59,707 bases of DNA, from the IMG/VR virus record IMGVR_UViG_3300025381_000002; one strand, written 5' to 3'. The first letter of the stretch is position 1; every line of letters starts with the position of its first letter. The translations under genes were made by a program, and so were the position numbers. The notes below the pieces were generated by a model. The model saw only the letters and a list, made by a program, of their open reading frames with translations, did not search any database and was not told the origin of the DNA. Shown here piece after piece: positions 1-59,707 of this stretch. Origin of the DNA: a virus.

Positions 1-316
1 ATCCGAATCAACAACCGTTTCCGATACAAACATATCAATAGCATCGTTCTTAGGTTCTTTATCTGAATCAACAGCTATATCTGATACCAATAACGTATCT
101 GCATCGTTCTTAGGTTCTTTATCCGAATCAACAACCGTTTCCGATACAGAGTCCGCAACTCAAAATTTCCCAGTAATAGAAAATACAAGTGCGACGTCTA
201 TTACTGATACTAATAGCGCTTCTGCATCTTTTATTGGTATTCGATCCGAATCAACAACCGTTTCCGATACAAACATATCAATAGCATCGTTCTTAGGTTC
301 TTTATCTGAATCAACA
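1..316. repeat. Terminal redundancy: nt 1-316 are identical to nt 59392-59707
   Basis: Base-by-base comparison of the two window ends shows an exact 316-nt match. It falls inside a tandem-repeat coding array. Confidence 0.9.
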
Positions 317-760
317 ACCTTAACTGATACAAACATATCAATAGCATCTTTTATTGGTATTCGATCCGAATCAACAACCGTTTCCGATACAAACATATCA
401 ATAGCATCGTTCTTAGGTTCTCTATCCGAATCAACAACCGTTTCCGATACAAACATATCAATAGCATCGTTCTTAGGTTCTTTATCCGAATCAACAACCG
501 TTTCCGATACAAACATATCAATAGCATCGTTCTTAGGTTCTTTATCTGAATCAACAGCTATATCTGATACCAATAACGTATCTGCATCGTTCTTAGGTTC
601 TTTATCCGAATCAACAACCGTTTCCGATACAGAGTCCGCAACTCAAAATTTCCCAGTAATAGAAAATACAAGTGCGACGTCTATTACTGATACTAATAGC
701 GCTTCTGCATCTTTTATTGGTATTCGATCCGAATCAACAACTCTATCTGATAGTTATGTT
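2..760 (+). repeat. In-frame tandem array of 60-nt and 123-nt units (distal part of the fibre-gene array)
   Basis: Unit order is A B C A D A' A A B C. Units begin tccgaatcaaca / tctgaatcaaca, and several copies are identical. Confidence 0.9.
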
Positions 761-1306
761 GGTAGGTTTTCTTATTTTGTAAATATATCTGAAACAGAAA
801 CTTTAACTGATATAACGATTGGGAAAGCAGCATTTTCAACAACTATAACTGAGAACACTGTTTTAGCAGATGCTCTTTCTGCTATAGCACAATTTAATAC
901 TTCTTATATAGAATTATTTTCAGTAACAGACTACCAATTTGGCGGTGGATGGGTTAAGATAAACAACAATCAAGTTCCATATACCCCTCAATATATTGAT
1001 AATTCTTTTAGCGAATTATCTTTTGCAGAGCCTTTTGGAGAACTAAATACTGAATTTTCTGGATGGCCTAACATAGGAAATTATCAGCAAGTATCTTGGG
1101 CTAGAATAGATAACACACAAAACTCATATCAACCAGCCCAATACCCTACAAATTCATTAGCTGAATTAGCTTTTGCTGAAGTGCAGAATAATTTAGAATC
1201 ACCAATTATAGGTTGGAGCTCTATAAATAATGACGATACAAACGTATGGTCAAATATGGCTGATGACCAAAACCCTAATTGGGTTGATATAAATGATAAC
1301 CAATAA
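2..1306 (+). CDS. Ser/Thr-rich repeat fibre-like protein, 3' part (5' part is 59078..59707; the gene crosses the window junction)
   Basis: Frame 2 is open from nt 2 to TAA at 1304-1306. It encodes 20-aa (SESTTVSDTNISIASFLGSL) and 41-aa modules, then a Trp-containing C-terminus with four W-x2-I-[ND]-[ND]-x-[QD]-like motifs. It is on the same strand as, and adjacent to, the next fibre gene. It is missing from the ORF track because it has no in-window start. Confidence 0.7.
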   Translation, partial: SESTTVSDTNISIASFLGSLSESTAISDTNNVSASFLGSLSESTTVSDTESATQNFPVIENTSATSITDTNSASASFIGIRSESTTVSDTNISIASFLGSLSESTTLTDTNISIASFIGIRSESTTVSDTNISIASFLGSLSESTTVSDTNISIASFLGSLSESTTVSDTNISIASFLGSLSESTAISDTNNVSASFLGSLSESTTVSDTESATQNFPVIENTSATSITDTNSASASFIGIRSESTTLSDSYVGRFSYFVNISETETLTDITIGKAAFSTTITENTVLADALSAIAQFNTSYIELFSVTDYQFGGGWVKINNNQVPYTPQYIDNSFSELSFAEPFGELNTEFSGWPNIGNYQQVSWARIDNTQNSYQPAQYPTNSLAELAFAEVQNNLESPIIGWSSINNDDTNVWSNMADDQNPNWVDINDNQ

Positions 1307-1316
1307 AGGATAGATA

Positions 1317-2999
1317 ATGTCAAGCACCTACTCACCTTCACTACGAATAGAACTCATCGGTGCCGGGGAACAATCTGGAACTTGGAACACAACCACTAAT
1401 GGTAACTTAGGAACATTAATAGAGCAATCTATTGCTGGAGTTACATCTATTTCAATGGTGGATGCTAACTATGCCCTTACAGCTTATAACGGTGTTTCAG
1501 ACCAATCAAGACAAGCCGTTATTGTTGTTAGTGGAACAAACTCAGCTATCAGAGATGTTATTGCGCCTTTAGTCACTAAAACATATTTAATTAAAAACAA
1601 TACTTCTGGTGGTTTTGCTATTAACGTAAGGGCCACAACAGGTGCTAGTGTGTCTATACCTAATGGTGTGACAAGCATTGTTTATTGTGATGGGACTAAT
1701 TTTAATTTAGGTATTGCTCAAACATCAACAGCTGCGGGCACTGGGATAAGCATAAGTGTAGCAGGCGCTACCACTACAGTAAATAACACAGGTGTGCTAA
1801 GTTACAATTCTCGTACAGGTAATGTTACTCCCGTATCGGGAGATGTTACAGGTGCGTTAGGTTATGTGCCGTTAGGCGCTTTGTCTGGAGCAATTACCAC
1901 ATCTGGTAATGTTGCTTCATTAGGTAGTTTTAGTTCAGCTCAATTAGCCACTGCATTAACTGACGAAACAGGTAGTGGAAGTAATGTTTTTGCAGTCAGT
2001 CCAACTTTAGTTTCTCCAGCGTTGGGCACACCTGCTTCTGGGGTATTAACTAATTGTACAGGTACAGCCGCAGGATTAACTTCTGGTAACGCCCTTACTG
2101 CAACAAATCCACAGAGTGGTGGGTCATTCATAACCTCTAGTAATATCGGCTCTCAGTCAGTTTCTTTTGCTGCCACTGCCGCTACGGCTAATTCTTTAAA
2201 TGCCGCCAATAGTTATTCTGCAACAGGTGTAACATCAACCAGCATTGATGCGGCTGGATTTGCATATCGGCTTGTTCCATCTTCTGTGGGTACTCAAACT
2301 ATTATTCAATGGGTAGATTATGCTCAAACCGTACAATGGACATCATTAGTTGGCTCAAATGGTCATTTAGGATGTACTAGCGCATTTGAAGCAACATCAT
2401 TTATAGGTCCTGGTACAGGGTTAAGAGGTACAGCTACTGATTTAACTGCTGGTAATGCTACTAATGCTACTAATGCTACTAATGCTACTAATGCTACTAA
2501 TGCTACTAATGCTACAACAGCGGCTAACTTAAATGGCACTTGGACACAGATGCCCGCAGGTACACGAGTCCCTTTTGCTCAAGCAGCAGCGCCTACAGGT
2601 TGGACGCAAGATACCACTGATACTGCTGACAACCGTATGTTACGAGTAGTTAATACAACTGGTGGTGGTGTGGGGGGTTCGGCTGACCCTACACTTAATA
2701 ATACAGTCCCTTATCATACACATGGTTTTACTACGGGGGGGCAAAGTGCTAACCACGTGCATTATGATGCTGGACATACACATGCTGTTGGAGGGACAAC
2801 TGGATCAAATATTGCCTATGCTGGGGCAGGTGGAGACGCAAGATATGCCCTTACACAAAACGCAAACACAGCAACAAGTTACGCAAGTTTGTTTGGAGTC
2901 AGTGTAGACCACACTCACTCAGGTGGAACAGACGGAGGTTCAAGCCAAACAAACTGGGCACCTCGATACATCAATTTAATTATTTGTGTTAAGTCATAA
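1317..2999 (+). CDS. Tail fibre protein with (NAT)7 repeat and His-x-His-rich collar-like C-terminus
   Basis: Contains the fibre-type motif LTDETGSGSNVFAVSPTLVSPALGTPASGVLTNCTG. The C-terminus has PYHTHGF, NHVHYDAGHTHAV and VDHTHSGG, then APRYINLIICV, typical of tail-collar/fibre tips. AAGGA lies upstream of the ATG. Confidence 0.8.
   Translation: MSSTYSPSLRIELIGAGEQSGTWNTTTNGNLGTLIEQSIAGVTSISMVDANYALTAYNGVSDQSRQAVIVVSGTNSAIRDVIAPLVTKTYLIKNNTSGGFAINVRATTGASVSIPNGVTSIVYCDGTNFNLGIAQTSTAAGTGISISVAGATTTVNNTGVLSYNSRTGNVTPVSGDVTGALGYVPLGALSGAITTSGNVASLGSFSSAQLATALTDETGSGSNVFAVSPTLVSPALGTPASGVLTNCTGTAAGLTSGNALTATNPQSGGSFITSSNIGSQSVSFAATAATANSLNAANSYSATGVTSTSIDAAGFAYRLVPSSVGTQTIIQWVDYAQTVQWTSLVGSNGHLGCTSAFEATSFIGPGTGLRGTATDLTAGNATNATNATNATNATNATNATTAANLNGTWTQMPAGTRVPFAQAAAPTGWTQDTTDTADNRMLRVVNTTGGGVGGSADPTLNNTVPYHTHGFTTGGQSANHVHYDAGHTHAVGGTTGSNIAYAGAGGDARYALTQNANTATSYASLFGVSVDHTHSGGTDGGSSQTNWAPRYINLIICVKS
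2454..2516 (+). repeat. 9-bp microsatellite (aatgctact) x7 encoding (Asn-Ala-Thr)7
   Basis: Seven consecutive in-frame 9-nt units lie inside the fibre gene. The last unit ends aca. Confidence 0.95.
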
Positions 3000-3022
3000 G
3001 TCATAAGTCGTAAGGAATAATA

Positions 3023-3250
3023 ATGGAAATTTTAATTACAGGTTATCAATATAAAAGCAATAAGCGGTTTAGTGCAATTTATGAGTTTCCACAACATAAA
3101 GACCAAGACCCTATACACATGCCACCTAATACTACATTAGTTGCGCCTCCAGTTAAACCTGAGGGTAAAGAAGCATTGTGGGATGGTAAAGACTGGAGTT
3201 TAGTTGATGAAGAAGTAATGCAGTCTAACGCTAACGCTAATGGAAATTAA
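3023..3250 (+). CDS. Possible tail fibre assembly/chaperone-like protein
   Basis: A 75-aa ORF directly after the fibre gene. The pattern PPNTTLVAPP...ALWDGKDWSLVDEE resembles tail-fibre-assembly proteins. Confidence 0.4.
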   Translation: MEILITGYQYKSNKRFSAIYEFPQHKDQDPIHMPPNTTLVAPPVKPEGKEALWDGKDWSLVDEEVMQSNANANGN

Positions 3251-3551
3251 AACAGTCTTAACATGTCCTTTGGGCAGTAGGTGCGAAGAGATTAAGGACG
3301 GCGCTATTCATCGCTGTGCGTGGTTTCAAACATTGGCTGGCACCAATCCAAACACTGGTGAGCAAGCAGATGAAAAAGGTTGCGCAATTGCGTGGATGCC
3401 TATGCTAATGATTGAAAACTCCATGCAACAACGTAGCACCAGCGCTGCGGTAGAATCTTTTAGGAACGAAACGGTGCAAGCTAATCAAAAAACACAGCAG
3501 ATATTGATGCTGTCTCAAACAAACAAAATGAGGTTAATCAATGATGAGTAA
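3240..3551 (+). CDS. Hypothetical protein
   Basis: A 103-aa ORF that overlaps both neighbours in the late operon. It contains several Cys residues. Confidence 0.45.
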   Translation: MEIKTVLTCPLGSRCEEIKDGAIHRCAWFQTLAGTNPNTGEQADEKGCAIAWMPMLMIENSMQQRSTSAAVESFRNETVQANQKTQQILMLSQTNKMRLINDE

Positions 3552-3747
3552 ACTATTGGCTATTTGGAATTTCATATATGATCGTATACAAGAACCTAGC
3601 ACCCATGCGTCTATATCTGCTTTATTAGGTATTGCTGGTTTGCAACTTGATACTGGTGTAATCCATGATGGTATGGTTGCTTTAAGTCTTATTTTTGGAG
3701 CTATCGGGATTGTTGTAAAAGAATATAAACCTGACCCTACTGTTTAA
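3541..3747 (+). CDS. Small membrane protein (holin-like candidate)
   Basis: 68 aa with two hydrophobic segments (ISALLGIAGLQL, GMVALSLIFGAIGIVV). Confidence 0.4.
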   Translation: MMSKLLAIWNFIYDRIQEPSTHASISALLGIAGLQLDTGVIHDGMVALSLIFGAIGIVVKEYKPDPTV

Positions 3748-3775
3748 AATAGCACGGGTATTAAAAGGGTAGCTC

Positions 3776-6115
3776 ATGCCATTAGCAAAACTTCAAATAA
3801 CTGCGGGTATTAATAGAGAAGGGACTAACTACTCTAATGATAATGGTTGGTATCAAAGTAATAACGTAAGGTTTCGTTCAGGTTTTCCTGAAAAAATCGG
3901 TGGTTGGGCTAATCATGATAATTCTACTTATTTAGGTACAGCACGTTCTCTTTGGAATTGGGTAGATTTTAATAGTCATAATTTATTAGCTGTTGGAACA
4001 AACTTAAAGTATTATATTAATTTTGGTGGAACGCTTTACGATATTACTCCTATTCGCGCCACATTTATATCACCTGTCACTAACAATTGTTTCACTACTA
4101 CTGCAAGTTCTACTACTGTTGTAGTAACTATACCTGCACATGGTGCAACCACAGGCGACTTTGTTACTTTTTCTGGTGCAGTCGCTGTTGATGGTATTTC
4201 AGCAGCCGCTTTAAATACCCAATATCAGATCACCTATTTATCTGCAAGCACATTTTCTATAACCGTTCCTTCTGCTGCCACATCGTCTGGTACTGGTGGG
4301 GGCACTGCGATTACTGCCGCTTTCCAAATGGTCACAGGTTTGGATGTTCATCCCGTAGGTACTGGTTGGGGCGCGGGTCCTTGGGGTAGAGGCGGTTGGG
4401 GGTCAAGTTATTCAGTAGGTGTAGGCGAGCAATTAATGCTCTGGTCTAATGATAACTTTGGTCAAGATTTAGTTTTTGCAGCTAGGGGCGGCCCAATATA
4501 TTATTGGAGTGGCACAACAGGATTAAATGTTCGTGGTGAATATTTATCTGACGTAACTAATACACAAACAGCATTAAGCACAGCGGCGACTTTTAATAGT
4601 GGTGCAACTACTATAAATGTTCAATTTCCTGCAGGTATTGTTGGCGGCTCTTTTGTATCTGGTGTTGGTATCCCTGCAGGGACTTATGTTGCATACACAT
4701 ATATTATTGGTTCTTCTACTGTGCCAATATCTACAACAACTACAGCGGCAAGTTCAGGCAATTATAATTTTACATACTCAGGTGCGTATGTCCCTGTGGC
4801 TACCAATCAAATATTGTGTTCTGCTGTTCAGCAATTTGTTATTGCGTATGGGGCTAATTCGTACGTTCCAAACACACCTGCAAGTACGTATGACCCTATG
4901 CTTGTCAGATGGTCAGATCAAGCTAATCCTTACCAATGGGTGCCTGATGTTACTAATCAATCTGGGGAGTATCGACTATCGCGTGGTTCTTTTATTATGG
5001 CAGCTCAAGTTACTCGCCAAGAAAATTTAATTTGGACTGACACATCGTTATATTCCATGCAATACATCGGTGCCCCGTATGTTTGGGGTATTCAAATGTT
5101 AATGGATAATATCACTATCATTTCTCCTAACGCGGCTATCACTGCTAATGGGGCTACTTTTTGGATGGGATTAGATAAATTTTATATCTATGAGGGTTCG
5201 GTAAGCACATTAAATTGTACGTTAAAACAATATGTTTTTACCGACATTAATCTTGACCAAGGGTTTCAAGCGTTTGCTGGTGGTAATTTTGGTTACAACG
5301 AAGTTTGGTGGTATTACTGCTCTGAAAACTCTACGATTGTAGATCGTTATGTTGTTTATAATTATGTAGAAAAAATATGGTTTTCAGGAAACATGACTAG
5401 GACAGCGTGGTTAGATTCTAGTTTACAACCTGCTCCAATAGCCGCTGCATATACCCCTTTATGCGCATTCCAAGGCTCTATATCAGGAACAACATTAATA
5501 GTGTCTTCCTTATACTATGGGACTATAACTATAGGTTCCTACATTACTGGTATGGGTATCATCACTGGCACTATTGTTACCGGGTATATCGCTTCTTCTG
5601 GTGGAGTAGGCACTTACGTTGTTAACTATTCTCAAACCGTTTCTTCGACTTCAATAGAAATGGTAACTACCAGCACGGGTCTTTTGTTAGCTCATGAAAC
5701 AGGTGTAGATAATTTGTCGGGTATCGCATCTGTACCTATTGATGCTTACATTCAATCATCTGATATTGATATAGAAGACGGTCAACACTTTGGTTTTGTA
5801 TGGCGCATACTTCCAGATATTAACTTTAATGGTTCTAATGTCAATAACCCGTATGTGGCTATGACCGTATGGCCTAGGTTAAATTCTGGTGCCCCATACG
5901 GAACGGCCGATGCACCAACAGTGACAAGTAATAATAATTATGCACCTCCTTATCCTCCTAACTCAAGTGTGTATATCGTTCAACAATATACTGGTCAGGT
6001 CTATACTAGACTACGAGGCAGGCAATTAAGTTTTAGAGTAGAGTCAAACTCATTAGGAACAGCATGGCAATTGGGTAATCCTAGGATAGATGTCAAGCAA
6101 GACGGCAGACGCTAG
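3776..6115 (+). CDS. Large tail structural protein (nozzle/tail-tube or spike-base candidate)
   Basis: 779 aa with a Gly/Thr/Ser-rich, beta-type composition. It lies between the fibres and the internal-protein block. The N-terminus is INREGTNY...VRFRSGFPEKIGGW. Confidence 0.55.
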   Translation: MPLAKLQITAGINREGTNYSNDNGWYQSNNVRFRSGFPEKIGGWANHDNSTYLGTARSLWNWVDFNSHNLLAVGTNLKYYINFGGTLYDITPIRATFISPVTNNCFTTTASSTTVVVTIPAHGATTGDFVTFSGAVAVDGISAAALNTQYQITYLSASTFSITVPSAATSSGTGGGTAITAAFQMVTGLDVHPVGTGWGAGPWGRGGWGSSYSVGVGEQLMLWSNDNFGQDLVFAARGGPIYYWSGTTGLNVRGEYLSDVTNTQTALSTAATFNSGATTINVQFPAGIVGGSFVSGVGIPAGTYVAYTYIIGSSTVPISTTTTAASSGNYNFTYSGAYVPVATNQILCSAVQQFVIAYGANSYVPNTPASTYDPMLVRWSDQANPYQWVPDVTNQSGEYRLSRGSFIMAAQVTRQENLIWTDTSLYSMQYIGAPYVWGIQMLMDNITIISPNAAITANGATFWMGLDKFYIYEGSVSTLNCTLKQYVFTDINLDQGFQAFAGGNFGYNEVWWYYCSENSTIVDRYVVYNYVEKIWFSGNMTRTAWLDSSLQPAPIAAAYTPLCAFQGSISGTTLIVSSLYYGTITIGSYITGMGIITGTIVTGYIASSGGVGTYVVNYSQTVSSTSIEMVTTSTGLLLAHETGVDNLSGIASVPIDAYIQSSDIDIEDGQHFGFVWRILPDINFNGSNVNNPYVAMTVWPRLNSGAPYGTADAPTVTSNNNYAPPYPPNSSVYIVQQYTGQVYTRLRGRQLSFRVESNSLGTAWQLGNPRIDVKQDGRR

Positions 6116-6136
6116 ATACACAAGGATTTTAAAAAT

Positions 6137-6994
6137 ATGGCTATTAAATTACAACCTTCAAAAGCGCCTAACTTAATATTAGCACCTGCTGAGTATGCTC
6201 AGCAAAATCAACAGCAGTTTTTAAACATGCTTAGGCTGTATTTTAATCAGCTAGATAACAATATGGCTTCTTTATTATCTAACGAGGGGGGCGCTTATTT
6301 ACGTTTCCCCAACGGTGCTTTCCATCAAGATGGTGTAACTACATTAACAACAAGTATATCTACCTCATCTACAACACCTATTGTTGTTGGGTCAACTGTT
6401 GATTTCTTACCGTCCGGGGTGTTACTAATTGGTAATGAGCTTATACAATATACTAGTAAGACATTAACATCGTTTACGGGCATTACTCGTGCGGCATATG
6501 GTTCTTCAAGCTCTGCTCATACCGTGGGTGTATATGTATCCGAAGCCCAACCCGTCCCTTCATCAACAATACCTTTAACGATTGCCCTTACAAAAACAGA
6601 TGTTAGCAATCAAGTGGCGCTTAATCCAAATGATAACACTCAAGTAATACATCAATCTAGTGGGTACTATAATATCCAATTTAGTATTCAGCTCGCTAGT
6701 TATGACAACACAATAGATAACGTAACCGTATGGTTTAGACAAAACGGTATAGATGTTCCCAATAGTGGGGGTATTGTTTCTGTACCTACAACTCATGCGG
6801 GCATTGCTGGTACGGCGTTATTATCGTGGAATATTGTTTTGCCTATTAATGGTGGGGACTATATTCAAATGATGATGACCTCTGATTCTGGAAATAGTGT
6901 TGCCATAACTTACCCGCCCGGTATAACCCCCGTACATCCCTCCTCTCCTTCAATTATCTTGACATCAACATTCGTATCTGCCTTGTATTTATGA
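6137..6994 (+). CDS. Virion/tail-associated protein
   Basis: A 285-aa ORF in the structural operon with a Ser/Thr-rich, beta-like composition. Confidence 0.5.
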   Translation: MAIKLQPSKAPNLILAPAEYAQQNQQQFLNMLRLYFNQLDNNMASLLSNEGGAYLRFPNGAFHQDGVTTLTTSISTSSTTPIVVGSTVDFLPSGVLLIGNELIQYTSKTLTSFTGITRAAYGSSSSAHTVGVYVSEAQPVPSSTIPLTIALTKTDVSNQVALNPNDNTQVIHQSSGYYNIQFSIQLASYDNTIDNVTVWFRQNGIDVPNSGGIVSVPTTHAGIAGTALLSWNIVLPINGGDYIQMMMTSDSGNSVAITYPPGITPVHPSSPSIILTSTFVSALYL

Positions 6995-7006
6995 TAGTAT
7001 TGTCTT

Positions 7007-7441
7007 ATGAATGATCTATCTAAAAAAGGTAATACCCCCAGTATATTAGCTATCGAAACGCTTATGAAAGAGCATTTTGACCAAACAGCTTTAAAAGTAA
7101 TTGCGGATACCAAACATTACCAAATTAAAGGCATATATGCTAGAACAATGTTTATACCTGCAGGCACATTGGTTACAGGTAAGATTCACAATTTTGAAAG
7201 CATTGGTATCCTTGCTCAAGGTACGATGCGCATAACTAACGGCAATACGAGCGTGATAGTTTCCGCACCTTATATTACTATTGATGAACCTGGTATTAAA
7301 CGATTAGGTTACGCGGAAACAGATTGCACGTTCATCAGTGTTCATAGAACTGATGCAGAAGACATAGCAGACATTGAGGAAGAACTTGTGTCAGATACTT
7401 TTGAACAATACGAAATTAAAAGATTGGGGGAATCACTATGA
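7007..7441 (+). CDS. Hypothetical protein (beta-barrel-like)
   Basis: A 144-aa ORF whose end overlaps the next gene start. Confidence 0.45.
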   Translation: MNDLSKKGNTPSILAIETLMKEHFDQTALKVIADTKHYQIKGIYARTMFIPAGTLVTGKIHNFESIGILAQGTMRITNGNTSVIVSAPYITIDEPGIKRLGYAETDCTFISVHRTDAEDIADIEEELVSDTFEQYEIKRLGESL

Positions 7442-8910
7442 GTTTTATTAGCGCATTAGCTGCTATAGGTGAGGGAGCGGCATTAGCTGGAGGGGCATTA
7501 GCTACGGGAGCAAGTGCATTAGGGTCTGGTTTAGCTGCTGGTGCTGGTGCAATTGGTACTGGGTTAGCCGCAGGTGCTGGTGCAATTGGTACTGGCGCGG
7601 CTGAATTAGGTAGTGGTATTGCTTCAGGATTAGCTGGAGGTGCAGAAACAGCAGGTGCGGCTGGCGCTGCGGGTGAAGCTGGAACAGCCGGTGTTGCCGC
7701 AAATTTAGGGGCGGACATAAGTGCGCCAACATTATTAGGTGGTACAGAAACAGCAGGGACAGCTGGCTTTGGCGGGGGCGCATTACAAGCCGGAACAGGT
7801 GCGGTGGCTGATACTTCTGCGGGGGCATCAACATTGGGTTCTTCTGGTTTTGGTGCGACTCCTGCCCAAATTGCTGCAAGCAATATGGCACCATCATTGG
7901 GTGTTGATACAACCCCGACTCTTTTTCAAGGGGCTAACGCTGCTAACGCCGCTAATTTAGGTTTTGGACAAGGTGCTTTAGACACAGGTCTTAATGCTGT
8001 AAACATAACCAATCCAGTTGCTCAAAATATGATTTATGGTGGATTGAAAGGTGCGGCTATTGGTGCTGGTGTTGGCGGTTTAGGTTCAGCTCTTACAGGT
8101 CAAGACATTGGTAAAGGTATGGAAGGCGGTGCATTAACAGGTGCAATCGGTGGGATAGGTGGCGCTGGGCTATCTGGTTTGGCTGGTTCTAGTAATGCAA
8201 CATTAAGTGATATAGGTGATTTTGCTACAAAACACGACACTCTTGTTCCTGCGGGTATAAGCCTAGCTGCAACCCCATTTGTTAATAATGCTTTATCGCC
8301 ATCAATACCCACAACACAAGGTTCAACATATAGTACCCCTCTTCATTGGGCTGGCCCTAAGCCCGGTGTATTTAATCAAACTACCTATTCTCCAGATATT
8401 CCAAATCCAGCAAGTTTTTATCCTACATCTAGCGGTTATGCTGAAGGCGGGATTACAAATTTAGCAGCTGGCGGTATGCCTAAATATGCGCCAGCAGGTT
8501 TGCCTGCGGGGCTACCCGAAGGTCTGCCTAGTAAGATACAACACCTTGCCCCGAAAGGTCATCCTGCTAATACACGATATTCTCATTCAATAGGAATGGC
8601 TCAAGGTGGTATTGCTGATTTGGGTTCTTATAAATCAGGTGGTAGTCCAAACCTTTTACATGGTCCTGGCGATGGTGTATCTGACGATATACCCGCAACC
8701 ATTGCTAATAAACAACCTGCTCGTTTAGCGACAGGCGAGTACGTATTGAGTTCACGCATTGTATCTGAGTTAGGTAATGGGTCTACTGATGCTGGTGCTA
8801 AACGTCTTGATGAGATGGTTAAGCATATTCAAGCGGGTCGTAAAAAGACAATCGGTAAGAATAAAGAATATGCCAAAGATACTAAAGCTTACAAACACTT
8901 ATTAGCATGA
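7438..8910 (+). CDS. Gly/Ala-rich internal virion protein
   Basis: The N-terminal third is a Gly/Ala repeat, with a 33-nt unit duplicated at 7531-7596. The C-terminus has GPGDGVSDDIPA...LATGEYVLSSRIVSELGNGSTDAGAKRL and two [YM]A-x-GGI motifs. Confidence 0.6.
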   Translation: MSFISALAAIGEGAALAGGALATGASALGSGLAAGAGAIGTGLAAGAGAIGTGAAELGSGIASGLAGGAETAGAAGAAGEAGTAGVAANLGADISAPTLLGGTETAGTAGFGGGALQAGTGAVADTSAGASTLGSSGFGATPAQIAASNMAPSLGVDTTPTLFQGANAANAANLGFGQGALDTGLNAVNITNPVAQNMIYGGLKGAAIGAGVGGLGSALTGQDIGKGMEGGALTGAIGGIGGAGLSGLAGSSNATLSDIGDFATKHDTLVPAGISLAATPFVNNALSPSIPTTQGSTYSTPLHWAGPKPGVFNQTTYSPDIPNPASFYPTSSGYAEGGITNLAAGGMPKYAPAGLPAGLPEGLPSKIQHLAPKGHPANTRYSHSIGMAQGGIADLGSYKSGGSPNLLHGPGDGVSDDIPATIANKQPARLATGEYVLSSRIVSELGNGSTDAGAKRLDEMVKHIQAGRKKTIGKNKEYAKDTKAYKHLLA

Positions 8911-9326
8911 TAACCGTCCGTCCTGTAGATAGAAATTATGGGCATCAAACTTGGCCGATGGTGGAAGGATATATTCGATCGGCTTTAGAAACTGAATATG
9001 ATGGGGTGCCTATGTATTCCATCGAGCATATTCAAAACTATGTTGCTACAGGTGAATGGTTATTATGTGTGGCTGTAGATGAAAACAATGAAATTAAAGG
9101 CGCATGCACTATTCAATTTTATAATCAACCTTTACATCGAGTTGCTTATGTTTCTACAATTGGTGGTAGGTTAGTTTCTAATAAAAATTCAGTAGAACAA
9201 TTAAAAAATATAGCCAGACAAAATGGCGCAACGATAATCACAGCAGTGGGTAGACCTGCTATTGCGCGTCTTTGGAGACGTTACGGTTTTAACCAAACTA
9301 ACATTTTGTTGGAGCAACTTTTATGA
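8907..9326 (+). CDS. GNAT-like acetyltransferase-fold protein
   Basis: 139 aa. The pattern LLCVAVDENNEIKGACTIQF...VAYVSTIGGR...ARLWRRYGF resembles the GNAT core. This is a call by eye only. Confidence 0.4.
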   Translation: MITVRPVDRNYGHQTWPMVEGYIRSALETEYDGVPMYSIEHIQNYVATGEWLLCVAVDENNEIKGACTIQFYNQPLHRVAYVSTIGGRLVSNKNSVEQLKNIARQNGATIITAVGRPAIARLWRRYGFNQTNILLEQLL

Positions 9327-11422
9327 ACCCTATTCTAAGTAAAATCTTTCTTAAGCGTAATTTCTTTTCCCCATTGTTTGGGCACATGCCCTTAGTGTAT
9401 GTATTTTTTGGTGGGGGAGGATCACCAGGCCCAACAACATCAACGGTAAATCAAAACAAATTACCAGATTACGCTCAGCCTTATTACAATGCGTTAATGG
9501 GCGCGTCAACAAATCAAATTTTTAATACTGATACCAGTGGCAACATAACAGGCACAAAACCTTATGTTCCATATAGTTCAAATCCATCTGATTATGTTGC
9601 TCCATTTAGCCCGTTACAACAACAATCTTTTCAAGGTTATTCTAACCTAAATTTACCAAATCAATTTAATCCAGCTACGCAACTAGCGGCAACATCAGGT
9701 ACGGGACAATTAAACACCGCTAATCAAGCTGCTGGATACGGGGCTCAAGGAGCGCAGTCTGGGCAGCTTGGACAAAACATTGGTGTATCGGGTGGTATGG
9801 GTACTGCGCAGCAAGCTCTTAATTATGGGGGCCAAGGTTCTGCACTAGGTAATTTAAGTGCATTACAATCTGCTAACCAAGCTGGACAGCAACAAGCTCA
9901 AGCGGGTGCGTATGGTGCGCAAGGCTCTCAAGCTGGTCAAAATGCTCAGAACATTGGTTATGCTGGCGGTATGGGTACCGCTGGGCAAGCGTTAGGTTAT
10001 GGCGCTCAAGGTTCTGCCCTAGGTAATTTAAGCGCATTGCAATCTTCCAATCAAGCCGCGCAACAACAAGCTCAAGCAGGTATGTATGGGGAACAAGGCT
10101 CTCAAGCTGGGCAGCTTGGTCAAAACATCGGTGTGTCAGGGGGGATGGGGACCGCTGGACAAGCATTAGGTTATGGGGCTCAAGGTGCTGGATATGGTGC
10201 GGGTTCTGTACAAGCGGGTCAAGGATTGCAAAATACATTGACCAGTGCTAATGCAATGTCTCAGTATATGAACCCATATATTCAAAACGCATTGACACCC
10301 GCATTGCAATTACAAAACCAAGCGTATGGTATGAAAGGCGCACAAGAGCAAGGGCAAGCCACTCAATCAGGAGCGTTTGGTGGTAGCCGTGAAGCACTAA
10401 TGAATAGTTTAAATACTCAAGGCAATGCTCTAGCTAATCAACAAATGATCGGCACAGCATATAATCAAGCGTATGTCAATGCACAACAAGCGGCTAATCA
10501 AGCGACTCAAGCACAATTACAAGGGTTACAACAAGGTATCTCTGGTGCTGGGATGGGTCTTCAAGGTGTGCAAGGGGCGCAAGCAGGTATTAATCAAGCA
10601 TTAGCTGGAACAGCTCAAAGAATCTCTGGGGCACAAACGGGTCTTTCTGGTATAGGTGCACAAACCAACGCTTCACAAATGCAGCAAGCGGGTATGGGTC
10701 AGGCTTTGCAAGGTATCGGTTATGGTCTTCAAGGTGTGCAAGGTGCGCAAGCTGGTGTGGGACAAGCCTTACAAGGACAACAGTTAGGAATTAGTGGCGC
10801 ACAAGCGGGTCTTTCTGGTGTAGGCGCACAAACCAATGCTTCGCAAATGCAACAAGCAGGTATGGGTCAAGCATTACAAGGTATTGGTTACGGACTTCAA
10901 GGTGTGCAAGGTGCGCAAGCTGGTGTCAATCAAGCATTGGCTGGGACAGCTCAAGGTATTTCTGGAGCTAATATGGGGCTACAAGGTGTTAGCGGGCAAC
11001 AAGCGGGTTATGCTGGAGCTAATCAAGCTGCGGGAACATTAGGTACTTTAGGCAGCCAACAACTTGCTGCTCAACAAGGTATTTTAAGCGCACAAGGTGC
11101 GGCCGGTGCGCAACAACAAGCACAACAACAGAATATTATTAACCAAGCGATTAGTAACTATGGTACCGCGCAACAATACCCATACCAATTGCTTAACCAA
11201 TATAATGCCCTATTGCAAGGTTATTCCGCTCCAACAGCTTCATCAACGACTTATCAAGCTCCACCTAGCGCCCTTTCTCAGCTAGGTGGGTTAGGTGCAA
11301 CAGCACTAGGTGTAGCGGGTCAAGCAGGTGCATTTAAAAAGAAAGGCGGTGTGGTTAAAGAGAAGAAATATGCAGGTGGCGGGTTAGTTGAATTAGCAAT
11401 ATCTAAAGCGATGAGGGCATAA
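9323..11422 (+). CDS. Gln/Gly/Ala-rich repeat protein (internal virion/ejection candidate)
   Basis: 699 aa with two families of long tandem repeats. The C-terminus is KKYAGGGLVELA. It sits in the internal-protein block. Confidence 0.6.
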   Translation: MNPILSKIFLKRNFFSPLFGHMPLVYVFFGGGGSPGPTTSTVNQNKLPDYAQPYYNALMGASTNQIFNTDTSGNITGTKPYVPYSSNPSDYVAPFSPLQQQSFQGYSNLNLPNQFNPATQLAATSGTGQLNTANQAAGYGAQGAQSGQLGQNIGVSGGMGTAQQALNYGGQGSALGNLSALQSANQAGQQQAQAGAYGAQGSQAGQNAQNIGYAGGMGTAGQALGYGAQGSALGNLSALQSSNQAAQQQAQAGMYGEQGSQAGQLGQNIGVSGGMGTAGQALGYGAQGAGYGAGSVQAGQGLQNTLTSANAMSQYMNPYIQNALTPALQLQNQAYGMKGAQEQGQATQSGAFGGSREALMNSLNTQGNALANQQMIGTAYNQAYVNAQQAANQATQAQLQGLQQGISGAGMGLQGVQGAQAGINQALAGTAQRISGAQTGLSGIGAQTNASQMQQAGMGQALQGIGYGLQGVQGAQAGVGQALQGQQLGISGAQAGLSGVGAQTNASQMQQAGMGQALQGIGYGLQGVQGAQAGVNQALAGTAQGISGANMGLQGVSGQQAGYAGANQAAGTLGTLGSQQLAAQQGILSAQGAAGAQQQAQQQNIINQAISNYGTAQQYPYQLLNQYNALLQGYSAPTASSTTYQAPPSALSQLGGLGATALGVAGQAGAFKKKGGVVKEKKYAGGGLVELAISKAMRA
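9737..10192 (+). repeat. About 2.6 tandem copies of a ~58-codon unit (YGAQGSQAGQ...ALQS.NQA.QQQAQAG)
   Basis: The repeat is visible in the translation at aa 139-196, 197-254 and 255-290. Confidence 0.8.
10556..11002 (+). repeat. About 2.7 tandem copies of a ~56-codon unit (GLQGVQGAQAG..QAL.G...ISGAQ.GLSG.GAQTNASQMQQAGMGQALQGIGY)
   Basis: The repeat is visible in the translation at aa 412-467, 468-523 and 524-560. Confidence 0.8.
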
Positions 11423-11424
11423 GG

Positions 11425-13482
11425 ATGATAGGTAATATAGCAAGTTTACAAGGTGACGCTGAAAAGTTATCAGTTCAACAACTTCAACAATCCATGCGCG
11501 ATGGAGTATTACCCGCATATATAGGTATGCCCATATTGCAACAAAAGGTTCAAGAACAGAAACAAGCCCAAGCCCAAGCCCAAGCCCAAGCCCAACAAAC
11601 CACCCCACAACCCATTGCTCAACAAATTGAAAGTGAAGCGCAAGGTCTAACCAGACCACCTATGCAAATGGCGCAAGCGCCACAAGGCGTTGGTTCATTG
11701 CCTAGCAACTTACCTGAAGAATACGCTCAAGGTGGTATTATTGCGTTTGCAGGGGACGATGGTAGTTATGTTGGCCCTTTATTAAACGATCCATACAGAC
11801 AACTTGTAGAAAATAGGTCAGACGCAGGGAGAGTAGACACTGGAGGATTGGGAAATTTAGCCAATACAATACAGCAAAAAGGATTGATAGAAGGAGCTTA
11901 TCCTGCATATATGGCTAAAGTCCAAGAAGGGAAAAATGCTTTATCTGACATAGCTAATAAAGTAGGGGATGTTGGAAATCAGGTAGGCGATGTTGCGGGA
12001 AATATGACCACCGCTGTTCTACATGGTAAAGAAGGTTTGGATAAACGAGCAGAGGAAAAGCAAAAAATTTTAAACGCTAATGCAGTGGCTGCTGAAAAAC
12101 ATGGCGTTCCTGTTGAGGCAATGAATGGGCTGTCAGCCACAGAAGCTAGTAAAAATTCAAAAGCCTCGTTAGCTCAAATGGCAGCTATTGACGCTGCTTC
12201 AAAACAATATGGAGTGCCTTCCAACATACTATATAACGTAGCTGATATTGAGAGCGATTTTAACCCAAATGCGGCCAACCCAAAAAGTAGCGCTTTAGGC
12301 GGGTATCAATTTACAAACGATGCTTGGAAAACTTATGGTACGGGTAATCCAGAGGATCGTAAAGATTTTAATAAGTCAGCAATGGCGGCAGCTAAGTACT
12401 TAAAATCCAATTATAACCAATTTGGCGATTGGGGATTAGCTGCGTCTGGGTATAATAAAGGCCCTAATGCGCCTATGGCTACTCTGCAAGGTAACACACA
12501 ATATATCAATGATGCTTTAAATGGACAAGGAACACAGCCGCAACCACAACAAGGGATACAAACGCCTTTCGCTATACCCGAAGCTCCACAGCAAAATTAT
12601 AGTATGCCTGACTTCAGCGCTTTAAAACGTCCTGAAACACCCGCTGCTGAATACCAAAAACAAATGCAAGAAGCCCTAGGTGAAAACGCTGGTCCACCTG
12701 CTATTAAAGAGAAGCTTGCCAAGATGGAAGAAGAGGGCGCATCGGCTAAAGAAAAAGCCCCTTGGATGGCATTAATGCAGGCTGGTTTAGCTACAATGGC
12801 GGGTGCGTCTCCTTTTGCTGGTGTAAATATAGGACAGGGTGGTGTTGCAGGATTAAAAGCATATTCTGAAGCGCAAGATAAATTTGATAAAGACGAAGAA
12901 AAGCGTCTTGCTATACAAAACCAATTGGCTAATGCCCAACGAGCCGAACAAGTTGCCGCTTGGAAATATGGAGCTGATAGTAACAAAGCAGATGTTGCTG
13001 AAAATAAAGCTATTGGGTTAGCTGAGGCTAAGGCTAAAATAGACGCTCAACAAAACAAAAGCAAAGACGCATTGGATTTATATAAAGCACAGCTAGGTGT
13101 CCCTGCGGAGCAAGCAAAGACTGCTCTCTATACTGCTCAGACTCAAGCGGCTCAACATCCTTCTGCTGGAAATTTATCTGGCTACGAAGGGGCTAAAAAA
13201 GTAGCAATGGAAAATCCTACCGCTCCACAGTATGCAAAATATTTTAAAACTGACCCATCGGGTAAACCTATTTGGGATGAGCTATCGTTCCGTTCTGATT
13301 ACTCTAAAAAAGAAGTTATTGATAAAACGCCAATTGCTGATTTGTATAAAATAGTTAGTGAATCGCAAGACCCGCATATGGTGGACTTAGCTACAAAAAA
13401 ACTTCAAAATGTTTTAGGTGATAATAATGCTAGCCCTAACCCTAATGTTATAAAATATGACTCAAAAGGCAATAGGATTTAA
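11425..13482 (+). CDS. Internal virion protein with lytic transglycosylase (SLT) domain
   Basis: GVPSNILYNVADIESDFNPNAANPKSSALGGYQFTNDAWKTYG matches the SLT E-S...GLMQ-type catalytic region. A (QA)n tract and a YAQGGII motif lie near the N-terminus. Confidence 0.75.
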   Translation: MIGNIASLQGDAEKLSVQQLQQSMRDGVLPAYIGMPILQQKVQEQKQAQAQAQAQAQQTTPQPIAQQIESEAQGLTRPPMQMAQAPQGVGSLPSNLPEEYAQGGIIAFAGDDGSYVGPLLNDPYRQLVENRSDAGRVDTGGLGNLANTIQQKGLIEGAYPAYMAKVQEGKNALSDIANKVGDVGNQVGDVAGNMTTAVLHGKEGLDKRAEEKQKILNANAVAAEKHGVPVEAMNGLSATEASKNSKASLAQMAAIDAASKQYGVPSNILYNVADIESDFNPNAANPKSSALGGYQFTNDAWKTYGTGNPEDRKDFNKSAMAAAKYLKSNYNQFGDWGLAASGYNKGPNAPMATLQGNTQYINDALNGQGTQPQPQQGIQTPFAIPEAPQQNYSMPDFSALKRPETPAAEYQKQMQEALGENAGPPAIKEKLAKMEEEGASAKEKAPWMALMQAGLATMAGASPFAGVNIGQGGVAGLKAYSEAQDKFDKDEEKRLAIQNQLANAQRAEQVAAWKYGADSNKADVAENKAIGLAEAKAKIDAQQNKSKDALDLYKAQLGVPAEQAKTALYTAQTQAAQHPSAGNLSGYEGAKKVAMENPTAPQYAKYFKTDPSGKPIWDELSFRSDYSKKEVIDKTPIADLYKIVSESQDPHMVDLATKKLQNVLGDNNASPNPNVIKYDSKGNRI

Positions 13483-13484
13483 TA

Positions 13485-16400
13485 ATGGCAAAATACGCTG
13501 AATTATCCGATGGTACAAGGCTTGAATTTCCAGACAATACCGAAGACTCTGTTATTGATGCTACTGTAAAAAAGCATTTAAGTTTAACTATCCCAGAAGA
13601 AAAGCCTTCACTAGGGGAGCGGTTTAAAACAGGGGTTCAAGAAACATTAGAAGGATTAGGCACTGCTATTCAAGCACCTTTTCTTTCTAATGAAGAATTA
13701 ACCCAAAGATTTAAAGAGCATCAAGCTAACCAAAAACCATCTGCTGGCAGTCTTGAAAAAGTACAACAGATTGCTGAAAACCAAGGGTATCTAGCCGCTG
13801 GTAAAGAAGCTTTATCACAAGTACCTGGAGTTATTGCAGAACAAGCGGGTAATTTAGGTGCAGTAGGTGCGGGTGCTTTAGGTGGTGCTGCGTTAGGTGC
13901 TGCTTTTTTACCAGTTATAGGCGCACCGATAGGTGCGTTAGCTGGCGCAGGTTCAGCTTTGTTTGGAATATCTGCTGGTTCTAATATTGAACGTCAAATA
14001 TCTGAGCAGTTAAAAAACAATGAAAAGGTTGATCCTAATTTATTAGCTGCCTATGGTACAGCCGCTATACAAGCGGGTATTGATGTTATTGGCGGCCCTG
14101 AAAAGTTTTTTGTAGAACAGTTTGGCAAAGTCGCAGGCAAGCAATTAACAGAGCAATTTTATAAAGAAGGGCTCGGCAAAACCATTGGTATGGGTATTGC
14201 TAAAAATATAGCGACAGAAGTGCCTACTGAAATTGGGCAAAAAGCGCTAGAACGGGCTCAAGCACAACTACCCGTAACTGGTGATGAAGCTAATAAAGAA
14301 TACAAGGAATCTGGTTATCAAGCCTGGCTAGCATCCCCTATCGGTGCGCCTATCCGCATGTATGAAAAAGGGCAAGCTCAAACAGAGTTAGCTAATCAGC
14401 AAGATGAAGAACAACGCAAGGTCGAAGCGCAGCAAGCTGAACAAGCAAAGCAAGATGCAGAGCAACAAGCTTATTACACAGACATAGCTAGCCATATTAA
14501 ACCTAACGAGACTTCTTTACAGGACGTTATTAATCGACAAGTGGAAGCCGCTTCACAGCTTTCAGATAAAGATAAAAAGCAATACGCTAAAGAGCTAGAA
14601 GCTCATGCTAATGAACCGTCAGGTCAACTAACACACGATGAGAACGGGCATGAAGTGCCTTTAAGTAGTTGGGATGTTTACTACCGTGACCATGTAGCAC
14701 AAATAGACGCTGCTGAAAAAGAAAAAACGATCAATGAAGCCGAGCAAGGTCAGACATCTACTCCCGGTATAGAGCCTGTTGTACAACCCGTTTCAAATAC
14801 AGCAGAAGCTCCTGAAGCGGTTAACGAACAAACAGCTGCTGAATATTTGTCTGGTTTAGATACTCGTTTTACAAACCCATCTCAAATAAAAAAAGCTTTA
14901 AAAGATACTGACTATAGCGCTCTAGGCCCTAAAAAAATATTAGACATTTATAAAACTCTTCCTAAGCAAGAGTCGATATTTGGCGAAGAAGAATTAAATA
15001 AAACTAAACCTGAAGAACAAATAACAAAACCTGAAGAGCAAGTGCAAGTTGTTAAACCTGAAGAACAAGTGCAAGTTGTTAAACCTACAGAAGCACCTAG
15101 ATATTCGGTAGCTCAAGAAGAACCTTCTAAAATATCAGACAGGTACCCTGACGCTACTGTTGAACAGAAAGCTAGATTGGATATGACCAACAAAGAGGCG
15201 GCTGAACGTAGTTCAAAACTAACAGAAGGTGCACGACAAATTGAACGTGGTGAAATAACGCATGAGGATTATCAAAAACTAGTTAATGAAAATAAACCTG
15301 TAACAGCATATAACTATGTTCCAAAACCTGAATCAAATGAGGACATGTGGAGAGCTCTCTCAGGGAAAGATAAAAAAGATAAACTTAACGCACCTATAGA
15401 AGAAGGTAAAAAAGTTAATGTTCGTTTGGATATTCCTGCGTATACAGATCACAATGTTTGGGTGCCAACTATCCACGAAGGGGGAAAAACAATAGCTCAT
15501 AGAAGCACTAGTATTATTAACAATGTTACTATGAAGCTTAAAGAAAAACCCTCTTTGGCAATAGCTACTAGAAAACCTGTTTTTGATAAACGTGCGGGCA
15601 AAGAGATACCAACACCTAAAAAACCCATAGCCACAATGGAGGGTGAATGGGAAAACCATACTCCAGAACAAGCATACGCCGAAGCTAAAAAAGCTATGGA
15701 AGAATACAACAAGGGAGTAGGTGATTGGCGACAAGTCGGTATGGATCCAGAGCGCCATAGTTATTTTTATGATCGTGAAACTCAAGAACCCATTACCAGT
15801 GCTGATCGTGTAATACAAATAGGCGCACTTGTGCTGGCTAAAAATGTTCAACGCGGTGCCAAAGCTAAAACCGATTACCCATACTCAGCCGCGCCATCGT
15901 CATCAACCACAGGCTTTACAGCCGAGAAGTTAAAACGTACATTAACTCCTGAAATGAGGCGACTTGTCGAGTCGGGTAAAGCTGTTATACATGATACGCA
16001 AGAAACATTGCCCGGTGAGAATCATCCTGCAAACGTGCAAGGTATGACTACTGCTGATGGTGTTACTCATTACGTTGCTAATAAACTTACCCCTGAAACT
16101 ATACAGAATGTTGCCCTGCATGAAATGGGTGTGCATGTCGGCATGGAAAAAATGGTAGGGCCTAAAGTTTGGGAAAATATTAAGAACCAAGCTATGACGA
16201 ATCAAGGTAAAGCGTTTGATGCAGCTCGCGCGGCTATACCTAAAGATACCCCTGCACATTTACACGCAGAAGAAGCATTAGCCTATCTTGTAGAGAAAGC
16301 ACCTAGCCTACCTATTGTACACAGAGTAGTATCTGCTGTTCGTAACTGGGCGCGTACCACATTAGGAGCGAACTTAAAACTTACCGAAGCTGATGCTAGA

Positions 16401-19172
16401 CATCTTGCGACTAAAGCCTTGCGTAAAGAAGCAAATACATCTGAAAGGACTGCTCGTAATGGGGACACACGCTATTCAATACAAACACCACAAAACGATG
16501 CCGACTTAAGAGCGGCTACAGAAGTTTATGCTACACCAAAGCCCACAAAGAAAACCTCTGCTACTGATAGAGTTCTTGCTGCTGGTAAATATGTTTCTGA
16601 AAGCCCCGTGTCGCAATTAGTTGATGATCTTAAAGGCGGTTTAGATAAGTTTAGAACACAAGTAGCTAGCTCAGGTTCACCTATCCAACGTGAATATCAA
16701 AAGCGTTTTAAAGGCGCGTTAACTAACCCATTGACTAAAGAAATCAGTGGGCATTTTCTAATGGATCAAGCAGCAGACTCAGCAAAATTTACATTAGCTG
16801 CGGCTCAACAAGGTAGACCTGTTATTGAGAATGGGGTTGCTAGAATAGAAAAAGATGCTAATAACTTAGATAATTTACAAGTGCTTTATAAAAAATTAGC
16901 AGACCGTATTGGTTCTCGTAGTGATGCTGATCACGCGGCATCCGCTTATTTACAAGCCCAAAGATACCAACATCTGTTAAATAGAAATACCGAAATACAA
17001 GGGCAAATAGACGCATTAGGAACTAGCGCTTCAGCCAAAAGTAAGGTCGAAAAACTTAAAAAACTACTTGTCAAAGTGACTCCTGAACAAGCCGCCGCTA
17101 TTGATAGCGGTTTAGCATACGGTGAAAGACATCCTGAGATTAAGCAAATAGCTGATATGTGGAAAGCTATTAAAGATGGCATTGTCGATTTTCAAGAAAA
17201 TACAGGGGTTATAAGTAAGGAACTTGCCGATAAATATCGTGCTGATTCTGCCTATGTTCCTTTATATAGAGTGATTGACGACATAGAAAAAACAAACCCA
17301 GGCTACCGATCTAAAGTTATGGGTATTGCTGGCGTTAATGCTGAAAAACATTTCACAGGCTCTGATAAAGATGTGCATGATGTGTTTGCTAATATGGTGC
17401 AGCGTGTTGCATGGGGTATTCAAAATGGGCTTAGGAATCATGCTAACCAACGGGTTGCTGAAGATTTAGGCGTAGTCGATGACGAAGGTCATACTATTTA
17501 TCATAACGCACCGCCAAAAGATAGGGCGAATTACTCTGCTCCAGTATGGATAGAGGGCAAGCAAAAATGGGTAGAGTATAGTGATCCTTCAATGGTCACT
17601 GCTATAAAAGGTATAGAACCTATTGCCCATCCTATTATTACTATGTTTGGTAGTGCAAGTAGATTGCTGCGTATGAGTGTCACCTCTCTGCCTATGTTCC
17701 AAGTAATTATGATAGCCAAGGATGCTCCAAGAGCGGCAACACAATCAGGGGTAAATAAACCTTTTGAGCTTATGGGGCGTGTTGTCAAGAATGGCTTTAC
17801 CCTTTACGCAGATATGCTGAAAGGAAGAGAAAACGAAATAGTCAAAGAAATGGCTAGAGCAGGGGTTACTGGTGGGTATTCTCAAAATCCTCAAGAATTA
17901 TCAGCGCATATCAACAGAAAATATAACCAAGAAGCTAATACGTTGGTTCAAAAGTTTTTAGATAAAATCGAAGAGATTTCTGCTATTTCTGATTTAGCAC
18001 AACGCAAGGCTATATACGAACAGACTTTAAAAGAAACTGGTGATAAGATTTTAGCGGAAGATCGAGCAAGGAATATTGTAAATTGGAATCGTCATGGGGC
18101 TGACCCTATGGTTAGGGTGCTTGCTCAAACAGTACCTTTTATGAACGCTTATATTCAGTCAATGGATGTGTTGTTAAACACTATGAATGGCACGGGTATT
18201 AGTGCTAAAGAAAAGTCTATTGCTAGAAAAGAGTTCTATAGAACCGCTATGAATCTATCCATACTATCTTTTGTATATGCTATGGCTGTAGGTGGGGATG
18301 ACGAATACCAAAAAATGAACGACAAAGATAAAATCAACACTCTTGTTATTCCTGGAATAGGTAAAATTCCTATAGCGTCTGAAGTTGGGTTTTTATATAA
18401 AGCGTTTCCTGAAATGTTGTATCAGTATGTGTCTCGTGAAGATACTAAAAACCCAATGGACGCGACTAAACTACAGAGCGCTTTGTGGAACTCTTTTGCT
18501 AATGCCATGCTAAGCCCTAACATGATGCCGCAACTAGCCAAACCTGCAATTGAGGCTGCAACTAATCACAGCTTTTTAACAGGCAATGAGCTTATCGGCC
18601 CCCACTTAAAAGACAAAGAAGCTGCGCTACAGTTTAATGAAAGTACCTCTGAGCTTGGTAAGTTGCTAGGTTCTACAGGACTTATTGCTCCTATTAAAGC
18701 TGACCATTTAATAAAAGGCTACGGTGGTACATTAGCCAGCTTAACCCTAATGCTGACAGACGCTATTGTGGACCAATTCTCTGATGTTAAACGACCCGCA
18801 CAATCTCTTTATAAAAACCCAATCATAGGTTCGTTTGTTAATGACCCTCGTTATAAAGACCAAATAGATAGCTACTATGACCTATTAGAAGAATCTAATA
18901 AAGTTGCGGGCAGCTTAAAAAGGCTAAAAGACTTAGGGCGTGTTGACGAAGCTAAAGAGTACCAAGCGGAGCATAAAGATATGCTTAGAACACGATCTCA
19001 AGTACTTAGCTTACAAAGGCAAATGACTACGCTTAGAGCCCAACACGTTAAAGTAGTTAGCGATCCTAGCCTAACCGCAGATGAAAAAAGACAAAGGTTA
19101 GATGCGCTAGAAGAACGCATGGGTAAGGCTACTCGTAATATTAATTTGCTTAGAGTTAAAGCTGGAATGTAA
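13485..19172 (+). CDS. Giant (1895 aa) virion/ejection protein with an embedded HExxH motif
   Basis: It is the last gene of the late unit and follows the SLT protein. HEMGVH lies at aa 879-884 (nt 16119-16136). There is a KPEEQVQVV tandem repeat and long coiled-coil-like segments. Confidence 0.7.
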   Translation: MAKYAELSDGTRLEFPDNTEDSVIDATVKKHLSLTIPEEKPSLGERFKTGVQETLEGLGTAIQAPFLSNEELTQRFKEHQANQKPSAGSLEKVQQIAENQGYLAAGKEALSQVPGVIAEQAGNLGAVGAGALGGAALGAAFLPVIGAPIGALAGAGSALFGISAGSNIERQISEQLKNNEKVDPNLLAAYGTAAIQAGIDVIGGPEKFFVEQFGKVAGKQLTEQFYKEGLGKTIGMGIAKNIATEVPTEIGQKALERAQAQLPVTGDEANKEYKESGYQAWLASPIGAPIRMYEKGQAQTELANQQDEEQRKVEAQQAEQAKQDAEQQAYYTDIASHIKPNETSLQDVINRQVEAASQLSDKDKKQYAKELEAHANEPSGQLTHDENGHEVPLSSWDVYYRDHVAQIDAAEKEKTINEAEQGQTSTPGIEPVVQPVSNTAEAPEAVNEQTAAEYLSGLDTRFTNPSQIKKALKDTDYSALGPKKILDIYKTLPKQESIFGEEELNKTKPEEQITKPEEQVQVVKPEEQVQVVKPTEAPRYSVAQEEPSKISDRYPDATVEQKARLDMTNKEAAERSSKLTEGARQIERGEITHEDYQKLVNENKPVTAYNYVPKPESNEDMWRALSGKDKKDKLNAPIEEGKKVNVRLDIPAYTDHNVWVPTIHEGGKTIAHRSTSIINNVTMKLKEKPSLAIATRKPVFDKRAGKEIPTPKKPIATMEGEWENHTPEQAYAEAKKAMEEYNKGVGDWRQVGMDPERHSYFYDRETQEPITSADRVIQIGALVLAKNVQRGAKAKTDYPYSAAPSSSTTGFTAEKLKRTLTPEMRRLVESGKAVIHDTQETLPGENHPANVQGMTTADGVTHYVANKLTPETIQNVALHEMGVHVGMEKMVGPKVWENIKNQAMTNQGKAFDAARAAIPKDTPAHLHAEEALAYLVEKAPSLPIVHRVVSAVRNWARTTLGANLKLTEADARHLATKALRKEANTSERTARNGDTRYSIQTPQNDADLRAATEVYATPKPTKKTSATDRVLAAGKYVSESPVSQLVDDLKGGLDKFRTQVASSGSPIQREYQKRFKGALTNPLTKEISGHFLMDQAADSAKFTLAAAQQGRPVIENGVARIEKDANNLDNLQVLYKKLADRIGSRSDADHAASAYLQAQRYQHLLNRNTEIQGQIDALGTSASAKSKVEKLKKLLVKVTPEQAAAIDSGLAYGERHPEIKQIADMWKAIKDGIVDFQENTGVISKELADKYRADSAYVPLYRVIDDIEKTNPGYRSKVMGIAGVNAEKHFTGSDKDVHDVFANMVQRVAWGIQNGLRNHANQRVAEDLGVVDDEGHTIYHNAPPKDRANYSAPVWIEGKQKWVEYSDPSMVTAIKGIEPIAHPIITMFGSASRLLRMSVTSLPMFQVIMIAKDAPRAATQSGVNKPFELMGRVVKNGFTLYADMLKGRENEIVKEMARAGVTGGYSQNPQELSAHINRKYNQEANTLVQKFLDKIEEISAISDLAQRKAIYEQTLKETGDKILAEDRARNIVNWNRHGADPMVRVLAQTVPFMNAYIQSMDVLLNTMNGTGISAKEKSIARKEFYRTAMNLSILSFVYAMAVGGDDEYQKMNDKDKINTLVIPGIGKIPIASEVGFLYKAFPEMLYQYVSREDTKNPMDATKLQSALWNSFANAMLSPNMMPQLAKPAIEAATNHSFLTGNELIGPHLKDKEAALQFNESTSELGKLLGSTGLIAPIKADHLIKGYGGTLASLTLMLTDAIVDQFSDVKRPAQSLYKNPIIGSFVNDPRYKDQIDSYYDLLEESNKVAGSLKRLKDLGRVDEAKEYQAEHKDMLRTRSQVLSLQRQMTTLRAQHVKVVSDPSLTADEKRQRLDALEERMGKATRNINLLRVKAGM

Positions 19173-19195
19173 AAAAGCCCCGCGTAAAGCGGGGC
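19171..19195 (-). terminator. Hairpin terminator at the convergence of the two transcription units
   Basis: Stem gccccgc (19177-19183), loop gtaaa, stem gcggggc (19189-19195). The A6 run at 19171-19176 gives a U-tract only for the minus-strand transcript. Confidence 0.6.
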
Positions 19196-19255
19196 AAGAA
19201 CCACGGAGAAACACTTAATAAGCGCAATGCCATAGTACCATGCATTGCCCCGTTG

Positions 19256-22207
19256 TCAATGATGTAGATAATCGGTAGTCAGTTTAGACGAGTCTAACCA
19301 AAGTACAGGAACTGGAACCCCAGCAGCTTCCGTATTCTCAGCTAACCGCTTGCGCGTTTTAATACTTATCACAACACCCTTACTTTCTATATCAGAATAA
19401 AAGCTACGCACTGGTATTCTACGTTCTGCACACCATCGCTCTAAGGCGCTCTTTGCTATGAACATGTGGTTATTGTCAGGTTCAACACGCACAACTAATG
19501 CCCCCATAGCTTCTTTAGTGGGCCTTTCATTTAAAATAAGATCGTTAATAGTTACACTGCCCCCATTAACAACGATAATGTTTCTATTATGCTCATTTAA
19601 AAACCGCCCTAACACCGCCATAGAATCTTCCGAGCTGCACTCTTTTACTGTGTCTTGAATATTGCCTAATGTGCGTACCCCCCACTGCATTATAGACTCG
19701 ATGTCTATATCATGAAGACCCAACTTTTTAGATATTTCGGCTCCAGTAAAAGCCGCTGCACAACACGCTGAGTAAAACCTAGCTTTACTTTTAAACCCTG
19801 CGCGTTTATCAAACTCTTTTTGTATCTCATTCATGCGGGCAATTACCGCAGGTAAATTTTCCACTACATACTCCATATATACTTCCCCTGCTACGCCATA
19901 GTTTTCAGGCAACATACGCTCGTACCATACGTCGGACTCCTCCTTAGTCATGCTATCGTCCCCTTCTATAGCTATCTCCATAATACGGTAAAGCTCCCCC
20001 TCTACAGAAGTTTTGTGACTTTTAAGTGTGTCGTACAGGCTGTTGTTGCCTGATGTTATAGCAATGGTGTCCCAAGAAGTTTTATTTTTACGCAGGGTAT
20101 TAGTATGTGATGACATACGTTCTTTGCCTTTATTCTGAGATATATCAAACACGAAGTCACTTAACTTGTCAGGATCCATATTAGTTATCTCGTCTATGAG
20201 TAAAGGCAAATGGCGCAGTACACCGAACCTGTGGAACTTAGCGTTAATAGTATCTTTGTTAAGCATAAGGGTGTCTTCTGGATGTCCCCAAATACTACCT
20301 ACCATTTTCTGTGTAGTCGTTTTACCCACGCCAGAAGCGGAGTTAGTGAGATGCACCGTCATACTACCTAAGTTTAAAAAGTTATATATTGGCGCACCGA
20401 AGCCAATAAACAAAACAAACGCTCTGGCCTCATTACCTTTTTTGGCATATAGGTTGGCTATGCTTTTCCATATCTCCAGTGTCCCCATGCGCTGATACAA
20501 AGGGGTTATCTCATCTGCAACAGCAGAAGTAGGGCTAAATAGTATGCCTTTACCTTGAGCTATTTCACGGTTGCCCATAACAAAGCTAGTATTATCATCA
20601 TGCCACCCAAATTGCGCCCTTGCTTGCTCTGGCTTACCCGCCTTTTTCTCCAGCATCTCAATCCAATCCATGAAGTATTGCTGAAGCAAACCTAAGCTTC
20701 TAGGGGATATAGCCTTATAAACACCATGAAAAGATAATATCTCTTGGCATCTATCTCTCTTACCTATATCAGTTAAGGGCATGATAAACTCTATGACCTT
20801 TTTAGGCTCGTTAAGTCCTTGAGAAGCAATATGCACTATCTGCACGGATGACCCACTGCAATGTGGGTCGTCTAAACGCTTTTTAACCCAAAGATCATTT
20901 TCATAAATAACATCTTCCGCTTGCTCATTAGAGGCATCCTCTTCATCTTGATTCTCTATTGATAGCTTAACGACACCTCCTGTCGCGCGTCTAGCCCACC
21001 CATAAGGATAGGTGTGGGGGGCTTCCATAGTCACGTTCTGCTTTAACCCTTCATGCACTACATCTTCTAGTACATTGTCCGTAGGAGTAGCGAGTTCTGT
21101 ATATTTCCCTAATTGAATAGGGCTTGTAATTTTTCCTTTGTGGATACACCCTTTGCACCCATCTGGCTCTAACTGCTGGAATTGTAAGCAAGTGCGTGGC
21201 CCTTTAAAACGATCTGCTTTAGCTTCGGTTAATCCTTCGTCATACCCAGGATGTCCTTTAGACATTATGTGTATATATTCAACACTGTCTGTACATGCTT
21301 TAGCAATAGAAAGCACCGCCCACCACATAGGCTCGCCTAAAGTAGCTCTATTTGTATAAGCATCTAGTATCTGGGGGCATCCCGCGCAGCGTTCAAATAT
21401 TTTATTTTTAAAACTGACTTCTTCATTACCCTCTTTATCAGTGATAATGGTTTTTACTTTTTCTTGATTAGTTACATACTTATGGCTTTTACGTAAGATT
21501 ATTTCAAACTTACTAGGCGATTGCTCGCCATTGCTCATTAAGCTTTTAGTTAATTCGTCAGTAGATGTTAAGTTATTATGCGATATAGCGGGCGGTATCC
21601 TCGCTGAAAAGTCTGCAAAAGATATAGGCTCTGAAGCATTTCTAACTACTACAGGTTTCTTTTTAAGTGGGTCTTTAGTGTTGAAAGTATCAGGCACCCG
21701 TAGAATACGCGCCCCATCCCCAGTAACACTATTATCCGCATGAAAGCCCAGCTCTTGTGCTTTTTCTTTTAGACCAATGCCCACAGGTTTCCATAAGTCA
21801 TAAGGCACATCTTCTGTTAAAAACCAATACGCATGGATACCATTACCTGAATCTACTAATGTTGGTATAGGTAGTTCTACGTGCGTACAAAACTCATACA
21901 GGGCTTTAACTCCTTCGTTTTTAGTTTTGTATATCTTAGTTGCACCACAATCTATATCGACAAAAAACGATCGGTGGTAAGCGATATTAGATACACTCGC
22001 TTGTTTAGTATTATCTACAAAGGCTGGAGTGCCAAAATACACCTCGCGCCCTTGCTCTAGCAACTCTCCTATAAAAGCATCGGCTTGATCTAAGGAGCTA
22101 AAAAATTTGGATATGGGCAATCCACGAGTCTGATCGTAATACAGACCTCTTATATTGATGTAGCCCGTTGGGCCAAACATCTTATTAAAAAACTCTCTCC
22201 GTGTCAT
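19256..22207 (-). CDS. Primase-polymerase (AEP) fused to an SF3/D5-like helicase
   Basis: N-terminal FFVDIDCG and SGNGIHAYW are AEP motifs. The C-terminal half has Walker A SASGVGKTT. The protein is 983 aa. Confidence 0.8.
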   Translation of the reverse strand: MTRREFFNKMFGPTGYINIRGLYYDQTRGLPISKFFSSLDQADAFIGELLEQGREVYFGTPAFVDNTKQASVSNIAYHRSFFVDIDCGATKIYKTKNEGVKALYEFCTHVELPIPTLVDSGNGIHAYWFLTEDVPYDLWKPVGIGLKEKAQELGFHADNSVTGDGARILRVPDTFNTKDPLKKKPVVVRNASEPISFADFSARIPPAISHNNLTSTDELTKSLMSNGEQSPSKFEIILRKSHKYVTNQEKVKTIITDKEGNEEVSFKNKIFERCAGCPQILDAYTNRATLGEPMWWAVLSIAKACTDSVEYIHIMSKGHPGYDEGLTEAKADRFKGPRTCLQFQQLEPDGCKGCIHKGKITSPIQLGKYTELATPTDNVLEDVVHEGLKQNVTMEAPHTYPYGWARRATGGVVKLSIENQDEEDASNEQAEDVIYENDLWVKKRLDDPHCSGSSVQIVHIASQGLNEPKKVIEFIMPLTDIGKRDRCQEILSFHGVYKAISPRSLGLLQQYFMDWIEMLEKKAGKPEQARAQFGWHDDNTSFVMGNREIAQGKGILFSPTSAVADEITPLYQRMGTLEIWKSIANLYAKKGNEARAFVLFIGFGAPIYNFLNLGSMTVHLTNSASGVGKTTTQKMVGSIWGHPEDTLMLNKDTINAKFHRFGVLRHLPLLIDEITNMDPDKLSDFVFDISQNKGKERMSSHTNTLRKNKTSWDTIAITSGNNSLYDTLKSHKTSVEGELYRIMEIAIEGDDSMTKEESDVWYERMLPENYGVAGEVYMEYVVENLPAVIARMNEIQKEFDKRAGFKSKARFYSACCAAAFTGAEISKKLGLHDIDIESIMQWGVRTLGNIQDTVKECSSEDSMAVLGRFLNEHNRNIIVVNGGSVTINDLILNERPTKEAMGALVVRVEPDNNHMFIAKSALERWCAERRIPVRSFYSDIESKGVVISIKTRKRLAENTEAAGVPVPVLWLDSSKLTTDYLHH

Positions 22208-22233
22208 AACCTTGCCTGTTTAAATTAGAGGGT

Positions 22234-22255
22234 AAAAAGGGGGCGCGTAGCCCCC
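22234..22255 (-). terminator. Hairpin terminator/attenuator between the SSB-like and primase genes
   Basis: Stem gggggc (22239-22244), loop gcgta, stem gccccc (22250-22255). On the minus strand it is followed by a U-run (complement of aaaaa at 22234-22238). Confidence 0.5.
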
Positions 22256-22274
22256 TTACACTAGACTAAAGTTT

Positions 22275-23174
22275 TTAGTCTTCGTCATCACCCCATTGAT
22301 TTAACACGTCCGCTAAGTCTTTAACCACAGGTGCTGATTTCTTTTCTCTAACGGTAGGTGCTTTTTCTTCTTCAGGTTGTGGCTCACGGAATAAAGGAGC
22401 AGCAGGCTTTTCAAAAGGCAGTTCTTTCTCTTTTTTACCTTGACCATCTATCGCGCCAGGATTATTAGACACTGCTTGAACCGCTGCGGGGCTTTGCCCC
22501 TTTTCTACAGCAATAGACATTTCTTCTAAGCTTAAGGGTTTAACCGCACGGAATGTCAACTTTGGAGTAGCCGAGCTAGTATCAAAACGGATTTCAGTTA
22601 CCACGCTTGAAATACTTAACCCGTTACCACCTAAAAATTTAGCGTAGGCTTCTAAAGGCATTTTGCCATTATCCGCTTTGCCAAAGATAGACTGCGCTGG
22701 CAGTATCAATTGGTAAATATCGCTATCTTCTGTTGGCTGCCCTAGCACTACAGCTAGTCTGCGACTAAAACGACACGCTCTTGATGTACCTTGACCAGAA
22801 CCTGCTATATTTTGCGGACACACTGCGCAGGCGCTTGCTTGTGCTTTCTCAGAAGAAGCATCAGGTTTAACACCATCATTAGACCAGCAAGATGGTAGCA
22901 CCACTTCACCTTCTTTAAAAGTATCAGCATAATACGTCCTGCTAGTTTTAGGCGCTGCGTTAATAATAACTAAGTCCATAGAGCGATCTTCATTTTTCAT
23001 GACTTCTTGACCATCTACGATCATTCTGAAGATGCCGCCCTTAATAGAAATACGCTTGTTGTTTACGCCACTTCCACCCATAAGACTTTTAGTTAATTCA
23101 TCTAAAGCACCTGTACGTAGATGTGCAGGGATTACCGCTGATGACTCACGGAATAAAGACATTTCATTTGACAT
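22275..23174 (-). CDS. Putative ssDNA-binding protein (Cys-cluster, acidic C-terminal tail)
   Basis: 299 aa with four spaced Cys (CWSNDG...CAVC...RACR) and an acidic end, NQWGDDED. It sits within the replication module. The function is inferred. Confidence 0.45.
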   Translation of the reverse strand: MSNEMSLFRESSAVIPAHLRTGALDELTKSLMGGSGVNNKRISIKGGIFRMIVDGQEVMKNEDRSMDLVIINAAPKTSRTYYADTFKEGEVVLPSCWSNDGVKPDASSEKAQASACAVCPQNIAGSGQGTSRACRFSRRLAVVLGQPTEDSDIYQLILPAQSIFGKADNGKMPLEAYAKFLGGNGLSISSVVTEIRFDTSSATPKLTFRAVKPLSLEEMSIAVEKGQSPAAVQAVSNNPGAIDGQGKKEKELPFEKPAAPLFREPQPEEEKAPTVREKKSAPVVKDLADVLNQWGDDED

Positions 23175-23175
23175 T

Positions 23176-23409
23176 TTATATGCTCCTAATTGTATTTTGT
23201 TGGATTATTAAATCAGCTAACTCTGCTTTGTTGTATAAGTTTTTTCCACTTAGCCCTCTGCGATAAACCTTTATTAGCCCTTTATTTTTGAGAGTAGCTA
23301 GTTTTTGTCTACTTACCTTAAGTAAGTAGACTACTTCCACAGTGGTTAGCCACTGGTCATCAGTGAGGGGGTTATCATAGCCCTCGTTTACTACATCGTC
23401 AATTATCAC
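23176..23409 (-). CDS. Small helix-turn-helix DNA-binding protein (excisionase/MerR-like HTH)
   Basis: WLTTVEVVYLLKVSRQKLATLKNKGLIKVYR resembles the HTH_17 pattern. Confidence 0.5.
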   Translation of the reverse strand: MIIDDVVNEGYDNPLTDDQWLTTVEVVYLLKVSRQKLATLKNKGLIKVYRRGLSGKNLYNKAELADLIIQQNTIRSI

Positions 23410-23420
23410 TTTGCTACCTC

Positions 23421-23816
23421 CTATTTGGATTTACGGACTGACACGGTATACCTGCTGTCACTGTTGAGCCCTATGGGCAATTGGTCTGGGTTTTCTCCTA
23501 AAAATTTTTTAATATTTGTCTGGTGAATACGCTGCTCCATCAAGTACATAGCGTCGTTATCTTTTATGAACTGGAACATGCTTGCCCAGTCGCTAGTCCA
23601 ATAACGAGTCTTTATAGTACGGGTCACCGTACCGTGCTTTGTTTTGATGTTGTCCGCGCCTATTTCTTTAAGCATTTCCTGCAGTTTGTCAGACACCATG
23701 TCTTGCTGGGTCTTTAATTCCGCATCTAACTCTTCAGATTCTTTAAGTGCTTGCGCACGCTTGTCTCTAAGCTTTATGTATATGGATACTAGCTTGTCTG
23801 CGGTTACTTCTGTCAT
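23421..23816 (-). CDS. Hypothetical protein with N-terminal coiled coil
   Basis: A 131-aa ORF in the replication module. Confidence 0.5.
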   Translation of the reverse strand: MTEVTADKLVSIYIKLRDKRAQALKESEELDAELKTQQDMVSDKLQEMLKEIGADNIKTKHGTVTRTIKTRYWTSDWASMFQFIKDNDAMYLMEQRIHQTNIKKFLGENPDQLPIGLNSDSRYTVSVRKSK

Positions 23817-23875
23817 AGTGGTCTCCTATTGTCTCTTACGAATATCGTAAGGTGGTGTAAATATAGCAAAGTTTT

Positions 23876-25453
23876 TCAGGCTTGTCCAATTATATTTTTA
23901 TACATATCAAGTAACGTAGTTTGCGCTGCTGTTTTACTAGTAAGATTTGTATAAAGTGCCCGTTCTACTTGGCTGCCTACTAAATGCACTACCGTACAAG
24001 GGTTCTTTTGCCCTGCTCTATGTACTCTAGCATTGGCTTGTAGATAAGTTTCAGTGCTTGTTATGGGCCCCCACCATATTATTGTGTTAGCTGCATGTAA
24101 AGTTATGCCATGAGCTGCGGCTTTGGGTTGAATAATCAGTACCTGTATATTGTTTGTTGTTTGAAAGTCTGTAATTATTTTAGCTCTGTTGGTGGCTGAT
24201 ATGCCCCCATGAATAATATCTGACGTTATTCCCAGTGAATCTAAATGGGTTTTTATAGTAATGATCCCATGCTTAAAGTTAGCAAATATTAATATCTTAT
24301 GGCTACTCTGCTCTATTACGCTTGTCATTTCTTTAAGCTTTGCTGAGCAATCAAACTCTACTACTTCTCCAGTATCGCTATAGACCGCCCCTGAACTAAT
24401 CTGCAATAGCTTATTCATTTTTACCGCAGCATTGACCGCGCTAACTTCTTCTCCAGCCGCTTCAAATAACATTTCTTTTTTTAGAATGTCGTAATATTTC
24501 TTTTGTTGTGAGGTCATAGGAGTATCCCGCTCCACATAGGTTAACTCTGGTAAGTCTAAACATTCTTCTTTGGTGTATCGTATAGCGGGCTGTAAAACTT
24601 TGTACACGGTAGCTTGTGCATCGGTACGGGGAATGTATTTAAACTGAGTTAGCCGCAACATAACCTGATCTTTAAACGCTCCTATATATTTAGGTACGGA
24701 ATTAGGATTGAGCATTTTGGCTAGCCCGTAAGCATCCATTGGTGACTGCGCAGCAGGTGTACCTGTTAATAGCCACATCCAAGTATTAGGTGTGATAAGC
24801 GAGTTTAAAGTTTTCCATCGTCTGGTAGTGGGTATTTTTAACGCTGAGGCTTCATCGCATACAATTAAATCAAACTTACCTTTAACTATATCGTTGACTA
24901 CTATCTCTATGCCATCATAATTTATGATGACAAATTCGGCATCGGACTTTAGCACTTTAATCCTTTTGTCTTTTGAACCATGAGCTATATCTACTTTTCT
25001 GTGCATAGCTGTTTTAAATAGATCAGCTCTCCATGCAGTGTCCATAATAGATAAGGGGCAAACAATCAAAACGCGATTAATAATTTTTTTTGATAACAGA
25101 TAGTCTGCTGCCCAAACTACGCTCATAGTTTTCCCTACGCCCATATCATTCAGGCAAAACGCTCGTTTGTTTAAAGTTAAAAAAGAGGCTGTCGTTCTTT
25201 GATGGTCAAAGGGTTTATACATACCTGGCCATTCGTATTGCCCCTCTATAGGGGAGGGCGCTTTTTTAAACCCTAATTTATGTAAGATAAAGGTGTTAGT
25301 TAATGTCCATTTAACAAGGACTTCGTGCCCTACATTTGGCACTTCCCGTATTACTTTAGACTGCTCTATAACGTCAGTTATTTTATCTGGGTTACGGGTA
25401 CGGATAAGCAGTGCTTTATTGTCTATAATTTCCATGATGATCCTATGCGCCAA
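23876..25453 (-). CDS. SNF2-family helicase/ATPase
   Basis: Motifs LNDMGVGKT (I), VCDEASALK (II), LLTGTPAAQSPMDAY (III) and QANARVHRAGQ (VI). Confidence 0.85.
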   Translation of the reverse strand: MAHRIIMEIIDNKALLIRTRNPDKITDVIEQSKVIREVPNVGHEVLVKWTLTNTFILHKLGFKKAPSPIEGQYEWPGMYKPFDHQRTTASFLTLNKRAFCLNDMGVGKTMSVVWAADYLLSKKIINRVLIVCPLSIMDTAWRADLFKTAMHRKVDIAHGSKDKRIKVLKSDAEFVIINYDGIEIVVNDIVKGKFDLIVCDEASALKIPTTRRWKTLNSLITPNTWMWLLTGTPAAQSPMDAYGLAKMLNPNSVPKYIGAFKDQVMLRLTQFKYIPRTDAQATVYKVLQPAIRYTKEECLDLPELTYVERDTPMTSQQKKYYDILKKEMLFEAAGEEVSAVNAAVKMNKLLQISSGAVYSDTGEVVEFDCSAKLKEMTSVIEQSSHKILIFANFKHGIITIKTHLDSLGITSDIIHGGISATNRAKIITDFQTTNNIQVLIIQPKAAAHGITLHAANTIIWWGPITSTETYLQANARVHRAGQKNPCTVVHLVGSQVERALYTNLTSKTAAQTTLLDMYKNIIGQA

Positions 25454-25480
25454 TCACTTACGGTGATGAATCGAGTTTAA

Positions 25481-25714
25481 TTAAAGGTAGTCTTTTTCTT
25501 CTTCGTCCTCTGTTTTTAACAGATCAAGCAAGGGTGGTTTAACTATGTCAGCGCTCATTACCCACCCTCTGACTTTATTATTGCAGTACTTTCTTTCTCT
25601 CTTAGCTATGCGCCAAGTGAACTCACACAGGGCGTCTATATTACGTTCTATCAGTTCTTCGTTTAATCCTGAGTCTTTGGCTAGTTGTTTTACTGATCTA
25701 GTTTTTATTATCAT
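25481..25714 (-). CDS. Hypothetical protein
   Basis: A 77-aa ORF that overlaps the upstream gene. Confidence 0.45.
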   Translation of the reverse strand: MIIKTRSVKQLAKDSGLNEELIERNIDALCEFTWRIAKRERKYCNNKVRGWVMSADIVKPPLLDLLKTEDEEEKDYL

Positions 25715-25980
25715 TTTGGCTTGTCGTATTTATTTTTAGGTTTACCGTCAGCATCCCTGGCAAAAGTTCTATTCTTTTTAGCGGGTGCTAGGAATGTGCC
25801 GTCTTTATTAGAACCGCCTTTGGCTAAAGATTTAACATGGCATACGTCTTTGCCTGTACGATCTACACCTTTTTTATCTAGGGCGCGTCTAGCGCGTTGC
25901 CTCTCCATCCGAGCTTCAAAGGCACCAGGCTTTGCTTTTTCTAATGCGCGTTCATGGGTATAGTCACGTTTTTTAGTCAC
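25711..25980 (-). CDS. Small basic protein with HNH-like remnant pattern
   Basis: GKDVCHVKSLAKGGSNKDGTFLAPAKKNR (H...GG.N...N spacing). It has a GTG start. Confidence 0.4.
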   Translation of the reverse strand: MTKKRDYTHERALEKAKPGAFEARMERQRARRALDKKGVDRTGKDVCHVKSLAKGGSNKDGTFLAPAKKNRTFARDADGKPKNKYDKPK

Positions 25981-26252
25981 TGCTTAGCACCTTTTTGTTT
26001 AACAAGCCCATTACTTTAGCTGCGTAATGTTCTCTATCTTTAGAACTATTCTTGGGGTCATTATATAGAGCTAAAAGCTCTTTTATTTCTTTGCCCATTA
26101 TATACCTCGCTAATTAATATAGGGTAGTACGGCCTGTGATGAGGAAAAAAATGTAAATTATCACACCCGCACTCTCGGGATTTGTAAGGCCAATCACCCG
26201 ATAACCGCCATTTACACCCTTGCCACTGTCTGTATTAACAAGGGTTTGCAAA

Positions 26253-26936
26253 TTACTTATTCTTCCCATTATGGGGGCAGCTTAAAGTGCTACACCACTG
26301 CCTACATAGCCCATTAGGCTTAGGATTGAAAACGCCCGTATTATAGGCTATTTCTCTTTGAGTCAATAGCTCACTGTAAGTATTAAAAATGTCTAGCCCG
26401 TTAGCGGCTGTGAAGTCTTCTTTAATAAACTCTTTAGACACCACAAACAGTAAGGATGTTTTTATCTTTTTAATCTCTGGGTGTTTTAGAAATAGTGCAG
26501 CCGCCATAAGGGCAAGCTGTTTTATATCCGCATACTTAGCACTTTTGCCCGACTTATAATCCACTATCCAAGCCTTATCTCCATCAAGGATAACCAAGTC
26601 TGCCACACCCCTAAACCAAACAGAAGCATCGTCAAAATCACAATACTCCAATCTTCCTGTGCCATTCTTTTTTGTTCCTACTTTTAATTCGCATAGCTTT
26701 TCCCCCGATATTTTATTCAAATTATCTAAGTAAGGTTTAATAAAAGCAAACCTAGCGTCAATCTCTTTGCCGTCCCTTATGTATTCTTCAGCGGCTAAGT
26801 GCAGTTGCGTTCCATACAGGGTGGCTTCGGTCTCTTGATAACCTACTTCCTTAGTAACTCTTTCAGACTCATACTTTTTAGGGCAAGTACTAAATAATTT
26901 TATTGAACTAAACGACCATGCTGGGGGGTTTGCCAT
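26253..26936 (-). CDS. PD-(D/E)XK nuclease, Cas4/RecB-like with Cys cluster
   Basis: VADLVILDGDKAWIVDYKSGK is a D...D/E-x-K motif. There is one N-terminal Cys (STCPKKY) plus a C-terminal CRQWCSTLSC, as in Fe-S Cas4-type nucleases. Confidence 0.75.
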   Translation of the reverse strand: MANPPAWSFSSIKLFSTCPKKYESERVTKEVGYQETEATLYGTQLHLAAEEYIRDGKEIDARFAFIKPYLDNLNKISGEKLCELKVGTKKNGTGRLEYCDFDDASVWFRGVADLVILDGDKAWIVDYKSGKSAKYADIKQLALMAAALFLKHPEIKKIKTSLLFVVSKEFIKEDFTAANGLDIFNTYSELLTQREIAYNTGVFNPKPNGLCRQWCSTLSCPHNGKNK

Positions 26937-26937
26937 A

Positions 26938-29703
26938 TTATCCTGCTTCTTTTAATGTCCTACCAAATGCCCCCTCAGCGCCTAGTGGTATGCCAGGCAT
27001 CCATGTTGGTTCTTTGCACAGCTCCGCAATAATAAAGTCTAAGGCTTCTTGGGCTTCATCTTCAGGCACTACACAATAGCAACTATCATGGATAGTTAGG
27101 GCGATCTTATAGCGCTTGGTGATTCTCACCATCGCTTCCCCCATTATACACCTTGCTAAAGCCTGTATGGTATTTTGCACGGTTTTTGGGCCGTATATTC
27201 TACGGCGCGAACCTCTATGGCTAGCGTACGTCCACTCCGTGCCTGCCTCGGTGCGTATTTCTTTTAAATCAGGATATTTTAAATAGAGTCCTGACGGTAA
27301 CAACACGCCCCTCCTGCCCGCTACAGGTAAGTTAATCGTGCCAAAGGTTGCCGCTACATTGTCACGCATATCTTTTAATACTTGGCCGCCCTTAGCCCAA
27401 GTATTTTTAACCTCGCTAAACTCTTCCCTGTATAAGTCTACAATGCGTTTTGCTTCTGCTGCTCCTATATCTGTGCCCGACATAGCCCTAATAGACTCTC
27501 TTAACTTAACCGCCCCTGTACCAAAGCCAAGCCCAAGAACACAATTTAGGACTAGCACATTTCCAGCGGTGAATCGTTTTCTAGGCCCTGCGTCTAATAT
27601 GTCATAGACTCTAGCCTTGCTTTTAGCACTTTCCAATTTTTGCGCTTGTTGTGCACTGACTCCCATGCTTGTTGTATTATGTCTTCCCCTGTCAACCCTA
27701 AACGCACATACTTTCGAACCGTGGACATTTGAGTGTGGGGGTTTTCGTTCCATAGCGGGGCTAGAATTAACGCACCTTTCCAATCCACAAACACAGTATT
27801 TCGTCTGTTTTGTATTTGCTGCTGCCGATTTGCTAAACGCAAATTTGTTTTTGTATATCCTTTGTTGTTGTCCACTCTGTCTATTTCTACCCCCTTGTAG
27901 TCTTTGTGGGGTAAATGTTTTTCTACCCATAGAATAAACTCCATTCGGGAGGCAAACTCGCAGTATATCCCCCGCCCTCCATAATTCGGGTAGTTCCTGT
28001 TTTTGGGGTTTTGGCATCGGGCTATAATGGCATCGTACCTTCGACCTAAAGTTTCTGAGTGTTTTGATTTTGTTTGGGAGCATGATTGGCACCCTTTTGT
28101 CTTCCCCCGAGTAAGAGAAGACTTGTTTATCCATTTCTCCATTCCACATTGAGTACATTTTACGTACACCTAGATGCTCTTTCCTTGGCGGGTTATTTTG
28201 TCTGAAATAATCTGCACTAACCCGTATTGCCCGCCCACTAGCTCCTGTTCTAATAAGGGTTTCCATTCTGGATGCTGCGACCCCGAAAGGAATCGGCCCT
28301 TGCTCTGTGAATACACCGTGGTCTTCGGTAGCGGTGAGCCCATTGTAAGTGATGACATTTTTTTCCCCTTGGTAAATTACCCCTTTATGAGACACCCATT
28401 CTACCCCGTCCCATACCCTATCTTCAAGAGTTACTTTTTCTATAGCCTTTTCACCATGACTAGTTAACACTAATGTGCCCTCGGCAATGCAGGTTTTTCC
28501 TACAAAGCGTTGGTCTTTTGTTACTTCATCATAGGGTGCTTTAAATGCAGATGCAGCAAAGTCTTTATACAGGTCTTTACCTTCAGCAATAATCTTAAGC
28601 TTATCGAGCTGTCCTGAAAAATATAAACTCACTCTTAGCTCTATATTGCTTAAGTCAGCACCCACTATAACGTGCCCTTCTGGGGCTTGTATAGCTGATT
28701 TAATAGGTGATGTTCTAGGGATGTTCTGCATATTAAATGATACCCCACTCCACCTCCCCGATACATCCGCACCATAGTATTTAAGCGGTATAGGCAGGTA
28801 TCTATTTGTATGAGCAATCTCTATAAAAGTTTGGGTGCGGGTCTCTTCTATAGTAGATTTAGTGCCTAGTCTAGCCGCAACAATAGCTTGAACATCAAAG
28901 TCTGGGTAGTCTAATAATGCTTTCATATCCTCGTCAGTCTTAGCAAAGGCGTATGTTTCCTTACCCGTTGTGGGGCTTATCTTCATAGGTGGTACTACCC
29001 CATGCGATCTTAATACATCAGCGAATTTAGGATTAGACATTAAGTCCTCTTTAGCCATGCCACTAGCTGCCAGTAAATCTTCTTTGCGCCTTTTGGTATG
29101 GTGCAAGTGATCCTCTAGCGTAGGTAGGTCTAGGACAAAACTAGGCTCTGTGTGCATACGAATAGTCATATCAATGAGCTTTATCTCAATCCTATTAAAG
29201 TGTAGGGCTAAGTGGTTAAATAGTCCGTGAGTCAACTCTACATCGTTTATGCAATACTGGCCGTACTTAGCTAGTTCTTCTTCGCTAAAGTCTACTCGCC
29301 TAACCCCCATAGCACTGACTACTTCAGTGCCTTTCTGCCCTAACTCGTAATGCTCCGCTAGTTTGGCAAGTGACCCCCCTACTTCTGTGCCATGTACTGC
29401 CCTAGCCATAGACAAAGTGTCTATCCACAATTTAGGCTTTATGCCGAACTTCCACGTTAAAATAGTGGCATCGAATAAAGTGTTGTGGGCATACACCCAA
29501 GAATTTTCCCAATCAAACTGGGCTAACCATTTACTAGTCTCCTCCATTGTCCCGCTGAACCATTCAGCAGGGGCTTCATTTACTTTTACTGCTACTCCGA
29601 TAACCTCGAAGAGTGGGTGATCTATGTACTCTTGGGTACTTATTTTTGAGAGACTGTACTTTTTGTCGTAATAGGTCTCAAGGTCGACACCGATAATATC
29701 CAT
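26938..29703 (-). CDS. Family-A DNA polymerase precursor (605-aa polymerase plus 316-aa intein)
   Basis: Exo motifs DLET, NTLFDATIL and YCINDVELT. Pol motif A is GADLSNIELRV, motif B is split (RFVGKT / CVLGLGFGTG), and motif C is LTIHDSCY. Confidence 0.9.
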   Translation of the reverse strand: MDIIGVDLETYYDKKYSLSKISTQEYIDHPLFEVIGVAVKVNEAPAEWFSGTMEETSKWLAQFDWENSWVYAHNTLFDATILTWKFGIKPKLWIDTLSMARAVHGTEVGGSLAKLAEHYELGQKGTEVVSAMGVRRVDFSEEELAKYGQYCINDVELTHGLFNHLALHFNRIEIKLIDMTIRMHTEPSFVLDLPTLEDHLHHTKRRKEDLLAASGMAKEDLMSNPKFADVLRSHGVVPPMKISPTTGKETYAFAKTDEDMKALLDYPDFDVQAIVAARLGTKSTIEETRTQTFIEIAHTNRYLPIPLKYYGADVSGRWSGVSFNMQNIPRTSPIKSAIQAPEGHVIVGADLSNIELRVSLYFSGQLDKLKIIAEGKDLYKDFAASAFKAPYDEVTKDQRFVGKTCIAEGTLVLTSHGEKAIEKVTLEDRVWDGVEWVSHKGVIYQGEKNVITYNGLTATEDHGVFTEQGPIPFGVAASRMETLIRTGASGRAIRVSADYFRQNNPPRKEHLGVRKMYSMWNGEMDKQVFSYSGEDKRVPIMLPNKIKTLRNFRSKVRCHYSPMPKPQKQELPELWRAGDILRVCLPNGVYSMGRKTFTPQRLQGGRNRQSGQQQRIYKNKFAFSKSAAANTKQTKYCVCGLERCVNSSPAMERKPPHSNVHGSKVCAFRVDRGRHNTTSMGVSAQQAQKLESAKSKARVYDILDAGPRKRFTAGNVLVLNCVLGLGFGTGAVKLRESIRAMSGTDIGAAEAKRIVDLYREEFSEVKNTWAKGGQVLKDMRDNVAATFGTINLPVAGRRGVLLPSGLYLKYPDLKEIRTEAGTEWTYASHRGSRRRIYGPKTVQNTIQALARCIMGEAMVRITKRYKIALTIHDSCYCVVPEDEAQEALDFIIAELCKEPTWMPGIPLGAEGAFGRTLKEAG
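27544..28491 (-). mobile_element. Intein inserted in Pol A motif B
   Basis: Starts with Cys (CIAEGTLVLTSHG), has a TxxH block (LTATEDHGVFT), and ends RVYDILDAGPRKRFTAGNVLVLN followed by Cys+1. It is 948 nt (316 codons), and removing it restores motif B. Confidence 0.8.
27594..28169 (-). CDS. HNH_3/AP2-associated-type homing endonuclease-like gene nested out of frame inside the polymerase intein
   Basis: Its frame is offset by one nucleotide from the polymerase frame. TAG lies directly upstream, then a GTG start 7 nt after AAGGAAAGAG. The translation has a CTQCG...CQSC zinc ribbon, YGGRGI, and IDRVDNNKGYTKTNLRLANRQQQIQNRR. Confidence 0.7.
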   Translation of the reverse strand: MYVKCTQCGMEKWINKSSLTRGKTKGCQSCSQTKSKHSETLGRRYDAIIARCQNPKNRNYPNYGGRGIYCEFASRMEFILWVEKHLPHKDYKGVEIDRVDNNKGYTKTNLRLANRQQQIQNRRNTVFVDWKGALILAPLWNENPHTQMSTVRKYVRLGLTGEDIIQQAWESVHNKRKNWKVLKARLESMTY

Positions 29704-29969
29704 TCTTTTAACTCCGCTATATTGGTTTCATTAATAACCCACGCTATACCTTCCGCAGCTTTTATTCGTTCTATTTCCCTAGCCTGTATAGCCGTGGCTT
29801 GCTTGTTGCCCGCTTTTGTTTCAATGGCGATAAATAATCCTTGATGACAAATGATAAAATCAGGCACTGCTGATTTGCCATAACCTGAACCCACAGGCAT
29901 ACAGTACCAAGCGCCTACATCAACAAGGATTTCTTTAACTCTTTTTTTAATAGCGCCCTCGGGGGTCAT
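29640..29969 (-). CDS. VRR-NUC domain nuclease
   Basis: GKSAVPDFIICHQGLFIAIETKAGNKQATAIQ matches the VRR-NUC core. Its 3' end overlaps the polymerase start by 64 nt. Confidence 0.8.
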   Translation of the reverse strand: MTPEGAIKKRVKEILVDVGAWYCMPVGSGYGKSAVPDFIICHQGLFIAIETKAGNKQATAIQAREIERIKAAEGIAWVINETNIAELKEWILSVSTLRPITTKSTVSQK

Positions 29970-30226
29970 TAGAGCCCCCCTATTTTATTTAACGCCCATA
30001 ACACATTAGTGACTATCAACCCCACTATTAAGAAGTGGTTTCTTTTATTGATTATGTACATCCTAGCCGCAGCTATTTGAACTAGAAAAGCTATCGCTTC
30101 ATTAATTTCAGGATCGTTTTTATTTTGTGAATATTCCTCCCAGCAAATGGATAGCTCGTGCACTATTTCATCTGTGGGTATTCTACGATCATCATTTAAT
30201 TCAATCCAAGGCATCAGGTTCACCAA
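29969..30226 (-). CDS. Hypothetical protein with C-terminal hydrophobic segment
   Basis: An 85-aa ORF coupled to both neighbours. Confidence 0.45.
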   Translation of the reverse strand: MVNLMPWIELNDDRRIPTDEIVHELSICWEEYSQNKNDPEINEAIAFLVQIAAARMYIINKRNHFLIVGLIVTNVLWALNKIGGL

Positions 30227-30776
30227 ATATAATAGGCGCAGCGTGTTGTAAATGCAGTTTGATTTTAAGGGCTACTTCTCGCACCTCAAGTTGAGCGGAT
30301 TTAGATGTTCTAAGTTTAATAAAGTCTACCCATGCTTGATAGTTACCCACTACATAGAGTTCTGTTTCCTGTGCTTGTGGTAGAATATATCTAGCGTCTT
30401 GTTTAGCAAACCCCCCATCCCGCAGTTCTTTATAGAGTTGTGCGCCTTCTTGTATGTGGCGATTAATAACCTCAAGGTTCTCTGGATGTATGGTTTCAAA
30501 TGCAACAGGCAAAATATACTCAGCTTCGCTTTCGTCACAGTACCTAGAGCTTCGTACTAAATAATCTAAATGCTTACTTCTTGTAAGCTGGGCTAGGCAT
30601 ACTCTGCTAATTCCTTCAATGCGAAATACAGCACTACCAAACCGCAGCACAGATAAGTGCCCAACCCCAATAATGTGAGCCAATCGTTTCTCGTCATTAC
30701 CTTCTCTCCCATAACAAATGCCAGCGTATTTCCCTAAAGTAAGGGGGTGCGTATATTGTTCTAATGCTACTTTCAT
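30201..30776 (-). CDS. ThyX-like (flavin-dependent thymidylate synthase fold) protein with a deviant signature motif
   Basis: GHLSVLRFGSAVFRIEGISRVCLAQLTRSKHLDYLVRSSRY and ARYILP...FIKLRTSKSAQLEVREVA align by eye with ThyX blocks. However, RHRxxS reads RSKHLD. Confidence 0.65.
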   Translation of the reverse strand: MKVALEQYTHPLTLGKYAGICYGREGNDEKRLAHIIGVGHLSVLRFGSAVFRIEGISRVCLAQLTRSKHLDYLVRSSRYCDESEAEYILPVAFETIHPENLEVINRHIQEGAQLYKELRDGGFAKQDARYILPQAQETELYVVGNYQAWVDFIKLRTSKSAQLEVREVALKIKLHLQHAAPIIFGEPDALD

Positions 30777-30785
30777 TCTTTTTCC

Positions 30786-31163
30786 CTAGTTTAATCTTTT
30801 AGACACATAAAAGGTGTGGTGTTCTATTCTACGGGTAATCTTGCCCGCGTATTTTGGTATTCTACTTCTTTCCCAGCTATCCGCAGCACCGACAATAGAC
30901 TTGCCTCCTTTTAAAATAGACTCGGCTAGCACCATATAATACTCTGCTAAATCCGCAGGTGGACTCTTACGTGTAACACCTTTTATATTACACACCGCAC
31001 GCCTAGTAGCCTTCGCCCTATTTATACTTGCCTGAGCTACTGCTACCAATCCTTCTAAACTTTCTCCTGATGCTTCGCTGACCATTATAGCTGCTAAGCA
31101 CTCTTTTTCTCCTGCTGAACTCAGTGTAGGCAATAACACTAAGAGCAGGGCTAACACTTTCAT
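30786..31163 (-). CDS. Secreted SleB-like cell-wall hydrolase
   Basis: Signal peptide MKVLALLLVLLPTLSSAG, then ECLAAIMVSEASGESLEGLVAVAQASINRA (Hydrolase_2-like pattern). Confidence 0.6.
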   Translation of the reverse strand: MKVLALLLVLLPTLSSAGEKECLAAIMVSEASGESLEGLVAVAQASINRAKATRRAVCNIKGVTRKSPPADLAEYYMVLAESILKGGKSIVGAADSWERSRIPKYAGKITRRIEHHTFYVSKRLN

Positions 31164-31182
31164 CTATACTGTACCATGATGG

Positions 31183-31329
31183 TTACCTCTGATGCTTTAT
31201 AAAATGCGCTTCGCCTATGGGGTGTTCTTTCCCGCAATCAACGCACACTTTTTTATTCATCCCGTAATAGTTTCTAAAAATAATGCACTTGTGAGGAGGG
31301 CAAAACCATTTCTTAAATAACTCTTTCAT
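31183..31329 (-). CDS. Small Cys4 zinc-ribbon protein (48 aa, below the ORF-track cut-off)
   Basis: MKELFKKWFCPPHKC...CVDCGKEH. It shares the same 26-nt initiation region as the gene at 31677. Confidence 0.35.
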   Translation of the reverse strand: MKELFKKWFCPPHKCIIFRNYYGMNKKVCVDCGKEHPIGEAHFIKHQR

Positions 31330-31332
31330 TTC

Positions 31333-31677
31333 TTACCCTCTATATTTGCGTAACAAGTGTTTAGAATATTTATGGTTTTCTTTAAAAATATTATTTACTT
31401 CTACCAACACCATTGTTTCAACTTCCCGTCTAGTTAAAACCCCTGATTTTGGAATAACCCCCTCCTCTCTATCTTTTCGCAATTGCCCCACTGCTTTTTT
31501 ATAGTTGTTTAAATAAGTGTCTTGATCCAACCTGCCTTGCACTAATAAATAAAAATCTATTAACCTTTGGAGTGTCGTCAACCCGCTGTAGTCATCTTGC
31601 GAACCCATATCAAAACCAACTTGAGCCCCCAATTTTTTTATTAGTTCAATTTCAGCCCCACTTATTAACTCTTTCAT
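31333..31677 (-). CDS. Hypothetical protein
   Basis: A 114-aa ORF whose ATG overlaps the upstream stop codon (ATGA). Confidence 0.5.
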   Translation of the reverse strand: MKELISGAEIELIKKLGAQVGFDMGSQDDYSGLTTLQRLIDFYLLVQGRLDQDTYLNNYKKAVGQLRKDREEGVIPKSGVLTRREVETMVLVEVNNIFKENHKYSKHLLRKYRG

Positions 31678-32039
31678 TTCTTACCCTCTATTTTTTCTAT
31701 CTCCCTGTTTAAATAGGCTCTAGCTTTTTTTAAGTCATCCAACTTATTACCCTTGTGCCCCGCACGAAGGATATACTTAGTCACATTACCTATATTATAG
31801 TTTAACCCAAAGGCTTCTATTATATCCCATACTTCAAAACCGCCTTTTTTATAATGCGCTGGGCTGTTAATAAGATCGGGTGTTGCAGGTGATTCTTTTA
31901 TTTTCCATACAGGTTTAACCACTGTTTCGTGGTGACTACTTAAATTTATATCTTCTAAATCGCTCATTTTATAATCCTCATTTTGTTTAGGGTAATTCCA
32001 GAGATTTATGGGGGGTAAAACAAAGTCTGCCCAATTCAT
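31674..32039 (-). CDS. DUF3310-family protein
   Basis: SPAHYKKGGFEVWDIIEAFGLNYNIGNVTKYILRAGHKG..DDLKKARAYL matches the DUF3310 pattern. Confidence 0.7.
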   Translation of the reverse strand: MNWADFVLPPINLWNYPKQNEDYKMSDLEDINLSSHHETVVKPVWKIKESPATPDLINSPAHYKKGGFEVWDIIEAFGLNYNIGNVTKYILRAGHKGNKLDDLKKARAYLNREIEKIEGKK

Positions 32040-32158
32040 ACTAGGCCTTTAGAGGCAAGGACCCCATTTAGAATAGCCATAAATAAACAATGATATTGTA
32101 AGCACCCATACAATTTTTGCATGGGTATCAAAGTAACCGCCTATTTCTCTTTTTTGTT

Positions 32159-32353
32159 TCATAACTCACTCGCATCTCTACATTCTGTTGAACACCACCT
32201 GCGATTATCTGCAACAGGGGTATCGCACTCCCAGCATTGACCTGACTCATTTTGAAAGGGATTAATGTCCTTTTTGTTTAGCTTTATTTGAACTTCAAGT
32301 ATCAACTGCGCTTGGGCGTTAGCTTTGTCTATATCATCTGCCATACTGTTCAC
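32159..32353 (-). CDS. TraR/DksA-type C4 zinc-finger protein
   Basis: CWECDTPVADNRRWCSTEC at the C-terminus of a 64-aa protein. Confidence 0.5.
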   Translation of the reverse strand: MNSMADDIDKANAQAQLILEVQIKLNKKDINPFQNESGQCWECDTPVADNRRWCSTECRDASEL

Positions 32354-32358
32354 TTGCT

Positions 32359-32529
32359 TTAAAAGGGTTGCTCTTCGGTTTCTTGCGATTTTTGTTTGAC
32401 GTTTTGTTTGCCATTCTTTTTAACCTTTTTTTGCCCTGCGTTAAATCCTGTCTCATAGATCAGGCGTATAGTTTCTACTAAGTCATTTTTTGAGCGCCAT
32501 AATTCGTAGCATTCGTCTTCTGACAACAT
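32359..32529 (-). CDS. Small hypothetical protein (56 aa, below the ORF-track cut-off)
   Basis: The ATG at 32529 opens a frame through to TAA at 32359-32361. It fills an otherwise empty gap in the operon. Confidence 0.3.
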   Translation of the reverse strand: MLSEDECYELWRSKNDLVETIRLIYETGFNAGQKKVKKNGKQNVKQKSQETEEQPF

Positions 32530-32583
32530 TTAAAACCTCTTATCTTTGATAACAGTTGTTTATCTTACCACACCCTTACTCGC

Positions 32584-32811
32584 TTATCTATTCCTCCAGT
32601 ACCCTTCTGGTTTTCCTTCTTTATCGGCTTCGTTTGCAAAGACCACAGGTGACAACCCTCTTAAATATTTACCATTACCTGTATCACACCTAAAGTAATA
32701 CGTCTTAGGTAGGGCTGTTGACGCTATATATTCTGCCGCGTCCTGATCTTCTGCTTCGATTTCAATCTTAAAATTAATTATCGCTGTGTACTTTTTCATT
32801 GCATTACCCAT
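32584..32811 (-). CDS. Hypothetical protein
   Basis: A 75-aa ORF. Confidence 0.5.
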   Translation of the reverse strand: MGNAMKKYTAIINFKIEIEAEDQDAAEYIASTALPKTYYFRCDTGNGKYLRGLSPVVFANEADKEGKPEGYWRNR

Positions 32812-32900
32812 ATTGCTTTAAACAAAAAAGATGCAAACGCTATCACCACCACACCTATCGAAAATATTGCAAAAACCATTACCATTTCATCTAATCTCAT
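32796..32900 (-). CDS. Tiny single-pass membrane peptide (34 aa)
   Basis: MRLDEMVMVFAIFSIGVVVIAFASFLFKAIWVMQ. Its start overlaps the upstream stop, and its end overlaps the next gene. Confidence 0.3.
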   Translation of the reverse strand: MRLDEMVMVFAIFSIGVVVIAFASFLFKAIWVMQ

Positions 32901-33064
32901 CACTCCACCTCTTCTATTTCAGCATTAGCCGATATGTGTACAATTGCATTGCCTAGGAAGCATACGGAGTATACCCCGTCTATATGATCTAATAAGAACA
33001 CTGTGCCTGAGCTGTCCTCAATTAGTTTAAATCGTTTGTCATTACCTAACTCGTACAGTTTCAT
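32900..33064 (-). CDS. Small hypothetical protein (54 aa)
   Basis: The ATG at 33064 opens a frame to TGA at 32900-32902, chained to its neighbours by overlapping stop/start codons. Confidence 0.35.
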   Translation of the reverse strand: MKLYELGNDKRFKLIEDSSGTVFLLDHIDGVYSVCFLGNAIVHISANAEIEEVE

Positions 33065-33067
33065 TTT

Positions 33068-33499
33068 TTATAACTCCTCTAATATGGCTAGCTGATTAGA
33101 TATTACAACAACATCGTGTCCGTAATACCCATTATGGCTGTTATAGCAAACGATCTGGAAAGTACCTTTAGATGTATAAAAATTAATAAACATGGCCGCA
33201 TCTAAAACATCATAATCATCACGACTAGGATCTAATTCATAAGTTTTTAACGCAGTATCTACTGACACTATAGTTAGCAAGTCCGCCCCTATAAAATCAT
33301 CGAAGTTATCCAAGGAAGACAAGTAGCCCCATTCCTCACAACACTTTTGCTCATTGCTAACACCAACAATTATTTCTTGTTTATCCGTTGTGATTTTATA
33401 ACCATCATAATAGCTATCGAAAAATTTATTTACTCCGTGTGATTTGTAGTTCGATATTTCTTCTATACTTATTATTTTTTCTGCGGTTATTTTATTCAT
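33068..33499 (-). CDS. Hypothetical protein
   Basis: A 143-aa ORF containing CCEEWGY and NSHNGYYGHDV. Confidence 0.55.
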   Translation of the reverse strand: MNKITAEKIISIEEISNYKSHGVNKFFDSYYDGYKITTDKQEIIVGVSNEQKCCEEWGYLSSLDNFDDFIGADLLTIVSVDTALKTYELDPSRDDYDVLDAAMFINFYTSKGTFQIVCYNSHNGYYGHDVVVISNQLAILEEL

Positions 33500-33651
33500 C
33501 TCTTATCCTCTCTTATTTTTATACAAGCTATCATTTTTCTAATGTCATCGTAAGTACTTACAGCAAACCAGATAGTGCAAATAGCAACGAAAGCAACAAC
33601 TAGTGTTAAACCTATGCACCCAAGTAATTCTATATAAAGACCAATACTCAT
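33496..33651 (-). CDS. Small membrane protein (51 aa)
   Basis: MSIGLYIELLGCIGLTLVVAFVAICTIWFAV... has ATGA overlaps at both ends. It is preferred over the 67-aa ORF-track entry in another frame. Confidence 0.4.
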   Translation of the reverse strand: MSIGLYIELLGCIGLTLVVAFVAICTIWFAVSTYDDIRKMIACIKIREDKR

Positions 33652-33761
33652 TTCTTTTTATCCTCTTTCTTTTTACCAAAAATAGCATCCCAATTATCGT
33701 TGTATTTCTTTCGATCCGTTGGGCGTTGTTTTGAACCCTTGCCACCATGTGTTTGTGTCAT
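33648..33761 (-). CDS. Small basic protein (37 aa), GKGS..RP...NWDAIFGKK type
   Basis: MTQTHGGKGSKQRPTDRKKYNDNWDAIFGKK is a recurrent small phage-protein pattern. It has ATGA overlaps at both ends. Confidence 0.45.
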   Translation of the reverse strand: MTQTHGGKGSKQRPTDRKKYNDNWDAIFGKKKEDKKK

Positions 33762-34000
33762 TTTTCACCTCCAATACCGTGGACTTTCTCCGCCTCCCCC
33801 TTTATTAAGTTGGTTATATAAGACTTAAATAAATTTATCGTCATTCTTGTAGCTACCGATTTAATCTTTCTTAATTGCATACTTATTATTCCATCGCAGT
33901 CAGGGCAAACGTCCTCAATCTTACCAGTCTTATAACAGTCAAGCAGTTCATTGACGTAGGGTGCTGTTTTATGGCATATATCACATCTAGGCATCATCAC
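33758..34000 (-). CDS. Cys4 zinc-ribbon protein ending in the family tail HGIGGEK
   Basis: CDICHK...CPDCDG. Its C-terminus, EKVHGIGGEK, shares the 3' cassette of the neighbouring paralog family. Confidence 0.55.
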   Translation of the reverse strand: MMMPRCDICHKTAPYVNELLDCYKTGKIEDVCPDCDGIISMQLRKIKSVATRMTINLFKSYITNLIKGEAEKVHGIGGEK

Positions 34001-34397
34001 CTCCTATTCCGTGTGCTTTTTCTGCAAACCTAACGCCAGCATCAAAAGCCTGTTGTCTTTCTCGAGTGAAAGCCCCCTCAGGGTATGTTATTTCGCGACA
34101 ACTCAAGGGCTCTTGTTTTGGTGGCGCTGTGTAGAGTGGTATTATTACTCCGTCAAAATTCTTTTCAACCCCTGCTGATAAAGTGCGCTCTGTAAAATCT
34201 CCGTTTTGGCGCTCATACATCCAAGCCACGGGCGTTTGCTCAGGTTGGGCGAGTCTTGATCCAGCTTCATATTGGGCAAGTAGCTCCTCTGCATCGGCTT
34301 TTAAGAAACACCAATCATCGTAATTCCACTTACTGTCGGCAAATCTTTTCAAAAGCTCTCTTTCTTCACTCATCTTTATAATCTTCCTATTAGACAA
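33987..34397 (-). CDS. Early paralog family member 1 (SEERELLK...LAQPEQ.PVAW...PLYT.P...EKAHGIGGDD)
   Basis: 136 aa, sharing N-terminal, central and C-terminal motifs with 34587..34949 and the broken copy at 34939..35236. Confidence 0.6.
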   Translation of the reverse strand: MSNRKIIKMSEERELLKRFADSKWNYDDWCFLKADAEELLAQYEAGSRLAQPEQTPVAWMYERQNGDFTERTLSAGVEKNFDGVIIPLYTAPPKQEPLSCREITYPEGAFTRERQQAFDAGVRFAEKAHGIGGDDA

Positions 34398-34597
34398 TTC
34401 CTTAAATCCAACATCGCTATTTTAAAGTCATCATCAGATTTAATTTCCTTACCTTTCCAGAAGATGTCACCCTCTGGAGTTATTTTAATAACTCCTTCCC
34501 CTTGTTTACTAAAAGATACTGAAAATAGTTTCGGGTCTGTGGCTGTTATTCTATAGCCCTCAGTTAATCCGCTTCTTGATATTTCTTCACTCATCAT
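34376..34597 (-). CDS. Hypothetical protein
   Basis: A 73-aa ORF. Its start region, MMSEE, lies in the conserved family junction cassette. Confidence 0.5.
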   Translation of the reverse strand: MMSEEISRSGLTEGYRITATDPKLFSVSFSKQGEGVIKITPEGDIFWKGKEIKSDDDFKIAMLDLRNCLIGRL

Positions 34598-34697
34598 CTA
34601 CTCCAATACCGTGTGCTTTTTCAACACCTCTAACTAAATCAGTAAAAGAAACGTCCCTATGAATAAGACCTATATTGTCCTCAAGCCATTCATTACT
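34582..34697 (-). repeat. Copy 1 of a ~116-bp dispersed repeat (first 80 bp identical to 34934-35013)
   Basis: Direct comparison: 34582-34661 equals 34934-35013 exactly. The next ~36 bp are diverged. Confidence 0.9.
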
Positions 34698-34949
34698 TAA
34701 AGGCTCACGCTTGGGTGTTGTGTAGAGTGGTGTTATTTGATAGAGGTACATATCAGCGCCCTCTGGTTCTGTTTTCCTTAGTTCTGTGTATGAGCTATCC
34801 TTACTGCTCAATAACCAAGCCACAGGCTTTTGCTCAGGTTGGGCGAGCGGTTTGTCTATTCGATCTAATAGCCTTTTACTAGAGACAATAACTTTGTTGT
34901 CGATAAAAAAATAGCATTCTTGCAGGAGCTCTCTTTCTTCACTCATCAT
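34587..34949 (-). CDS. Early paralog family member 2
   Basis: MMSEERELLQ...LAQPEQKPVAW...TPLYTTPKREPLSNEWLEDNIGLIHRDVSFTDLVRGVEKAHGIGVDDE. Confidence 0.6.
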   Translation of the reverse strand: MMSEERELLQECYFFIDNKVIVSSKRLLDRIDKPLAQPEQKPVAWLLSSKDSSYTELRKTEPEGADMYLYQITPLYTTPKREPLSNEWLEDNIGLIHRDVSFTDLVRGVEKAHGIGVDDE

Positions 34950-35049
34950 CTACTCCAATACCGTGTGCTTTTTCAACACCTCTAACTAAATCAGTAAAAG
35001 AAACGTCCCTATGGATAAAACCTATATTATCCTTAATCCATTCATCACT
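34934..35049 (-). repeat. Copy 2 of the ~116-bp dispersed repeat
   Basis: See copy 1. It encodes the ...IHRDVSFTDLVRGVEKAHGIGVDDE tail plus the next gene start. Confidence 0.9.
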
Positions 35050-35236
35050 CATATCTTAACCCTCTTAACCCTATATTATCCCCAAACCATTCATCACTCA
35101 AAGGCTTACGGGTTGGTGACTCTTGCTCAGGTTGGGCGAGCAGTTCTTCTATCTCATCGCACAATGAAGAGTAGTTATCCCTGTCACCGTCTAAATCTTC
35201 CCAAATCTTCTTCAACAGCTCTCTTTCTTTGCTCAT
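34939..35236 (-). pseudogene. Split/disrupted third member of the early paralog family
   Basis: 35045..35236 encodes MSKERELLKK...LAQPEQESPTRKPLSDEWFGDNIGL, then stops after RGLRYE. 34939..35052 restarts at MSDEWIKDNIGFIHRDVSFTDLVRGVEKAHGIGVDDE. An imperfect ~31-bp direct repeat (cctatattatcc..ccattcatcactca) flanks the break. Confidence 0.5.
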
Positions 35237-35640
35237 ATCTTCACCTTCTTAACAGCTCGCACGTAGTAGTTGTCAGTCTTGAAGTTGGCGCTCTGCGTGC
35301 CAGTGCCAAAATTCTGCTTCCAAACGTTCGCAGCATTGTACTCGGTACTGGAGCAGTACCATTCTGGTTTAAACAACGGCCTGTTGGCCTCATTAAGATA
35401 TGCTAGTAAAAGTACTTCTCTAGGTGGTAACTCCCCACCTACTGACTTGCACCAAGCCTTAGCCTCTTCCCAATTCATTTCTTCATAGGCTCCCTGCCCC
35501 AACAGCCAGCGATAACCGTTTATTTCACAAATTACTGGAGCGTCACCCCAGTTAAAACTTGGATTGGATTCTTCTTGGTTTATTAAAAATAGCACATGTT
35601 CTAGCGTGCCTCTTAGTTTATATAGATCTAATTTTTTCAT
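35233..35640 (-). CDS. DUF1566 (Lcl C-terminal-like) domain protein
   Basis: MNWEEAKAWCKSVGGELPPREVLLLAY...WYCSSTEY fits the DUF1566 pattern. Confidence 0.55.
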   Translation of the reverse strand: MKKLDLYKLRGTLEHVLFLINQEESNPSFNWGDAPVICEINGYRWLLGQGAYEEMNWEEAKAWCKSVGGELPPREVLLLAYLNEANRPLFKPEWYCSSTEYNAANVWKQNFGTGTQSANFKTDNYYVRAVKKVKI

Positions 35641-36191
35641 AACTTAATCTCCAATAATGATTTGACACCATAGCTAGCACATAGTCTTTTGCTAGTTGTT
35701 TCTTGTTGCAATCGCAGGGTATGCCGCTCGATGTGAGCGCAGTTTACTACCCAGTTTACTAACAACATAACCTCTTTAGTTAGCGTTATCCCGTTGTTGC
35801 TGTGCTCCCGTCCCGTGATAGCCAGTTGCGTTAACACCTCTTTATATTGTTGCATCCACTCTTTTATTTGAAATAGATCGTATAGCTCTGCTCCATCTAA
35901 TCTTAAATGCGTGTACTTAGGCATGTTATATCTAGCATCTTTACTTATCGCTCTAGTTTTTGGCATTGTTAGCTCCAGCATATCCGCCACTTCTTTGATT
36001 GTCAGTGTGTTAGCCGCTTGTGGTACTTTCTTTGTTACAGGTAGCCCCCTTGCTTTCATTTCAGCTTCTATCGCTTTTCTTTTCGCTATATTGGCATAGG
36101 TTCTGGAGTTACACTTTTCTTTATTAGCCTTGTAATATTCTTTAGCGTATTCCCTTGCATATAATTTAGCGTCGTCTAATGCTCGGCTCAT
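35637..36191 (-). CDS. Hypothetical protein, possible DNA-binding
   Basis: 184 aa with an HTH-like stretch, LTIKEVADMLELTMPKTRAISKD. Confidence 0.45.
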   Translation of the reverse strand: MSRALDDAKLYAREYAKEYYKANKEKCNSRTYANIAKRKAIEAEMKARGLPVTKKVPQAANTLTIKEVADMLELTMPKTRAISKDARYNMPKYTHLRLDGAELYDLFQIKEWMQQYKEVLTQLAITGREHSNNGITLTKEVMLLVNWVVNCAHIERHTLRLQQETTSKRLCASYGVKSLLEIKL

Positions 36192-36248
36192 TTTCTTTCT
36201 CCGTATTTTAGTTCTATATTCGTCATTTCTTTCTCCGTAGTTATTGCC

Positions 36249-37238
36249 CTAGTCATCTATAGCCCCCAAGTCAAATTTAGCACATCTAAAGCCCCTAAAG
36301 CCGATATACTTCTGGCAGGTCTCAAGGTATCGCTTGTCGTGTTTATACCCCAAGATGTCATTGTTATAGACACCCGCTTTGATGATACTTATCGGCACGT
36401 ATAAGTGCTTATATGCGTTCTCACCGTCCTTATCCTCACCTTGTTCATACCTGCCGATCCACTCCGATTTGTCCATAGGCGGGATATATTCGCGCTCCTG
36501 CAATGTAAAATTGCCCCGCTCATCTTGGACAAACTTCCTGATAAGTTTATATATCGCCTCACTATCTTTAGTGATTAGCTCGTCAAGCCCCGTGCATCTT
36601 ATGCACGCGATATGGACAGCTTTTTTAGGCGCACTAGGCCGCCTTTCCGCTCTTACCTTAGATCTGCGTCCAAGACTGAGCATGTTATAGGCTTCTTCAT
36701 ACGTCCGCTTAGCATCTTTAATATACTTATGCAGTTCTTCGTATATCGGCAAGTGTCCGTATGCTTCGCGCCAGTTACCCACCTGATCGTTGAAGTTAGC
36801 TAACTTGCCTGCTACTTCACCCGCTTGTTTTTGATACCTAATGCGCTTATGCACGGTAAGCGGTCTGCCTCGTCTTGGTCTAATTCTTTTTAAGCTATCA
36901 TCCACGTCATCTGCGCTTTGTTCTGACACGGGGATTAAGTCAAACGCCACGCAGTTAACCGCACCTTCTACTTTTCCAGTCCCCGCCGCCATGCGTTTAA
37001 GCAATGTCCCCCTGTATGATGGCAGCTTGCGCCATTCAATTAAGCTAGCTATTAGTCCAGCGGCTGTTAGAAAGCGAGTATCTATATAGAGCATCTTCTG
37101 CTCTACCTCTAGTCTTATGTAGATGTTTTCGGGAATGCCATGCGTTTTTTGCATTTCTCCCTTGCACTTCTTGTGAATCGTCAGCACGTGAGCTGGGAAC
37201 TCGTGTAAAAGTTCCGTCGGGTCTTTTATCATTTCCAT
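36249..37238 (-). CDS. Hypothetical early protein
   Basis: A 329-aa ORF in which I recognised no motif. Confidence 0.55.
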   Translation of the reverse strand: MEMIKDPTELLHEFPAHVLTIHKKCKGEMQKTHGIPENIYIRLEVEQKMLYIDTRFLTAAGLIASLIEWRKLPSYRGTLLKRMAAGTGKVEGAVNCVAFDLIPVSEQSADDVDDSLKRIRPRRGRPLTVHKRIRYQKQAGEVAGKLANFNDQVGNWREAYGHLPIYEELHKYIKDAKRTYEEAYNMLSLGRRSKVRAERRPSAPKKAVHIACIRCTGLDELITKDSEAIYKLIRKFVQDERGNFTLQEREYIPPMDKSEWIGRYEQGEDKDGENAYKHLYVPISIIKAGVYNNDILGYKHDKRYLETCQKYIGFRGFRCAKFDLGAIDD

Positions 37239-37266
37239 TTTAAATCCTTTGCGGGTATTGCTAAGT

Positions 37267-37556
37267 TTAGTGTTTGTTGCCCATTGGCAGTTGATAGCTT
37301 TGGCTTGCCCCTGAGCTATAAGTACTTAGGTTTTGGTTTTGGTTCGGTACAGGCACAGGCACTGGTTCTAGTTCGTTAAGCTCATATATGTGACCCTCAC
37401 CTTTTAAGTCATTTATAATGACAAACTTACCCGACTTGGTATTCTTAAGCTCCACGTGGTTCTCGTGGTTTGCTTTAAAATAAGTGTGGTATGCCACCCC
37501 ACCTGATGCGAAGGCTGCTACTAGAGCAATTGCTCTTATTATGTTTACATTATTCA
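37267..37556 (-). CDS. Membrane-anchored early protein
   Basis: I prefer the ATG at 37557-37555, with GGAG 9 nt upstream. The ORF track extends to a TTG at 37572. The protein has an N-terminal TM segment, IIRAIALVAAFASGGVAY. Confidence 0.5.
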
Positions 37557-37574
37557 TTTTTTTATTCTCCAAGA

Positions 37575-37609
37575 GTTGTGGCGGGCATTACTGCCCACCT
37601 GATTAGTTT
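37575..37609 (-). promoter_or_regulatory. Conserved intergenic hairpin element, copy A
   Basis: gttgtggcgggcattactgcccacctgattagttt. The 8-bp stem is complete only in the minus-strand RNA, where it forms a G-U pair (a C-A mismatch on the plus strand). It lies immediately 5' of the SD and ATG. Confidence 0.5.
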
Positions 37610-37969
37610 TTATACTTTTATCATGTCATAATTTGCTGCATATTCCCAAGACGTTAGGCGCGGCACTAGGTCAAAGACTTCAAGCCCAACGGCCTGAAAA
37701 GAAGGGGCACCACCTTCTGGGGCTCTGTTGGCATTTTCAAACACGCCTATTCGATAAGCGGTAGAAAGCTTAAGGGCTAGTGCGGGATGCACTACAATAA
37801 CCCCCTCAAAAACCCCTTGATCACACACGGCTTTAATCAGGTCGTGATTAGCTGCGAACGCATCAAGGTCAGTGCCTTGATGCAAGGTAATCCCCGCTTT
37901 GAGTGCTAGAGCATGTTGCTCTGGGGTTATGTTGTGTCTTGAACACATTAAAAAGTTCTGCATTTCCAT
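37610..37969 (-). CDS. First early gene, hypothetical protein
   Basis: I prefer the ATG at 37969-37967, with GAGGA 7 nt upstream. The ORF track starts at a GTG (37996) that lies inside the upstream hairpin. Confidence 0.5.
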   Translation of the reverse strand: MEMQNFLMCSRHNITPEQHALALKAGITLHQGTDLDAFAANHDLIKAVCDQGVFEGVIVVHPALALKLSTAYRIGVFENANRAPEGGAPSFQAVGLEVFDLVPRLTSWEYAANYDMIKV

Positions 37970-37982
37970 TTTTTTATCCTCG

Positions 37983-38016
37983 GTTGTGGCGGGCACATTG
38001 CCCGCCTGTTTAGTTT
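37983..38016 (-). promoter_or_regulatory. Conserved hairpin element, copy B (leader of the early unit)
   Basis: gttgtggcgggcacattgcccgcctgtttagttt has a perfect 8-bp stem, ggcgggca/tgcccgcc. The flanks match copy A. Confidence 0.5.
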
Positions 38017-38050
38017 AATTAAATTTAAAGTCAGTTAAATTGCTGGCTCG

Positions 38051-38101
38051 TGTAAAAATATATCATGTAAAAATAAAATTACAAAGCTTTTTGTAAAAAT
38101 A
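38051..38101. promoter_or_regulatory. Three TGTAAAAATA boxes upstream of the early unit
   Basis: Exact 10-mers at 38051, 38066 and 38092. On the minus strand each reads TATTTTTACA and contains a -35-like TTTACA. Confidence 0.35.
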
Positions 38102-38208
38102 AATCTAAAATATTTTATCTACTATCCCGTTTTTATTTTATCTTTTGTCTACTATATTGTTTATATTGCGCTTTTTTTGACACAAGCTTGTAGTTTTTAT
38201 ATCTTTTT

Positions 38209-38390
38209 TTATACTGACTTGGTTTGATAGTGCGCTATCTTTTACAAGCTTGTCAGCTTTATATCTTTTTATTTACTGACTTGTTAGTGATAGCTTTTTT
38301 TTACACTGACTTGTATATGATAGCTTTTTTTTATACTGACTTGTATATGATAGCTTTTTTTTATACTGACTTGTACATGATATAACGCTC
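38209..38390. repeat. Iteron-like array: five copies of TT(A/T)(T/C)ACTGACTTG-N6-GATA(G/T), four of them in 30-bp tandem register
   Basis: Copies start near 38209, 38272, 38301, 38331 and 38361. Two are identical (38331-38360 and 38301-38330 differ by 1 nt). A second interleaved repeat, acaagcttgt.ag.ttt.atatcttttt, occurs at 38182 and 38244. Confidence 0.85.
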
Positions 38391-38539
38391 GATATAAGCT
38401 CACTAAAATGTAAAAAATTGATAGGTGATTGATTTTACTCAAAATATCAGTTTTTTTGAGCTTACAAAATACTTTAGCGACGCATAGCCCGCGGCTAACG
38501 CTGTCCGTAGAGCATCGTATGATGCTATAAATAGAGTGA

Positions 38540-38802
38540 TTTTTTTAGCTTATAAATAGCTTTTTGTTCTAAGCATTTGATTGATAAATTGTTTTTGAGT
38601 TTATGAAGTAGCATTTTTATTATATTAAAGATTAAGGTTACCTTTAGATAAGAAAAGAAAAAAATGAAAAGGGGTAAAAAATAAAAAATTTCTTTAGAGT
38701 ATAGTTATTTATTTATATAATATTTTTAATAATAATATAAGAGAGAGAAACGGAGTGAAATCAAGTGCTTGCGCAAAAAAGCTATTTATAAGCTAAAAAA
38801 AA
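38540..38802. repeat. 25-bp inverted repeats flanking a ~210-bp extremely A/T-rich segment
   Basis: Left arm ttttttagcttataaatagcttttt (38541-38565). Right arm aaaaagctatttataagctaaaaaa (38776-38800). Weaker complementarity extends outward (cgtatgatg / catcatacg). Confidence 0.85.
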
Positions 38803-38918
38803 TGCAGTGCATATATCATCATACGAGTGTTTACAAGTCATGCGTGGAGCGTTCTATCATGCGCTAATATCTTTTTTTAGCCTAATAACCACGCTTTTTG
38901 TGTAGTCTTTAACAACTT

Positions 38919-38990
38919 GCATCACACTTGCTTTGCATCACACTTGCTTTGCATCACACTTGCTTTGCATCACACTTGCTTTGCATCACT
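38919..38990. repeat. 16-bp tandem repeat (gcatcacacttgcttt) x4.5
   Basis: Four exact copies at 38919-38982 plus a partial copy. Confidence 0.95.
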
Positions 38991-39125
38991 CAAAAACAAA
39001 AAACGCGATTTAAGACACGATAATATAAAACAGGTAGGTCAGCATAGCTCTAAGCGTAATCGAGGCGTAAAGATAGTGCTTGCTTGCTCTAAGCGTATAG
39101 TCTGCCTTGCTTGCCTGCTTGCTCT

Positions 39126-39171
39126 ATCAAATCAAATCAAATCAAATAAAATCAAATCAAATAAAATCAAA
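39126..39171. repeat. Pentanucleotide (atcaa/ataaa) tract
   Basis: atcaaatcaaatcaaatcaaataaaatcaaatcaaataaaatcaaa. Confidence 0.9.
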
Positions 39172-39180
39172 CACTTAGAG

Positions 39181-39259
39181 CAAAGCGGGCAAAGCGGGCA
39201 AAGCGGGCAAAGCGGGCAAAGCGGGCAAAGCGGGCAAAGCGGGCAAAGCGGGCAAAGCG
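39181..39259. repeat. 9-bp tandem repeat (caaagcggg) x8 plus a partial copy, followed by a C-rich tract
   Basis: Eight exact units at 39181-39252, then caaagcgc and acccccacccccc. Confidence 0.95.
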
Positions 39260-39327
39260 CACCCCCACCCCCCTAAAATCTCAAGTAGGAGTCCCTGCCT
39301 AGCCTATACACTGTTTTACTCACTAAA

Positions 39328-39431
39328 CCACATAAAATTATTGCAAAATTTAAAAACAATAATTAGCTAGACTCAGCTGCCACATAAAATTATTGCAAAA
39401 TTTAAAAACCATAATTGACTAGACTCAGCCG
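39328..39431. repeat. 52-bp direct tandem duplication, each copy ending ACTCAGC(T/C)G
   Basis: ccacataaaattattgcaaaatttaaaaac.ataatt..ctagactcagc.g occurs twice (39328-39379, 39380-39431). A third ACTCAGCCGCC is at 39459-39469. Confidence 0.9.
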
Positions 39432-39536
39432 CTAAAAATAAATAGTTCAAACTCCAATACTCAGCCGCCAAAAATATAAAACACCCCCCGTCACTTTTTA
39501 AAAACACATTTTGAAAAATTTTTATAAAAATTTTAA

Positions 39537-39564
39537 TTGACCTTTTGCTTGTGCTTGATGTAAT
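39537..39564 (+). promoter_or_regulatory. Candidate sigma70-type promoter for the late unit
   Basis: TTGACC (39537-39542), a 16-nt spacer, then TGTAAT (39559-39564). There is an A/T-rich tract upstream, and the first late ATG is 36 nt downstream. Confidence 0.4.
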
Positions 39565-39599
39565 CTGAAGGTCACCGTAAGCTACCTGTTTTGCACACC

Positions 39600-40124
39600 A
39601 TGACAAAACGCAAAAATAATCTTTTTGAAGATTTCTCTGTTCCACTAGGGATGCCTAGTGCTGATCCGCAAAAAGTTTTTGCCGATATAAATTTCCAAGC
39701 TCAAAACCATCCTGACGATATACCACTGACCCCAACTCAAGAAGATAAAACTTGGGCTGAACAAACAGTGCAGACAGGAACTAAAACCACACCAGCGCCA
39801 TCTCTCGCTGCTGAAAAATACTTAAAGTCTCATTTTAGCCAGTACAACTTTGACCTGCCCACTACTCAAGGACAATGGCAAAACTTTGTGCTTACTAAGC
39901 TTGTAGGACAAGCAAATGATCCTGATCCAAAAATAAGTAAGCCCGCTTTAGACACGCTAGCTAAAACAAGTACCGTTGGATTAATGGTAGAGCGCACAGA
40001 GTTAAGCATTACCCACAAATCAAGTGACGAGTTAGAAAAAACCTTGCGTCAGGCTATGCAGCGCTATTTAAATAAATCTTCAAGTAATGAAAGGGACATA
40101 GAAGGGGAAGTTATCCGTGCTTGA
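39600..40124 (+). CDS. Candidate small terminase subunit
   Basis: Called by position only: it is the first late gene and overlaps the TerL start. I prefer the ATG at 39600; the ORF track starts at a TTG at 39591. Confidence 0.35.
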   Translation: MTKRKNNLFEDFSVPLGMPSADPQKVFADINFQAQNHPDDIPLTPTQEDKTWAEQTVQTGTKTTPAPSLAAEKYLKSHFSQYNFDLPTTQGQWQNFVLTKLVGQANDPDPKISKPALDTLAKTSTVGLMVERTELSITHKSSDELEKTLRQAMQRYLNKSSSNERDIEGEVIRA

Positions 40125-42654
40125 AGACTTTATACCTGAAGATTTTGATGCCTTAATAGCTGCTGCACCTATGGCAGAGAAAGCGGCGTTGCTCAATGTT
40201 ATACAGGAGCTGAATACCCGAAAGGAGCGAGAACGCTCTAAAGTAGATTTTTTGGCTTTTGTAAATTCAGTATGGCCTGAGTTTATTAGTGGGGCGCACC
40301 ATAAGAGGATAGCTAAATTATTTGAAGCAGTTGCTCGTGGTGAGAAGAAAAGGGTTATTATTAACTTAGGGCCGAGGCACGCAGTGCAGGTAGATGAACC
40401 CATACCTACTCCTAAAGGGTGGACTACAATGAAAGACCTTCAAGTAGGGGACTTAGTATTTGGGTCTGATGGAGCGCCCACACGGGTTATAGGAAAATCT
40501 GAAGTGTTTCATAATAGAGAGCTTTATCGCGTGACTACTGATGATGGACATAGTTTAGATGTTGATGGGGAGCATTTATGGACTGTGCGTATGAAGCGAG
40601 GCACCGATGTATTTAGAGACTACACGACTGAACAACTGTGGTTGCGCCAACAAGGGGTAAGAGTAAAGGCGAGTAGAGGGGGAGGAACGCATATACTACC
40701 TGGAAAGTTAACGGCAAAGGTGCGACTACCTATGCTTCCTACGATGCCTATTGCGGCACATAGTACGAAAGACCTGCCTATAGACCCCTATGTATTGGGT
40801 GTTTGGTTAGGAGATGGTGCTTCGGCACAAGGGCACATAACAAGCCATGATAAAGATGCCGTTTACATTCGTGCAGAGTTTGATAGTAGGGGTTATAAAA
40901 CCACAGATCAAAAAACAAAATATTTATTTAGTACCCTAGGGTTAAAAACAAAACTTAGGGACTTAGGGGTATTAAATAACAAACATATTCCAGCAGACTA
41001 TTTATCTGCAAACCCTGAGCAACGTAGAGACTTGTTAAAAGGGTTGATGGACTCCGATGGGAATGTATCTAAAAAAGGGCAATGCTTTTTCTCGCAAAAA
41101 AGTTTAGCATTTATAACTCAAGTACGAGAGTTACTATGTAGCTTGGGGATTAAAAATAGCCTACAGACCACAGAGGCCAAAATATATAATAAAAGTTATG
41201 GGTTGACCCACCGCCTGTCTTTTTATGCTTCTGATATTGCTAATTTACCCAGAAAAGAAGCGCGTACATTAAAAACACCCCCAGCTTTTGGGCGCTATAT
41301 ACAGGTTGAAAAGCTAAACACCGTAGGCGATGTACAGTGTATTAAAGTTTGTAGAGAAGATGGGCTGTTTCTAGCGGGCAAAGGGTATCTAACTACGCAC
41401 AACACTAAGTCTGAATTTGCTTCTTACCTACTTCCAGCGTGGTTCTTAGGGCAGTTTCCTAAGAAAAAAGTTATGCAGATAAGTAATACAGGAGAGTTAG
41501 CTGAAGGCTTTGGTCGTAAGGTGCGTAACTTAGTAGACTCTGATGAATATAGACGCATTTTTCCAGATGTTAAACTTCGCACAGATTCTAAAGCGGCAGG
41601 ACGATGGAATACTAACCACCAAGGGGATTATTTTGCTGCTGGTGTTGGGGGTACTGTAACGGGGCGAGGAGCTGATTTGCTTATTATTGATGACCCTCAT
41701 TCTGAAAACGATGCCGTTATAGCGCAGTATAACCCTGAAATTTACGATAAAGTGTTTAGTTGGTATTCGTCAGGGCCAAGGCAGCGGCTACAACCTGGGG
41801 GGGCTATAATTATCGTTATGACTCGATGGAGTCTCGCGGATTTAACGGGGCAAATATTAGATCACTCTGCTAAAAATGGTGGGGATCAATGGGAAGTGGT
41901 GGAGTTTCCTGCAATAATGCCAAGTGGTAGACCGCTATGGCCTGAATTTTGGAGTGTAGAAGAGCTAGAAGCTGTCAAAGCTGAAATTCCAGTAGGTAAA
42001 TGGCAAGCTCAGTATCAACAACAACCCACATCGGAAGTCACAGCGATTATTAAACGTGAGTGGTGGCAAAAATGGCCTAAAAAAGACCCTCCACCCTGTG
42101 ACTATGTACTTATGTCCATGGATACAGCGTTTGAAAAGAAAACAAGTGCTGATTATAGTGCCATTGTTATCTTTGGGGTTTGGAGTAACCCAGAAGATGG
42201 AGATCAACCTAACTTAATTTTATTGGAGGCATGGCGGGATAGGCTTGAGTTTCCTGATTTAAAAATTAAAACGCTAGAGATGTACGAAGAATGGCAACCT
42301 GATGGGATAATAATAGAGAAAAAAGCATCTGGAGCGCCCCTTATATATGAGCTTAGACGCATGGGCATACCTGCACAGGAGTTTACTCCCTCTCGTGGAC
42401 AGGATAAAATTTCTAGGCTTAACGCTATATCGGATATATTTGCTTCAGGTAAAGTATGGACTCCTGCTACACGTTGGGCAGACGAGGTTATTAATGAGGT
42501 AGCGTCCTTTCCTTCTGGTCGTAACGATGATTTTGTTGACGCTGTCAGTTTAGCATTATCTAGGTTTCGTTCTGGGGGGCTTATTAGTTCTGCTAAAGAT
42601 AAAGATATGGATGACAACCTTTGGTCATATAGAAGAAAGGCCAATTACTACTAA
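40117..42654 (+). CDS. terL: Terminase large subunit precursor (504-aa TerL plus 341-aa intein)
   Basis: The P-loop region is INLGPRH / TKSEFASYLLPAWFLGQFP, and Walker B is LLIIDDPHSEND. Nuclease motifs are MSMDTAFEKKTSADYSAIV and NDDFVDAVSLAL. Confidence 0.9.
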   Translation: MLEDFIPEDFDALIAAAPMAEKAALLNVIQELNTRKERERSKVDFLAFVNSVWPEFISGAHHKRIAKLFEAVARGEKKRVIINLGPRHAVQVDEPIPTPKGWTTMKDLQVGDLVFGSDGAPTRVIGKSEVFHNRELYRVTTDDGHSLDVDGEHLWTVRMKRGTDVFRDYTTEQLWLRQQGVRVKASRGGGTHILPGKLTAKVRLPMLPTMPIAAHSTKDLPIDPYVLGVWLGDGASAQGHITSHDKDAVYIRAEFDSRGYKTTDQKTKYLFSTLGLKTKLRDLGVLNNKHIPADYLSANPEQRRDLLKGLMDSDGNVSKKGQCFFSQKSLAFITQVRELLCSLGIKNSLQTTEAKIYNKSYGLTHRLSFYASDIANLPRKEARTLKTPPAFGRYIQVEKLNTVGDVQCIKVCREDGLFLAGKGYLTTHNTKSEFASYLLPAWFLGQFPKKKVMQISNTGELAEGFGRKVRNLVDSDEYRRIFPDVKLRTDSKAAGRWNTNHQGDYFAAGVGGTVTGRGADLLIIDDPHSENDAVIAQYNPEIYDKVFSWYSSGPRQRLQPGGAIIIVMTRWSLADLTGQILDHSAKNGGDQWEVVEFPAIMPSGRPLWPEFWSVEELEAVKAEIPVGKWQAQYQQQPTSEVTAIIKREWWQKWPKKDPPPCDYVLMSMDTAFEKKTSADYSAIVIFGVWSNPEDGDQPNLILLEAWRDRLEFPDLKIKTLEMYEEWQPDGIIIEKKASGAPLIYELRRMGIPAQEFTPSRGQDKISRLNAISDIFASGKVWTPATRWADEVINEVASFPSGRNDDFVDAVSLALSRFRSGGLISSAKDKDMDDNLWSYRRKANYY
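40381..41403 (+). mobile_element. LAGLIDADG intein in the TerL P-loop with class-3 (W/C/T) signatures
   Basis: Starts AVQVDEPIPTPKGW, with Ala where Cys1 would be. Block B is DGEHLW, with Trp at 40579-40581. LAGLIDADG motifs are LGVWLGDGAS and LLKGLMDSDGNV. Block F is DVQCIKV, with Cys at 41338-41340. It ends YLTTHN followed by Thr+1. Confidence 0.8.
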
Positions 42655-42657
42655 GGT

Positions 42658-42852
42658 ATGAAGTGTCGTATAAAACTATTGGTGGGCGTGTGCGGGGCAT
42701 TAATGACTTCCTGCACAAATTTTACTTGCAGCCCGTCTTTATTTCCTATATACGATAATGGTATAACAGAACAAACTATAGTTAATCCTACTGGGATTAT
42801 GTTTAAACTTAATTGTAGAGAGGTAATAGCATGTCAATCGGACAACAAATAG
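42658..42852 (+). CDS. Small putative lipoprotein
   Basis: MKCRIKLLVGVCGALMTSC is a signal peptide with a lipobox-like LMTSC. The protein is 64 aa and lies beside the lysis genes. Confidence 0.4.
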   Translation: MKCRIKLLVGVCGALMTSCTNFTCSPSLFPIYDNGITEQTIVNPTGIMFKLNCREVIACQSDNK

Positions 42853-43172
42853 AAGCAGCCGCCATTTCAACCTTTGTAGATTTAATAGGCCACGGTAGTG
42901 TATTTACAAGAATTGTTAGTGAGATCGAAAGAACTAATGCAGCAATGCCAAGCGCTACTGGCAAAGATAAACGAGCTAAAGTATTGGCCGATCTTGATAT
43001 TATATTTGATGATTTGATAGAACCTATTGCTAAAAATATTATTAATCTTCTAATCGAGTTAGGTGTTGCATACACGTACGCGCAAAACCCAATACTAGGA
43101 CAAGTTGCCCAGCAGGTTGGTAACGTAGTTACTAATGAACTTAACGCATCAAACCGACCAGAATTAGTATGA
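42831..43172 (+). CDS. Hypothetical protein (lysis-cluster neighbour)
   Basis: A 113-aa ORF that overlaps both neighbours. Confidence 0.45.
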   Translation: MSIGQQIEAAAISTFVDLIGHGSVFTRIVSEIERTNAAMPSATGKDKRAKVLADLDIIFDDLIEPIAKNIINLLIELGVAYTYAQNPILGQVAQQVGNVVTNELNASNRPELV

Positions 43173-43516
43173 GCCTAGAACCTTATGATTTAGTTAAAGC
43201 CATGCTGATGTGCCTGGTTGTTGGTGCGATTGGGTTGCTTATTGGTGCAGAAGCAAAAGCGTCTACATGTAGAAGCCCTGCAGTTAAACATCAATTTGAT
43301 GTGCAACAAGGTTATCCTCATGGTCGTAAAGGGTACATAGTCGATCATATTTGTGCATTAGCCCAAGGTGGCCTTGATTCTACGATTAATATGCAGTATC
43401 AGACTATCGCTGAAAGCCATGCTAAAGATAAGATAGAGAACACCACAAAAGGTAAGGAATTATACTGCACTCCTTTTAATTCTACCCCTACTCGCCAAGT
43501 ATTTAATTGCAAATGA
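43169..43516 (+). CDS. Exported HNH-motif protein
   Basis: N-terminal TM/signal AMLMCLVVGAIGLLIGAEAKA, then GYIVDHICALAQGGLDSTINMQYQTIAESHAKDKIEN (the DH...GG.D..N.Q.Q...KD..E family pattern). Confidence 0.55.
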   Translation: MSLEPYDLVKAMLMCLVVGAIGLLIGAEAKASTCRSPAVKHQFDVQQGYPHGRKGYIVDHICALAQGGLDSTINMQYQTIAESHAKDKIENTTKGKELYCTPFNSTPTRQVFNCK

Positions 43517-43959
43517 ATTTAAAAAAACAATTAGAGTTTGAAGAAGGAAGGAAGTTAAAAGCCTATACCTGCTCTATGGGACATAAAACCATTGGTATTG
43601 GTCATAACCTTGATGTCAAACCTGCGTTTAACGGTCAACGCATCCCAGATATAATTAGTGATCAGGTATGTGATCTTATTTTTGATCGTGACCTTAACGA
43701 TACAATTACACAACTTAATTTTGTTTGGTTAGCCAATACTAAATTAGACCCTGCTAGGAGAGACGCTGTTATTAATATGTGTTTTCAATTAGGTGTTAAT
43801 GGGGCTATGAAATTCAAACTAATGCTTAACGCACTAGAAAGATCCGATTGGGTAGCTGCAAAAGCACACGCCTTAGATAGTTCGTGGGCGAAACAAACAC
43901 CTGAACGCGCAGAGCGAGTAGCTGAGCAATTATTAACTGGAACTTACTATAAAGTTTAA
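43507..43959 (+). CDS. GH24 (T4-type) lysozyme / endolysin
   Basis: FEEGRKLKAYTCSMGHKTIGIGH, RRDAVINMCFQLG and WAKQTPERAERVAEQLLTGTY align with the T4 lysozyme blocks. Confidence 0.85.
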   Translation: MQMNLKKQLEFEEGRKLKAYTCSMGHKTIGIGHNLDVKPAFNGQRIPDIISDQVCDLIFDRDLNDTITQLNFVWLANTKLDPARRDAVINMCFQLGVNGAMKFKLMLNALERSDWVAAKAHALDSSWAKQTPERAERVAEQLLTGTYYKV

Positions 43960-43971
43960 TAGGACGCATAA

Positions 43972-46572
43972 ATGATAGATAAAAGTATGAACCCTGCTCC
44001 ACAAGGCATAGCTAGTTTGGCAGGAGCAGAACCTGACCTTGAGGTTGAGATCGAAAACCCAGACGATGTGACTATGAGCATTGGTGGAATCGAGATTGAT
44101 CTAATGCCTGATCGTGAGGATGATTCGTTTAATGATAACTTGGCTGAATATCTAAGTGATTCCGAACTTCAAATGCTGGCAGGAGAGCTGCTCGCTGATT
44201 TTGATGATGATATTGCTTCAAGAAAAGATTGGATAACGACATATACTGACGGCATAGAACTGCTAGGTATGAAGATCGAGGAAAGATCGGAACCTTGGGA
44301 AGGTGCTTGTGGTGTGTATCATCCACTTTTATCTGAAGCAATTGTTAAGTTTCAAGCTGAAACGATGATGTCCTCTTTTCCAGCAGCGGGCCCTGTACGA
44401 ACTCAGATTATAGGCAAAGAAACGCAAGATAAAAAAGATTCAGCAGCTCGTGTTCAAGATGATATGAACTATCAGTTAACTGATGTAATGAACGAGTTTA
44501 GACCCGAGCATGAGCGTATGCTTTGGGGATTAGGTATGTCAGGTAATGCTTTTAAAAAGGTATATTTTGATCCGCATCTTGATCGTCAAATATCTGTATT
44601 TGTTACAGCAGAAGATTTGGTTGTCCCTTATGGGGCAATGAACTTGCAACAAGCTGAACGTGTAACACATGTTATGCGTAAAACAGAAAATGAGTTACGT
44701 AGGTTGCAGGTAGCGGGGTTTTATAGTGACGTTGATCTTGGTGAACCAAGTAGCTCATTAGATGATGTAGAAAAGAAAATAGCTGAAAAGATGGGTTTTA
44801 GAGCAACCTCTGATGATCGGTACAAAATTTTAGAAATGCACGTTGATTTAGATTTACCTGGGTTTGAACATGAAGAAGATGGGGAAGCTACGGGTATTGC
44901 ATTGCCTTATGTTGTCACTATTGAAAAAGGTACAAGCGCAGTTCTTTCTATTAGAAGAAATTGGGAACAAGATGATAAGTTATATAAGAAGCGTCAGCAT
45001 TTTGTGCATTACGGGTATGTTCCTGGGTTTGGTTTTTATTGCTTCGGGCTTATACATCTTGTTGGCGCTTTTGCTAAGTCAAGCACTTCGCTTATTAGAC
45101 AACTTGTGGATGCAGGCACACTCTCTAATTTACCGGGAGGATTTAAAACCAGAGGGATGAGAGTAAAAGGGGATGATACACCAATTGCTCCTGGTGAATG
45201 GCGGGATGTAGATGTACCGTCAGGAACTATGCGAGACAACTTTGTACCATTACCTTATAAAGAACCTAGTCAAACATTGATGACGCTATTAGGACAAATT
45301 GTTGATGAAGGAAGACGGTTTGCTAATGCGGCGGATTTAGAAATTTCCGATATGTCAGGACAAGCACCTGTAGGAACAACACTTGCTATCCTTGAAAGAA
45401 ACACTAAAGCCATGTCAGCTATTATGGCTAGAGTTCATTATGCCTTTAAACAAGAACTAGGGCTACTTAAAGGCATTATTGCTGCATATACCCCTGAAGA
45501 TTATGAGTATGACCCAGAGGTGGGTAACAGGAGAGCTAAAAAGTCAGATTACGATATGGTTGAAGTTATACCCGTATCTGATCCTAATGCCTCTACAATG
45601 GCTCAAAAAATTGTACAGTACCAAGCGGTTCTCCAACTGGCTCAGTCTGCTCCTCAAATCTATAATATGCCGTTATTACATAGGCAGATGTTAGATGTGT
45701 TGGGCGTTAAAGAAGCGCATAAGTTAATACCTATGGATGAGGATCAAAAACCAACTGATCCTGTTACAGAAAATCAAAATATGTTAGCTATGAAACCTGT
45801 TAAGGCGTTTGTAGCGCAAGATCATAAGGCTCATATTGCGGTTCACATGGCTGCGATGCAAGACCCTAAAATACAGCAACTACTTCAAAGCAACCCTGCT
45901 GCTCCTCAAATAGCGGCATTGGCTCAAGCGCATATTGCTGAACATTTAGGGTTTGAATATCGTATACAAATCGAACAACAATTAGGATTCAATCTCCCTG
46001 CACAAAAAGATGAGTCTGGGGAAGACCAACACATGTCACCAGATGTTGAAGCTCGATTAGCCCCATTGATCGCCCAAGCTGCGCAACAGTTATTGCAAAA
46101 AAACCAAGGTGAAGCTGCGCAACAACAAGCGCAACAACAAGCGCAAGACCCGCTTGTTCAAATGCAACAACAAGAGTTGCAACTCAAACAGCAAGAGCAA
46201 CAACGAAAAGCTCAAAAAGATCAAACTGATGCACAAATAAAAATGCAACAGCTTCAGATTGAAAGAGAACGTATTCAAGCTCAGCAACAAACTGCTGCAG
46301 AGCAAACTAGAGTAACGGCTTTAACTAATGCGGCTAAACTTGAAGCAACTAAAACAAATGATGCCAGCAAAATAAAAGTACAGGCGCTGACAGAAGCTGC
46401 AAAACTTACAACTGAAAACAAAAGAGCAGCTATTGATACGAAAGTCGATACTTTAAAAACAGCAGCTCAATTAGCTGAACAAAAACGCCAACATGATACT
46501 CGTCTTGCTCATGAAGGTATGCAAAATGCACTAGATCGTAGTCAACAAAATAAACCAATAGAAGGTGAATAA
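43972..46572 (+). CDS. Portal protein with a long Gln-rich coiled-coil C-terminal extension
   Basis: 866 aa, positioned between the terminase/lysis genes and the scaffold/capsid genes. The last ~170 aa are heptad-like and Q/K/E-rich. Confidence 0.7.
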   Translation: MIDKSMNPAPQGIASLAGAEPDLEVEIENPDDVTMSIGGIEIDLMPDREDDSFNDNLAEYLSDSELQMLAGELLADFDDDIASRKDWITTYTDGIELLGMKIEERSEPWEGACGVYHPLLSEAIVKFQAETMMSSFPAAGPVRTQIIGKETQDKKDSAARVQDDMNYQLTDVMNEFRPEHERMLWGLGMSGNAFKKVYFDPHLDRQISVFVTAEDLVVPYGAMNLQQAERVTHVMRKTENELRRLQVAGFYSDVDLGEPSSSLDDVEKKIAEKMGFRATSDDRYKILEMHVDLDLPGFEHEEDGEATGIALPYVVTIEKGTSAVLSIRRNWEQDDKLYKKRQHFVHYGYVPGFGFYCFGLIHLVGAFAKSSTSLIRQLVDAGTLSNLPGGFKTRGMRVKGDDTPIAPGEWRDVDVPSGTMRDNFVPLPYKEPSQTLMTLLGQIVDEGRRFANAADLEISDMSGQAPVGTTLAILERNTKAMSAIMARVHYAFKQELGLLKGIIAAYTPEDYEYDPEVGNRRAKKSDYDMVEVIPVSDPNASTMAQKIVQYQAVLQLAQSAPQIYNMPLLHRQMLDVLGVKEAHKLIPMDEDQKPTDPVTENQNMLAMKPVKAFVAQDHKAHIAVHMAAMQDPKIQQLLQSNPAAPQIAALAQAHIAEHLGFEYRIQIEQQLGFNLPAQKDESGEDQHMSPDVEARLAPLIAQAAQQLLQKNQGEAAQQQAQQQAQDPLVQMQQQELQLKQQEQQRKAQKDQTDAQIKMQQLQIERERIQAQQQTAAEQTRVTALTNAAKLEATKTNDASKIKVQALTEAAKLTTENKRAAIDTKVDTLKTAAQLAEQKRQHDTRLAHEGMQNALDRSQQNKPIEGE

Positions 46573-46760
46573 TGGATGCGTTTGAGGTAATTACTTTTCA
46601 AATAAACGAGCAAATACAAAATGTAAACGAGGCAATTACATCGGGTCGCCCAGGCACCTTTGATGAGTATAAAAGACTCTGCGGAGAGGTTCGAGGTCTA
46701 CTCTTTGCTAGAGATATAGTAAAAGACCTTAAAAATAAAATGGAAAACTCAGATGACTAA
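46572..46760 (+). CDS. Hypothetical protein
   Basis: A 62-aa ORF coupled to the portal stop codon. Confidence 0.45.
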   Translation: MDAFEVITFQINEQIQNVNEAITSGRPGTFDEYKRLCGEVRGLLFARDIVKDLKNKMENSDD

Positions 46761-47181
46761 AACGGTACAAAAAATATTGGTAGGCACAAACCCTTCCAAT
46801 CCGCAGGTAGTTGGCGCGATTGATTTAGAGGCAAGTGCTGAAGAGAAAGCAACACAATTACCCACACCGTCAGGATACCACATATTATGTGCCGTTCCAG
46901 ATGTCGAAAAAGAGTATGACAGTGGCATTATTAAAGCTGATATGACTGTTAGGCATGACGAGGTCTTAGCAACAGTTCTTTTTGTAGTTGCGGTAGGCCC
47001 TGATGCTTATAAAGATAGCTCAAGATTTCCAAGCGGGCCTTGGTGCAAAGTAGGAGACTTTATTCTTGTTAGACCTAATGCGGGCTCTCGAATAGATATA
47101 CATGGCAAGGAGTTTCGTCTTATTAATGATGATACCCCAGAAGCAGTTGTTTTAGACCCTCGTGGCATTAAACGTAAATAA
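46753..47181 (+). CDS. GroES/Cpn10-like protein (candidate)
   Basis: HILCAVPDVEKEYDSGIIKAD...ATVLFVVAVGPDAY...CKVGDFILVRPNAGSRIDIHGKEFRLINDDTPEAVV follows the GroES strand pattern by eye. Confidence 0.4.
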   Translation: MTKTVQKILVGTNPSNPQVVGAIDLEASAEEKATQLPTPSGYHILCAVPDVEKEYDSGIIKADMTVRHDEVLATVLFVVAVGPDAYKDSSRFPSGPWCKVGDFILVRPNAGSRIDIHGKEFRLINDDTPEAVVLDPRGIKRK

Positions 47182-48100
47182 GGAACAGTCCATGTTAGCA
47201 CAATTTAATGATGAATATAAATTTCCAGACGAAGTAGAAAACGAATCGTACGGTATAGAAATTGAAATAGAAGATGACACACCAGAAGAAGATCGTGGTC
47301 GTCAACCTATGCCTAAACATATTGTAGAAGACTTAGATAATGATGAGTTGGAAGAATATGATGAAAGTGTTAAGCAAAAGCTTAAACAACTTAAAAAAGT
47401 TTGGCATGATGAGCGCAGAGAAAAAGAACAAGCTCTACGCGAACAGCAAGAATCTATTACTTTATCAAAAAGATTATATGAAGAAAATCAAAAGTTACGA
47501 TCTGCATATAGTACAGGTGAGAAAGAATACATAAGCACATCACAGCAAGCTGCTCAAATGGAAGTAGACGCTGCAAAAAGATTGTATCGTGAAGCGTATG
47601 AATCAGGTGATACCGATGGGATCATTGACGCGCAAGAAAAGTTGCAGTTTGCTAACTTAAAAATGATACGTGCAAATAATTTAAAAGAAACTACTTTACA
47701 ACAGACAGAGTTTCCTGTACAAAGTGGGCGAGAAGAATATCAGCAACCCACTCCTCAAATAAACCCCAAAGATGCAGCGTGGCAAGAACGCAATAAGTGG
47801 TTTGGAGAAGATGAGGAGATGACATCTGCCGCGTTAGGTTTACATAATAAACTTGTTAATAACGGTATGATTGCTGGATCAGATGAATACTACAGCACAT
47901 TGGACAAAACAATGCGCAAAAGATTTAGTGAGTATTTTGGGGAACCTAAAGCAAAACCATCAACAGTAGTTGCGCCCGGTTCTCGTAGCACAAATTCCAA
48001 TAAAATAAGACTAAGTCAGAGCCAAGTCCAGATAGCAAAGAAACTGGGCATAAGCCCTGAAGTATACGCAAAAGAAGTTTTAAAATTGGAGATTAAATAA
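47162..48100 (+). CDS. Scaffolding protein (candidate)
   Basis: Acidic, helical/coiled-coil composition, lying between the portal and capsid genes. An alternative start is at 47192. Confidence 0.5.
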   Translation: MALNVNKEQSMLAQFNDEYKFPDEVENESYGIEIEIEDDTPEEDRGRQPMPKHIVEDLDNDELEEYDESVKQKLKQLKKVWHDERREKEQALREQQESITLSKRLYEENQKLRSAYSTGEKEYISTSQQAAQMEVDAAKRLYREAYESGDTDGIIDAQEKLQFANLKMIRANNLKETTLQQTEFPVQSGREEYQQPTPQINPKDAAWQERNKWFGEDEEMTSAALGLHNKLVNNGMIAGSDEYYSTLDKTMRKRFSEYFGEPKAKPSTVVAPGSRSTNSNKIRLSQSQVQIAKKLGISPEVYAKEVLKLEIK

Positions 48101-48555
48101 TGACTACTAACCCTATAAACAAAATTACTCGTGCATCAGAAACCAGAGCGTTGACAGAGCGTCCTAAGCAGTGGATGCCCCCAGAAGCACTCCCTGAGCC
48201 CGACAAACAGGCTGGGTACACATATAGATGGATTCGCGTAGCAATGCTAAACAAGGCTGACCCTAGCAATATTTCTAAATCATTGCGTGAAGGTTGGGAA
48301 CCTGTGAAGATTGAAGAGCAACCACAATACACACTGTTAGCCTCTCGTGAAGGTCATTTTAAAGACAACATCGAGATTGGCGGGTTATTACTTTGCAAGA
48401 TACCTACTGAATTCATGCAACAACGTAGTGCATACTACAACAACATGACTAATCAGCAGGCAGAAGCAGTGGATAATAGTTTTATGAGAGAGAATGACGC
48501 TCGTATGCCTTTATTTAAAGATCGCAAATCGAGTGTATCTTTCGGAAATGGTTAA
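48100..48555 (+). CDS. Head-module hypothetical protein
   Basis: 151 aa containing GYTYRWIRV...LREGWEPV. Confidence 0.5.
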   Translation: MTTNPINKITRASETRALTERPKQWMPPEALPEPDKQAGYTYRWIRVAMLNKADPSNISKSLREGWEPVKIEEQPQYTLLASREGHFKDNIEIGGLLLCKIPTEFMQQRSAYYNNMTNQQAEAVDNSFMRENDARMPLFKDRKSSVSFGNG

Positions 48556-48574
48556 TTAATTTTAGGAGTTTACA

Positions 48575-49441
48575 ATGGCTTATCCTGTTATTTCGGCCTC
48601 TTACGGCCTAAAGCCAGTTAATGAAATCGGCGGCCTACCTTACGCGGGTTCTACTCGCATGGTACCGATAGCAACTGGTTATGCTGCAAACATTTTCTTC
48701 GGTGACGTTGTTAAAATGTCTGCAGGTACTGTAATTCAAGATACTTATACCCCAGCAACCGCACCTACTACACCAATCCCAGGTGTTATTGGTATTTTTG
48801 TAGGTTGTGAATATACTTTAGCTGCAACGGGCCAACGTATCCGTGCGCAATACTGGCCTTCTGGTACTGTTGCTCAAGACGCTGTTGCTTATGTTGTTGA
48901 TGATCCACGTGTAGTTATTAAAGTAGTTATGGGTTCACAAGCAACAGCCTTGGCTAATACTTCTTCAGGTGTGGGTTATGCTTCACAACAATTTGTTGGC
49001 ACTAACGTATATCCTTTATATGGTAATACTGGCAACACTTTAACTGGTGATTCTGCTGTTTCTGTATCTGGTGGTGTTGTTACTAATGGTACTGGTAATA
49101 CTCGTGTTATAGCTGCTGCTCCTTTACGTGTTGTTGGTTTAGTTCCTGAAACTGCTGTTACTGTTGCTGCTACAGCTTCTACTTCTGGATCAAGTACTAC
49201 TGTAACTCTGACCGCTGCTAATACTGTTATCCAAGCTGGTATGCAATTAATTGCTCCATCTGGTACTGGTTCTTTAGCTGGTAACTATATCACTGTTACT
49301 AACGTAAATGGGGTAACTTTAACTGTATCTAGCGCTATTACTTTGGCATCAGGTACTGCAGTTACTTTTGTGGGCTACCCTGAAATTTTGGTAACTTGGA
49401 ATAACACTTTCCATAGTTATACAAACGTAGCTGGCATTTAA
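48575..49441 (+). CDS. Abundant capsid-associated beta protein (decoration/cement candidate)
   Basis: 288 aa with a strong RBS (AGGAG). It lies directly upstream of the capsid gene and has a Thr/Val/Ala/Gly-rich C-terminal half. Confidence 0.45.
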   Translation: MAYPVISASYGLKPVNEIGGLPYAGSTRMVPIATGYAANIFFGDVVKMSAGTVIQDTYTPATAPTTPIPGVIGIFVGCEYTLAATGQRIRAQYWPSGTVAQDAVAYVVDDPRVVIKVVMGSQATALANTSSGVGYASQQFVGTNVYPLYGNTGNTLTGDSAVSVSGGVVTNGTGNTRVIAAAPLRVVGLVPETAVTVAATASTSGSSTTVTLTAANTVIQAGMQLIAPSGTGSLAGNYITVTNVNGVTLTVSSAITLASGTAVTFVGYPEILVTWNNTFHSYTNVAGI

Positions 49442-49456
49442 TTAGGAGATTAACAC

Positions 49457-50368
49457 ATGGCAATTTCACGCGCCCAGCTATTAAAAGAGTTATTACCGGG
49501 TCTGAACGCATTGTTCGGTTTAGAGTATGCTCGTTATGGTGAAGAACACAAAGAGATTTATGAAACTGAATCTTCAGAACGTTCTTTTGAAGAAGAAACA
49601 AAACTGACTGGTTTTTCAGCAGCTCCTGTCAAAAACGAAGGTCAAGCTCTTCAATATGACAATGCTCAAGAAGCTTGGACTGCTCGATACAACCATGAAA
49701 CTATTGCTTTAGGCTTCTCATTAACTGAGGAAGCTATTGAAGATAACTTGTACGACTCTTTGTCTGCTCGTTATACTAAAGCATTAGCCCGTGCAATGGC
49801 ATATACTAAACAAGTTAAAGCAGCTAATGTGCTTAACAATGGCTTTAGTTCTGCTGTTACTGGCGGTGACGGCCAACCATTGTTCTCAAGCGCTCACCCG
49901 TTAGTAAATGGTGGTACTAACAGCAACGTACCTTCTACTGCTGCTGATTTAAACGAAACCTCATTAGAAAATGCTGTGATTCAAATTGCTGCATGGACTG
50001 ACGAACGTGGTCTTTTAATCGCTGCTAAACCTAAAAAGTTGATTGTACCACCTGCATTACAATTCGTTGCTACTCGTTTGCTAGAAACTGAATTACGTGT
50101 TGGCACAACTGACAATGACATCAACGCGCTTAAGAACAATGGTGCTGTTCCAGAAGGTTATACTATTAACCACTACTTGACTGATGCTAATGCTTGGTTC
50201 TTAACAACGGACGTACCTAACGGGTTGAAGCATTTTATTCGTACTCCATTAAAGAACTCAATGGATGGTGATTTTGATACAGGCAACGTTCGCTATAAGA
50301 GTAGGGAACGCTACAGCTTCGGTTGGTCTGATTCATTAGGTATCTACGGTTCATCTGGTTCAAGTTGA
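49457..50368 (+). CDS. Major capsid protein (candidate)
   Basis: 303 aa with a strong RBS (GGAG). It follows the scaffold-type gene and is followed by a strong intrinsic terminator. Confidence 0.65.
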   Translation: MAISRAQLLKELLPGLNALFGLEYARYGEEHKEIYETESSERSFEEETKLTGFSAAPVKNEGQALQYDNAQEAWTARYNHETIALGFSLTEEAIEDNLYDSLSARYTKALARAMAYTKQVKAANVLNNGFSSAVTGGDGQPLFSSAHPLVNGGTNSNVPSTAADLNETSLENAVIQIAAWTDERGLLIAAKPKKLIVPPALQFVATRLLETELRVGTTDNDINALKNNGAVPEGYTINHYLTDANAWFLTTDVPNGLKHFIRTPLKNSMDGDFDTGNVRYKSRERYSFGWSDSLGIYGSSGSS

Positions 50369-50394
50369 TACAAATCAATAACTTAGGTTAGATT

Positions 50395-50421
50395 AAGGCT
50401 CACTTCGGTGAGCCTTTTTTA
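50395..50421 (+). terminator. Rho-independent terminator after the capsid gene
   Basis: Stem aaggctcac, loop ttcg, stem gtgagcctt, followed by a T-run. Confidence 0.8.
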
Positions 50422-50540
50422 TGGGTAAAAATAAAATTTGGATCATCGTCACATTGCTGCGTGTCGCATCTTTATCTGGGGCTGTGCCTAATACTTTCTT
50501 TTGGGTATTGGTATACAATATTTTTTTATTATTTAAGGCG

Positions 50541-50569
50541 TTTACAATATTAATGCGGTGCAATATAAT
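50541..50569 (+). promoter_or_regulatory. Near-consensus sigma70 promoter in front of the endonuclease-like gene
   Basis: TTTACA (50541-50546), a 17-nt spacer, then TATAAT (50564-50569). Confidence 0.55.
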
Positions 50570-50593
50570 AATTAAAAACAACAAAAGGATCAT

Positions 50594-52102
50594 TTGAACA
50601 TGCCAAAAATAATCACCCAAAAAGAATTTATAGATAAATGCCATAAAATACATAAAGAAAAATATGACCTATCTAATATTAAGTATGTGAATGCTAAAAC
50701 CAATATTGAAGTTACATGCTATATTCATGGTAGTTTTTATCCAAGCCCTGTAAATTTTACTTATGGGAAAACAGGCTGCCCTGCTTGTGCAGGTCGGGGA
50801 GTTGACTGGATTGAAAGATTTATAAAAGTGCATGGGGGTAAATATGATTATTCAAAATTTATTTATAGGGACTATAAAAAGAAAGTAATTATTATTTGTA
50901 GTACACATGGTGAATTTTTGCAAACACCAGATAATCATTATAGAAACGCTCAGGGCTGCCCAAAATGTAAGGGGAATAGAATACAAGTATCTAAGCAAAT
51001 GAGCTTTCAAGAATTTGTAGATAGGGCTAATAAGAAACATGATAGTAAATTTACTTATTCCTATACAAAATGGACAAATGTAAATACAGGTACTGTCGTG
51101 GTTCGATGCGAACATGGGGAAAATACTCAAACACCTGTGAATCATTTAAGTGGTAAAGTCCCATGTCTCAAATGTGGTAACACAAAATCAAAACCAGAAA
51201 TAGATGTTGCCGATTTTTTAAAAATATTTACTACCGTTATTCAAAGAGATCGGACATTGTTAAAACCAAAAGAATTAGACAGTTATTTGCCAAAAGAAAA
51301 AATAGCTGTGGAATTTAACGGTATGTATTGGCATAGTCATGGTGATGTTGACAGTGAATTAAAAAATAAAAATAATCATTATAACAAATACTTATCTTGC
51401 GCGGAAAAAGGAGTACGGCTGTTGACTATATATGAAAGCGAATGGAAAGATCACCAATATGCTATAAAAAGATTACTTAGAAATGCTGTGGGCAAAAGCA
51501 AAGGCAAGCTTATGGCCAGAAAGTGTGAATTAAAAAAAGTAGAACATAAGGACGCTAAAGACTTCTATGAAAAATATCATCCTCAAGGGGGTGCTGGAAA
51601 CGGGAATCACTATGGGCTCTATTGGAAAAATAAGCTTGTTGCCTGTATGCGGTTTACTTATGGGGCTAATGATAGAGGTGCAGGCGCGGCAACCAGAGTT
51701 TGGACTTTATCCAGATATGCCACAAGAACGACTATTTCGGGCGGGGCATCTAAATTGTTTAAAGCTTTTATACAAGAGCATAATCCTGCAGAAGTAAAGT
51801 CCTTTTCTGACAATAGGTATTTTTCTGGGGCAATGTACACTCAATTAGGTTTTGATTTAATCGAAGAAACCCCTCCTGATTATCAAGTATGGAGCCCTAA
51901 AATAGGGGTAAAACCCAAGTCACATTACCAAAGAAGGCATATAGCTCAGCGCTTAAAAGACCACAATAGCCCTGATAACTATGATGCCACATCAGACTCT
52001 CGGACTGAACGAGAAATGACTTACTTAATGGGGGCGAGAAGAATATACGACTGCGGAAAAAAGAAGTGGGTCTGGAAAAATCAACACTTGCAACAACCCT
52101 AA
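50594..52102 (+). CDS. Free-standing multi-domain homing-endonuclease-like protein
   Basis: Three ~60-aa modules (KYDYS...C.IHGEF...GCPxC), then IAVEFNGMYWHSH (Vsr/DUF559-like nuclease pattern), then ARKCELKKV...YHPQGG...YGLYW. The likely start is the ATG at 50600 after AAGGA. The DNA is visibly more A/T-rich than its flanks. Confidence 0.6.
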   Translation: MNMPKIITQKEFIDKCHKIHKEKYDLSNIKYVNAKTNIEVTCYIHGSFYPSPVNFTYGKTGCPACAGRGVDWIERFIKVHGGKYDYSKFIYRDYKKKVIIICSTHGEFLQTPDNHYRNAQGCPKCKGNRIQVSKQMSFQEFVDRANKKHDSKFTYSYTKWTNVNTGTVVVRCEHGENTQTPVNHLSGKVPCLKCGNTKSKPEIDVADFLKIFTTVIQRDRTLLKPKELDSYLPKEKIAVEFNGMYWHSHGDVDSELKNKNNHYNKYLSCAEKGVRLLTIYESEWKDHQYAIKRLLRNAVGKSKGKLMARKCELKKVEHKDAKDFYEKYHPQGGAGNGNHYGLYWKNKLVACMRFTYGANDRGAGAATRVWTLSRYATRTTISGGASKLFKAFIQEHNPAEVKSFSDNRYFSGAMYTQLGFDLIEETPPDYQVWSPKIGVKPKSHYQRRHIAQRLKDHNSPDNYDATSDSRTEREMTYLMGARRIYDCGKKKWVWKNQHLQQP

Positions 52103-52193
52103 AAAAAGAGTATAAGTACCTTTAACAGGGGAACATCCTGCTTATCAAACTGCCCCCACAGACGCATAGAAGATTGGTAAGCTTATACTTTCT

Positions 52194-52691
52194 ATGAAGG
52201 AAACTACAATGGGTTTAGCTACACACCTTGGGCCTTGGTTATTGGGCACTGTAAAAAATACAACAGGTACTGTTGCAGGTACTATTCGCAACACTGGGGT
52301 TACTTCTGTTGGTCAAACTGATCCTGTTGCTTACACAGATACTGCTGCTTCAACTTTAGCTGTTCTTCCAGCGGGTTCTTTAATTACCAATCTTGCGTTA
52401 TATCAAACCACTAAATTTGCTGGTACTTCTGGCGTAATTACTATTTATCTTAATGGTACTGCTATTGCAGCGACTTCAGCAATTACTGCTGGGGCTTCAG
52501 GTATTATTTATTTTGTTCCCGCTTCTGACGCTCAAACAGCCCTATTTGCTAATGTTGGCTCAACTGATGCGATTATTACTTACACTGTAGGTTCTTCTGG
52601 AACTTTCTCTGCTGGAGCTGGATTTTTCTTAGTTGAGTACTTAGTACGAAATTCAGATGGTTCATCTGCACCCACTGCATATACTGCATAA
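52194..52691 (+). CDS. Virion structural protein (Thr/Gly/Ala-rich)
   Basis: About 160 aa. The likely start is the ATG at 52209 after AAGGA. It has its own terminator downstream. Confidence 0.5.
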   Translation: MKETTMGLATHLGPWLLGTVKNTTGTVAGTIRNTGVTSVGQTDPVAYTDTAASTLAVLPAGSLITNLALYQTTKFAGTSGVITIYLNGTAIAATSAITAGASGIIYFVPASDAQTALFANVGSTDAIITYTVGSSGTFSAGAGFFLVEYLVRNSDGSSAPTAYTA

Positions 52692-52701
52692 TTAATGTAT
52701 T

Positions 52702-52724
52702 AGGGGGTGCTAACCCCCTTTTTA
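52702..52724 (+). terminator. Rho-independent terminator
   Basis: Stem agggggt, loop gcta, stem accccct, followed by tttt. Confidence 0.7.
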
Positions 52725-52746
52725 TAAACCCAGTAGGAGATTAATT

Positions 52747-53043
52747 ATGGCTATGCAGTTTGACGTAAAAAGCAAACATTTAAGTGCGGCTGGCAGCATC
52801 TATGCCGATAGAGCTAGACTTAAAGGTATTGTGGTAGCTCCTGCTATTAGTACAGCAGCTACTTTTGAATTTAGAGATGGGGGGGCTACAGGTGAAATTC
52901 TGTATCAGATGGATATTCCCGTAAACTCAAACCCCAATACATTTGATGTTCTTATACCTGGGGAAGGTATTTTATTCCGCACTAATATTTATTTAACTCT
53001 TAGTGTTGGCTCGGTAACGGGTGTCACTGCATTTTACGGTTAA
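52747..53043 (+). CDS. Structural-module hypothetical protein
   Basis: A 98-aa ORF with an AGGAG RBS. Confidence 0.5.
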   Translation: MAMQFDVKSKHLSAAGSIYADRARLKGIVVAPAISTAATFEFRDGGATGEILYQMDIPVNSNPNTFDVLIPGEGILFRTNIYLTLSVGSVTGVTAFYG

Positions 53044-53296
53044 GATTATGCCTGATAACACGCCTGAAATTAGAAACGCAAGAGAGTTAGCTTCACACAG
53101 CACAGAGATTAAACATTTGCAAACTGACATGGATAAACTAAGCAAAGACATGGAAGAGGTTAAAGACGCTCTTAGAGAGATAAGTCACACCTTGTCGGCA
53201 GCTAAAGGTGGTTGGCACATGCTTATGGTTGTTGGAAGTATAGGGGCTGGTATAGGTGCTGGTGTGACATGGGTAATTGATTTTATGAAACACTGA
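53021..53296 (+). CDS. Coiled-coil protein with C-terminal transmembrane segment (holin-like candidate)
   Basis: GGWHMLMVVGSIGAGIGAGVTWVIDFM at the C-terminus. Confidence 0.4.
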   Translation: MSLHFTVKIMPDNTPEIRNARELASHSTEIKHLQTDMDKLSKDMEEVKDALREISHTLSAAKGGWHMLMVVGSIGAGIGAGVTWVIDFMKH

Positions 53297-53583
53297 TGGC
53301 TACTAAATCTAAAAAAGCTCCAGTGCTAGCTGTTGGCAGAGGCGAGAAATTACCTGTATCTAAAGGTGCGGGCTTAACTGCCAAAGGTAGATCCAAATAT
53401 AATGCGGCTACTGGTTCTAATTTAAAAGCCCCTGCTCCTCATCCAAAAACAAAAGCAGATGAGGGCAGGAAAAAATCATTTTGTGCAAGAATGAGTGGGG
53501 CAAAAGGCCCTATGAAAGATGAAAATGGTAATCCTACTCGTAAAGCAGCGGCATTAAAAAGGTGGAATTGCAGTGCCAAGTAA
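53296..53583 (+). CDS. Small basic protein
   Basis: 95 aa, Lys/Ala/Gly-rich, with RKKSFCARM...AALKRWNC. Confidence 0.5.
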   Translation: MATKSKKAPVLAVGRGEKLPVSKGAGLTAKGRSKYNAATGSNLKAPAPHPKTKADEGRKKSFCARMSGAKGPMKDENGNPTRKAAALKRWNCSAK

Positions 53584-54187
53584 AAATTTAAAACAACATA
53601 AGTTAATGGAAGCCGTAGCACATAACAAAGGCTTTGCTAAGAAAGTGGGTATTCCACAATCAGTAGGTAAAGACTTTGCTGCTGCAGATAAAGGTAAACA
53701 ATTTAAAACAGGTGGCGATGTGGCTAATTTAAAAAAATTATTTAAAGGTAAAGAATCTAAAGCCGAAGAACTTAAAGAAGCTAAAGCTATTAAGTCTGGC
53801 AAAATTTCTCCTGAGCAATATGCTAAAGGAGAAGAGATGGGAAAAGGTATGAAAAAAGGTGGTAAATGTTACGCTGCTGGGGGTGTCACCAAGCAACTTC
53901 CTTCTTCAAAAGATATGGGTTCACTAGGCATGAAAAAAGGTGGCAATGTTAAAGAAGTGATTGGCCCTAAAACAATGTCAAAAGATGTTGAAAAAGGCTC
54001 AAACAAATTAACTAAATTTGGTGAATCTGTTATACAAAAACGTGGCAAAACCAAAGGAACTAGCTTAGGTGATTCAGGAAAAATTGAAGGTATCGAAGGT
54101 TTTAAACCTAAGAAATTTGCTAAAGGCGGTTGTACTAGAGCCGATGGTATTGCTCAAAAAGGCAAAACAAAAGGTCGTTACATCTAA
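53573..54187 (+). CDS. Lys/Gly-rich basic protein with KGKTKG and [YF]A.GG motifs
   Basis: 204 aa containing QKRGKTKGTSLG, AQKGKTKGRYI, CYAAGGVT and FAKGGCT. Confidence 0.55.
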   Translation: MPSKNLKQHKLMEAVAHNKGFAKKVGIPQSVGKDFAAADKGKQFKTGGDVANLKKLFKGKESKAEELKEAKAIKSGKISPEQYAKGEEMGKGMKKGGKCYAAGGVTKQLPSSKDMGSLGMKKGGNVKEVIGPKTMSKDVEKGSNKLTKFGESVIQKRGKTKGTSLGDSGKIEGIEGFKPKKFAKGGCTRADGIAQKGKTKGRYI

Positions 54188-54354
54188 TGATGGCTAGTCG
54201 AGGTATGGGGGATATAAACCCATCTAAAATGCCAAACAAGAAAAAGATTATTCGTAAGGATGATCCCAATGATGTAGATGTGTACAAAAAAGGAGGGGTG
54301 ACTAAATCATTTCCTCCTAATACTAAACCCAAAAGCAAACGGGCTAAGAAATGA
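54187..54354 (+). CDS. Small basic protein (55 aa, below the ORF-track cut-off)
   Basis: The ATG overlaps the upstream TAA (TAATG), and the TGA overlaps the next ATG (ATGA). The protein is Lys-rich. Confidence 0.35.
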   Translation: MMASRGMGDINPSKMPNKKKIIRKDDPNDVDVYKKGGVTKSFPPNTKPKSKRAKK

Positions 54355-55079
54355 CAACTTCGGGCACAAGTAGTTTTAATTTATCCGTTACAGATCTTGT
54401 TGAGGAAGCCTTTGAAAGATGTGGGGCTGAACTACGTAACGGGTATGATTTACGAACTGCTCGAAGAAGTCTTAACTTATTGACCGTAGAATGGGCTAAC
54501 ATTGGGATTAATTTATGGACTATTGAAGAGGGGACTATCCCTTTAATCCCTGGCCAAATTAATTATGACTTACCAAACGATACAATAGATTTATTAGATC
54601 AAGTTGTTCGCACAGGATCAGGCCAACAACAAACTGATATTAATATTAACAGAATTTCATCGTCTACTTATTCGACTATCCCTAATAAGAATGCAACAGG
54701 TAGGCCGATACAAGTTTGGATAAACAGACAATCAGGAGCTACATATCCTGTTACAGGCGTAGCTAATCCTCAGATAAATGTGTGGCCTACCCCAGATCAA
54801 GGTACAGCTGATAACCCATATTATTATTTTGTATATTGGCGTTTAAGACGTATCCAAGACTCAGGTAATGGTGATAATACTCAAGATATACCCTTTCGTT
54901 TTTTAAACGCTATGGTCGCAGGATTATCTTATTATCTTTCTATGAAGCTCCCCAATGCAGATATGAACCGCTCTATGGGTCTTAAAGCTGAATATGATAG
55001 GCAGTTGCAATTAGCGACAGAAGAAGATCGCGATAAAGCCCCTGACAGGTACGTGCCTAGAATTGGGTATGGCGGATAA
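54351..55079 (+). CDS. Virion structural protein (head-tail adaptor candidate)
   Basis: 242 aa with N-terminal FNLSVTDLVEEAFERCG...RSLNLLTVEWANIGINLW. Confidence 0.45.
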   Translation: MTTSGTSSFNLSVTDLVEEAFERCGAELRNGYDLRTARRSLNLLTVEWANIGINLWTIEEGTIPLIPGQINYDLPNDTIDLLDQVVRTGSGQQQTDININRISSSTYSTIPNKNATGRPIQVWINRQSGATYPVTGVANPQINVWPTPDQGTADNPYYYFVYWRLRRIQDSGNGDNTQDIPFRFLNAMVAGLSYYLSMKLPNADMNRSMGLKAEYDRQLQLATEEDRDKAPDRYVPRIGYGG

Positions 55080-55462
55080 TGGCTACTAAGTACGCTGCTG
55101 GCAAGTACGCTATAAGCGAATGTGATATTTGTGGACAACGATACAAACTGCATCAGCTAAAAAAGCTTGTTATTAAGACTAAAACAGTGGCAATTAAAGC
55201 TTGTCCTGAATGTTGGAATGAAGATCATCCTCAGCTTAAGCTGGGCATGTATCCTGTTTTTGATCCTCAAGCTGTTTTAGAACCTAGACCAGATAATAGT
55301 TACCAAACATCAGGTTTAGATACGAATGGGTATCAAGGCGAAGGGTCAAGAGTATTTCAATGGGGATGGGCGCCAGTTGGCGGCTCTCGTGCAAATGATG
55401 TATTATTAACACAAAATGATTTAGTAGCGACAACATATGTCGGTTCAGTAACAACTTCTTAG
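55079..55462 (+). CDS. Zinc-ribbon structural-module protein
   Basis: CDICGQRYKLHQL...CPECWNEDHPQ. Confidence 0.5.
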   Translation: MATKYAAGKYAISECDICGQRYKLHQLKKLVIKTKTVAIKACPECWNEDHPQLKLGMYPVFDPQAVLEPRPDNSYQTSGLDTNGYQGEGSRVFQWGWAPVGGSRANDVLLTQNDLVATTYVGSVTTS

Positions 55463-55471
55463 GAGTACGAA

Positions 55472-55657
55472 ATGGCTAAAGGCGATGGTATAGAAAGTAA
55501 AGGCAAAACCAAAGGTAAACAATTGGGCATCGATGGTTCTAAAGTTGGTCAAGATGGAATCATGTTATCTAAAGGTAAAGCTAAAACAGTATCTTCAGAA
55601 GCAATGAAAAAGTTTGGTCGTAATTTAGCACGTGCTAAAAATCAAGGCGGTAAATAA
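55472..55657 (+). CDS. Small Lys/Gly-rich basic protein (KGKTKG motif)
   Basis: 61 aa containing ESKGKTKGKQLG. Confidence 0.5.
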   Translation: MAKGDGIESKGKTKGKQLGIDGSKVGQDGIMLSKGKAKTVSSEAMKKFGRNLARAKNQGGK

Positions 55658-55818
55658 TGGCTAAGTCTGATGAAAATAAATATAAGCAACCCCAACCAAA
55701 CAATGCGCCAACAGGTAACAACGGTTATCCAGATGCTGGTATCAAAACTGAGGGTGTTAAAGCTAGAGGAAAAGGCGCTGCAACTAAAGGCTATACTTCA
55801 CGCGGCCCAATGGGTTAA
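55657..55818 (+). CDS. Small basic protein (53 aa, below the ORF-track cut-off)
   Basis: A TAATG overlap with the upstream gene. The translation includes VKARGKGAATKGYTSRGPMG. Confidence 0.35.
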   Translation: MAKSDENKYKQPQPNNAPTGNNGYPDAGIKTEGVKARGKGAATKGYTSRGPMG

Positions 55819-55841
55819 TATTTTTCCTATATAGGATTATT

Positions 55842-56519
55842 ATGAATCTCCAACAAATTACCCAAGCAATCCAAGATTACTCTGAAAATACAGAGTCTTT
55901 GTTTGTGTCTAATATCGGTTTATTCCTGCGACAAGCAGAAGATCGTATATATAATACGGTACATATTCCTGTACTTAGAAAAAATGTAACAGGTAATTTA
56001 ACAGCAGCTAACCCTTATCTATCTTGCCCTAATGATTTCTTATCTGTATATTCATTAGCAGTCATTGATACTTCAGGTAATTATTCTTATCTGATAGATA
56101 AAGATGTGAGTTTCATTAGAGAAGCATATTCTAACCCTACTAATCAAGGGCTGCCAAAATACTATGCTATGTTTGGTCCACAACTTTCTAATATGTTGGA
56201 CATATCTTTATTAGCCGCGCCAACACCTGATTCAAATTATAATGTGGAATTGCATTATTTTTATTGCCCTGTATCTATCACTGATACTGTCAATAATCCA
56301 GCAGGTGTTACCTGGTTAAGTGATAACTACGATCCTGCTTTGTTTTATGGTGCTATGCGAGAGGCTATGCTTTTTATGAAACAAGAACAAGATATGGTTA
56401 CATATTATGAACAAAAATATCAAGAAGCCATTGGTCAACTAACTAGGCTAGTGAACGGATTGGAACGCGGAGACGCGTATAGAAATAATCAAATCAAGAT
56501 ACCGTATAATACATTATGA
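55842..56519 (+). CDS. Virion structural protein (head-tail joining candidate)
   Basis: 225 aa with the N-terminal pattern LFLRQAEDRIYN... Confidence 0.45.
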   Translation: MNLQQITQAIQDYSENTESLFVSNIGLFLRQAEDRIYNTVHIPVLRKNVTGNLTAANPYLSCPNDFLSVYSLAVIDTSGNYSYLIDKDVSFIREAYSNPTNQGLPKYYAMFGPQLSNMLDISLLAAPTPDSNYNVELHYFYCPVSITDTVNNPAGVTWLSDNYDPALFYGAMREAMLFMKQEQDMVTYYEQKYQEAIGQLTRLVNGLERGDAYRNNQIKIPYNTL

Positions 56520-56941
56520 TAGCACAAGGCCAATGCACCATTTTCAAACAAAACTTGTTGAATGGGTTAGAAAATTTTTCTGCCACGTCCCCTTATTTTT
56601 ATCAGATCGCTTTATATACTTCTAATGCCTCTTTAGGTAGTTCAACATTAGCGTATACACCTATTGGTGAAGTATCAGGTACAGGTTATTCTGCTGGGGG
56701 CGCACCTATTTTACCAACACCTGCGGTATTGTCAGGGACAACAGCATATATTTCTTTTTCAAATATAACATGGCCTTCTGCTTCTTTTGTAGCTAGAGGC
56801 GCTTTGATATATAACTACACTACAAAAGCCGCTGTTGCAGTTCTTGACTTCGGTGCGGATAAAACAGCAAAGCTAGGAACACCGTTTACAATAACTTTTC
56901 CACCAGATACAGCTACAACAGCTCTTATAAGAATTTCATAG
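56516..56941 (+). CDS. Structural protein, beta-rich
   Basis: 141 aa, overlapping the upstream gene. Confidence 0.5.
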   Translation: MIAQGQCTIFKQNLLNGLENFSATSPYFYQIALYTSNASLGSSTLAYTPIGEVSGTGYSAGGAPILPTPAVLSGTTAYISFSNITWPSASFVARGALIYNYTTKAAVAVLDFGADKTAKLGTPFTITFPPDTATTALIRIS

Positions 56942-56951
56942 GAATATAAAA

Positions 56952-57518
56952 ATGCAAATTGAACACATAAAATCAGGCGACGTTTGTTCGGCAACAGTTA
57001 CTCGCGGTGCAGGTCATACAGAAGGAATGGAGATGCACGGTCACTATCATGTGGTGTGCCATGATAAAGATGGCAATCTTAAATGGGAAGATGAGATAGA
57101 AAACCTTGTAACTACTGTTGGTAAAAACCTAACCATTACTGGCGCATTAACTAACGCTGCTCAAGGTATTGCATACATGGGTCTTAAAGGCACAGGCACG
57201 GCCGTTGTTGGTGACACACAGGCATCTCATGGGGCTTGGCTAGAAGTAGGCCTTGCCAATGCGCCAACGTATACTGGTCCTCGTAAAACACCCACATGGG
57301 GTACAGCCGCATCAGGCGCTATCTCCCCAACATCTGCTCAGGTGTTTGCAATGACAGGTTCAGGTACTGTTGCTGGTTGTTTTGTAAATGTAGGTGGCAC
57401 ATCAACTATTGATAATACTACAGGCACTTTGTTCTCAGCCGGTGATTTCACTGCAGGGTCTAAAACAGTAACTAATGGCGATTCCATTTCTGTAACATAT
57501 ACCGCAACCGCCGCTTAA
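56952..57518 (+). CDS. Structural protein, beta-rich
   Basis: 188 aa, Gly/Thr/Ala-rich. Confidence 0.5.
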   Translation: MQIEHIKSGDVCSATVTRGAGHTEGMEMHGHYHVVCHDKDGNLKWEDEIENLVTTVGKNLTITGALTNAAQGIAYMGLKGTGTAVVGDTQASHGAWLEVGLANAPTYTGPRKTPTWGTAASGAISPTSAQVFAMTGSGTVAGCFVNVGGTSTIDNTTGTLFSAGDFTAGSKTVTNGDSISVTYTATAA

Positions 57519-57530
57519 CAAGAGATTACT

Positions 57531-58577
57531 ATGGCATTAATACTAGCAGATCGAGTTAAAGAAACAACTACTATTACTGGCACAGGCACGGCTTCCCTTT
57601 TGGGAGCTACCACAGGTTTTCAATCTTTTTCTGCTGGCGTAGGCAACAGTAACACAACTTATTATTGTATTGCAGATCAAGGCGGCCCTAACTGGGAAGT
57701 TGGCTTAGGAACATATACTGCTGTTGGTAGTACGCTGTCAAGGACAACCGTGTTGGCTTCTTCTAATGCTGGCTCGTTAGTAGTATTCACTACAGGTGTT
57801 AAAGACGTATTTGTAACCTACCCGTCTTCAAAAGGCATATGGAAAGACGCCTCAGGTAATGCTATTGGATTAGGAACACCCTCTGCTTTTGTTGCTACTA
57901 ATGTAACTGGTCTACCTTTGACTACAGGTGTTACAGGGACTTTGCCTGTAGCAAATGGTGGTACAGGTGTTACTACCAGCACAGGAACTGGAAGCACAGT
58001 CTTAAGTGAATCGCCCACATTAAGTAACCCAACCTACACAGGCACACTCACAGGCTCTACAGGCATACTAAACATTGGCTCTGGCCAATTGTATAAAGAT
58101 GCTTCCGGTAACGTGGGCATTGGGGCTAGTTCGCCAAGCGCTTCTTCAAAGCTAGTTGTAAATGGCAATACACCGACTGCGGGTATGGTTTCAATAAAAG
58201 GAAATGCTGGTGGTATCTCATTAGCATTATCAGATAATATAAATAGTTCTTTATATGTTAAACATTCAAGCCCTGTTACTTTTGGTACTGATATTGGTGG
58301 CGCATTAGCGTTTTCTGTAAATGGGTTTAATGAAGCCATGCGCATCGACTCCAGCGGCAACGTGGGGATTGGGACTAGTTCGCCAACAGGAAAATTAGAC
58401 GTAGCGGGAACAATAAAAACTTTAGGCTATACAGTAGCTACATTGCCAACAGGCGTAACTGGAGCAAGAGCCTATGTAACTAATGCTTTAGCGCCTACAT
58501 ATGGCGCAACAGTCGTAGCAGGCGGTGCAGTCACCATACCTGTATTTTATAACGGTACAAATTGGATAGTAGGGTAA
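57531..58577 (+). CDS. Tail fibre protein
   Basis: Fibre motifs GVTGTLPVANGGTGVTT and SESPTLSNPTYTGTLTG, plus a repeated SGNVGIG.SSP segment. Confidence 0.7.
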   Translation: MALILADRVKETTTITGTGTASLLGATTGFQSFSAGVGNSNTTYYCIADQGGPNWEVGLGTYTAVGSTLSRTTVLASSNAGSLVVFTTGVKDVFVTYPSSKGIWKDASGNAIGLGTPSAFVATNVTGLPLTTGVTGTLPVANGGTGVTTSTGTGSTVLSESPTLSNPTYTGTLTGSTGILNIGSGQLYKDASGNVGIGASSPSASSKLVVNGNTPTAGMVSIKGNAGGISLALSDNINSSLYVKHSSPVTFGTDIGGALAFSVNGFNEAMRIDSSGNVGIGTSSPTGKLDVAGTIKTLGYTVATLPTGVTGARAYVTNALAPTYGATVVAGGAVTIPVFYNGTNWIVG

Positions 58578-58581
58578 TAAA

Positions 58582-58911
58582 ATGATTACAAACAAATGGA
58601 ACATCGTAGCACTGAACTGCAAACCTGATGTCAATGGTATGCTTGATTACGTTGTAACTTCACACTGGACTTTAACTGCTACAGACGGTACTTACACAGG
58701 CTCAGTTTACGGCACAGCATCTTTTGAGGTTGATGAAACTAAACCAAACTACACACCTTATACTAACTTAACTTTAGATGAAGTCATTGCTTGGACACAA
58801 GCAGCATTGGGCGCAGAACAAGTAGCATCGTATGAAGCAAACGTAGCAAGCCAAATTGAAGCACAAATTAACCCAACTATAGTAACTCCACCTCTACCTT
58901 GGATTGTATAA
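58582..58911 (+). CDS. Hypothetical protein (fibre-module)
   Basis: A 109-aa ORF. Confidence 0.5.
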   Translation: MITNKWNIVALNCKPDVNGMLDYVVTSHWTLTATDGTYTGSVYGTASFEVDETKPNYTPYTNLTLDEVIAWTQAALGAEQVASYEANVASQIEAQINPTIVTPPLPWIV

Positions 58912-58913
58912 AA

Positions 58914-59078
58914 ATGATTGGTTTAAACTTAAGCGTACAAGAAATTAACTTAATCCTACAAGCATTGGGACAAGCACCGTATGTTCAAGTAGCAGAGTTA
59001 GTTGAGAAGATCAAAGCTCAAGCAGTACCTCAAGTCGAGGCGTTGCCAAAAGAAGATGTTGTAGCTACAGCTGAATAA
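58914..59078 (+). CDS. Small hypothetical protein (54 aa, below the ORF-track cut-off)
   Basis: The ATG is at 58914 and TAA at 59076-59078, which overlaps the ATG of the repeat fibre gene. Confidence 0.35.
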   Translation: MIGLNLSVQEINLILQALGQAPYVQVAELVEKIKAQAVPQVEALPKEDVVATAE

Positions 59079-59707
59079 TGTTTGGTATCTCCGCTTTTGT
59101 TCAAGCTCCATTTGCATCTTTAGGCGGAGATACCTATTCTGTTGTAGTTAATGAATCAACAACCGTTTCCGATACAAACATATCAATAGCATCGTTCTTA
59201 GGTTCTTTATCCGAATCAACAACCTTAACTGATACAAACATATCAATAGCATCTTTTATTGGTATTCGATCCGAATCAACAACCGTTTCCGATACAGAGT
59301 CCGCAACTCAAAATTTCCCAGTAATAGAAAATACAAGTGCGACGTCTATTACTGATACTAATAGCGCTTCTGCATCTTTTATTGGTATTCGATCCGAATC
59401 AACAACCGTTTCCGATACAAACATATCAATAGCATCGTTCTTAGGTTCTTTATCTGAATCAACAGCTATATCTGATACCAATAACGTATCTGCATCGTTC
59501 TTAGGTTCTTTATCCGAATCAACAACCGTTTCCGATACAGAGTCCGCAACTCAAAATTTCCCAGTAATAGAAAATACAAGTGCGACGTCTATTACTGATA
59601 CTAATAGCGCTTCTGCATCTTTTATTGGTATTCGATCCGAATCAACAACCGTTTCCGATACAAACATATCAATAGCATCGTTCTTAGGTTCTTTATCTGA
59701 ATCAACA
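59078..59707 (+). CDS. Ser/Thr-rich repeat fibre-like protein, 5' part (continues at nt 2 after the 316-nt overlap is collapsed)
   Basis: The ATG at 59078 opens MFGISAFVQAPFASLGGDTYSVVVNESTTVSDTNISIASF..., and the frame stays open to the window end. Confidence 0.7.
   Translation, partial: MFGISAFVQAPFASLGGDTYSVVVNESTTVSDTNISIASFLGSLSESTTLTDTNISIASFIGIRSESTTVSDTESATQNFPVIENTSATSITDTNSASASFIGIRSESTTVSDTNISIASFLGSLSESTAISDTNNVSASFLGSLSESTTVSDTESATQNFPVIENTSATSITDTNSASASFIGIRSESTTVSDTNISIASFLGSLSEST
59153..59707 (+). repeat. Proximal part of the 60/123-nt in-frame tandem array
   Basis: Unit order is A D C A B C A, then the start of the next unit. Confidence 0.9.
59392..59707. repeat. Terminal redundancy partner of nt 1-316
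   Basis: An exact 316-nt match to the window start. Confidence 0.9.

Follow-up and report, generated by a model that had tools for sequence, protein, structure and literature searches.

A mini-intein in a viral family-A DNA polymerase gene, probably part of a mobile element with an endonuclease-like gene nested in another reading frame

It has long been asked how inteins came by their homing endonucleases, and the 'splicing first' model proposes that a free-standing homing endonuclease gene (HEG) invaded a mini-intein. A DNA polymerase gene in the virus record IMGVR_UViG_3300025381_000002, whose 59,707 nucleotides we refer to as the window, raises this question directly. An initial annotation had read the locus as a mini-intein invaded by a free-standing HEG, with the polymerase precursor reading through the HEG in another frame, and it proposed profile searches of both frames, a structure prediction for the insert and a comparison with related polymerases. 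Our analysis indicates that the locus is very probably a mobile composite element, made up of a class-1 mini-intein at polymerase motif B and a same-strand, +1-frame gene for a zinc-ribbon, HNH-like (predicted beta-beta-alpha) protein resembling homing endonucleases.

The polymerase open reading frame (ORF; Table 1) matches the Pfam families DNA_pol_A (E = 3.4e-21) and DNA_pol_A_exo1 (E = 4.8e-6) as well as PHROG 17 (E = 1.6e-76). The 316-codon motif-B insert with Hint-type ends (Cys1, TxxH and Cys+1) is present as initially annotated, in all of its coordinates and features. On the minus strand, Cys1 lies at 28491-28489, block B (LTATEDH) at 28338-28318, block F (RVYDIL) from 27612, Asn316 at 27546-27544 and Cys+1 at 27543-27541. 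The residues C1, T55..H58 (TEDH), N316 and C+1 are found in the window and are invariant in 17 diverse relatives. The penultimate His of block G is absent from the window, which reads LVLN, and is present in many relatives, which read LVHN. Some active inteins are known that lack this His.

Table 1. Positions of the polymerase gene, its intein and the nested gene within the window
Feature	Coordinates	Strand	Remarks
Family-A DNA polymerase gene (3'-5' exonuclease + polymerase)	26938..29703	minus	921 codons with intein; 605 when spliced
Class-1-type intein, 316 codons	27544..28491	minus	In motif B, between VGKT and CVLGLGFGTG
N-terminal Hint half	28207..28491	minus	Intein residues 1 to ~95; block A CIAEG, block B LTATEDH
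Polymerase-frame read-through of nested gene	27625..28206	minus	Basic linker, predicted disordered, ~194 residues
C-terminal Hint half	27544..27624	minus	Blocks F/G: RVYDILDAGPRKRFTAGNVLVLN; penultimate residue Leu, not His
Shine-Dalgarno-like AAGGGGA	28364..28370	minus	6 nt upstream of ATG 28358, within Hint coding sequence
Nested endonuclease-like gene, ancestral extent	27594..28358	minus	+1 frame, ATG 28358 to TAG 27594; interrupted by in-frame TAG here
Premature TAG in nested gene	28170..28172	minus	Adjoins GTG; TAT (Tyr) in L003, L004 and L005
3' fragment of nested gene	27594..28169	minus	191 codons from GTG, +1 relative to polymerase frame; ORF of the initial annotation
Empty target site (VQN/T) of second intein	27169..27174	minus	Occupied in L003 and L004

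Searches with curated Hint HMMs remained below threshold (Pfam Hint_2, E = 0.018, 15.9 bits against a cut-off of 28.4), and a PDB profile search of the intein returned a DnaE intein at E = 0.017. AlphaFold modeled the N-terminal Hint half (residues 1 to ~90-95) with pLDDT 95-98 and the C-terminal half (residues 290-316) with pLDDT ~97, and the top ~40 Foldseek matches of the insert model in the PDB are all inteins or Hint domains (probability 1.0; E = 1.5e-3 to 8e-2), so that the ends of the insert are confidently predicted to fold as a Hint domain. The intervening polymerase-frame sequence had been described as a basic linker of ~190 codons with no endonuclease motif, and this description stands: it contains 37 K+R versus 12 D+E, has no family match in a Pfam search, and is modeled as disordered with pLDDT 34-57. 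If, as the model suggests, the Hint domain accommodates ~200 disordered residues, it would be of interest for intein engineering. A promoter scan found nothing exceeding chance.

The openness of both frames had been taken to imply selection on both. The double-open stretch is far beyond chance. Across 37 nested ORFs there are 0 stops in the polymerase frame versus 334 expected from synonymous-codon shuffles, while the third frame contains 2-22 stops per ORF. For the nested ORF of the window, 1000 such shuffles gave a mean of 8.8 polymerase-frame stops and a minimum of 2, compared with an observed count of 0. As a reference, same-strand alternative frames of 19 long window genes have stops at 6.9% (+1) and 10.7% (+2) of codons, and their longest open runs are 137 (+1) and 74 (+2) codons. 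In an analysis of 20 unique sequences, wobble falls on position 3 of the polymerase frame until codon ~57, on its position 1, which is position 3 of the nested frame, at codons ~58-288, and on position 3 again from codon ~289, giving a nested-frame signal over ~230 codons. Likewise, almost all long copies lack +1-frame stops from codon ~46 to codon ~290, and stops are frequent just outside these limits. These sequence patterns show that both frames have been kept by selection across hundreds of diverged copies, with a qualification to the initial claim: the middle of the insert evolves as the coding sequence of the nested protein, and the polymerase frame there is simply kept free of stops. 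At ~230 codons, this is among the longest and best-supported instances of same-strand dual coding in phages. It is also an arrangement invisible to standard annotation, and the public records that we examined have only 'DNA polymerase' annotated over it.

A +1 nested ORF with the polymerase frame open across it occurs in all 75 of the related viral loci that have a nested-ORF match. The same arrangement is found at ~40 loci in bacterial genomes, including Streptococcus prophages and complete Gardnerella and Megasphaera chromosomes, and in the isolate records of Streptococcus phage Javan113 and Gardnerella phage vB_Gva_AB1. The sequences of these relatives are only 57-70% identical at the nucleotide level. 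Some related inteins carry the same nested gene family in the +2 frame instead, and an in-frame endonuclease fusion was seen at 0 of the ~115 loci examined. The comparison did yield intein-free alleles: four polymerases, L084-L086 (98% amino acid identity) and L092, have an exact 948-nt gap at this position. The empty motif-B site reads VGKT followed by SVLGLGF, such that the +1 residue is Ser in empty alleles and Cys in intein-containing ones. Related polymerases also include HEG-free mini-inteins, and the relatives form a decay series of interrupted copies, remnants and mini-inteins. Moreover, the 98%-identical phages L003 and L004 carry a second intein of 302 codons, which likewise contains a +1-frame nested gene from this family. 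This second intein is present in some 98%-identical phages and absent from others. In a further relative, L083, a GIY-YIG gene separates the two halves of a split intein at another site. Closely related polymerase genes thus display, side by side, empty sites, mini-inteins and intact overlapping HEGs, together with what appears to be a freshly broken HEG in the window, HEG remnants and the split intein. Taken together, the conserved offset, the missing stops, the wobble switch, the predicted Hint fold, and the HEG-free and intein-free alleles bear out the reading of a mini-intein joined by a HEG of free-standing type through which the precursor is read.

The ORF from the GTG had been regarded as self-contained. 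Its coordinates, its GTG and the TAGs at either end (the terminal one at 27594-27596 on the minus strand) are correct, and it covers the Cys4 zinc ribbon, the YGGRGI motif and the DR...N...N putative beta-beta-alpha core; however, it is not the complete gene, as the +1 frame is open for 260 codons in the 98%-identical relatives L003-L005. The change from TAT to TAG is one of 10 differences from these relatives over the 948-nt intein, occurs only in this window, and in the polymerase frame replaces Cys with Gly. Judging from this alignment, the GTG start directly after the TAG is evidently a product of the window-specific nonsense change. The ATG at 28358 lies ~63 codons upstream of the GTG. 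The anti-Shine-Dalgarno duplex energy before it is -7.6 kcal/mol, a value reached by 2% of random positions, and the median for 25 window gene starts is -5.4; 24 of 29 unique relatives have an ATG, preceded by a Shine-Dalgarno-like site, at intein codon 45-50. The sequence AAGGAAAGAG at 28177-28186, upstream of the GTG, is also Shine-Dalgarno-like and scores -5.4. Since the TAG is specific to the window and the start used by the family is the ATG at 28358, the copy in the window is truncated or decaying. The nested ORF overlaps Hint coding blocks at both of its ends.

The product of the nested gene had been assigned to the HNH_3/AP2-associated type of phage homing endonuclease, an assignment that holds in part. 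The Cys4 ribbon is present (C5/C8/C27/C30), and three PHROGs annotated by name as 'HNH endonuclease' match the protein (374 and 3377 at E = 6e-26, and 2081, with values extending to 3e-11). Its AlphaFold model has a pLDDT of 92, a BFVD fold search gave 81 matches at E<1e-3, and free-standing homologues are found in Enterococcus, Acinetobacter and Bacillus phages. In contrast, Pfam HNH models return nothing for the window's nested protein, HNH_3 reaches E = 0.048 in only 1 of 37 relatives, Pfam Endonuclease_7 does not match, and no solved HNH structure matches significantly (I-HmuI at E = 1.1 by profile, PacI at E = 1.2 by fold). The model places strands at 95-98 and 110-113 followed by a helix at 115-120, as read from its secondary-structure string. 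The site of the canonical catalytic His is occupied by an invariant Arg, D97-R98 (within EIDRVDNN) is invariant, N109 and N121 are invariant or nearly so in the family, and the core contains no conserved His. Given that the canonical His is missing and that there is no significant match to Pfam HNH models or solved structures, nuclease activity is an assumption made from annotation and context. The protein may act by a non-canonical mechanism via its Asp-Arg site, for example by nicking or with a PacI-like Tyr nucleophile, or it may be a DNA-binding targeting factor only.

We propose that the composite element would work as follows. The polymerase precursor would be translated straight through the nested gene, so that a basic, disordered loop of ~190 residues would connect the two Hint halves; protein splicing would excise this loop along with the intein and restore motif B. 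The nested protein would be made separately, by internal initiation at an ATG within the N-Hint coding region (28358 here) preceded by its Shine-Dalgarno-like site, with translation ending where block F begins. It would then cut or nick intein-less polymerase alleles, and repair would copy the whole element into them, which constitutes homing. In the window, either only a 191-residue product would be made, from the GTG adjoining the TAG, or the endonuclease would just have entered the decay phase of the homing cycle; the intein, for its part, presumably must still splice.

Might the frame offset instead hide an ordinary intein with an in-frame endonuclease? At the level of the sequence, this would require two compensating sequencing or assembly indels that mask an intein-HNH fusion. 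One window by itself would be insufficient to exclude such errors, and its TAG is a single-base difference from its relatives; nevertheless, the same +1 offset with both frames open recurs in more than 110 independent loci that are only 57-70% identical and come from different assemblies and technologies, complete chromosomes and isolate phages, and wobble switching and stop avoidance are signatures of evolution rather than of error. This evidence effectively refutes an artefact, to which we assign next to no probability. At the protein level, ribosomes could shift by +1 and back again, or the transcript could slip, such that the linker is never made. A run of seven A residues stands immediately before ATG 28358 in the window, and a fusion of N-extein, N-Hint and endonuclease is conceivable as a minor product. 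However, the two required shifts predict no selection for a polymerase frame that is open over 160-246 codons in every copy, which conflicts with the 0 versus 334 stops. The run of A residues is not a conserved feature (L001, for example, lacks it), in most copies the +1 frame meets a stop at codon 45-46, shortly before the Shine-Dalgarno-preceded ATG, and related inteins carry the gene family in the +2 frame. We therefore consider frameshifting very improbable.

A different reading grants the intein and denies the gene, with the nested ORF a dead relic everywhere: a mini-intein with a long junk linker, vertically inherited, whose +1 frame is untranslated. The premature stop in the window would fit, as would the interrupted or remnant copies in some genomes and the absent catalytic His, but the wobble pattern indicates purifying selection on the nested frame over its ~230 codons in the 20 unique sequences, the +1 frame is free of stops in nearly all long copies, and the nested fold is predicted with high confidence. 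Furthermore, polymerases that are 98% identical differ in the presence or absence of an intein, which points to recent mobility, and we regard a universal relic as unlikely. Conversely, the insert might be a non-splicing insertion that the polymerase tolerates, rather than a functional intein. The ShiLan HNH insertion in phage methylases offers a precedent for this (PMC11855218), and both the sub-threshold Pfam Hint models and the missing penultimate His of the window are compatible with it. Against it, the insert ends are predicted to fold as Hint with matches in the PDB to inteins only, Cys1, TxxH, the terminal Asn and Cys+1 are invariant, and intein-containing alleles have Cys at +1 where empty alleles have Ser. 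In addition, interrupting the motif-B O-helix of an essential family-A replicase with 316 residues is expected to be lethal unless they are spliced out. A non-splicing insertion is thus most unlikely, and the spliced composite element remains our preferred reading.

It is possible, if doubtful, that the out-of-frame design is evolutionarily stable and not a brief intermediate toward in-frame fusion. The basis for this suggestion is the absence of in-frame fusions at the ~115 loci and the occurrence of the design in phages of Bacillota, Actinomycetota and Proteobacteria and in environmental phages, at two or more insertion sites and in both alternative frames. If it were stable, there would be selection to keep the nuclease apart from the intein polypeptide, and the separation could uncouple nuclease dosage or timing from the polymerase, or spare the Hint fold a bulky domain. 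In that case, the polymerase-frame linker and the embedded Shine-Dalgarno-like site would have co-adapted with the rest of the element and be integral to it. Several carriers are cultivable, namely Streptococcus Javan prophages, Gardnerella phage vB_Gva_AB1, and Gardnerella and Megasphaera isolates; therefore, splicing, internal initiation and homing are directly testable.

The initial annotation knew of no described intein with an out-of-frame nested endonuclease gene. This does not hold, since Gosselin, Arsenault and Gogarten report non-canonical inteins of actinobacteriophages in which a separate frame encodes the homing endonuclease (bioRxiv 10.1101/2025.01.02.630785), and a further preprint announces in its title a cyanobacterial dnaX intein whose homing endonuclease is out of frame (bioRxiv 10.64898/2026.09.14.751524). 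The inteins of Gosselin et al. and the polymerase intein share Hint halves in the host frame, a structureless in-frame slot, an open host frame, a free-standing-type endonuclease ORF nested in another frame (with one TAG in the window), a patchy distribution suggesting ongoing transfer, and a proposed origin in the invasion of an intein by a free-standing HEG. They differ in the nested gene, which in the same-strand case of Gosselin et al. is endonuclease VII-like and in frame 3, and in their other cases is antisense LAGLIDADG or VSR-like, whereas here it is a member of a zinc-ribbon 'DR...N...N' HNH-like family and lies in frame +1 (+2 in some relatives). They also differ in the host protein, here a family-A polymerase at motif B, and in the carriers, which are actinophages in the former and Bacillota, Gardnerella, Proteobacteria and environmental phages in the latter. 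The ORF described here overlaps Hint blocks at both ends, while theirs lie mostly outside the splicing domain (10.1101/2025.01.02.630785).

The ShiLan insertion is likewise a same-strand, out-of-frame HNH-type gene within an open host frame, with a proposed GTG or internal start and a homing-like distribution (PMC11855218), but it lacks any detectable splicing domain and is presumed to stay in the methylase, whereas here the nested gene is flanked by clear Hint halves and lies in a polymerase that is essential. An association of an intein with a free-standing endonuclease gene is also seen in fractured genes (Dassa et al., NAR 2009, PMC2677866), where this gene sits at the endonuclease slot and the 3' end of the HEG overlaps the C-intein coding sequence, and they support the model in which a HEG invades an intein; the polymerase relative L083, with its GIY-YIG gene, has exactly this arrangement. 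In fractured genes, however, the host is split into two ORFs and trans-splicing is required, whereas here a single ORF of 921 codons is continuous because the overlapping frame has been kept open. Canonical in-frame inteins share with this one a conserved catalytic motif as insertion site, class-1 splicing residues and an endonuclease slot between blocks B and F; the difference is that the endonuclease here is not a domain of the intein polypeptide at any of the ~115 loci. Inteins with out-of-frame endonucleases have thus already been described in the 2025-2026 preprints from the Gogarten laboratory, and the polymerase family is a new and large addition to them.

All coordinates that the initial annotation had given for the polymerase, the insert and the nested ORF proved right when we re-read them in the window sequence. 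The first residue of the insert is Cys, LTATEDH (a TxxH motif) lies inside it, and its terminus is ...RVYDILDAGPRKRFTAGNVLVLN, after which Cys follows. AlphaFold2 was run on the full 316-residue insert with database homologues, and the model has a pLDDT of 95-98 at residues 1-95, 34-57 at residues 100-285 and about 97 at residues 290-316. Without exception, the best ~40 PDB matches of this model are inteins or Hint (intein splicing) domains with a probability of 1.0, among them Npu DnaE, gp41-1, the RecA mini-intein and the DnaX mini-intein 7cfv, showing a predicted Hint fold for the ends of the insert. Hint ends had been claimed from the sequence before; the predicted fold, the PDB intein matches and the catalytic residues bear this out, but curated Hint HMMs score the insert below threshold. 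The assignment is made because of the predicted fold together with invariant catalytic residues and the existence of empty alleles, that is, polymerases without the intein. The linker between the two ends is basic in the polymerase frame, with 37 K+R vs 12 D+E, and of low complexity. Megablast found nothing matching the polymerase gene in 50,697 phage records, and no additional copy of the intein or the nested gene was found elsewhere in the window. Nuclease-like genes adjoin the polymerase gene on both sides.

Coordinates of the features in the window and in related loci
Feature	Locus	Coordinates	Strand	Details
Family-A DNA polymerase ORF	Window	26938-29703	minus	921 codons; Pfam DNA_pol_A E = 3.4e-21, plus 3'-5' exonuclease domain; PHROG 17, E = 1.6e-76
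Intein insert	Window	27544-28491	minus	316 codons; interrupts motif B, with VGKT before it and CVLGLGFGTG after it
Nested ORF	Window	27594-28169	minus	191 codons, GTG start, offset one nucleotide from polymerase frame; TAG immediately upstream, own TAG at block F start
TAG codon, TAT (Tyr) in relatives	Window	28170-28172	minus	
Upstream ATG	Window	28358	minus	Preceded by AAGGGGA
Seven-A run	Window	28359-28365	minus	Directly before the ATG (GGGGAAAAAAATG)
Sigma-70-like site	Window	28398-28427	minus	TTGAAG, 18 nt, TAGAAT; about 40 nt upstream of the ATG, inside the Hint coding region
Empty site of second intein	Window	Between 27172 and 27171 (within 27169-27174)	minus	Between VQN and T
PD-(D/E)XK nuclease gene	Window	26253-26936	minus	PF12705 E = 1.4e-13; starts 1 nt past polymerase stop
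Small ORF	Window	29640-29969	minus	Weak Hjc-like match, E = 1.6e-3, below cut-off; overlaps polymerase start by 64 nt
Long TAG-terminated ORF	Window	3776-6115		
Second intein	L004	2501-3406		302 codons, between VQN and C
Polymerase ORF	L114	1501-4137		80% identical to the window's
Nested gene	L114	2793-3521		+2 frame
Mini-intein and second intein	L053/L059	3001-4107 and beyond		184-codon mini-intein at motif B; second intein downstream (LLCLGAKTQVLTDNGW...)
Nested-gene match	L059	4256-4669		+1 frame, in the second intein
Hint domain in helicase-like gene	L082	3001-3516		Flank resembles helicase motif VI by sequence reading
Split polymerase	L083	856-4455		Human-gut contig

The product of the nested frame has a predicted structure with a pLDDT of 92. 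Its family conserves an N-terminal PEMVGxxFG motif, which is missing from the 191-aa form in the window, a Cys4 ribbon, and the patterns RCxNPxxxxYxxYGGRGI and EIDRIDNNGxYxxGNLRxxxxxxNxxN. The protein matches PHROG 'HNH endonuclease' families (E = 6e-26) and 81 predicted viral structures that carry the names HNH endonuclease, HTH homing endonuclease, and AP2/ERF or PVL-ORF50-like, and free-standing homologues are present in Enterococcus, Acinetobacter, Bacillus and Pseudomonas phages. Searches of Pfam, NCBIfam and PDB sequences with the nested protein and with a 37-member alignment returned nothing significant; sub-significant scores for the family are E = 0.048 for HNH_3 (one member), E = 1.1 for I-HmuI and, by fold, E = 1.2 for PacI. 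An invariant Arg is found where the HNH general-base His would stand. Pfam does not support the HNH_3/AP2 identity proposed in the initial annotation. The nested protein is conserved and, in the prediction, confidently folded, and context and annotation lead us to regard it as a putative homing endonuclease.

In 19 long genes of the window, 6.9% and 10.7% of the codons in the two alternative same-strand frames are stops, and the longest open runs of these frames are 137 and 74 codons, respectively. When the nested ORF of the window was subjected to 1000 synonymous-codon shuffles, the polymerase frame acquired a mean of 8.8 stops and a minimum of 2, and 0 are observed. Given these stop frequencies and this shuffle minimum, the doubly open stretch is not due to chance. 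For 37 nested ORFs taken together, synonymous-codon shuffling predicts 334 stops in the polymerase frame, which has 0, and the third frame contains 2-22 stops per ORF. We also measured variability by codon position in a gap-free alignment of 20 unique 309-codon inteins. Polymerase-frame position 3 is the most variable in the extein and intein codons 1-57 and again from about codon 289 on, while at codons about 58-288 the most variable is polymerase-frame position 1, which is nested-frame position 3. Variability is depressed at all three positions at codons about 49-60 and 286-297. Since variability peaks at nested-frame position 3, the central part of the insert evolves like coding sequence for the nested protein; the polymerase frame is merely held free of stops there, and both ends of the overlap are under constraint in both frames. 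These data demonstrate dual coding under selection.

The best full-length tblastn matches of the nested protein in phage records fall within genes annotated 'DNA polymerase I', with carriers that include Streptococcus prophages (Javan113, Javan101, PhiSdyV1524 and others) and Gardnerella phage vB_Gva_AB1. Two of these loci were opened, and in both the nested match is +1 to a continuous polymerase ORF and the insert is 309 codons long at the identical motif-B position. The intein alignment, searched against viral contigs, yielded 282 relatives, 80 of which were fetched for inspection. All 75 viral loci with a nested-ORF match have it at +1 with the polymerase frame open across it, and 0 of the 75 have it in frame. 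A single scan across the genomes of bacteria and archaea added 54 loci, among them loci in four complete Gardnerella chromosomes, a Parapusillimonas chromosome, Megasphaera sueciensis, Anaerococcus, Peptoniphilus, Acidaminococcus, Allofustis and Streptococcus; about 40 of the 54 share the +1 architecture. Of the ~115 loci inspected, none has the endonuclease-like gene in frame. Identity to the window is only about 30% for the host polymerases and about 50% for the N-terminal intein halves, as would be expected of a mobile element that different hosts have in common. In every public record examined, the sole annotation across the intein and the nested gene is 'DNA polymerase'.

The initial annotation had described a complete nested gene started by the succession TAG, Shine-Dalgarno and GTG. 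In three relatives whose contigs are 98% identical to the window (L003-L005), the intein differs at 10 of 948 positions, the codon before the GTG is TAT instead of TAG, and the +1 frame runs for 260 codons without a stop; the intact protein of an L003-type allele would have ~253 aa. Of 29 unique long inteins, 24 have an ATG at codon 45-50 that is served by a good Shine-Dalgarno-like site (duplex energies -5.6 to -12.9 kcal/mol); no comparable site accompanies the conserved Met in the PEMVG motif. The corresponding duplex energy in the window is -7.6 kcal/mol, which beats the gene-start median of -5.4; only 2% of random positions score as well, and the GTG scores -5.4. Because the relatives read TAT and an upstream ATG has a Shine-Dalgarno-like site, the GTG start is a side effect of a nonsense change that happened recently, and the copy in the window has a truncated nested gene. 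Re-initiation at the GTG could yield a 191-aa protein without the N-terminal motif; alternatively, the nested gene may be at the onset of decay. Recoding of the in-frame TAG or a suppressor tRNA was rejected, as the window has no tRNA genes and standard stop usage; among its 67 ORFs with 100 aa or more, TAG terminates 13, long ones included. A scan for promoters and terminators around the nested gene gave nothing above shuffled expectation. One sigma-70-like site lies in the Hint region, where the count of such sites is likewise not above shuffled expectation.

The initial annotation had also suggested a comparison with related polymerases for intein-free and in-frame alleles. None were in frame among the loci examined, and intein-free alleles of near-identical polymerases were found in L084-L086 (98% aa identity) and L092 (97%), with an exact 948-nt gap. 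The empty motif-B allele in L084 reads ...GTAGGAAAAACTAGCGTTTTAGGACTTGG..., and the empty alleles have Ser at the position of Cys+1 in the intein-bearing allele. Just 3' of the insertion point, 10 of the first 27 nucleotides differ between empty and occupied alleles, vs about 2.7% elsewhere, possibly reflecting a conversion tract or a target variant. Presence/absence polymorphism of the intein is thus directly observed. A second intein of the same design, 302 codons long and located between VQN and C in L003 and L004, has Hint ends and a +1-frame gene of the same family that stops at block F, and its site is empty in the window. A co-conversion tract as the reading of the clustered differences at this site was rejected, since the intein-free L084-L086 have that upstream flank too. 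L114 carries a different intein of 273 codons at the same motif-B site, with a nested gene of the same family but in the +2 frame, which is also used in three genome loci (L203, L204 and L207). Mini-inteins of 147-184 codons without a nested gene occupy this site in other polymerases (L049, L063/64 and L053/59). Interrupted nested ORFs with the polymerase frame still open were found at two bacterial-genome loci (L185 and L193), and remnants of 28-91 codons in shortened inteins in six other bacterial-genome loci (L188, L190, L195, L197, L199 and L200). In L083, the polymerase is split in the order N-terminal part, GIY-YIG gene, C-terminal part; the C-terminal part has a C-intein at its start (MKTYDILNAGPHNRF...SN) and a mini-intein at motif B. 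This is a 'fractured gene' arrangement, in which the GIY-YIG gene separates the halves of a split intein upstream of the motif-B mini-intein. Related Hint domains also occur outside polymerases, in the helicase-like gene of L082 and as an insertion in P0086, which has Pfam helicase domains PF00270, PF00271 and PF04851.

Taken together, the empty alleles, second intein, mini-inteins, decay copies and split intein match a homing cycle. The polymerase precursor would be translated through the overlap, and protein splicing would excise the intein along with the disordered loop. Internal initiation at the ATG within the N-Hint coding region would give rise to the nested protein, which would target empty alleles, and repair would then copy the whole element in. 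The same allele and decay series also fits a model in which free-standing homing endonuclease genes invade mini-inteins.

Other explanations of the two open frames were rejected or down-weighted. A paired-indel artefact could account for a frame offset in one contig, but it is rejected here, since the +1 arrangement is a family trait. Double frameshifting would have ribosomes leave the polymerase frame and return to it; the seven-A run before the upstream ATG fits an A_AAA_AAT slippery pattern in the polymerase frame, and it was not adopted as a frameshift signal since the run is not conserved in the related locus L001. That the nested ORF is a universally dead relic would agree with the interrupted and shortened copies and with the nonsense change in the window; the codon-position pattern across the 20 inteins is on the other side. 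As for a non-splicing insertion, the sub-threshold HMM scores would be compatible with it, and the predicted fold, invariant catalytic residues and empty alleles argue for splicing.

An out-of-frame nested-gene intein in the polymerase is thus real and well supported. The initial annotation knew of no described intein with an out-of-frame nested endonuclease gene, a statement overtaken by Gosselin, Arsenault and Gogarten (bioRxiv 10.1101/2025.01.02.630785), who report actinophage inteins in which the gene is of LAGLIDADG type or VSR-like and antisense, or endonuclease VII-like and on the same strand in frame 3; they, too, propose an origin by invasion, and they predict under-annotation of such inteins. 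Out-of-frame HNH insertion is known in methylases, with no splicing domain (Arsenault et al., PMC11855218), a September 2026 preprint announces in its title a cyanobacterial dnaX intein with an out-of-frame homing endonuclease, and the split-gene version was described by Dassa et al. 2009 (PMC2677866). Our literature search found no paper describing a motif-B polymerase intein family with a +1 nested gene. The architecture itself would not surprise a specialist aware of the 2025-2026 preprints. Its scale, strict avoidance of in-frame fusion, complete decay series and cultivable hosts make the origin of the intein-endonuclease association directly testable. The family is a large new addition to a recently described kind and not a new category. 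It differs from the known out-of-frame systems in endonuclease-like family, reading frame, host gene, insertion site, host range, size, and the way the nested gene overlaps the splicing blocks at its two ends, the family having 282 viral relatives and 54 genome loci.

Follow-up and report, generated by a model that had tools for sequence, protein, structure and literature searches.

The terminase gene and its insertion

The window, i.e. the whole stretch of 59,707 nt of DNA analyzed here, contains at positions 40117..42654 a listed open reading frame with a GTG start that encodes the precursor of a large terminase subunit, TerL, as one unbroken frame of 845 codons (845 aa; coordinates include the stop). 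This gene and its parts given below with coordinates lie on the plus strand. TerL proteins combine an N-terminal ASCE ATPase, with its Walker A and Walker B motifs, and a C-terminal RNase H-like nuclease. Here, the N-extein (aa 1-88, 40117..40380) ends in ...IINLGPRH, identified by alignments as the first half of a deviant Walker A motif, and the C-extein (41404..42654) continues with TKSEF, the remaining part of this motif, followed by the Walker B motif LLIIDDPH (41677-41706) and a Terminase_6C nuclease domain. The first residue of the C-extein, Thr+1 (41404..41406), is a native Walker A residue of TerL in the Gly position of GK[ST]. As evidenced by the alignment, PRH is invariant across the TerL family, and PRHTKS and IIDDPH are conserved. 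The C-terminal part of the protein matches Terminase_6C and TIGR01630, with E=8e-9 for Terminase_6C on the spliced sequence, and the annotated TerLs of pelagiphages HTVC027P and HTVC023P and of phages 023Pt_psg01, DSL-LC04 and MinM2 show 46-56% identity over at least 90% of the length. The ATPase motifs, the C-terminal nuclease domain and the homology to annotated proteins thus identify the gene as TerL. Megablast comparison of the TerL gene with 50,697 phage records yielded no match, so that the phage itself is absent from those records; the host of the intein is an uncultured aquatic phage and a relative of pelagiphages HTVC023P and HTVC027P.

Between the two exteins lies an in-frame insertion of 1023 nt (40381..41403), corresponding to TerL residues 89-429, that starts with AVQVDEPIPTPKGW and ends with GYLTTHN, after which the terminase resumes with TKSEF. 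Comparison with intein-less alleles, a family profile, homology to the MP-Be intein of mycobacteriophage Bethlehem, an AlphaFold model and a Foldseek search all identify it as an intein, of 341 aa (Ala1-Asn341), with the junctions His-1|Ala1 and Thr339-His340-Asn341|Thr+1 (vertical bars mark the sites of insertion). The initial annotation had reported a 341-codon insertion in the Walker A region of TerL at 40381-41403, and both the reading frame and the intein-less homologues bear this out. Its removal would yield a TerL of 504 aa, and intein-less TerLs of 85% identity have exactly this length.

The initial annotation had allowed for an error of a residue or two at the N-terminal boundary. This reservation can be dropped, as intein-less alleles fix the junction at the level of protein and of DNA. 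The motif PRH[T/S]KS[E/L/K] is uninterrupted in about 115 of 119 TerL cluster representatives (at least 64% identity), and in five TerLs without the intein, taken from cultured or assembled phages, the two flanks join directly as IIN-MPPRH-[T/S]KSE, the position of Thr+1 being T or S in the intein-less homologues. As the uninterrupted motif is found in most clusters and in the closest cultured phages, the boundaries of the intein are exact. In the DNA of two intein-less alleles of 85% identity, the sequence ...GGCA(C/T)|AC(T/C)AAGTCTGA... is continuous exactly at the point of the 1023-nt insertion, and the known empty-site alleles (loci L011 and L013) read GGGCCTAGGCAT|ACCAAGTCTGAGTTTGC. The insertion cannot be slid along the sequence because the flanking residues differ, with H|A at the N-terminal and N|T at the C-terminal junction. 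We also considered an upstream Cys or Ser as the true N-terminus of the intein, a possibility already raised in the initial annotation; KKRVIINLGPRH contains neither residue, and the junction remains H|A.

Signature residues and class assignment

Class 3 inteins are defined by the co-variation of a non-nucleophilic residue at position 1, a Trp-Cys-Thr (WCT) triplet and Ser or Thr at +1 (Tori et al. 2010, PMC2807308), and we have used the sequence criteria of that study. In class 3 splicing the Cys of block F is indispensable and forms a branched thioester intermediate at block F, and N-terminal cleavage proceeds without nucleophiles at positions 1 and +1 (PMC2807308). In the present intein, position 1 (block A:1) is the non-nucleophilic Ala1, encoded by GCA at 40381..40383 and placed by the intein-less alleles. 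Block B, DVDGEHLWTV (40558..40587), contains His65 (B:10, 40573-40575) and Trp67 (B:12, 40579-40581) within DGEHLW; block F, GDVQCIKV (41326..41349), contains Cys320 (F:4, 41338-41340) within DVQCIKV, the predicted initiating nucleophile; and block G, GYLTTHN (41383..41403), ends in Thr339 (G:5), His340 and Asn341 (41395-41403). All motifs listed in the initial annotation, i.e. DGEHLW, DVQCIKV, TTHN followed by Thr+1, LGVWLGDGAS and LLKGLMDSDGNV, are present at their respective codons. Ala1 in place of Cys, Ser or Thr, the triplet Trp67/Cys320/Thr339, His65, Asn341 and Thr+1 together constitute the complete sequence signature of class 3.

The alignment of the family comprises 103 inteins, the homologues being 102 full-length sequences. 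His65, Trp67 and Cys320 are invariant (103/103), Thr339, His340 and Asn341 are each retained in 101 of the 103 sequences (98%), and position 1 is occupied by Ala in 90 cases, Gly in 11 and Ser in two. Residue +1 is Ser or Thr in all aligned inteins but one. At position -1 the protein studied here has a His, in a family where 98 of 103 members have Lys.

Homology, predicted fold and the endonuclease domain

A profile built from the 102 homologous inteins matches the element with E=3e-102, and BLASTP against the experimentally characterized prototype MP-Be yields E=9e-42, matches far stronger than expected by chance. Further matches to the Msm and Mch DnaB1 inteins likewise place it among class 3 inteins by homology. 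The AlphaFold model of the intein has a pLDDT of 94.8 and a pTM of 0.92, and Foldseek aligned the entire model to PI-SceI (TM 0.72); it also matched I-DmoI and, in the HINT part, class 3 DnaB1 mini-inteins (target-normalized TM 0.80-0.84, probability 1.00).

According to the secondary structure of the model, a LAGLIDADG homing endonuclease domain spans approximately intein residues 128-300 (40762..41280). Two LAGLIDADG motifs are found, LGVWLGDGAS with Asp145 (40795-40824) and LLKGLMDSDGNV with Asp224/Asp226 (41032-41067), with the block D residue Lys201 (40981-40983) between them. Residues D145, G146, K201, D224, D226 and G227 are invariant in the intein alignment, and the Pfam models LAGLIDADG_3 (E=8e-9) and Hom_end (E=6e-5) both exceed their cut-offs; the domain is thus a LAGLIDADG endonuclease by its motifs, Pfam matches, invariant residues and PI-SceI/I-DmoI fold. 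Among the Pfam and NCBIfam models of splicing domains, Hint stayed below threshold (E=0.086) and no N- or C-terminal intein model matched. As these databases detected only the endonuclease part, the assignment to a class is based on homologues.

We further inspected two positions that influence splicing in characterized relatives. Residue 324 is an Asp in MP-Be, where the D324A variant showed lowered splicing at 30°C, but a Cys in the present protein, and it is variable across the family. Residue 48 is a Leu here and a Thr in the splicing-proficient MP-Be intein, whereas in Msm DnaBi1 it is Cys48, a required residue and the redox partner of the catalytic Cys. As the partner is replaced by Leu, a redox trap is unavailable, and a disulfide switch of the Msm DnaBi1 type was rejected.

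Relation to known inteins

The MP-Be intein is labelled a 'DnaB' intein, and the initial annotation had cited it as hosted by DnaB. Its actual host is the TerL of mycobacteriophage Bethlehem (gp11, AY500153), which contains a TerL_nuclease domain and is encoded next to the portal gene; the site is TerL1-c, and splicing as well as endonuclease activity have been demonstrated (Kelley et al. 2016). Residues C320, H65, W67 and N341 are experimentally required in MP-Be, Cys320 absolutely so (PMC2807308). Both inteins comprise 341 aa with His65, Trp67, Cys320, Thr339, His340, Asn341 and Thr+1 at the same numbers, both contain an in-frame LAGLIDADG endonuclease, and both reside in the ATPase domain of a TerL. 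They share, however, only 28% identity, and residue 1 is a Pro in MP-Be but an Ala here. Their hosts also differ, a TerL of the TerL_nuclease/Terminase_1 type from an actinophage versus one of the Terminase_6C type from an aquatic, pelagiphage-like phage, and MP-Be is inserted at SQDQ|TKNT in a poorly conserved helix (Kelley et al. 2016), as opposed to the Walker A loop. We considered the two insertion sites as homologous and dropped this idea: the Bethlehem site lies outside the P-loop (Kelley et al. 2016), and because a profile comparison of the TerLs gave no significant alignment, it cannot be equated with PRH|TKSE.

Closer in position are the class 3 LAGLIDADG inteins in the TerLs of Synechococcus phage B23, Escherichia Krischvirus ELT3/ECD7 and Gordonia phage YungMoney, members of the same family with 33-36% identity over the full length that share Ala1, WCT, Ser/Thr+1 and insertion into the TerL P-loop. 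Their junction is Lys|Ser/Thr at the classic GK|S/T site (e.g. LSRQLGK|A...HN|TT), and the K|T site of TerL1-a in mycobacteriophages is the same. The insertion point of the present intein is shifted upstream by two residues and separates His from the Thr found in place of the Walker Gly (PRH|TKS), so that residue -1 is a His rather than a Lys. The best sequence matches in the PDB, the crystallized mycobacterial mini-inteins Msm DnaBi1 (6BS8) and Mch DnaB1 (6RIX/6RIY; E=9e-18 to 7e-16), are 34-39% identical to it in the N-terminal splicing region and share the WCT arrangement and a P-loop insertion, but lack an endonuclease domain and reside in DnaB. PI-SceI (yeast VMA1) and archaeal VMA/PI-PfuI share the layout of HINT and LAGLIDADG domains and show the highest structural similarity over the full length (TM 0.67-0.72), but belong to class 1 (Cys1, Asp at F:4) and reach only about 17% identity.

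Elsewhere in the window, the profile of 102 homologues detected no second intein of the TerL type among the 59,707 nt, and no second TerL-like ORF was found. The PolA gene contains a class-1-like, intein-like insertion of 316 aa in motif B, while the P-loop of the primase-helicase is intact (GVGKT). At the level of sequence, the PolA insertion backs the earlier proposal that the phage would need protein splicing for replication as well as for packaging.

Same-site alleles, selection and possible homing

Identical TerL precursors occur on at least five contigs, several of them, from different samples, about 58 kb or longer, and the corresponding 90% cluster comprises 61 members. It follows that the lineage is propagating and has to produce active TerL. 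Diverged, unannotated alleles of the intein were found in metagenomic TerLs of the same family with the same PRH|TKSE junctions (P0001 from locus L008, P0178 from L012, and the fragments P0002-P0004 and P0015); they comprise 341-344 aa with the same signature and 57-65% intein identity, and P0001-P0004 and P0178 retain all signature residues. The L008 TerL also contains an in-frame stop and, at IIVM|TRW, a further intein, which belongs to class 1. The nearest non-allelic relatives, also from related TerLs, are inserted at the classic Walker A site PPRHGK|SE (45% identity) and at the Walker B site DDPH|SE (42-44% identity); in one related TerL fragment, the intein lies between GK and SE (PPRHGK|...|SE). 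Taken jointly, these data may be read as a switching of insertion sites within one TerL family outside the actinophages, with H|TKSE accessible only by virtue of a Thr or Ser in place of the Walker Gly, a tentative reading that we consider possible rather than probable.

In comparison with a 98% allele, the exteins show a dN/dS of 0.06 and, by this sequence measure, are under strong purifying selection. The intein has a dN/dS of 0.40 and a synonymous divergence of 0.035 versus 0.105 in the exteins, about one third (Fisher p=0.004), figures that rest on 19 intein differences and are suggestive only. Within the intein, dN/dS is 0.19 for the endonuclease part and approximately 1 for the splicing part, the latter from tiny counts (seven non-synonymous and two synonymous changes). 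The low synonymous divergence would agree with a more recent common ancestry of the intein as a result of homing. It thereby speaks against a situation in which splicing is active but the endonuclease is not, and the intein is inherited only vertically in its lineage. Decay of the endonuclease is a common stage in the life cycle of inteins, and only two of about 119 related TerL clusters hold an intein at this site, which would be in line with such a loss; conservation nevertheless extends to both acidic LAGLIDADG residues and to the Lys of block D, the endonuclease part has the low dN/dS given above, and its domain is modelled at high confidence. We consider an inactive endonuclease rather unlikely.

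Proposed mechanism

The arrangement would leave the precursor unable to bind ATP before the intein has removed itself. Modelled on the Bethlehem prototype, splicing would start with an attack of Cys320, activated by the surroundings of His65, Trp67 and Thr339, on the His(-1)-Ala1 bond, yielding a thioester-linked branched intermediate. The N-extein would then move onto the hydroxyl group of Thr+1, cyclization of Asn341 would free the intein, and an O-to-N acyl shift would produce the 504-aa TerL with the sequence ...GPRH-TKSEF.... During co-infection the LAGLIDADG domain would most likely cleave an intein-less allele (...GGCAY|ACYAAGTCTGA...), and the intein would be copied in. Splicing chemistry, endonuclease activity and homing are all inferred here, the dependence on the block F Cys from signature and homology.

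As a splicing mechanism cannot be read from a sequence, a genuine WCT intein might also follow another route, e.g. one in which Thr+1 attacks the N-terminal junction directly, the route of the class 2 KlbA inteins, which likewise start with Ala1; Cys320 would then be a structural residue only. The WCT triplet alone is no proof of class 3 splicing, because grafting it onto a class 1 intein was not enough for splicing (Beyer et al. 2020). This caveat is softened by the homology, over the full length, to class 3 inteins that do splice. Moreover, class 2 inteins have Cys+1 and no WCT, Cys320 is without exception in the alignment, and the block F Cys is required in the closest characterized relatives, MP-Be and Msm DnaBi1, so that we regard this route as very unlikely. 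About as improbable is a decayed, splicing-dead intein in a TerL pseudogene, with helper-dependent packaging or a defective phage: the elevated dN/dS of the intein and the stop just downstream in the same-site allele of the related contig L008 would fit, but the 845 codons are unbroken with all catalytic residues intact, the exteins are strongly constrained, the window holds no other TerL-like intein or ORF, and the same protein recurs on long contigs from different samples.

Our preferred interpretation, to which we assign a probability of roughly 0.88, is that a bifunctional intein of class 3 interrupts the Walker A loop of TerL at PRH|TKSE, between His88 and Thr. The class 3 reading of the initial annotation is supported: every feature that defines the class in sequence is present, and the element is homologous over its full length to class 3 inteins that have been validated.

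Implications

LAGLIDADG inteins of class 3 in phage terminases, including the P-loop, are already well documented; the only unusual feature here is the point of insertion, which precedes the classic GK|S/T site by two residues, and the current understanding of inteins is unchanged. The family, hitherto examined chiefly in actinobacteria and the phages infecting them, gains a well-supported class 3 member from an uncultured aquatic phage, which could serve protein engineering as an additional natural Ser/Thr+1 class 3 scaffold. For annotation it means that the 845-aa 'TerL' is a precursor with a mature product of 504 aa, and that standard Pfam/NCBIfam splicing models miss the intein. Invasion of the Walker A loop two residues before the usual point is possible if the extein provides a Thr there, and if the tentative reading of site switching is true, the threefold deficit in synonymous divergence would mean that homing of the intein continues among aquatic phages that circulate together.

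Results and Discussion

Insertion site and its limits

The large terminase subunit (TerL) is encoded by a single open frame at 40117..42654 (+) that starts with GTG and comprises 845 amino acids, and within it lies the insertion, nt 40381-41403 (+; residues 89-429, 341 codons). The inserted sequence begins with AVQVDEPIPTPKGW and ends with GYLTTHN, is flanked by ...RVIINLGPRH upstream and TKSEFASYLLPAWFLG... downstream, and does not differ in G+C content (0.423) from the exteins (0.427). When residues 89-429 are taken out, the resulting 504-residue protein matches annotated large terminases across at least 90% of its length, with tblastn identities of 48-56% to 023Pt_psg01, the pelagiphages HTVC027P and HTVC023P, DSL-LC04 and Synechococcus phage MinM2 (46-52% for the same five in a MAFFT alignment). 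In all five of these annotated phage proteins IIN-MPPRH-[T/S]KSE is gapless, and the closest relatives in a large protein collection (85% identity) are exactly 504 residues long. PRH[T/S]KS[E/L/K] is unbroken in about 115 of 119 TerL cluster representatives, and interruption at the PRH↓TKS point (arrows mark intein junctions) is confined among the representatives to the window's own cluster and the metagenomic protein P0178. At the DNA level the empty-site alleles L011 and L013 (n=2) have ...GGCAY↓ACYAAGTCTGA..., and the window carries 1023 additional bases at the arrow. As the residues differ across each junction the insertion cannot be slid, and judged from these sequences its limits are exact. 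Thr+1 is the terminase's own residue, in the Walker A glycine position, as a related TerL fragment with PPRHGK↓intein↓SE shows. The terminase, well conserved in other respects, has its ATP-binding loop broken by an in-frame class 3-type intein.

Upstream of TerL, and overlapping its start by 8 nt, lies a 177-aa ORF at 39591-40124 (+) that gave no Pfam or PHROGs match. Genes of 170-174 aa occupy the corresponding place in the loci L006, L011, L012 (a same-site intein allele) and L013, and this position suggests a candidate small terminase subunit. Another ORF upstream of the terminase region, 38917-39276 (+), has consecutive SGQ units at its end (SGQSGQSGQ...), which implies that the DNA there, in a stretch that otherwise looks non-coding, contains a short tandem repeat.

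Assignment to class 3

Pfam recognised the central endonuclease alone (LAGLIDADG_3, E=8e-9; Hom_end, E=6e-5), and its Hint model remained below threshold on the insertion. Full-length relatives were found in 806 phage records and 481 metagenome-collection proteins, and 102 full-length homologues hosted by dCTP deaminases, PD-(D/E)XK/Cas4-like nucleases, DnaB-type helicases and terminases were aligned with the window's intein. Among these 103 sequences, numbered as in the window's intein, position 1 is Ala in 90, Gly in 11 and Ser in 2. His65, Trp67 and Cys320 are present in 103/103, Thr339, His340 and Asn341 each in 101/103, and the +1 residue is Ser in 87 and Thr in 14. This conserved pattern reads as the class 3 signature of Tori et al. 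(2010, PMC2807308), in which a non-nucleophilic residue 1 co-varies with Trp(B:12)-Cys(F:4)-Thr(G:5) and Ser/Thr+1, with the caution from Beyer et al. (2020) that the triplet by itself does not confer class 3 identity.

The motifs and codon positions reported in the initial annotation were all correct, with His65 and Trp67 in DGEHLW, Cys320 in DVQCIKV, Thr339-His340-Asn341 followed by Thr+1, and the two LAGLIDADG motifs LGVWLGDGAS and LLKGLMDSDGNV. Of 91 well-conserved positions, 14 deviate from the family consensus in the window's intein, none of them catalytic, and the endonuclease catalytic positions Asp145, Lys201, Asp224/Asp226 and Gly227 are invariant in a 45-sequence alignment. The AlphaFold model built from that alignment (mean pLDDT 94.8, pTM 0.92) retrieved with Foldseek, along its entire length, PI-SceI and other LAGLIDADG-containing inteins (TM 0.72, E down to 5e-20), while its splicing domain retrieved class 3 mycobacterial mini-inteins at a target-normalised TM of 0.80-0.84. 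In sequence, the best matches to solved structures were the class 3 DnaB1 mini-inteins 6BS8, 6RIX and 6RIY. The insertion described in the initial annotation is confirmed, and the class 3 reading is supported as far as sequence, homology and predicted structure reach, the chemistry being a prediction.

Comparison with the Bethlehem prototype

The initial annotation had named DnaB of mycobacteriophage Bethlehem as host of a class 3 intein. We located this prototype, MP-Be, in AY500153 at residues 141-481 of gp11 (L010:7260-9971), which immediately precedes the portal gene, carries a TerL_nuclease domain and is therefore the large terminase. "DnaB" is a historical name; AY500153 annotates gp11 as "hypothetical protein", and the annotated DnaB-like helicase of Bethlehem, gp62, is without intein. 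The Bethlehem site has been named TerL1-c (Kelley et al. 2016). MP-Be and the window's intein are of equal length and can be aligned over their whole extent (28% identity, E=9e-42), with His65, Trp67, Cys320, Thr339 and Asn341 carrying identical numbers in both. Splicing of MP-Be needs H65, W67, C320 and N341, the Cys being absolutely required (PMC2807308). The two differ at residue 48, which is Leu in the window's intein, Thr in the working MP-Be and Cys in the mycobacterial mini-intein Msm DnaBi1, whose activity and redox trap both require it, and at residue 324, a Cys in place of the moderately important Asp of MP-Be, although this position varies freely across the family.

Inteins across the terminase family

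Intein class, host gene and P-loop location are each well documented already. Actinophages have 287 class 3 inteins by the count of a 2025 survey, nearly all in TerL and Cas4 exonucleases (bioRxiv 10.1101/2025.01.02.630785), and the P-loop inteins TerL1-a and TerL1-b have been described, splicing and endonuclease activity having been demonstrated for TerL inteins including that of Bethlehem (Kelley et al. 2016). Outside actinophages the classic GK↓T site of TerL proved to be occupied by class 3 inteins in three phages, Synechococcus phage B23, Escherichia Krischvirus ELT3 and Gordonia phage YungMoney. In contrast to these, the window's intein resides in another terminase family and another ecological setting; its insertion point is two residues upstream and its -1 residue is His rather than Lys, which is found in 98/103 aligned inteins.

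Inteins were present in 20 of 120 cluster representatives of the window's TerL family, which on this sequence census is an intein hotspot. Besides the class 3 site PRH↓TKS (window's cluster, P0178), class 1 inteins occupy DYYA↓C...N↓CGVG (P0229), GADL↓C...N↓CIIDD (P0205), FVDA↓C...N↓CTLAL (P0124) and the commonest site, IIVM↓C...N↓TRW. In more distant TerLs, class 3 inteins occupy DDPH↓SE (P0005, P0009) and PPRHGK↓SE (P0006); leaving alleles aside, the window's intein has its closest relatives here, at 42-46% identity, and they are located at other ATPase motifs. Inteins occur at five or more other positions in TerL relatives (including P0125), all of them empty in the window; the corresponding sites lie near 41677-41706 (Walker B), 41806-41829 (IIVM↓TRW) and 42517-42543 (FVDA). 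The metagenomic TerL at L008:32-3283 combines a same-site class 3 allele (intein 62% identical) with a second, class 1 intein at IIVM↓TRW, and has an in-frame stop between the two (KVRN-stop-VGSEQ) that could be an assembly error or mark a pseudogene.

Proposed mechanism and apparent dependence on splicing

In the proposed mechanism Cys320 would attack the His(-1)-Ala1 bond and hand the N-extein to Thr+1, to be followed by Asn341 cyclisation and rearrangement of the ester to a peptide bond, while the LAGLIDADG domain would cleave empty-site alleles and so promote homing. Relative to the 98%-identical allele L014, in which 765-1787 corresponds to 40381-41403, the intein shows a synonymous divergence of 0.035, about one third of the 0.105 seen in its exteins (Fisher p=0.004; counts small), and a dN/dS of 0.40 versus 0.06; total nucleotide differences from L014 did not differ significantly between intein and exteins. 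With such small counts, the low synonymous divergence could reflect recent homing between lineages.

A second intein is found in motif B of the DNA polymerase A (PolA) gene (26938..29703, -), an in-frame insertion of 316 aa from nt 28491 down to 27544 (-) with the motifs GKT↓CIAEGT...TATEDH...VYDILD...VLVLN↓CVLGLGFG. It is class-1-like, and it has Cys1, Cys+1 and a penultimate Leu rather than His. Its in-frame middle part gave no domain match; a 191-codon ORF in a different frame (27594-28169, -), wholly within the intein, matches HNH endonuclease PHROGs (E=6e-26), and both frames are open over ~576 nt. According to a 2025 preprint, out-of-frame same-strand intein endonucleases are of the EndoVII-like type only, and the HNH frame may be a further variant.

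The identical TerL precursor occurs on at least five contigs, its 90% cluster having 61 members, and its splicing would be a precondition for DNA packaging by the phage. As phage PolA homologues align unbroken over the spliced PolA junction, protein splicing appears to be needed for replication as well as for packaging, in agreement with what the initial annotation had proposed.
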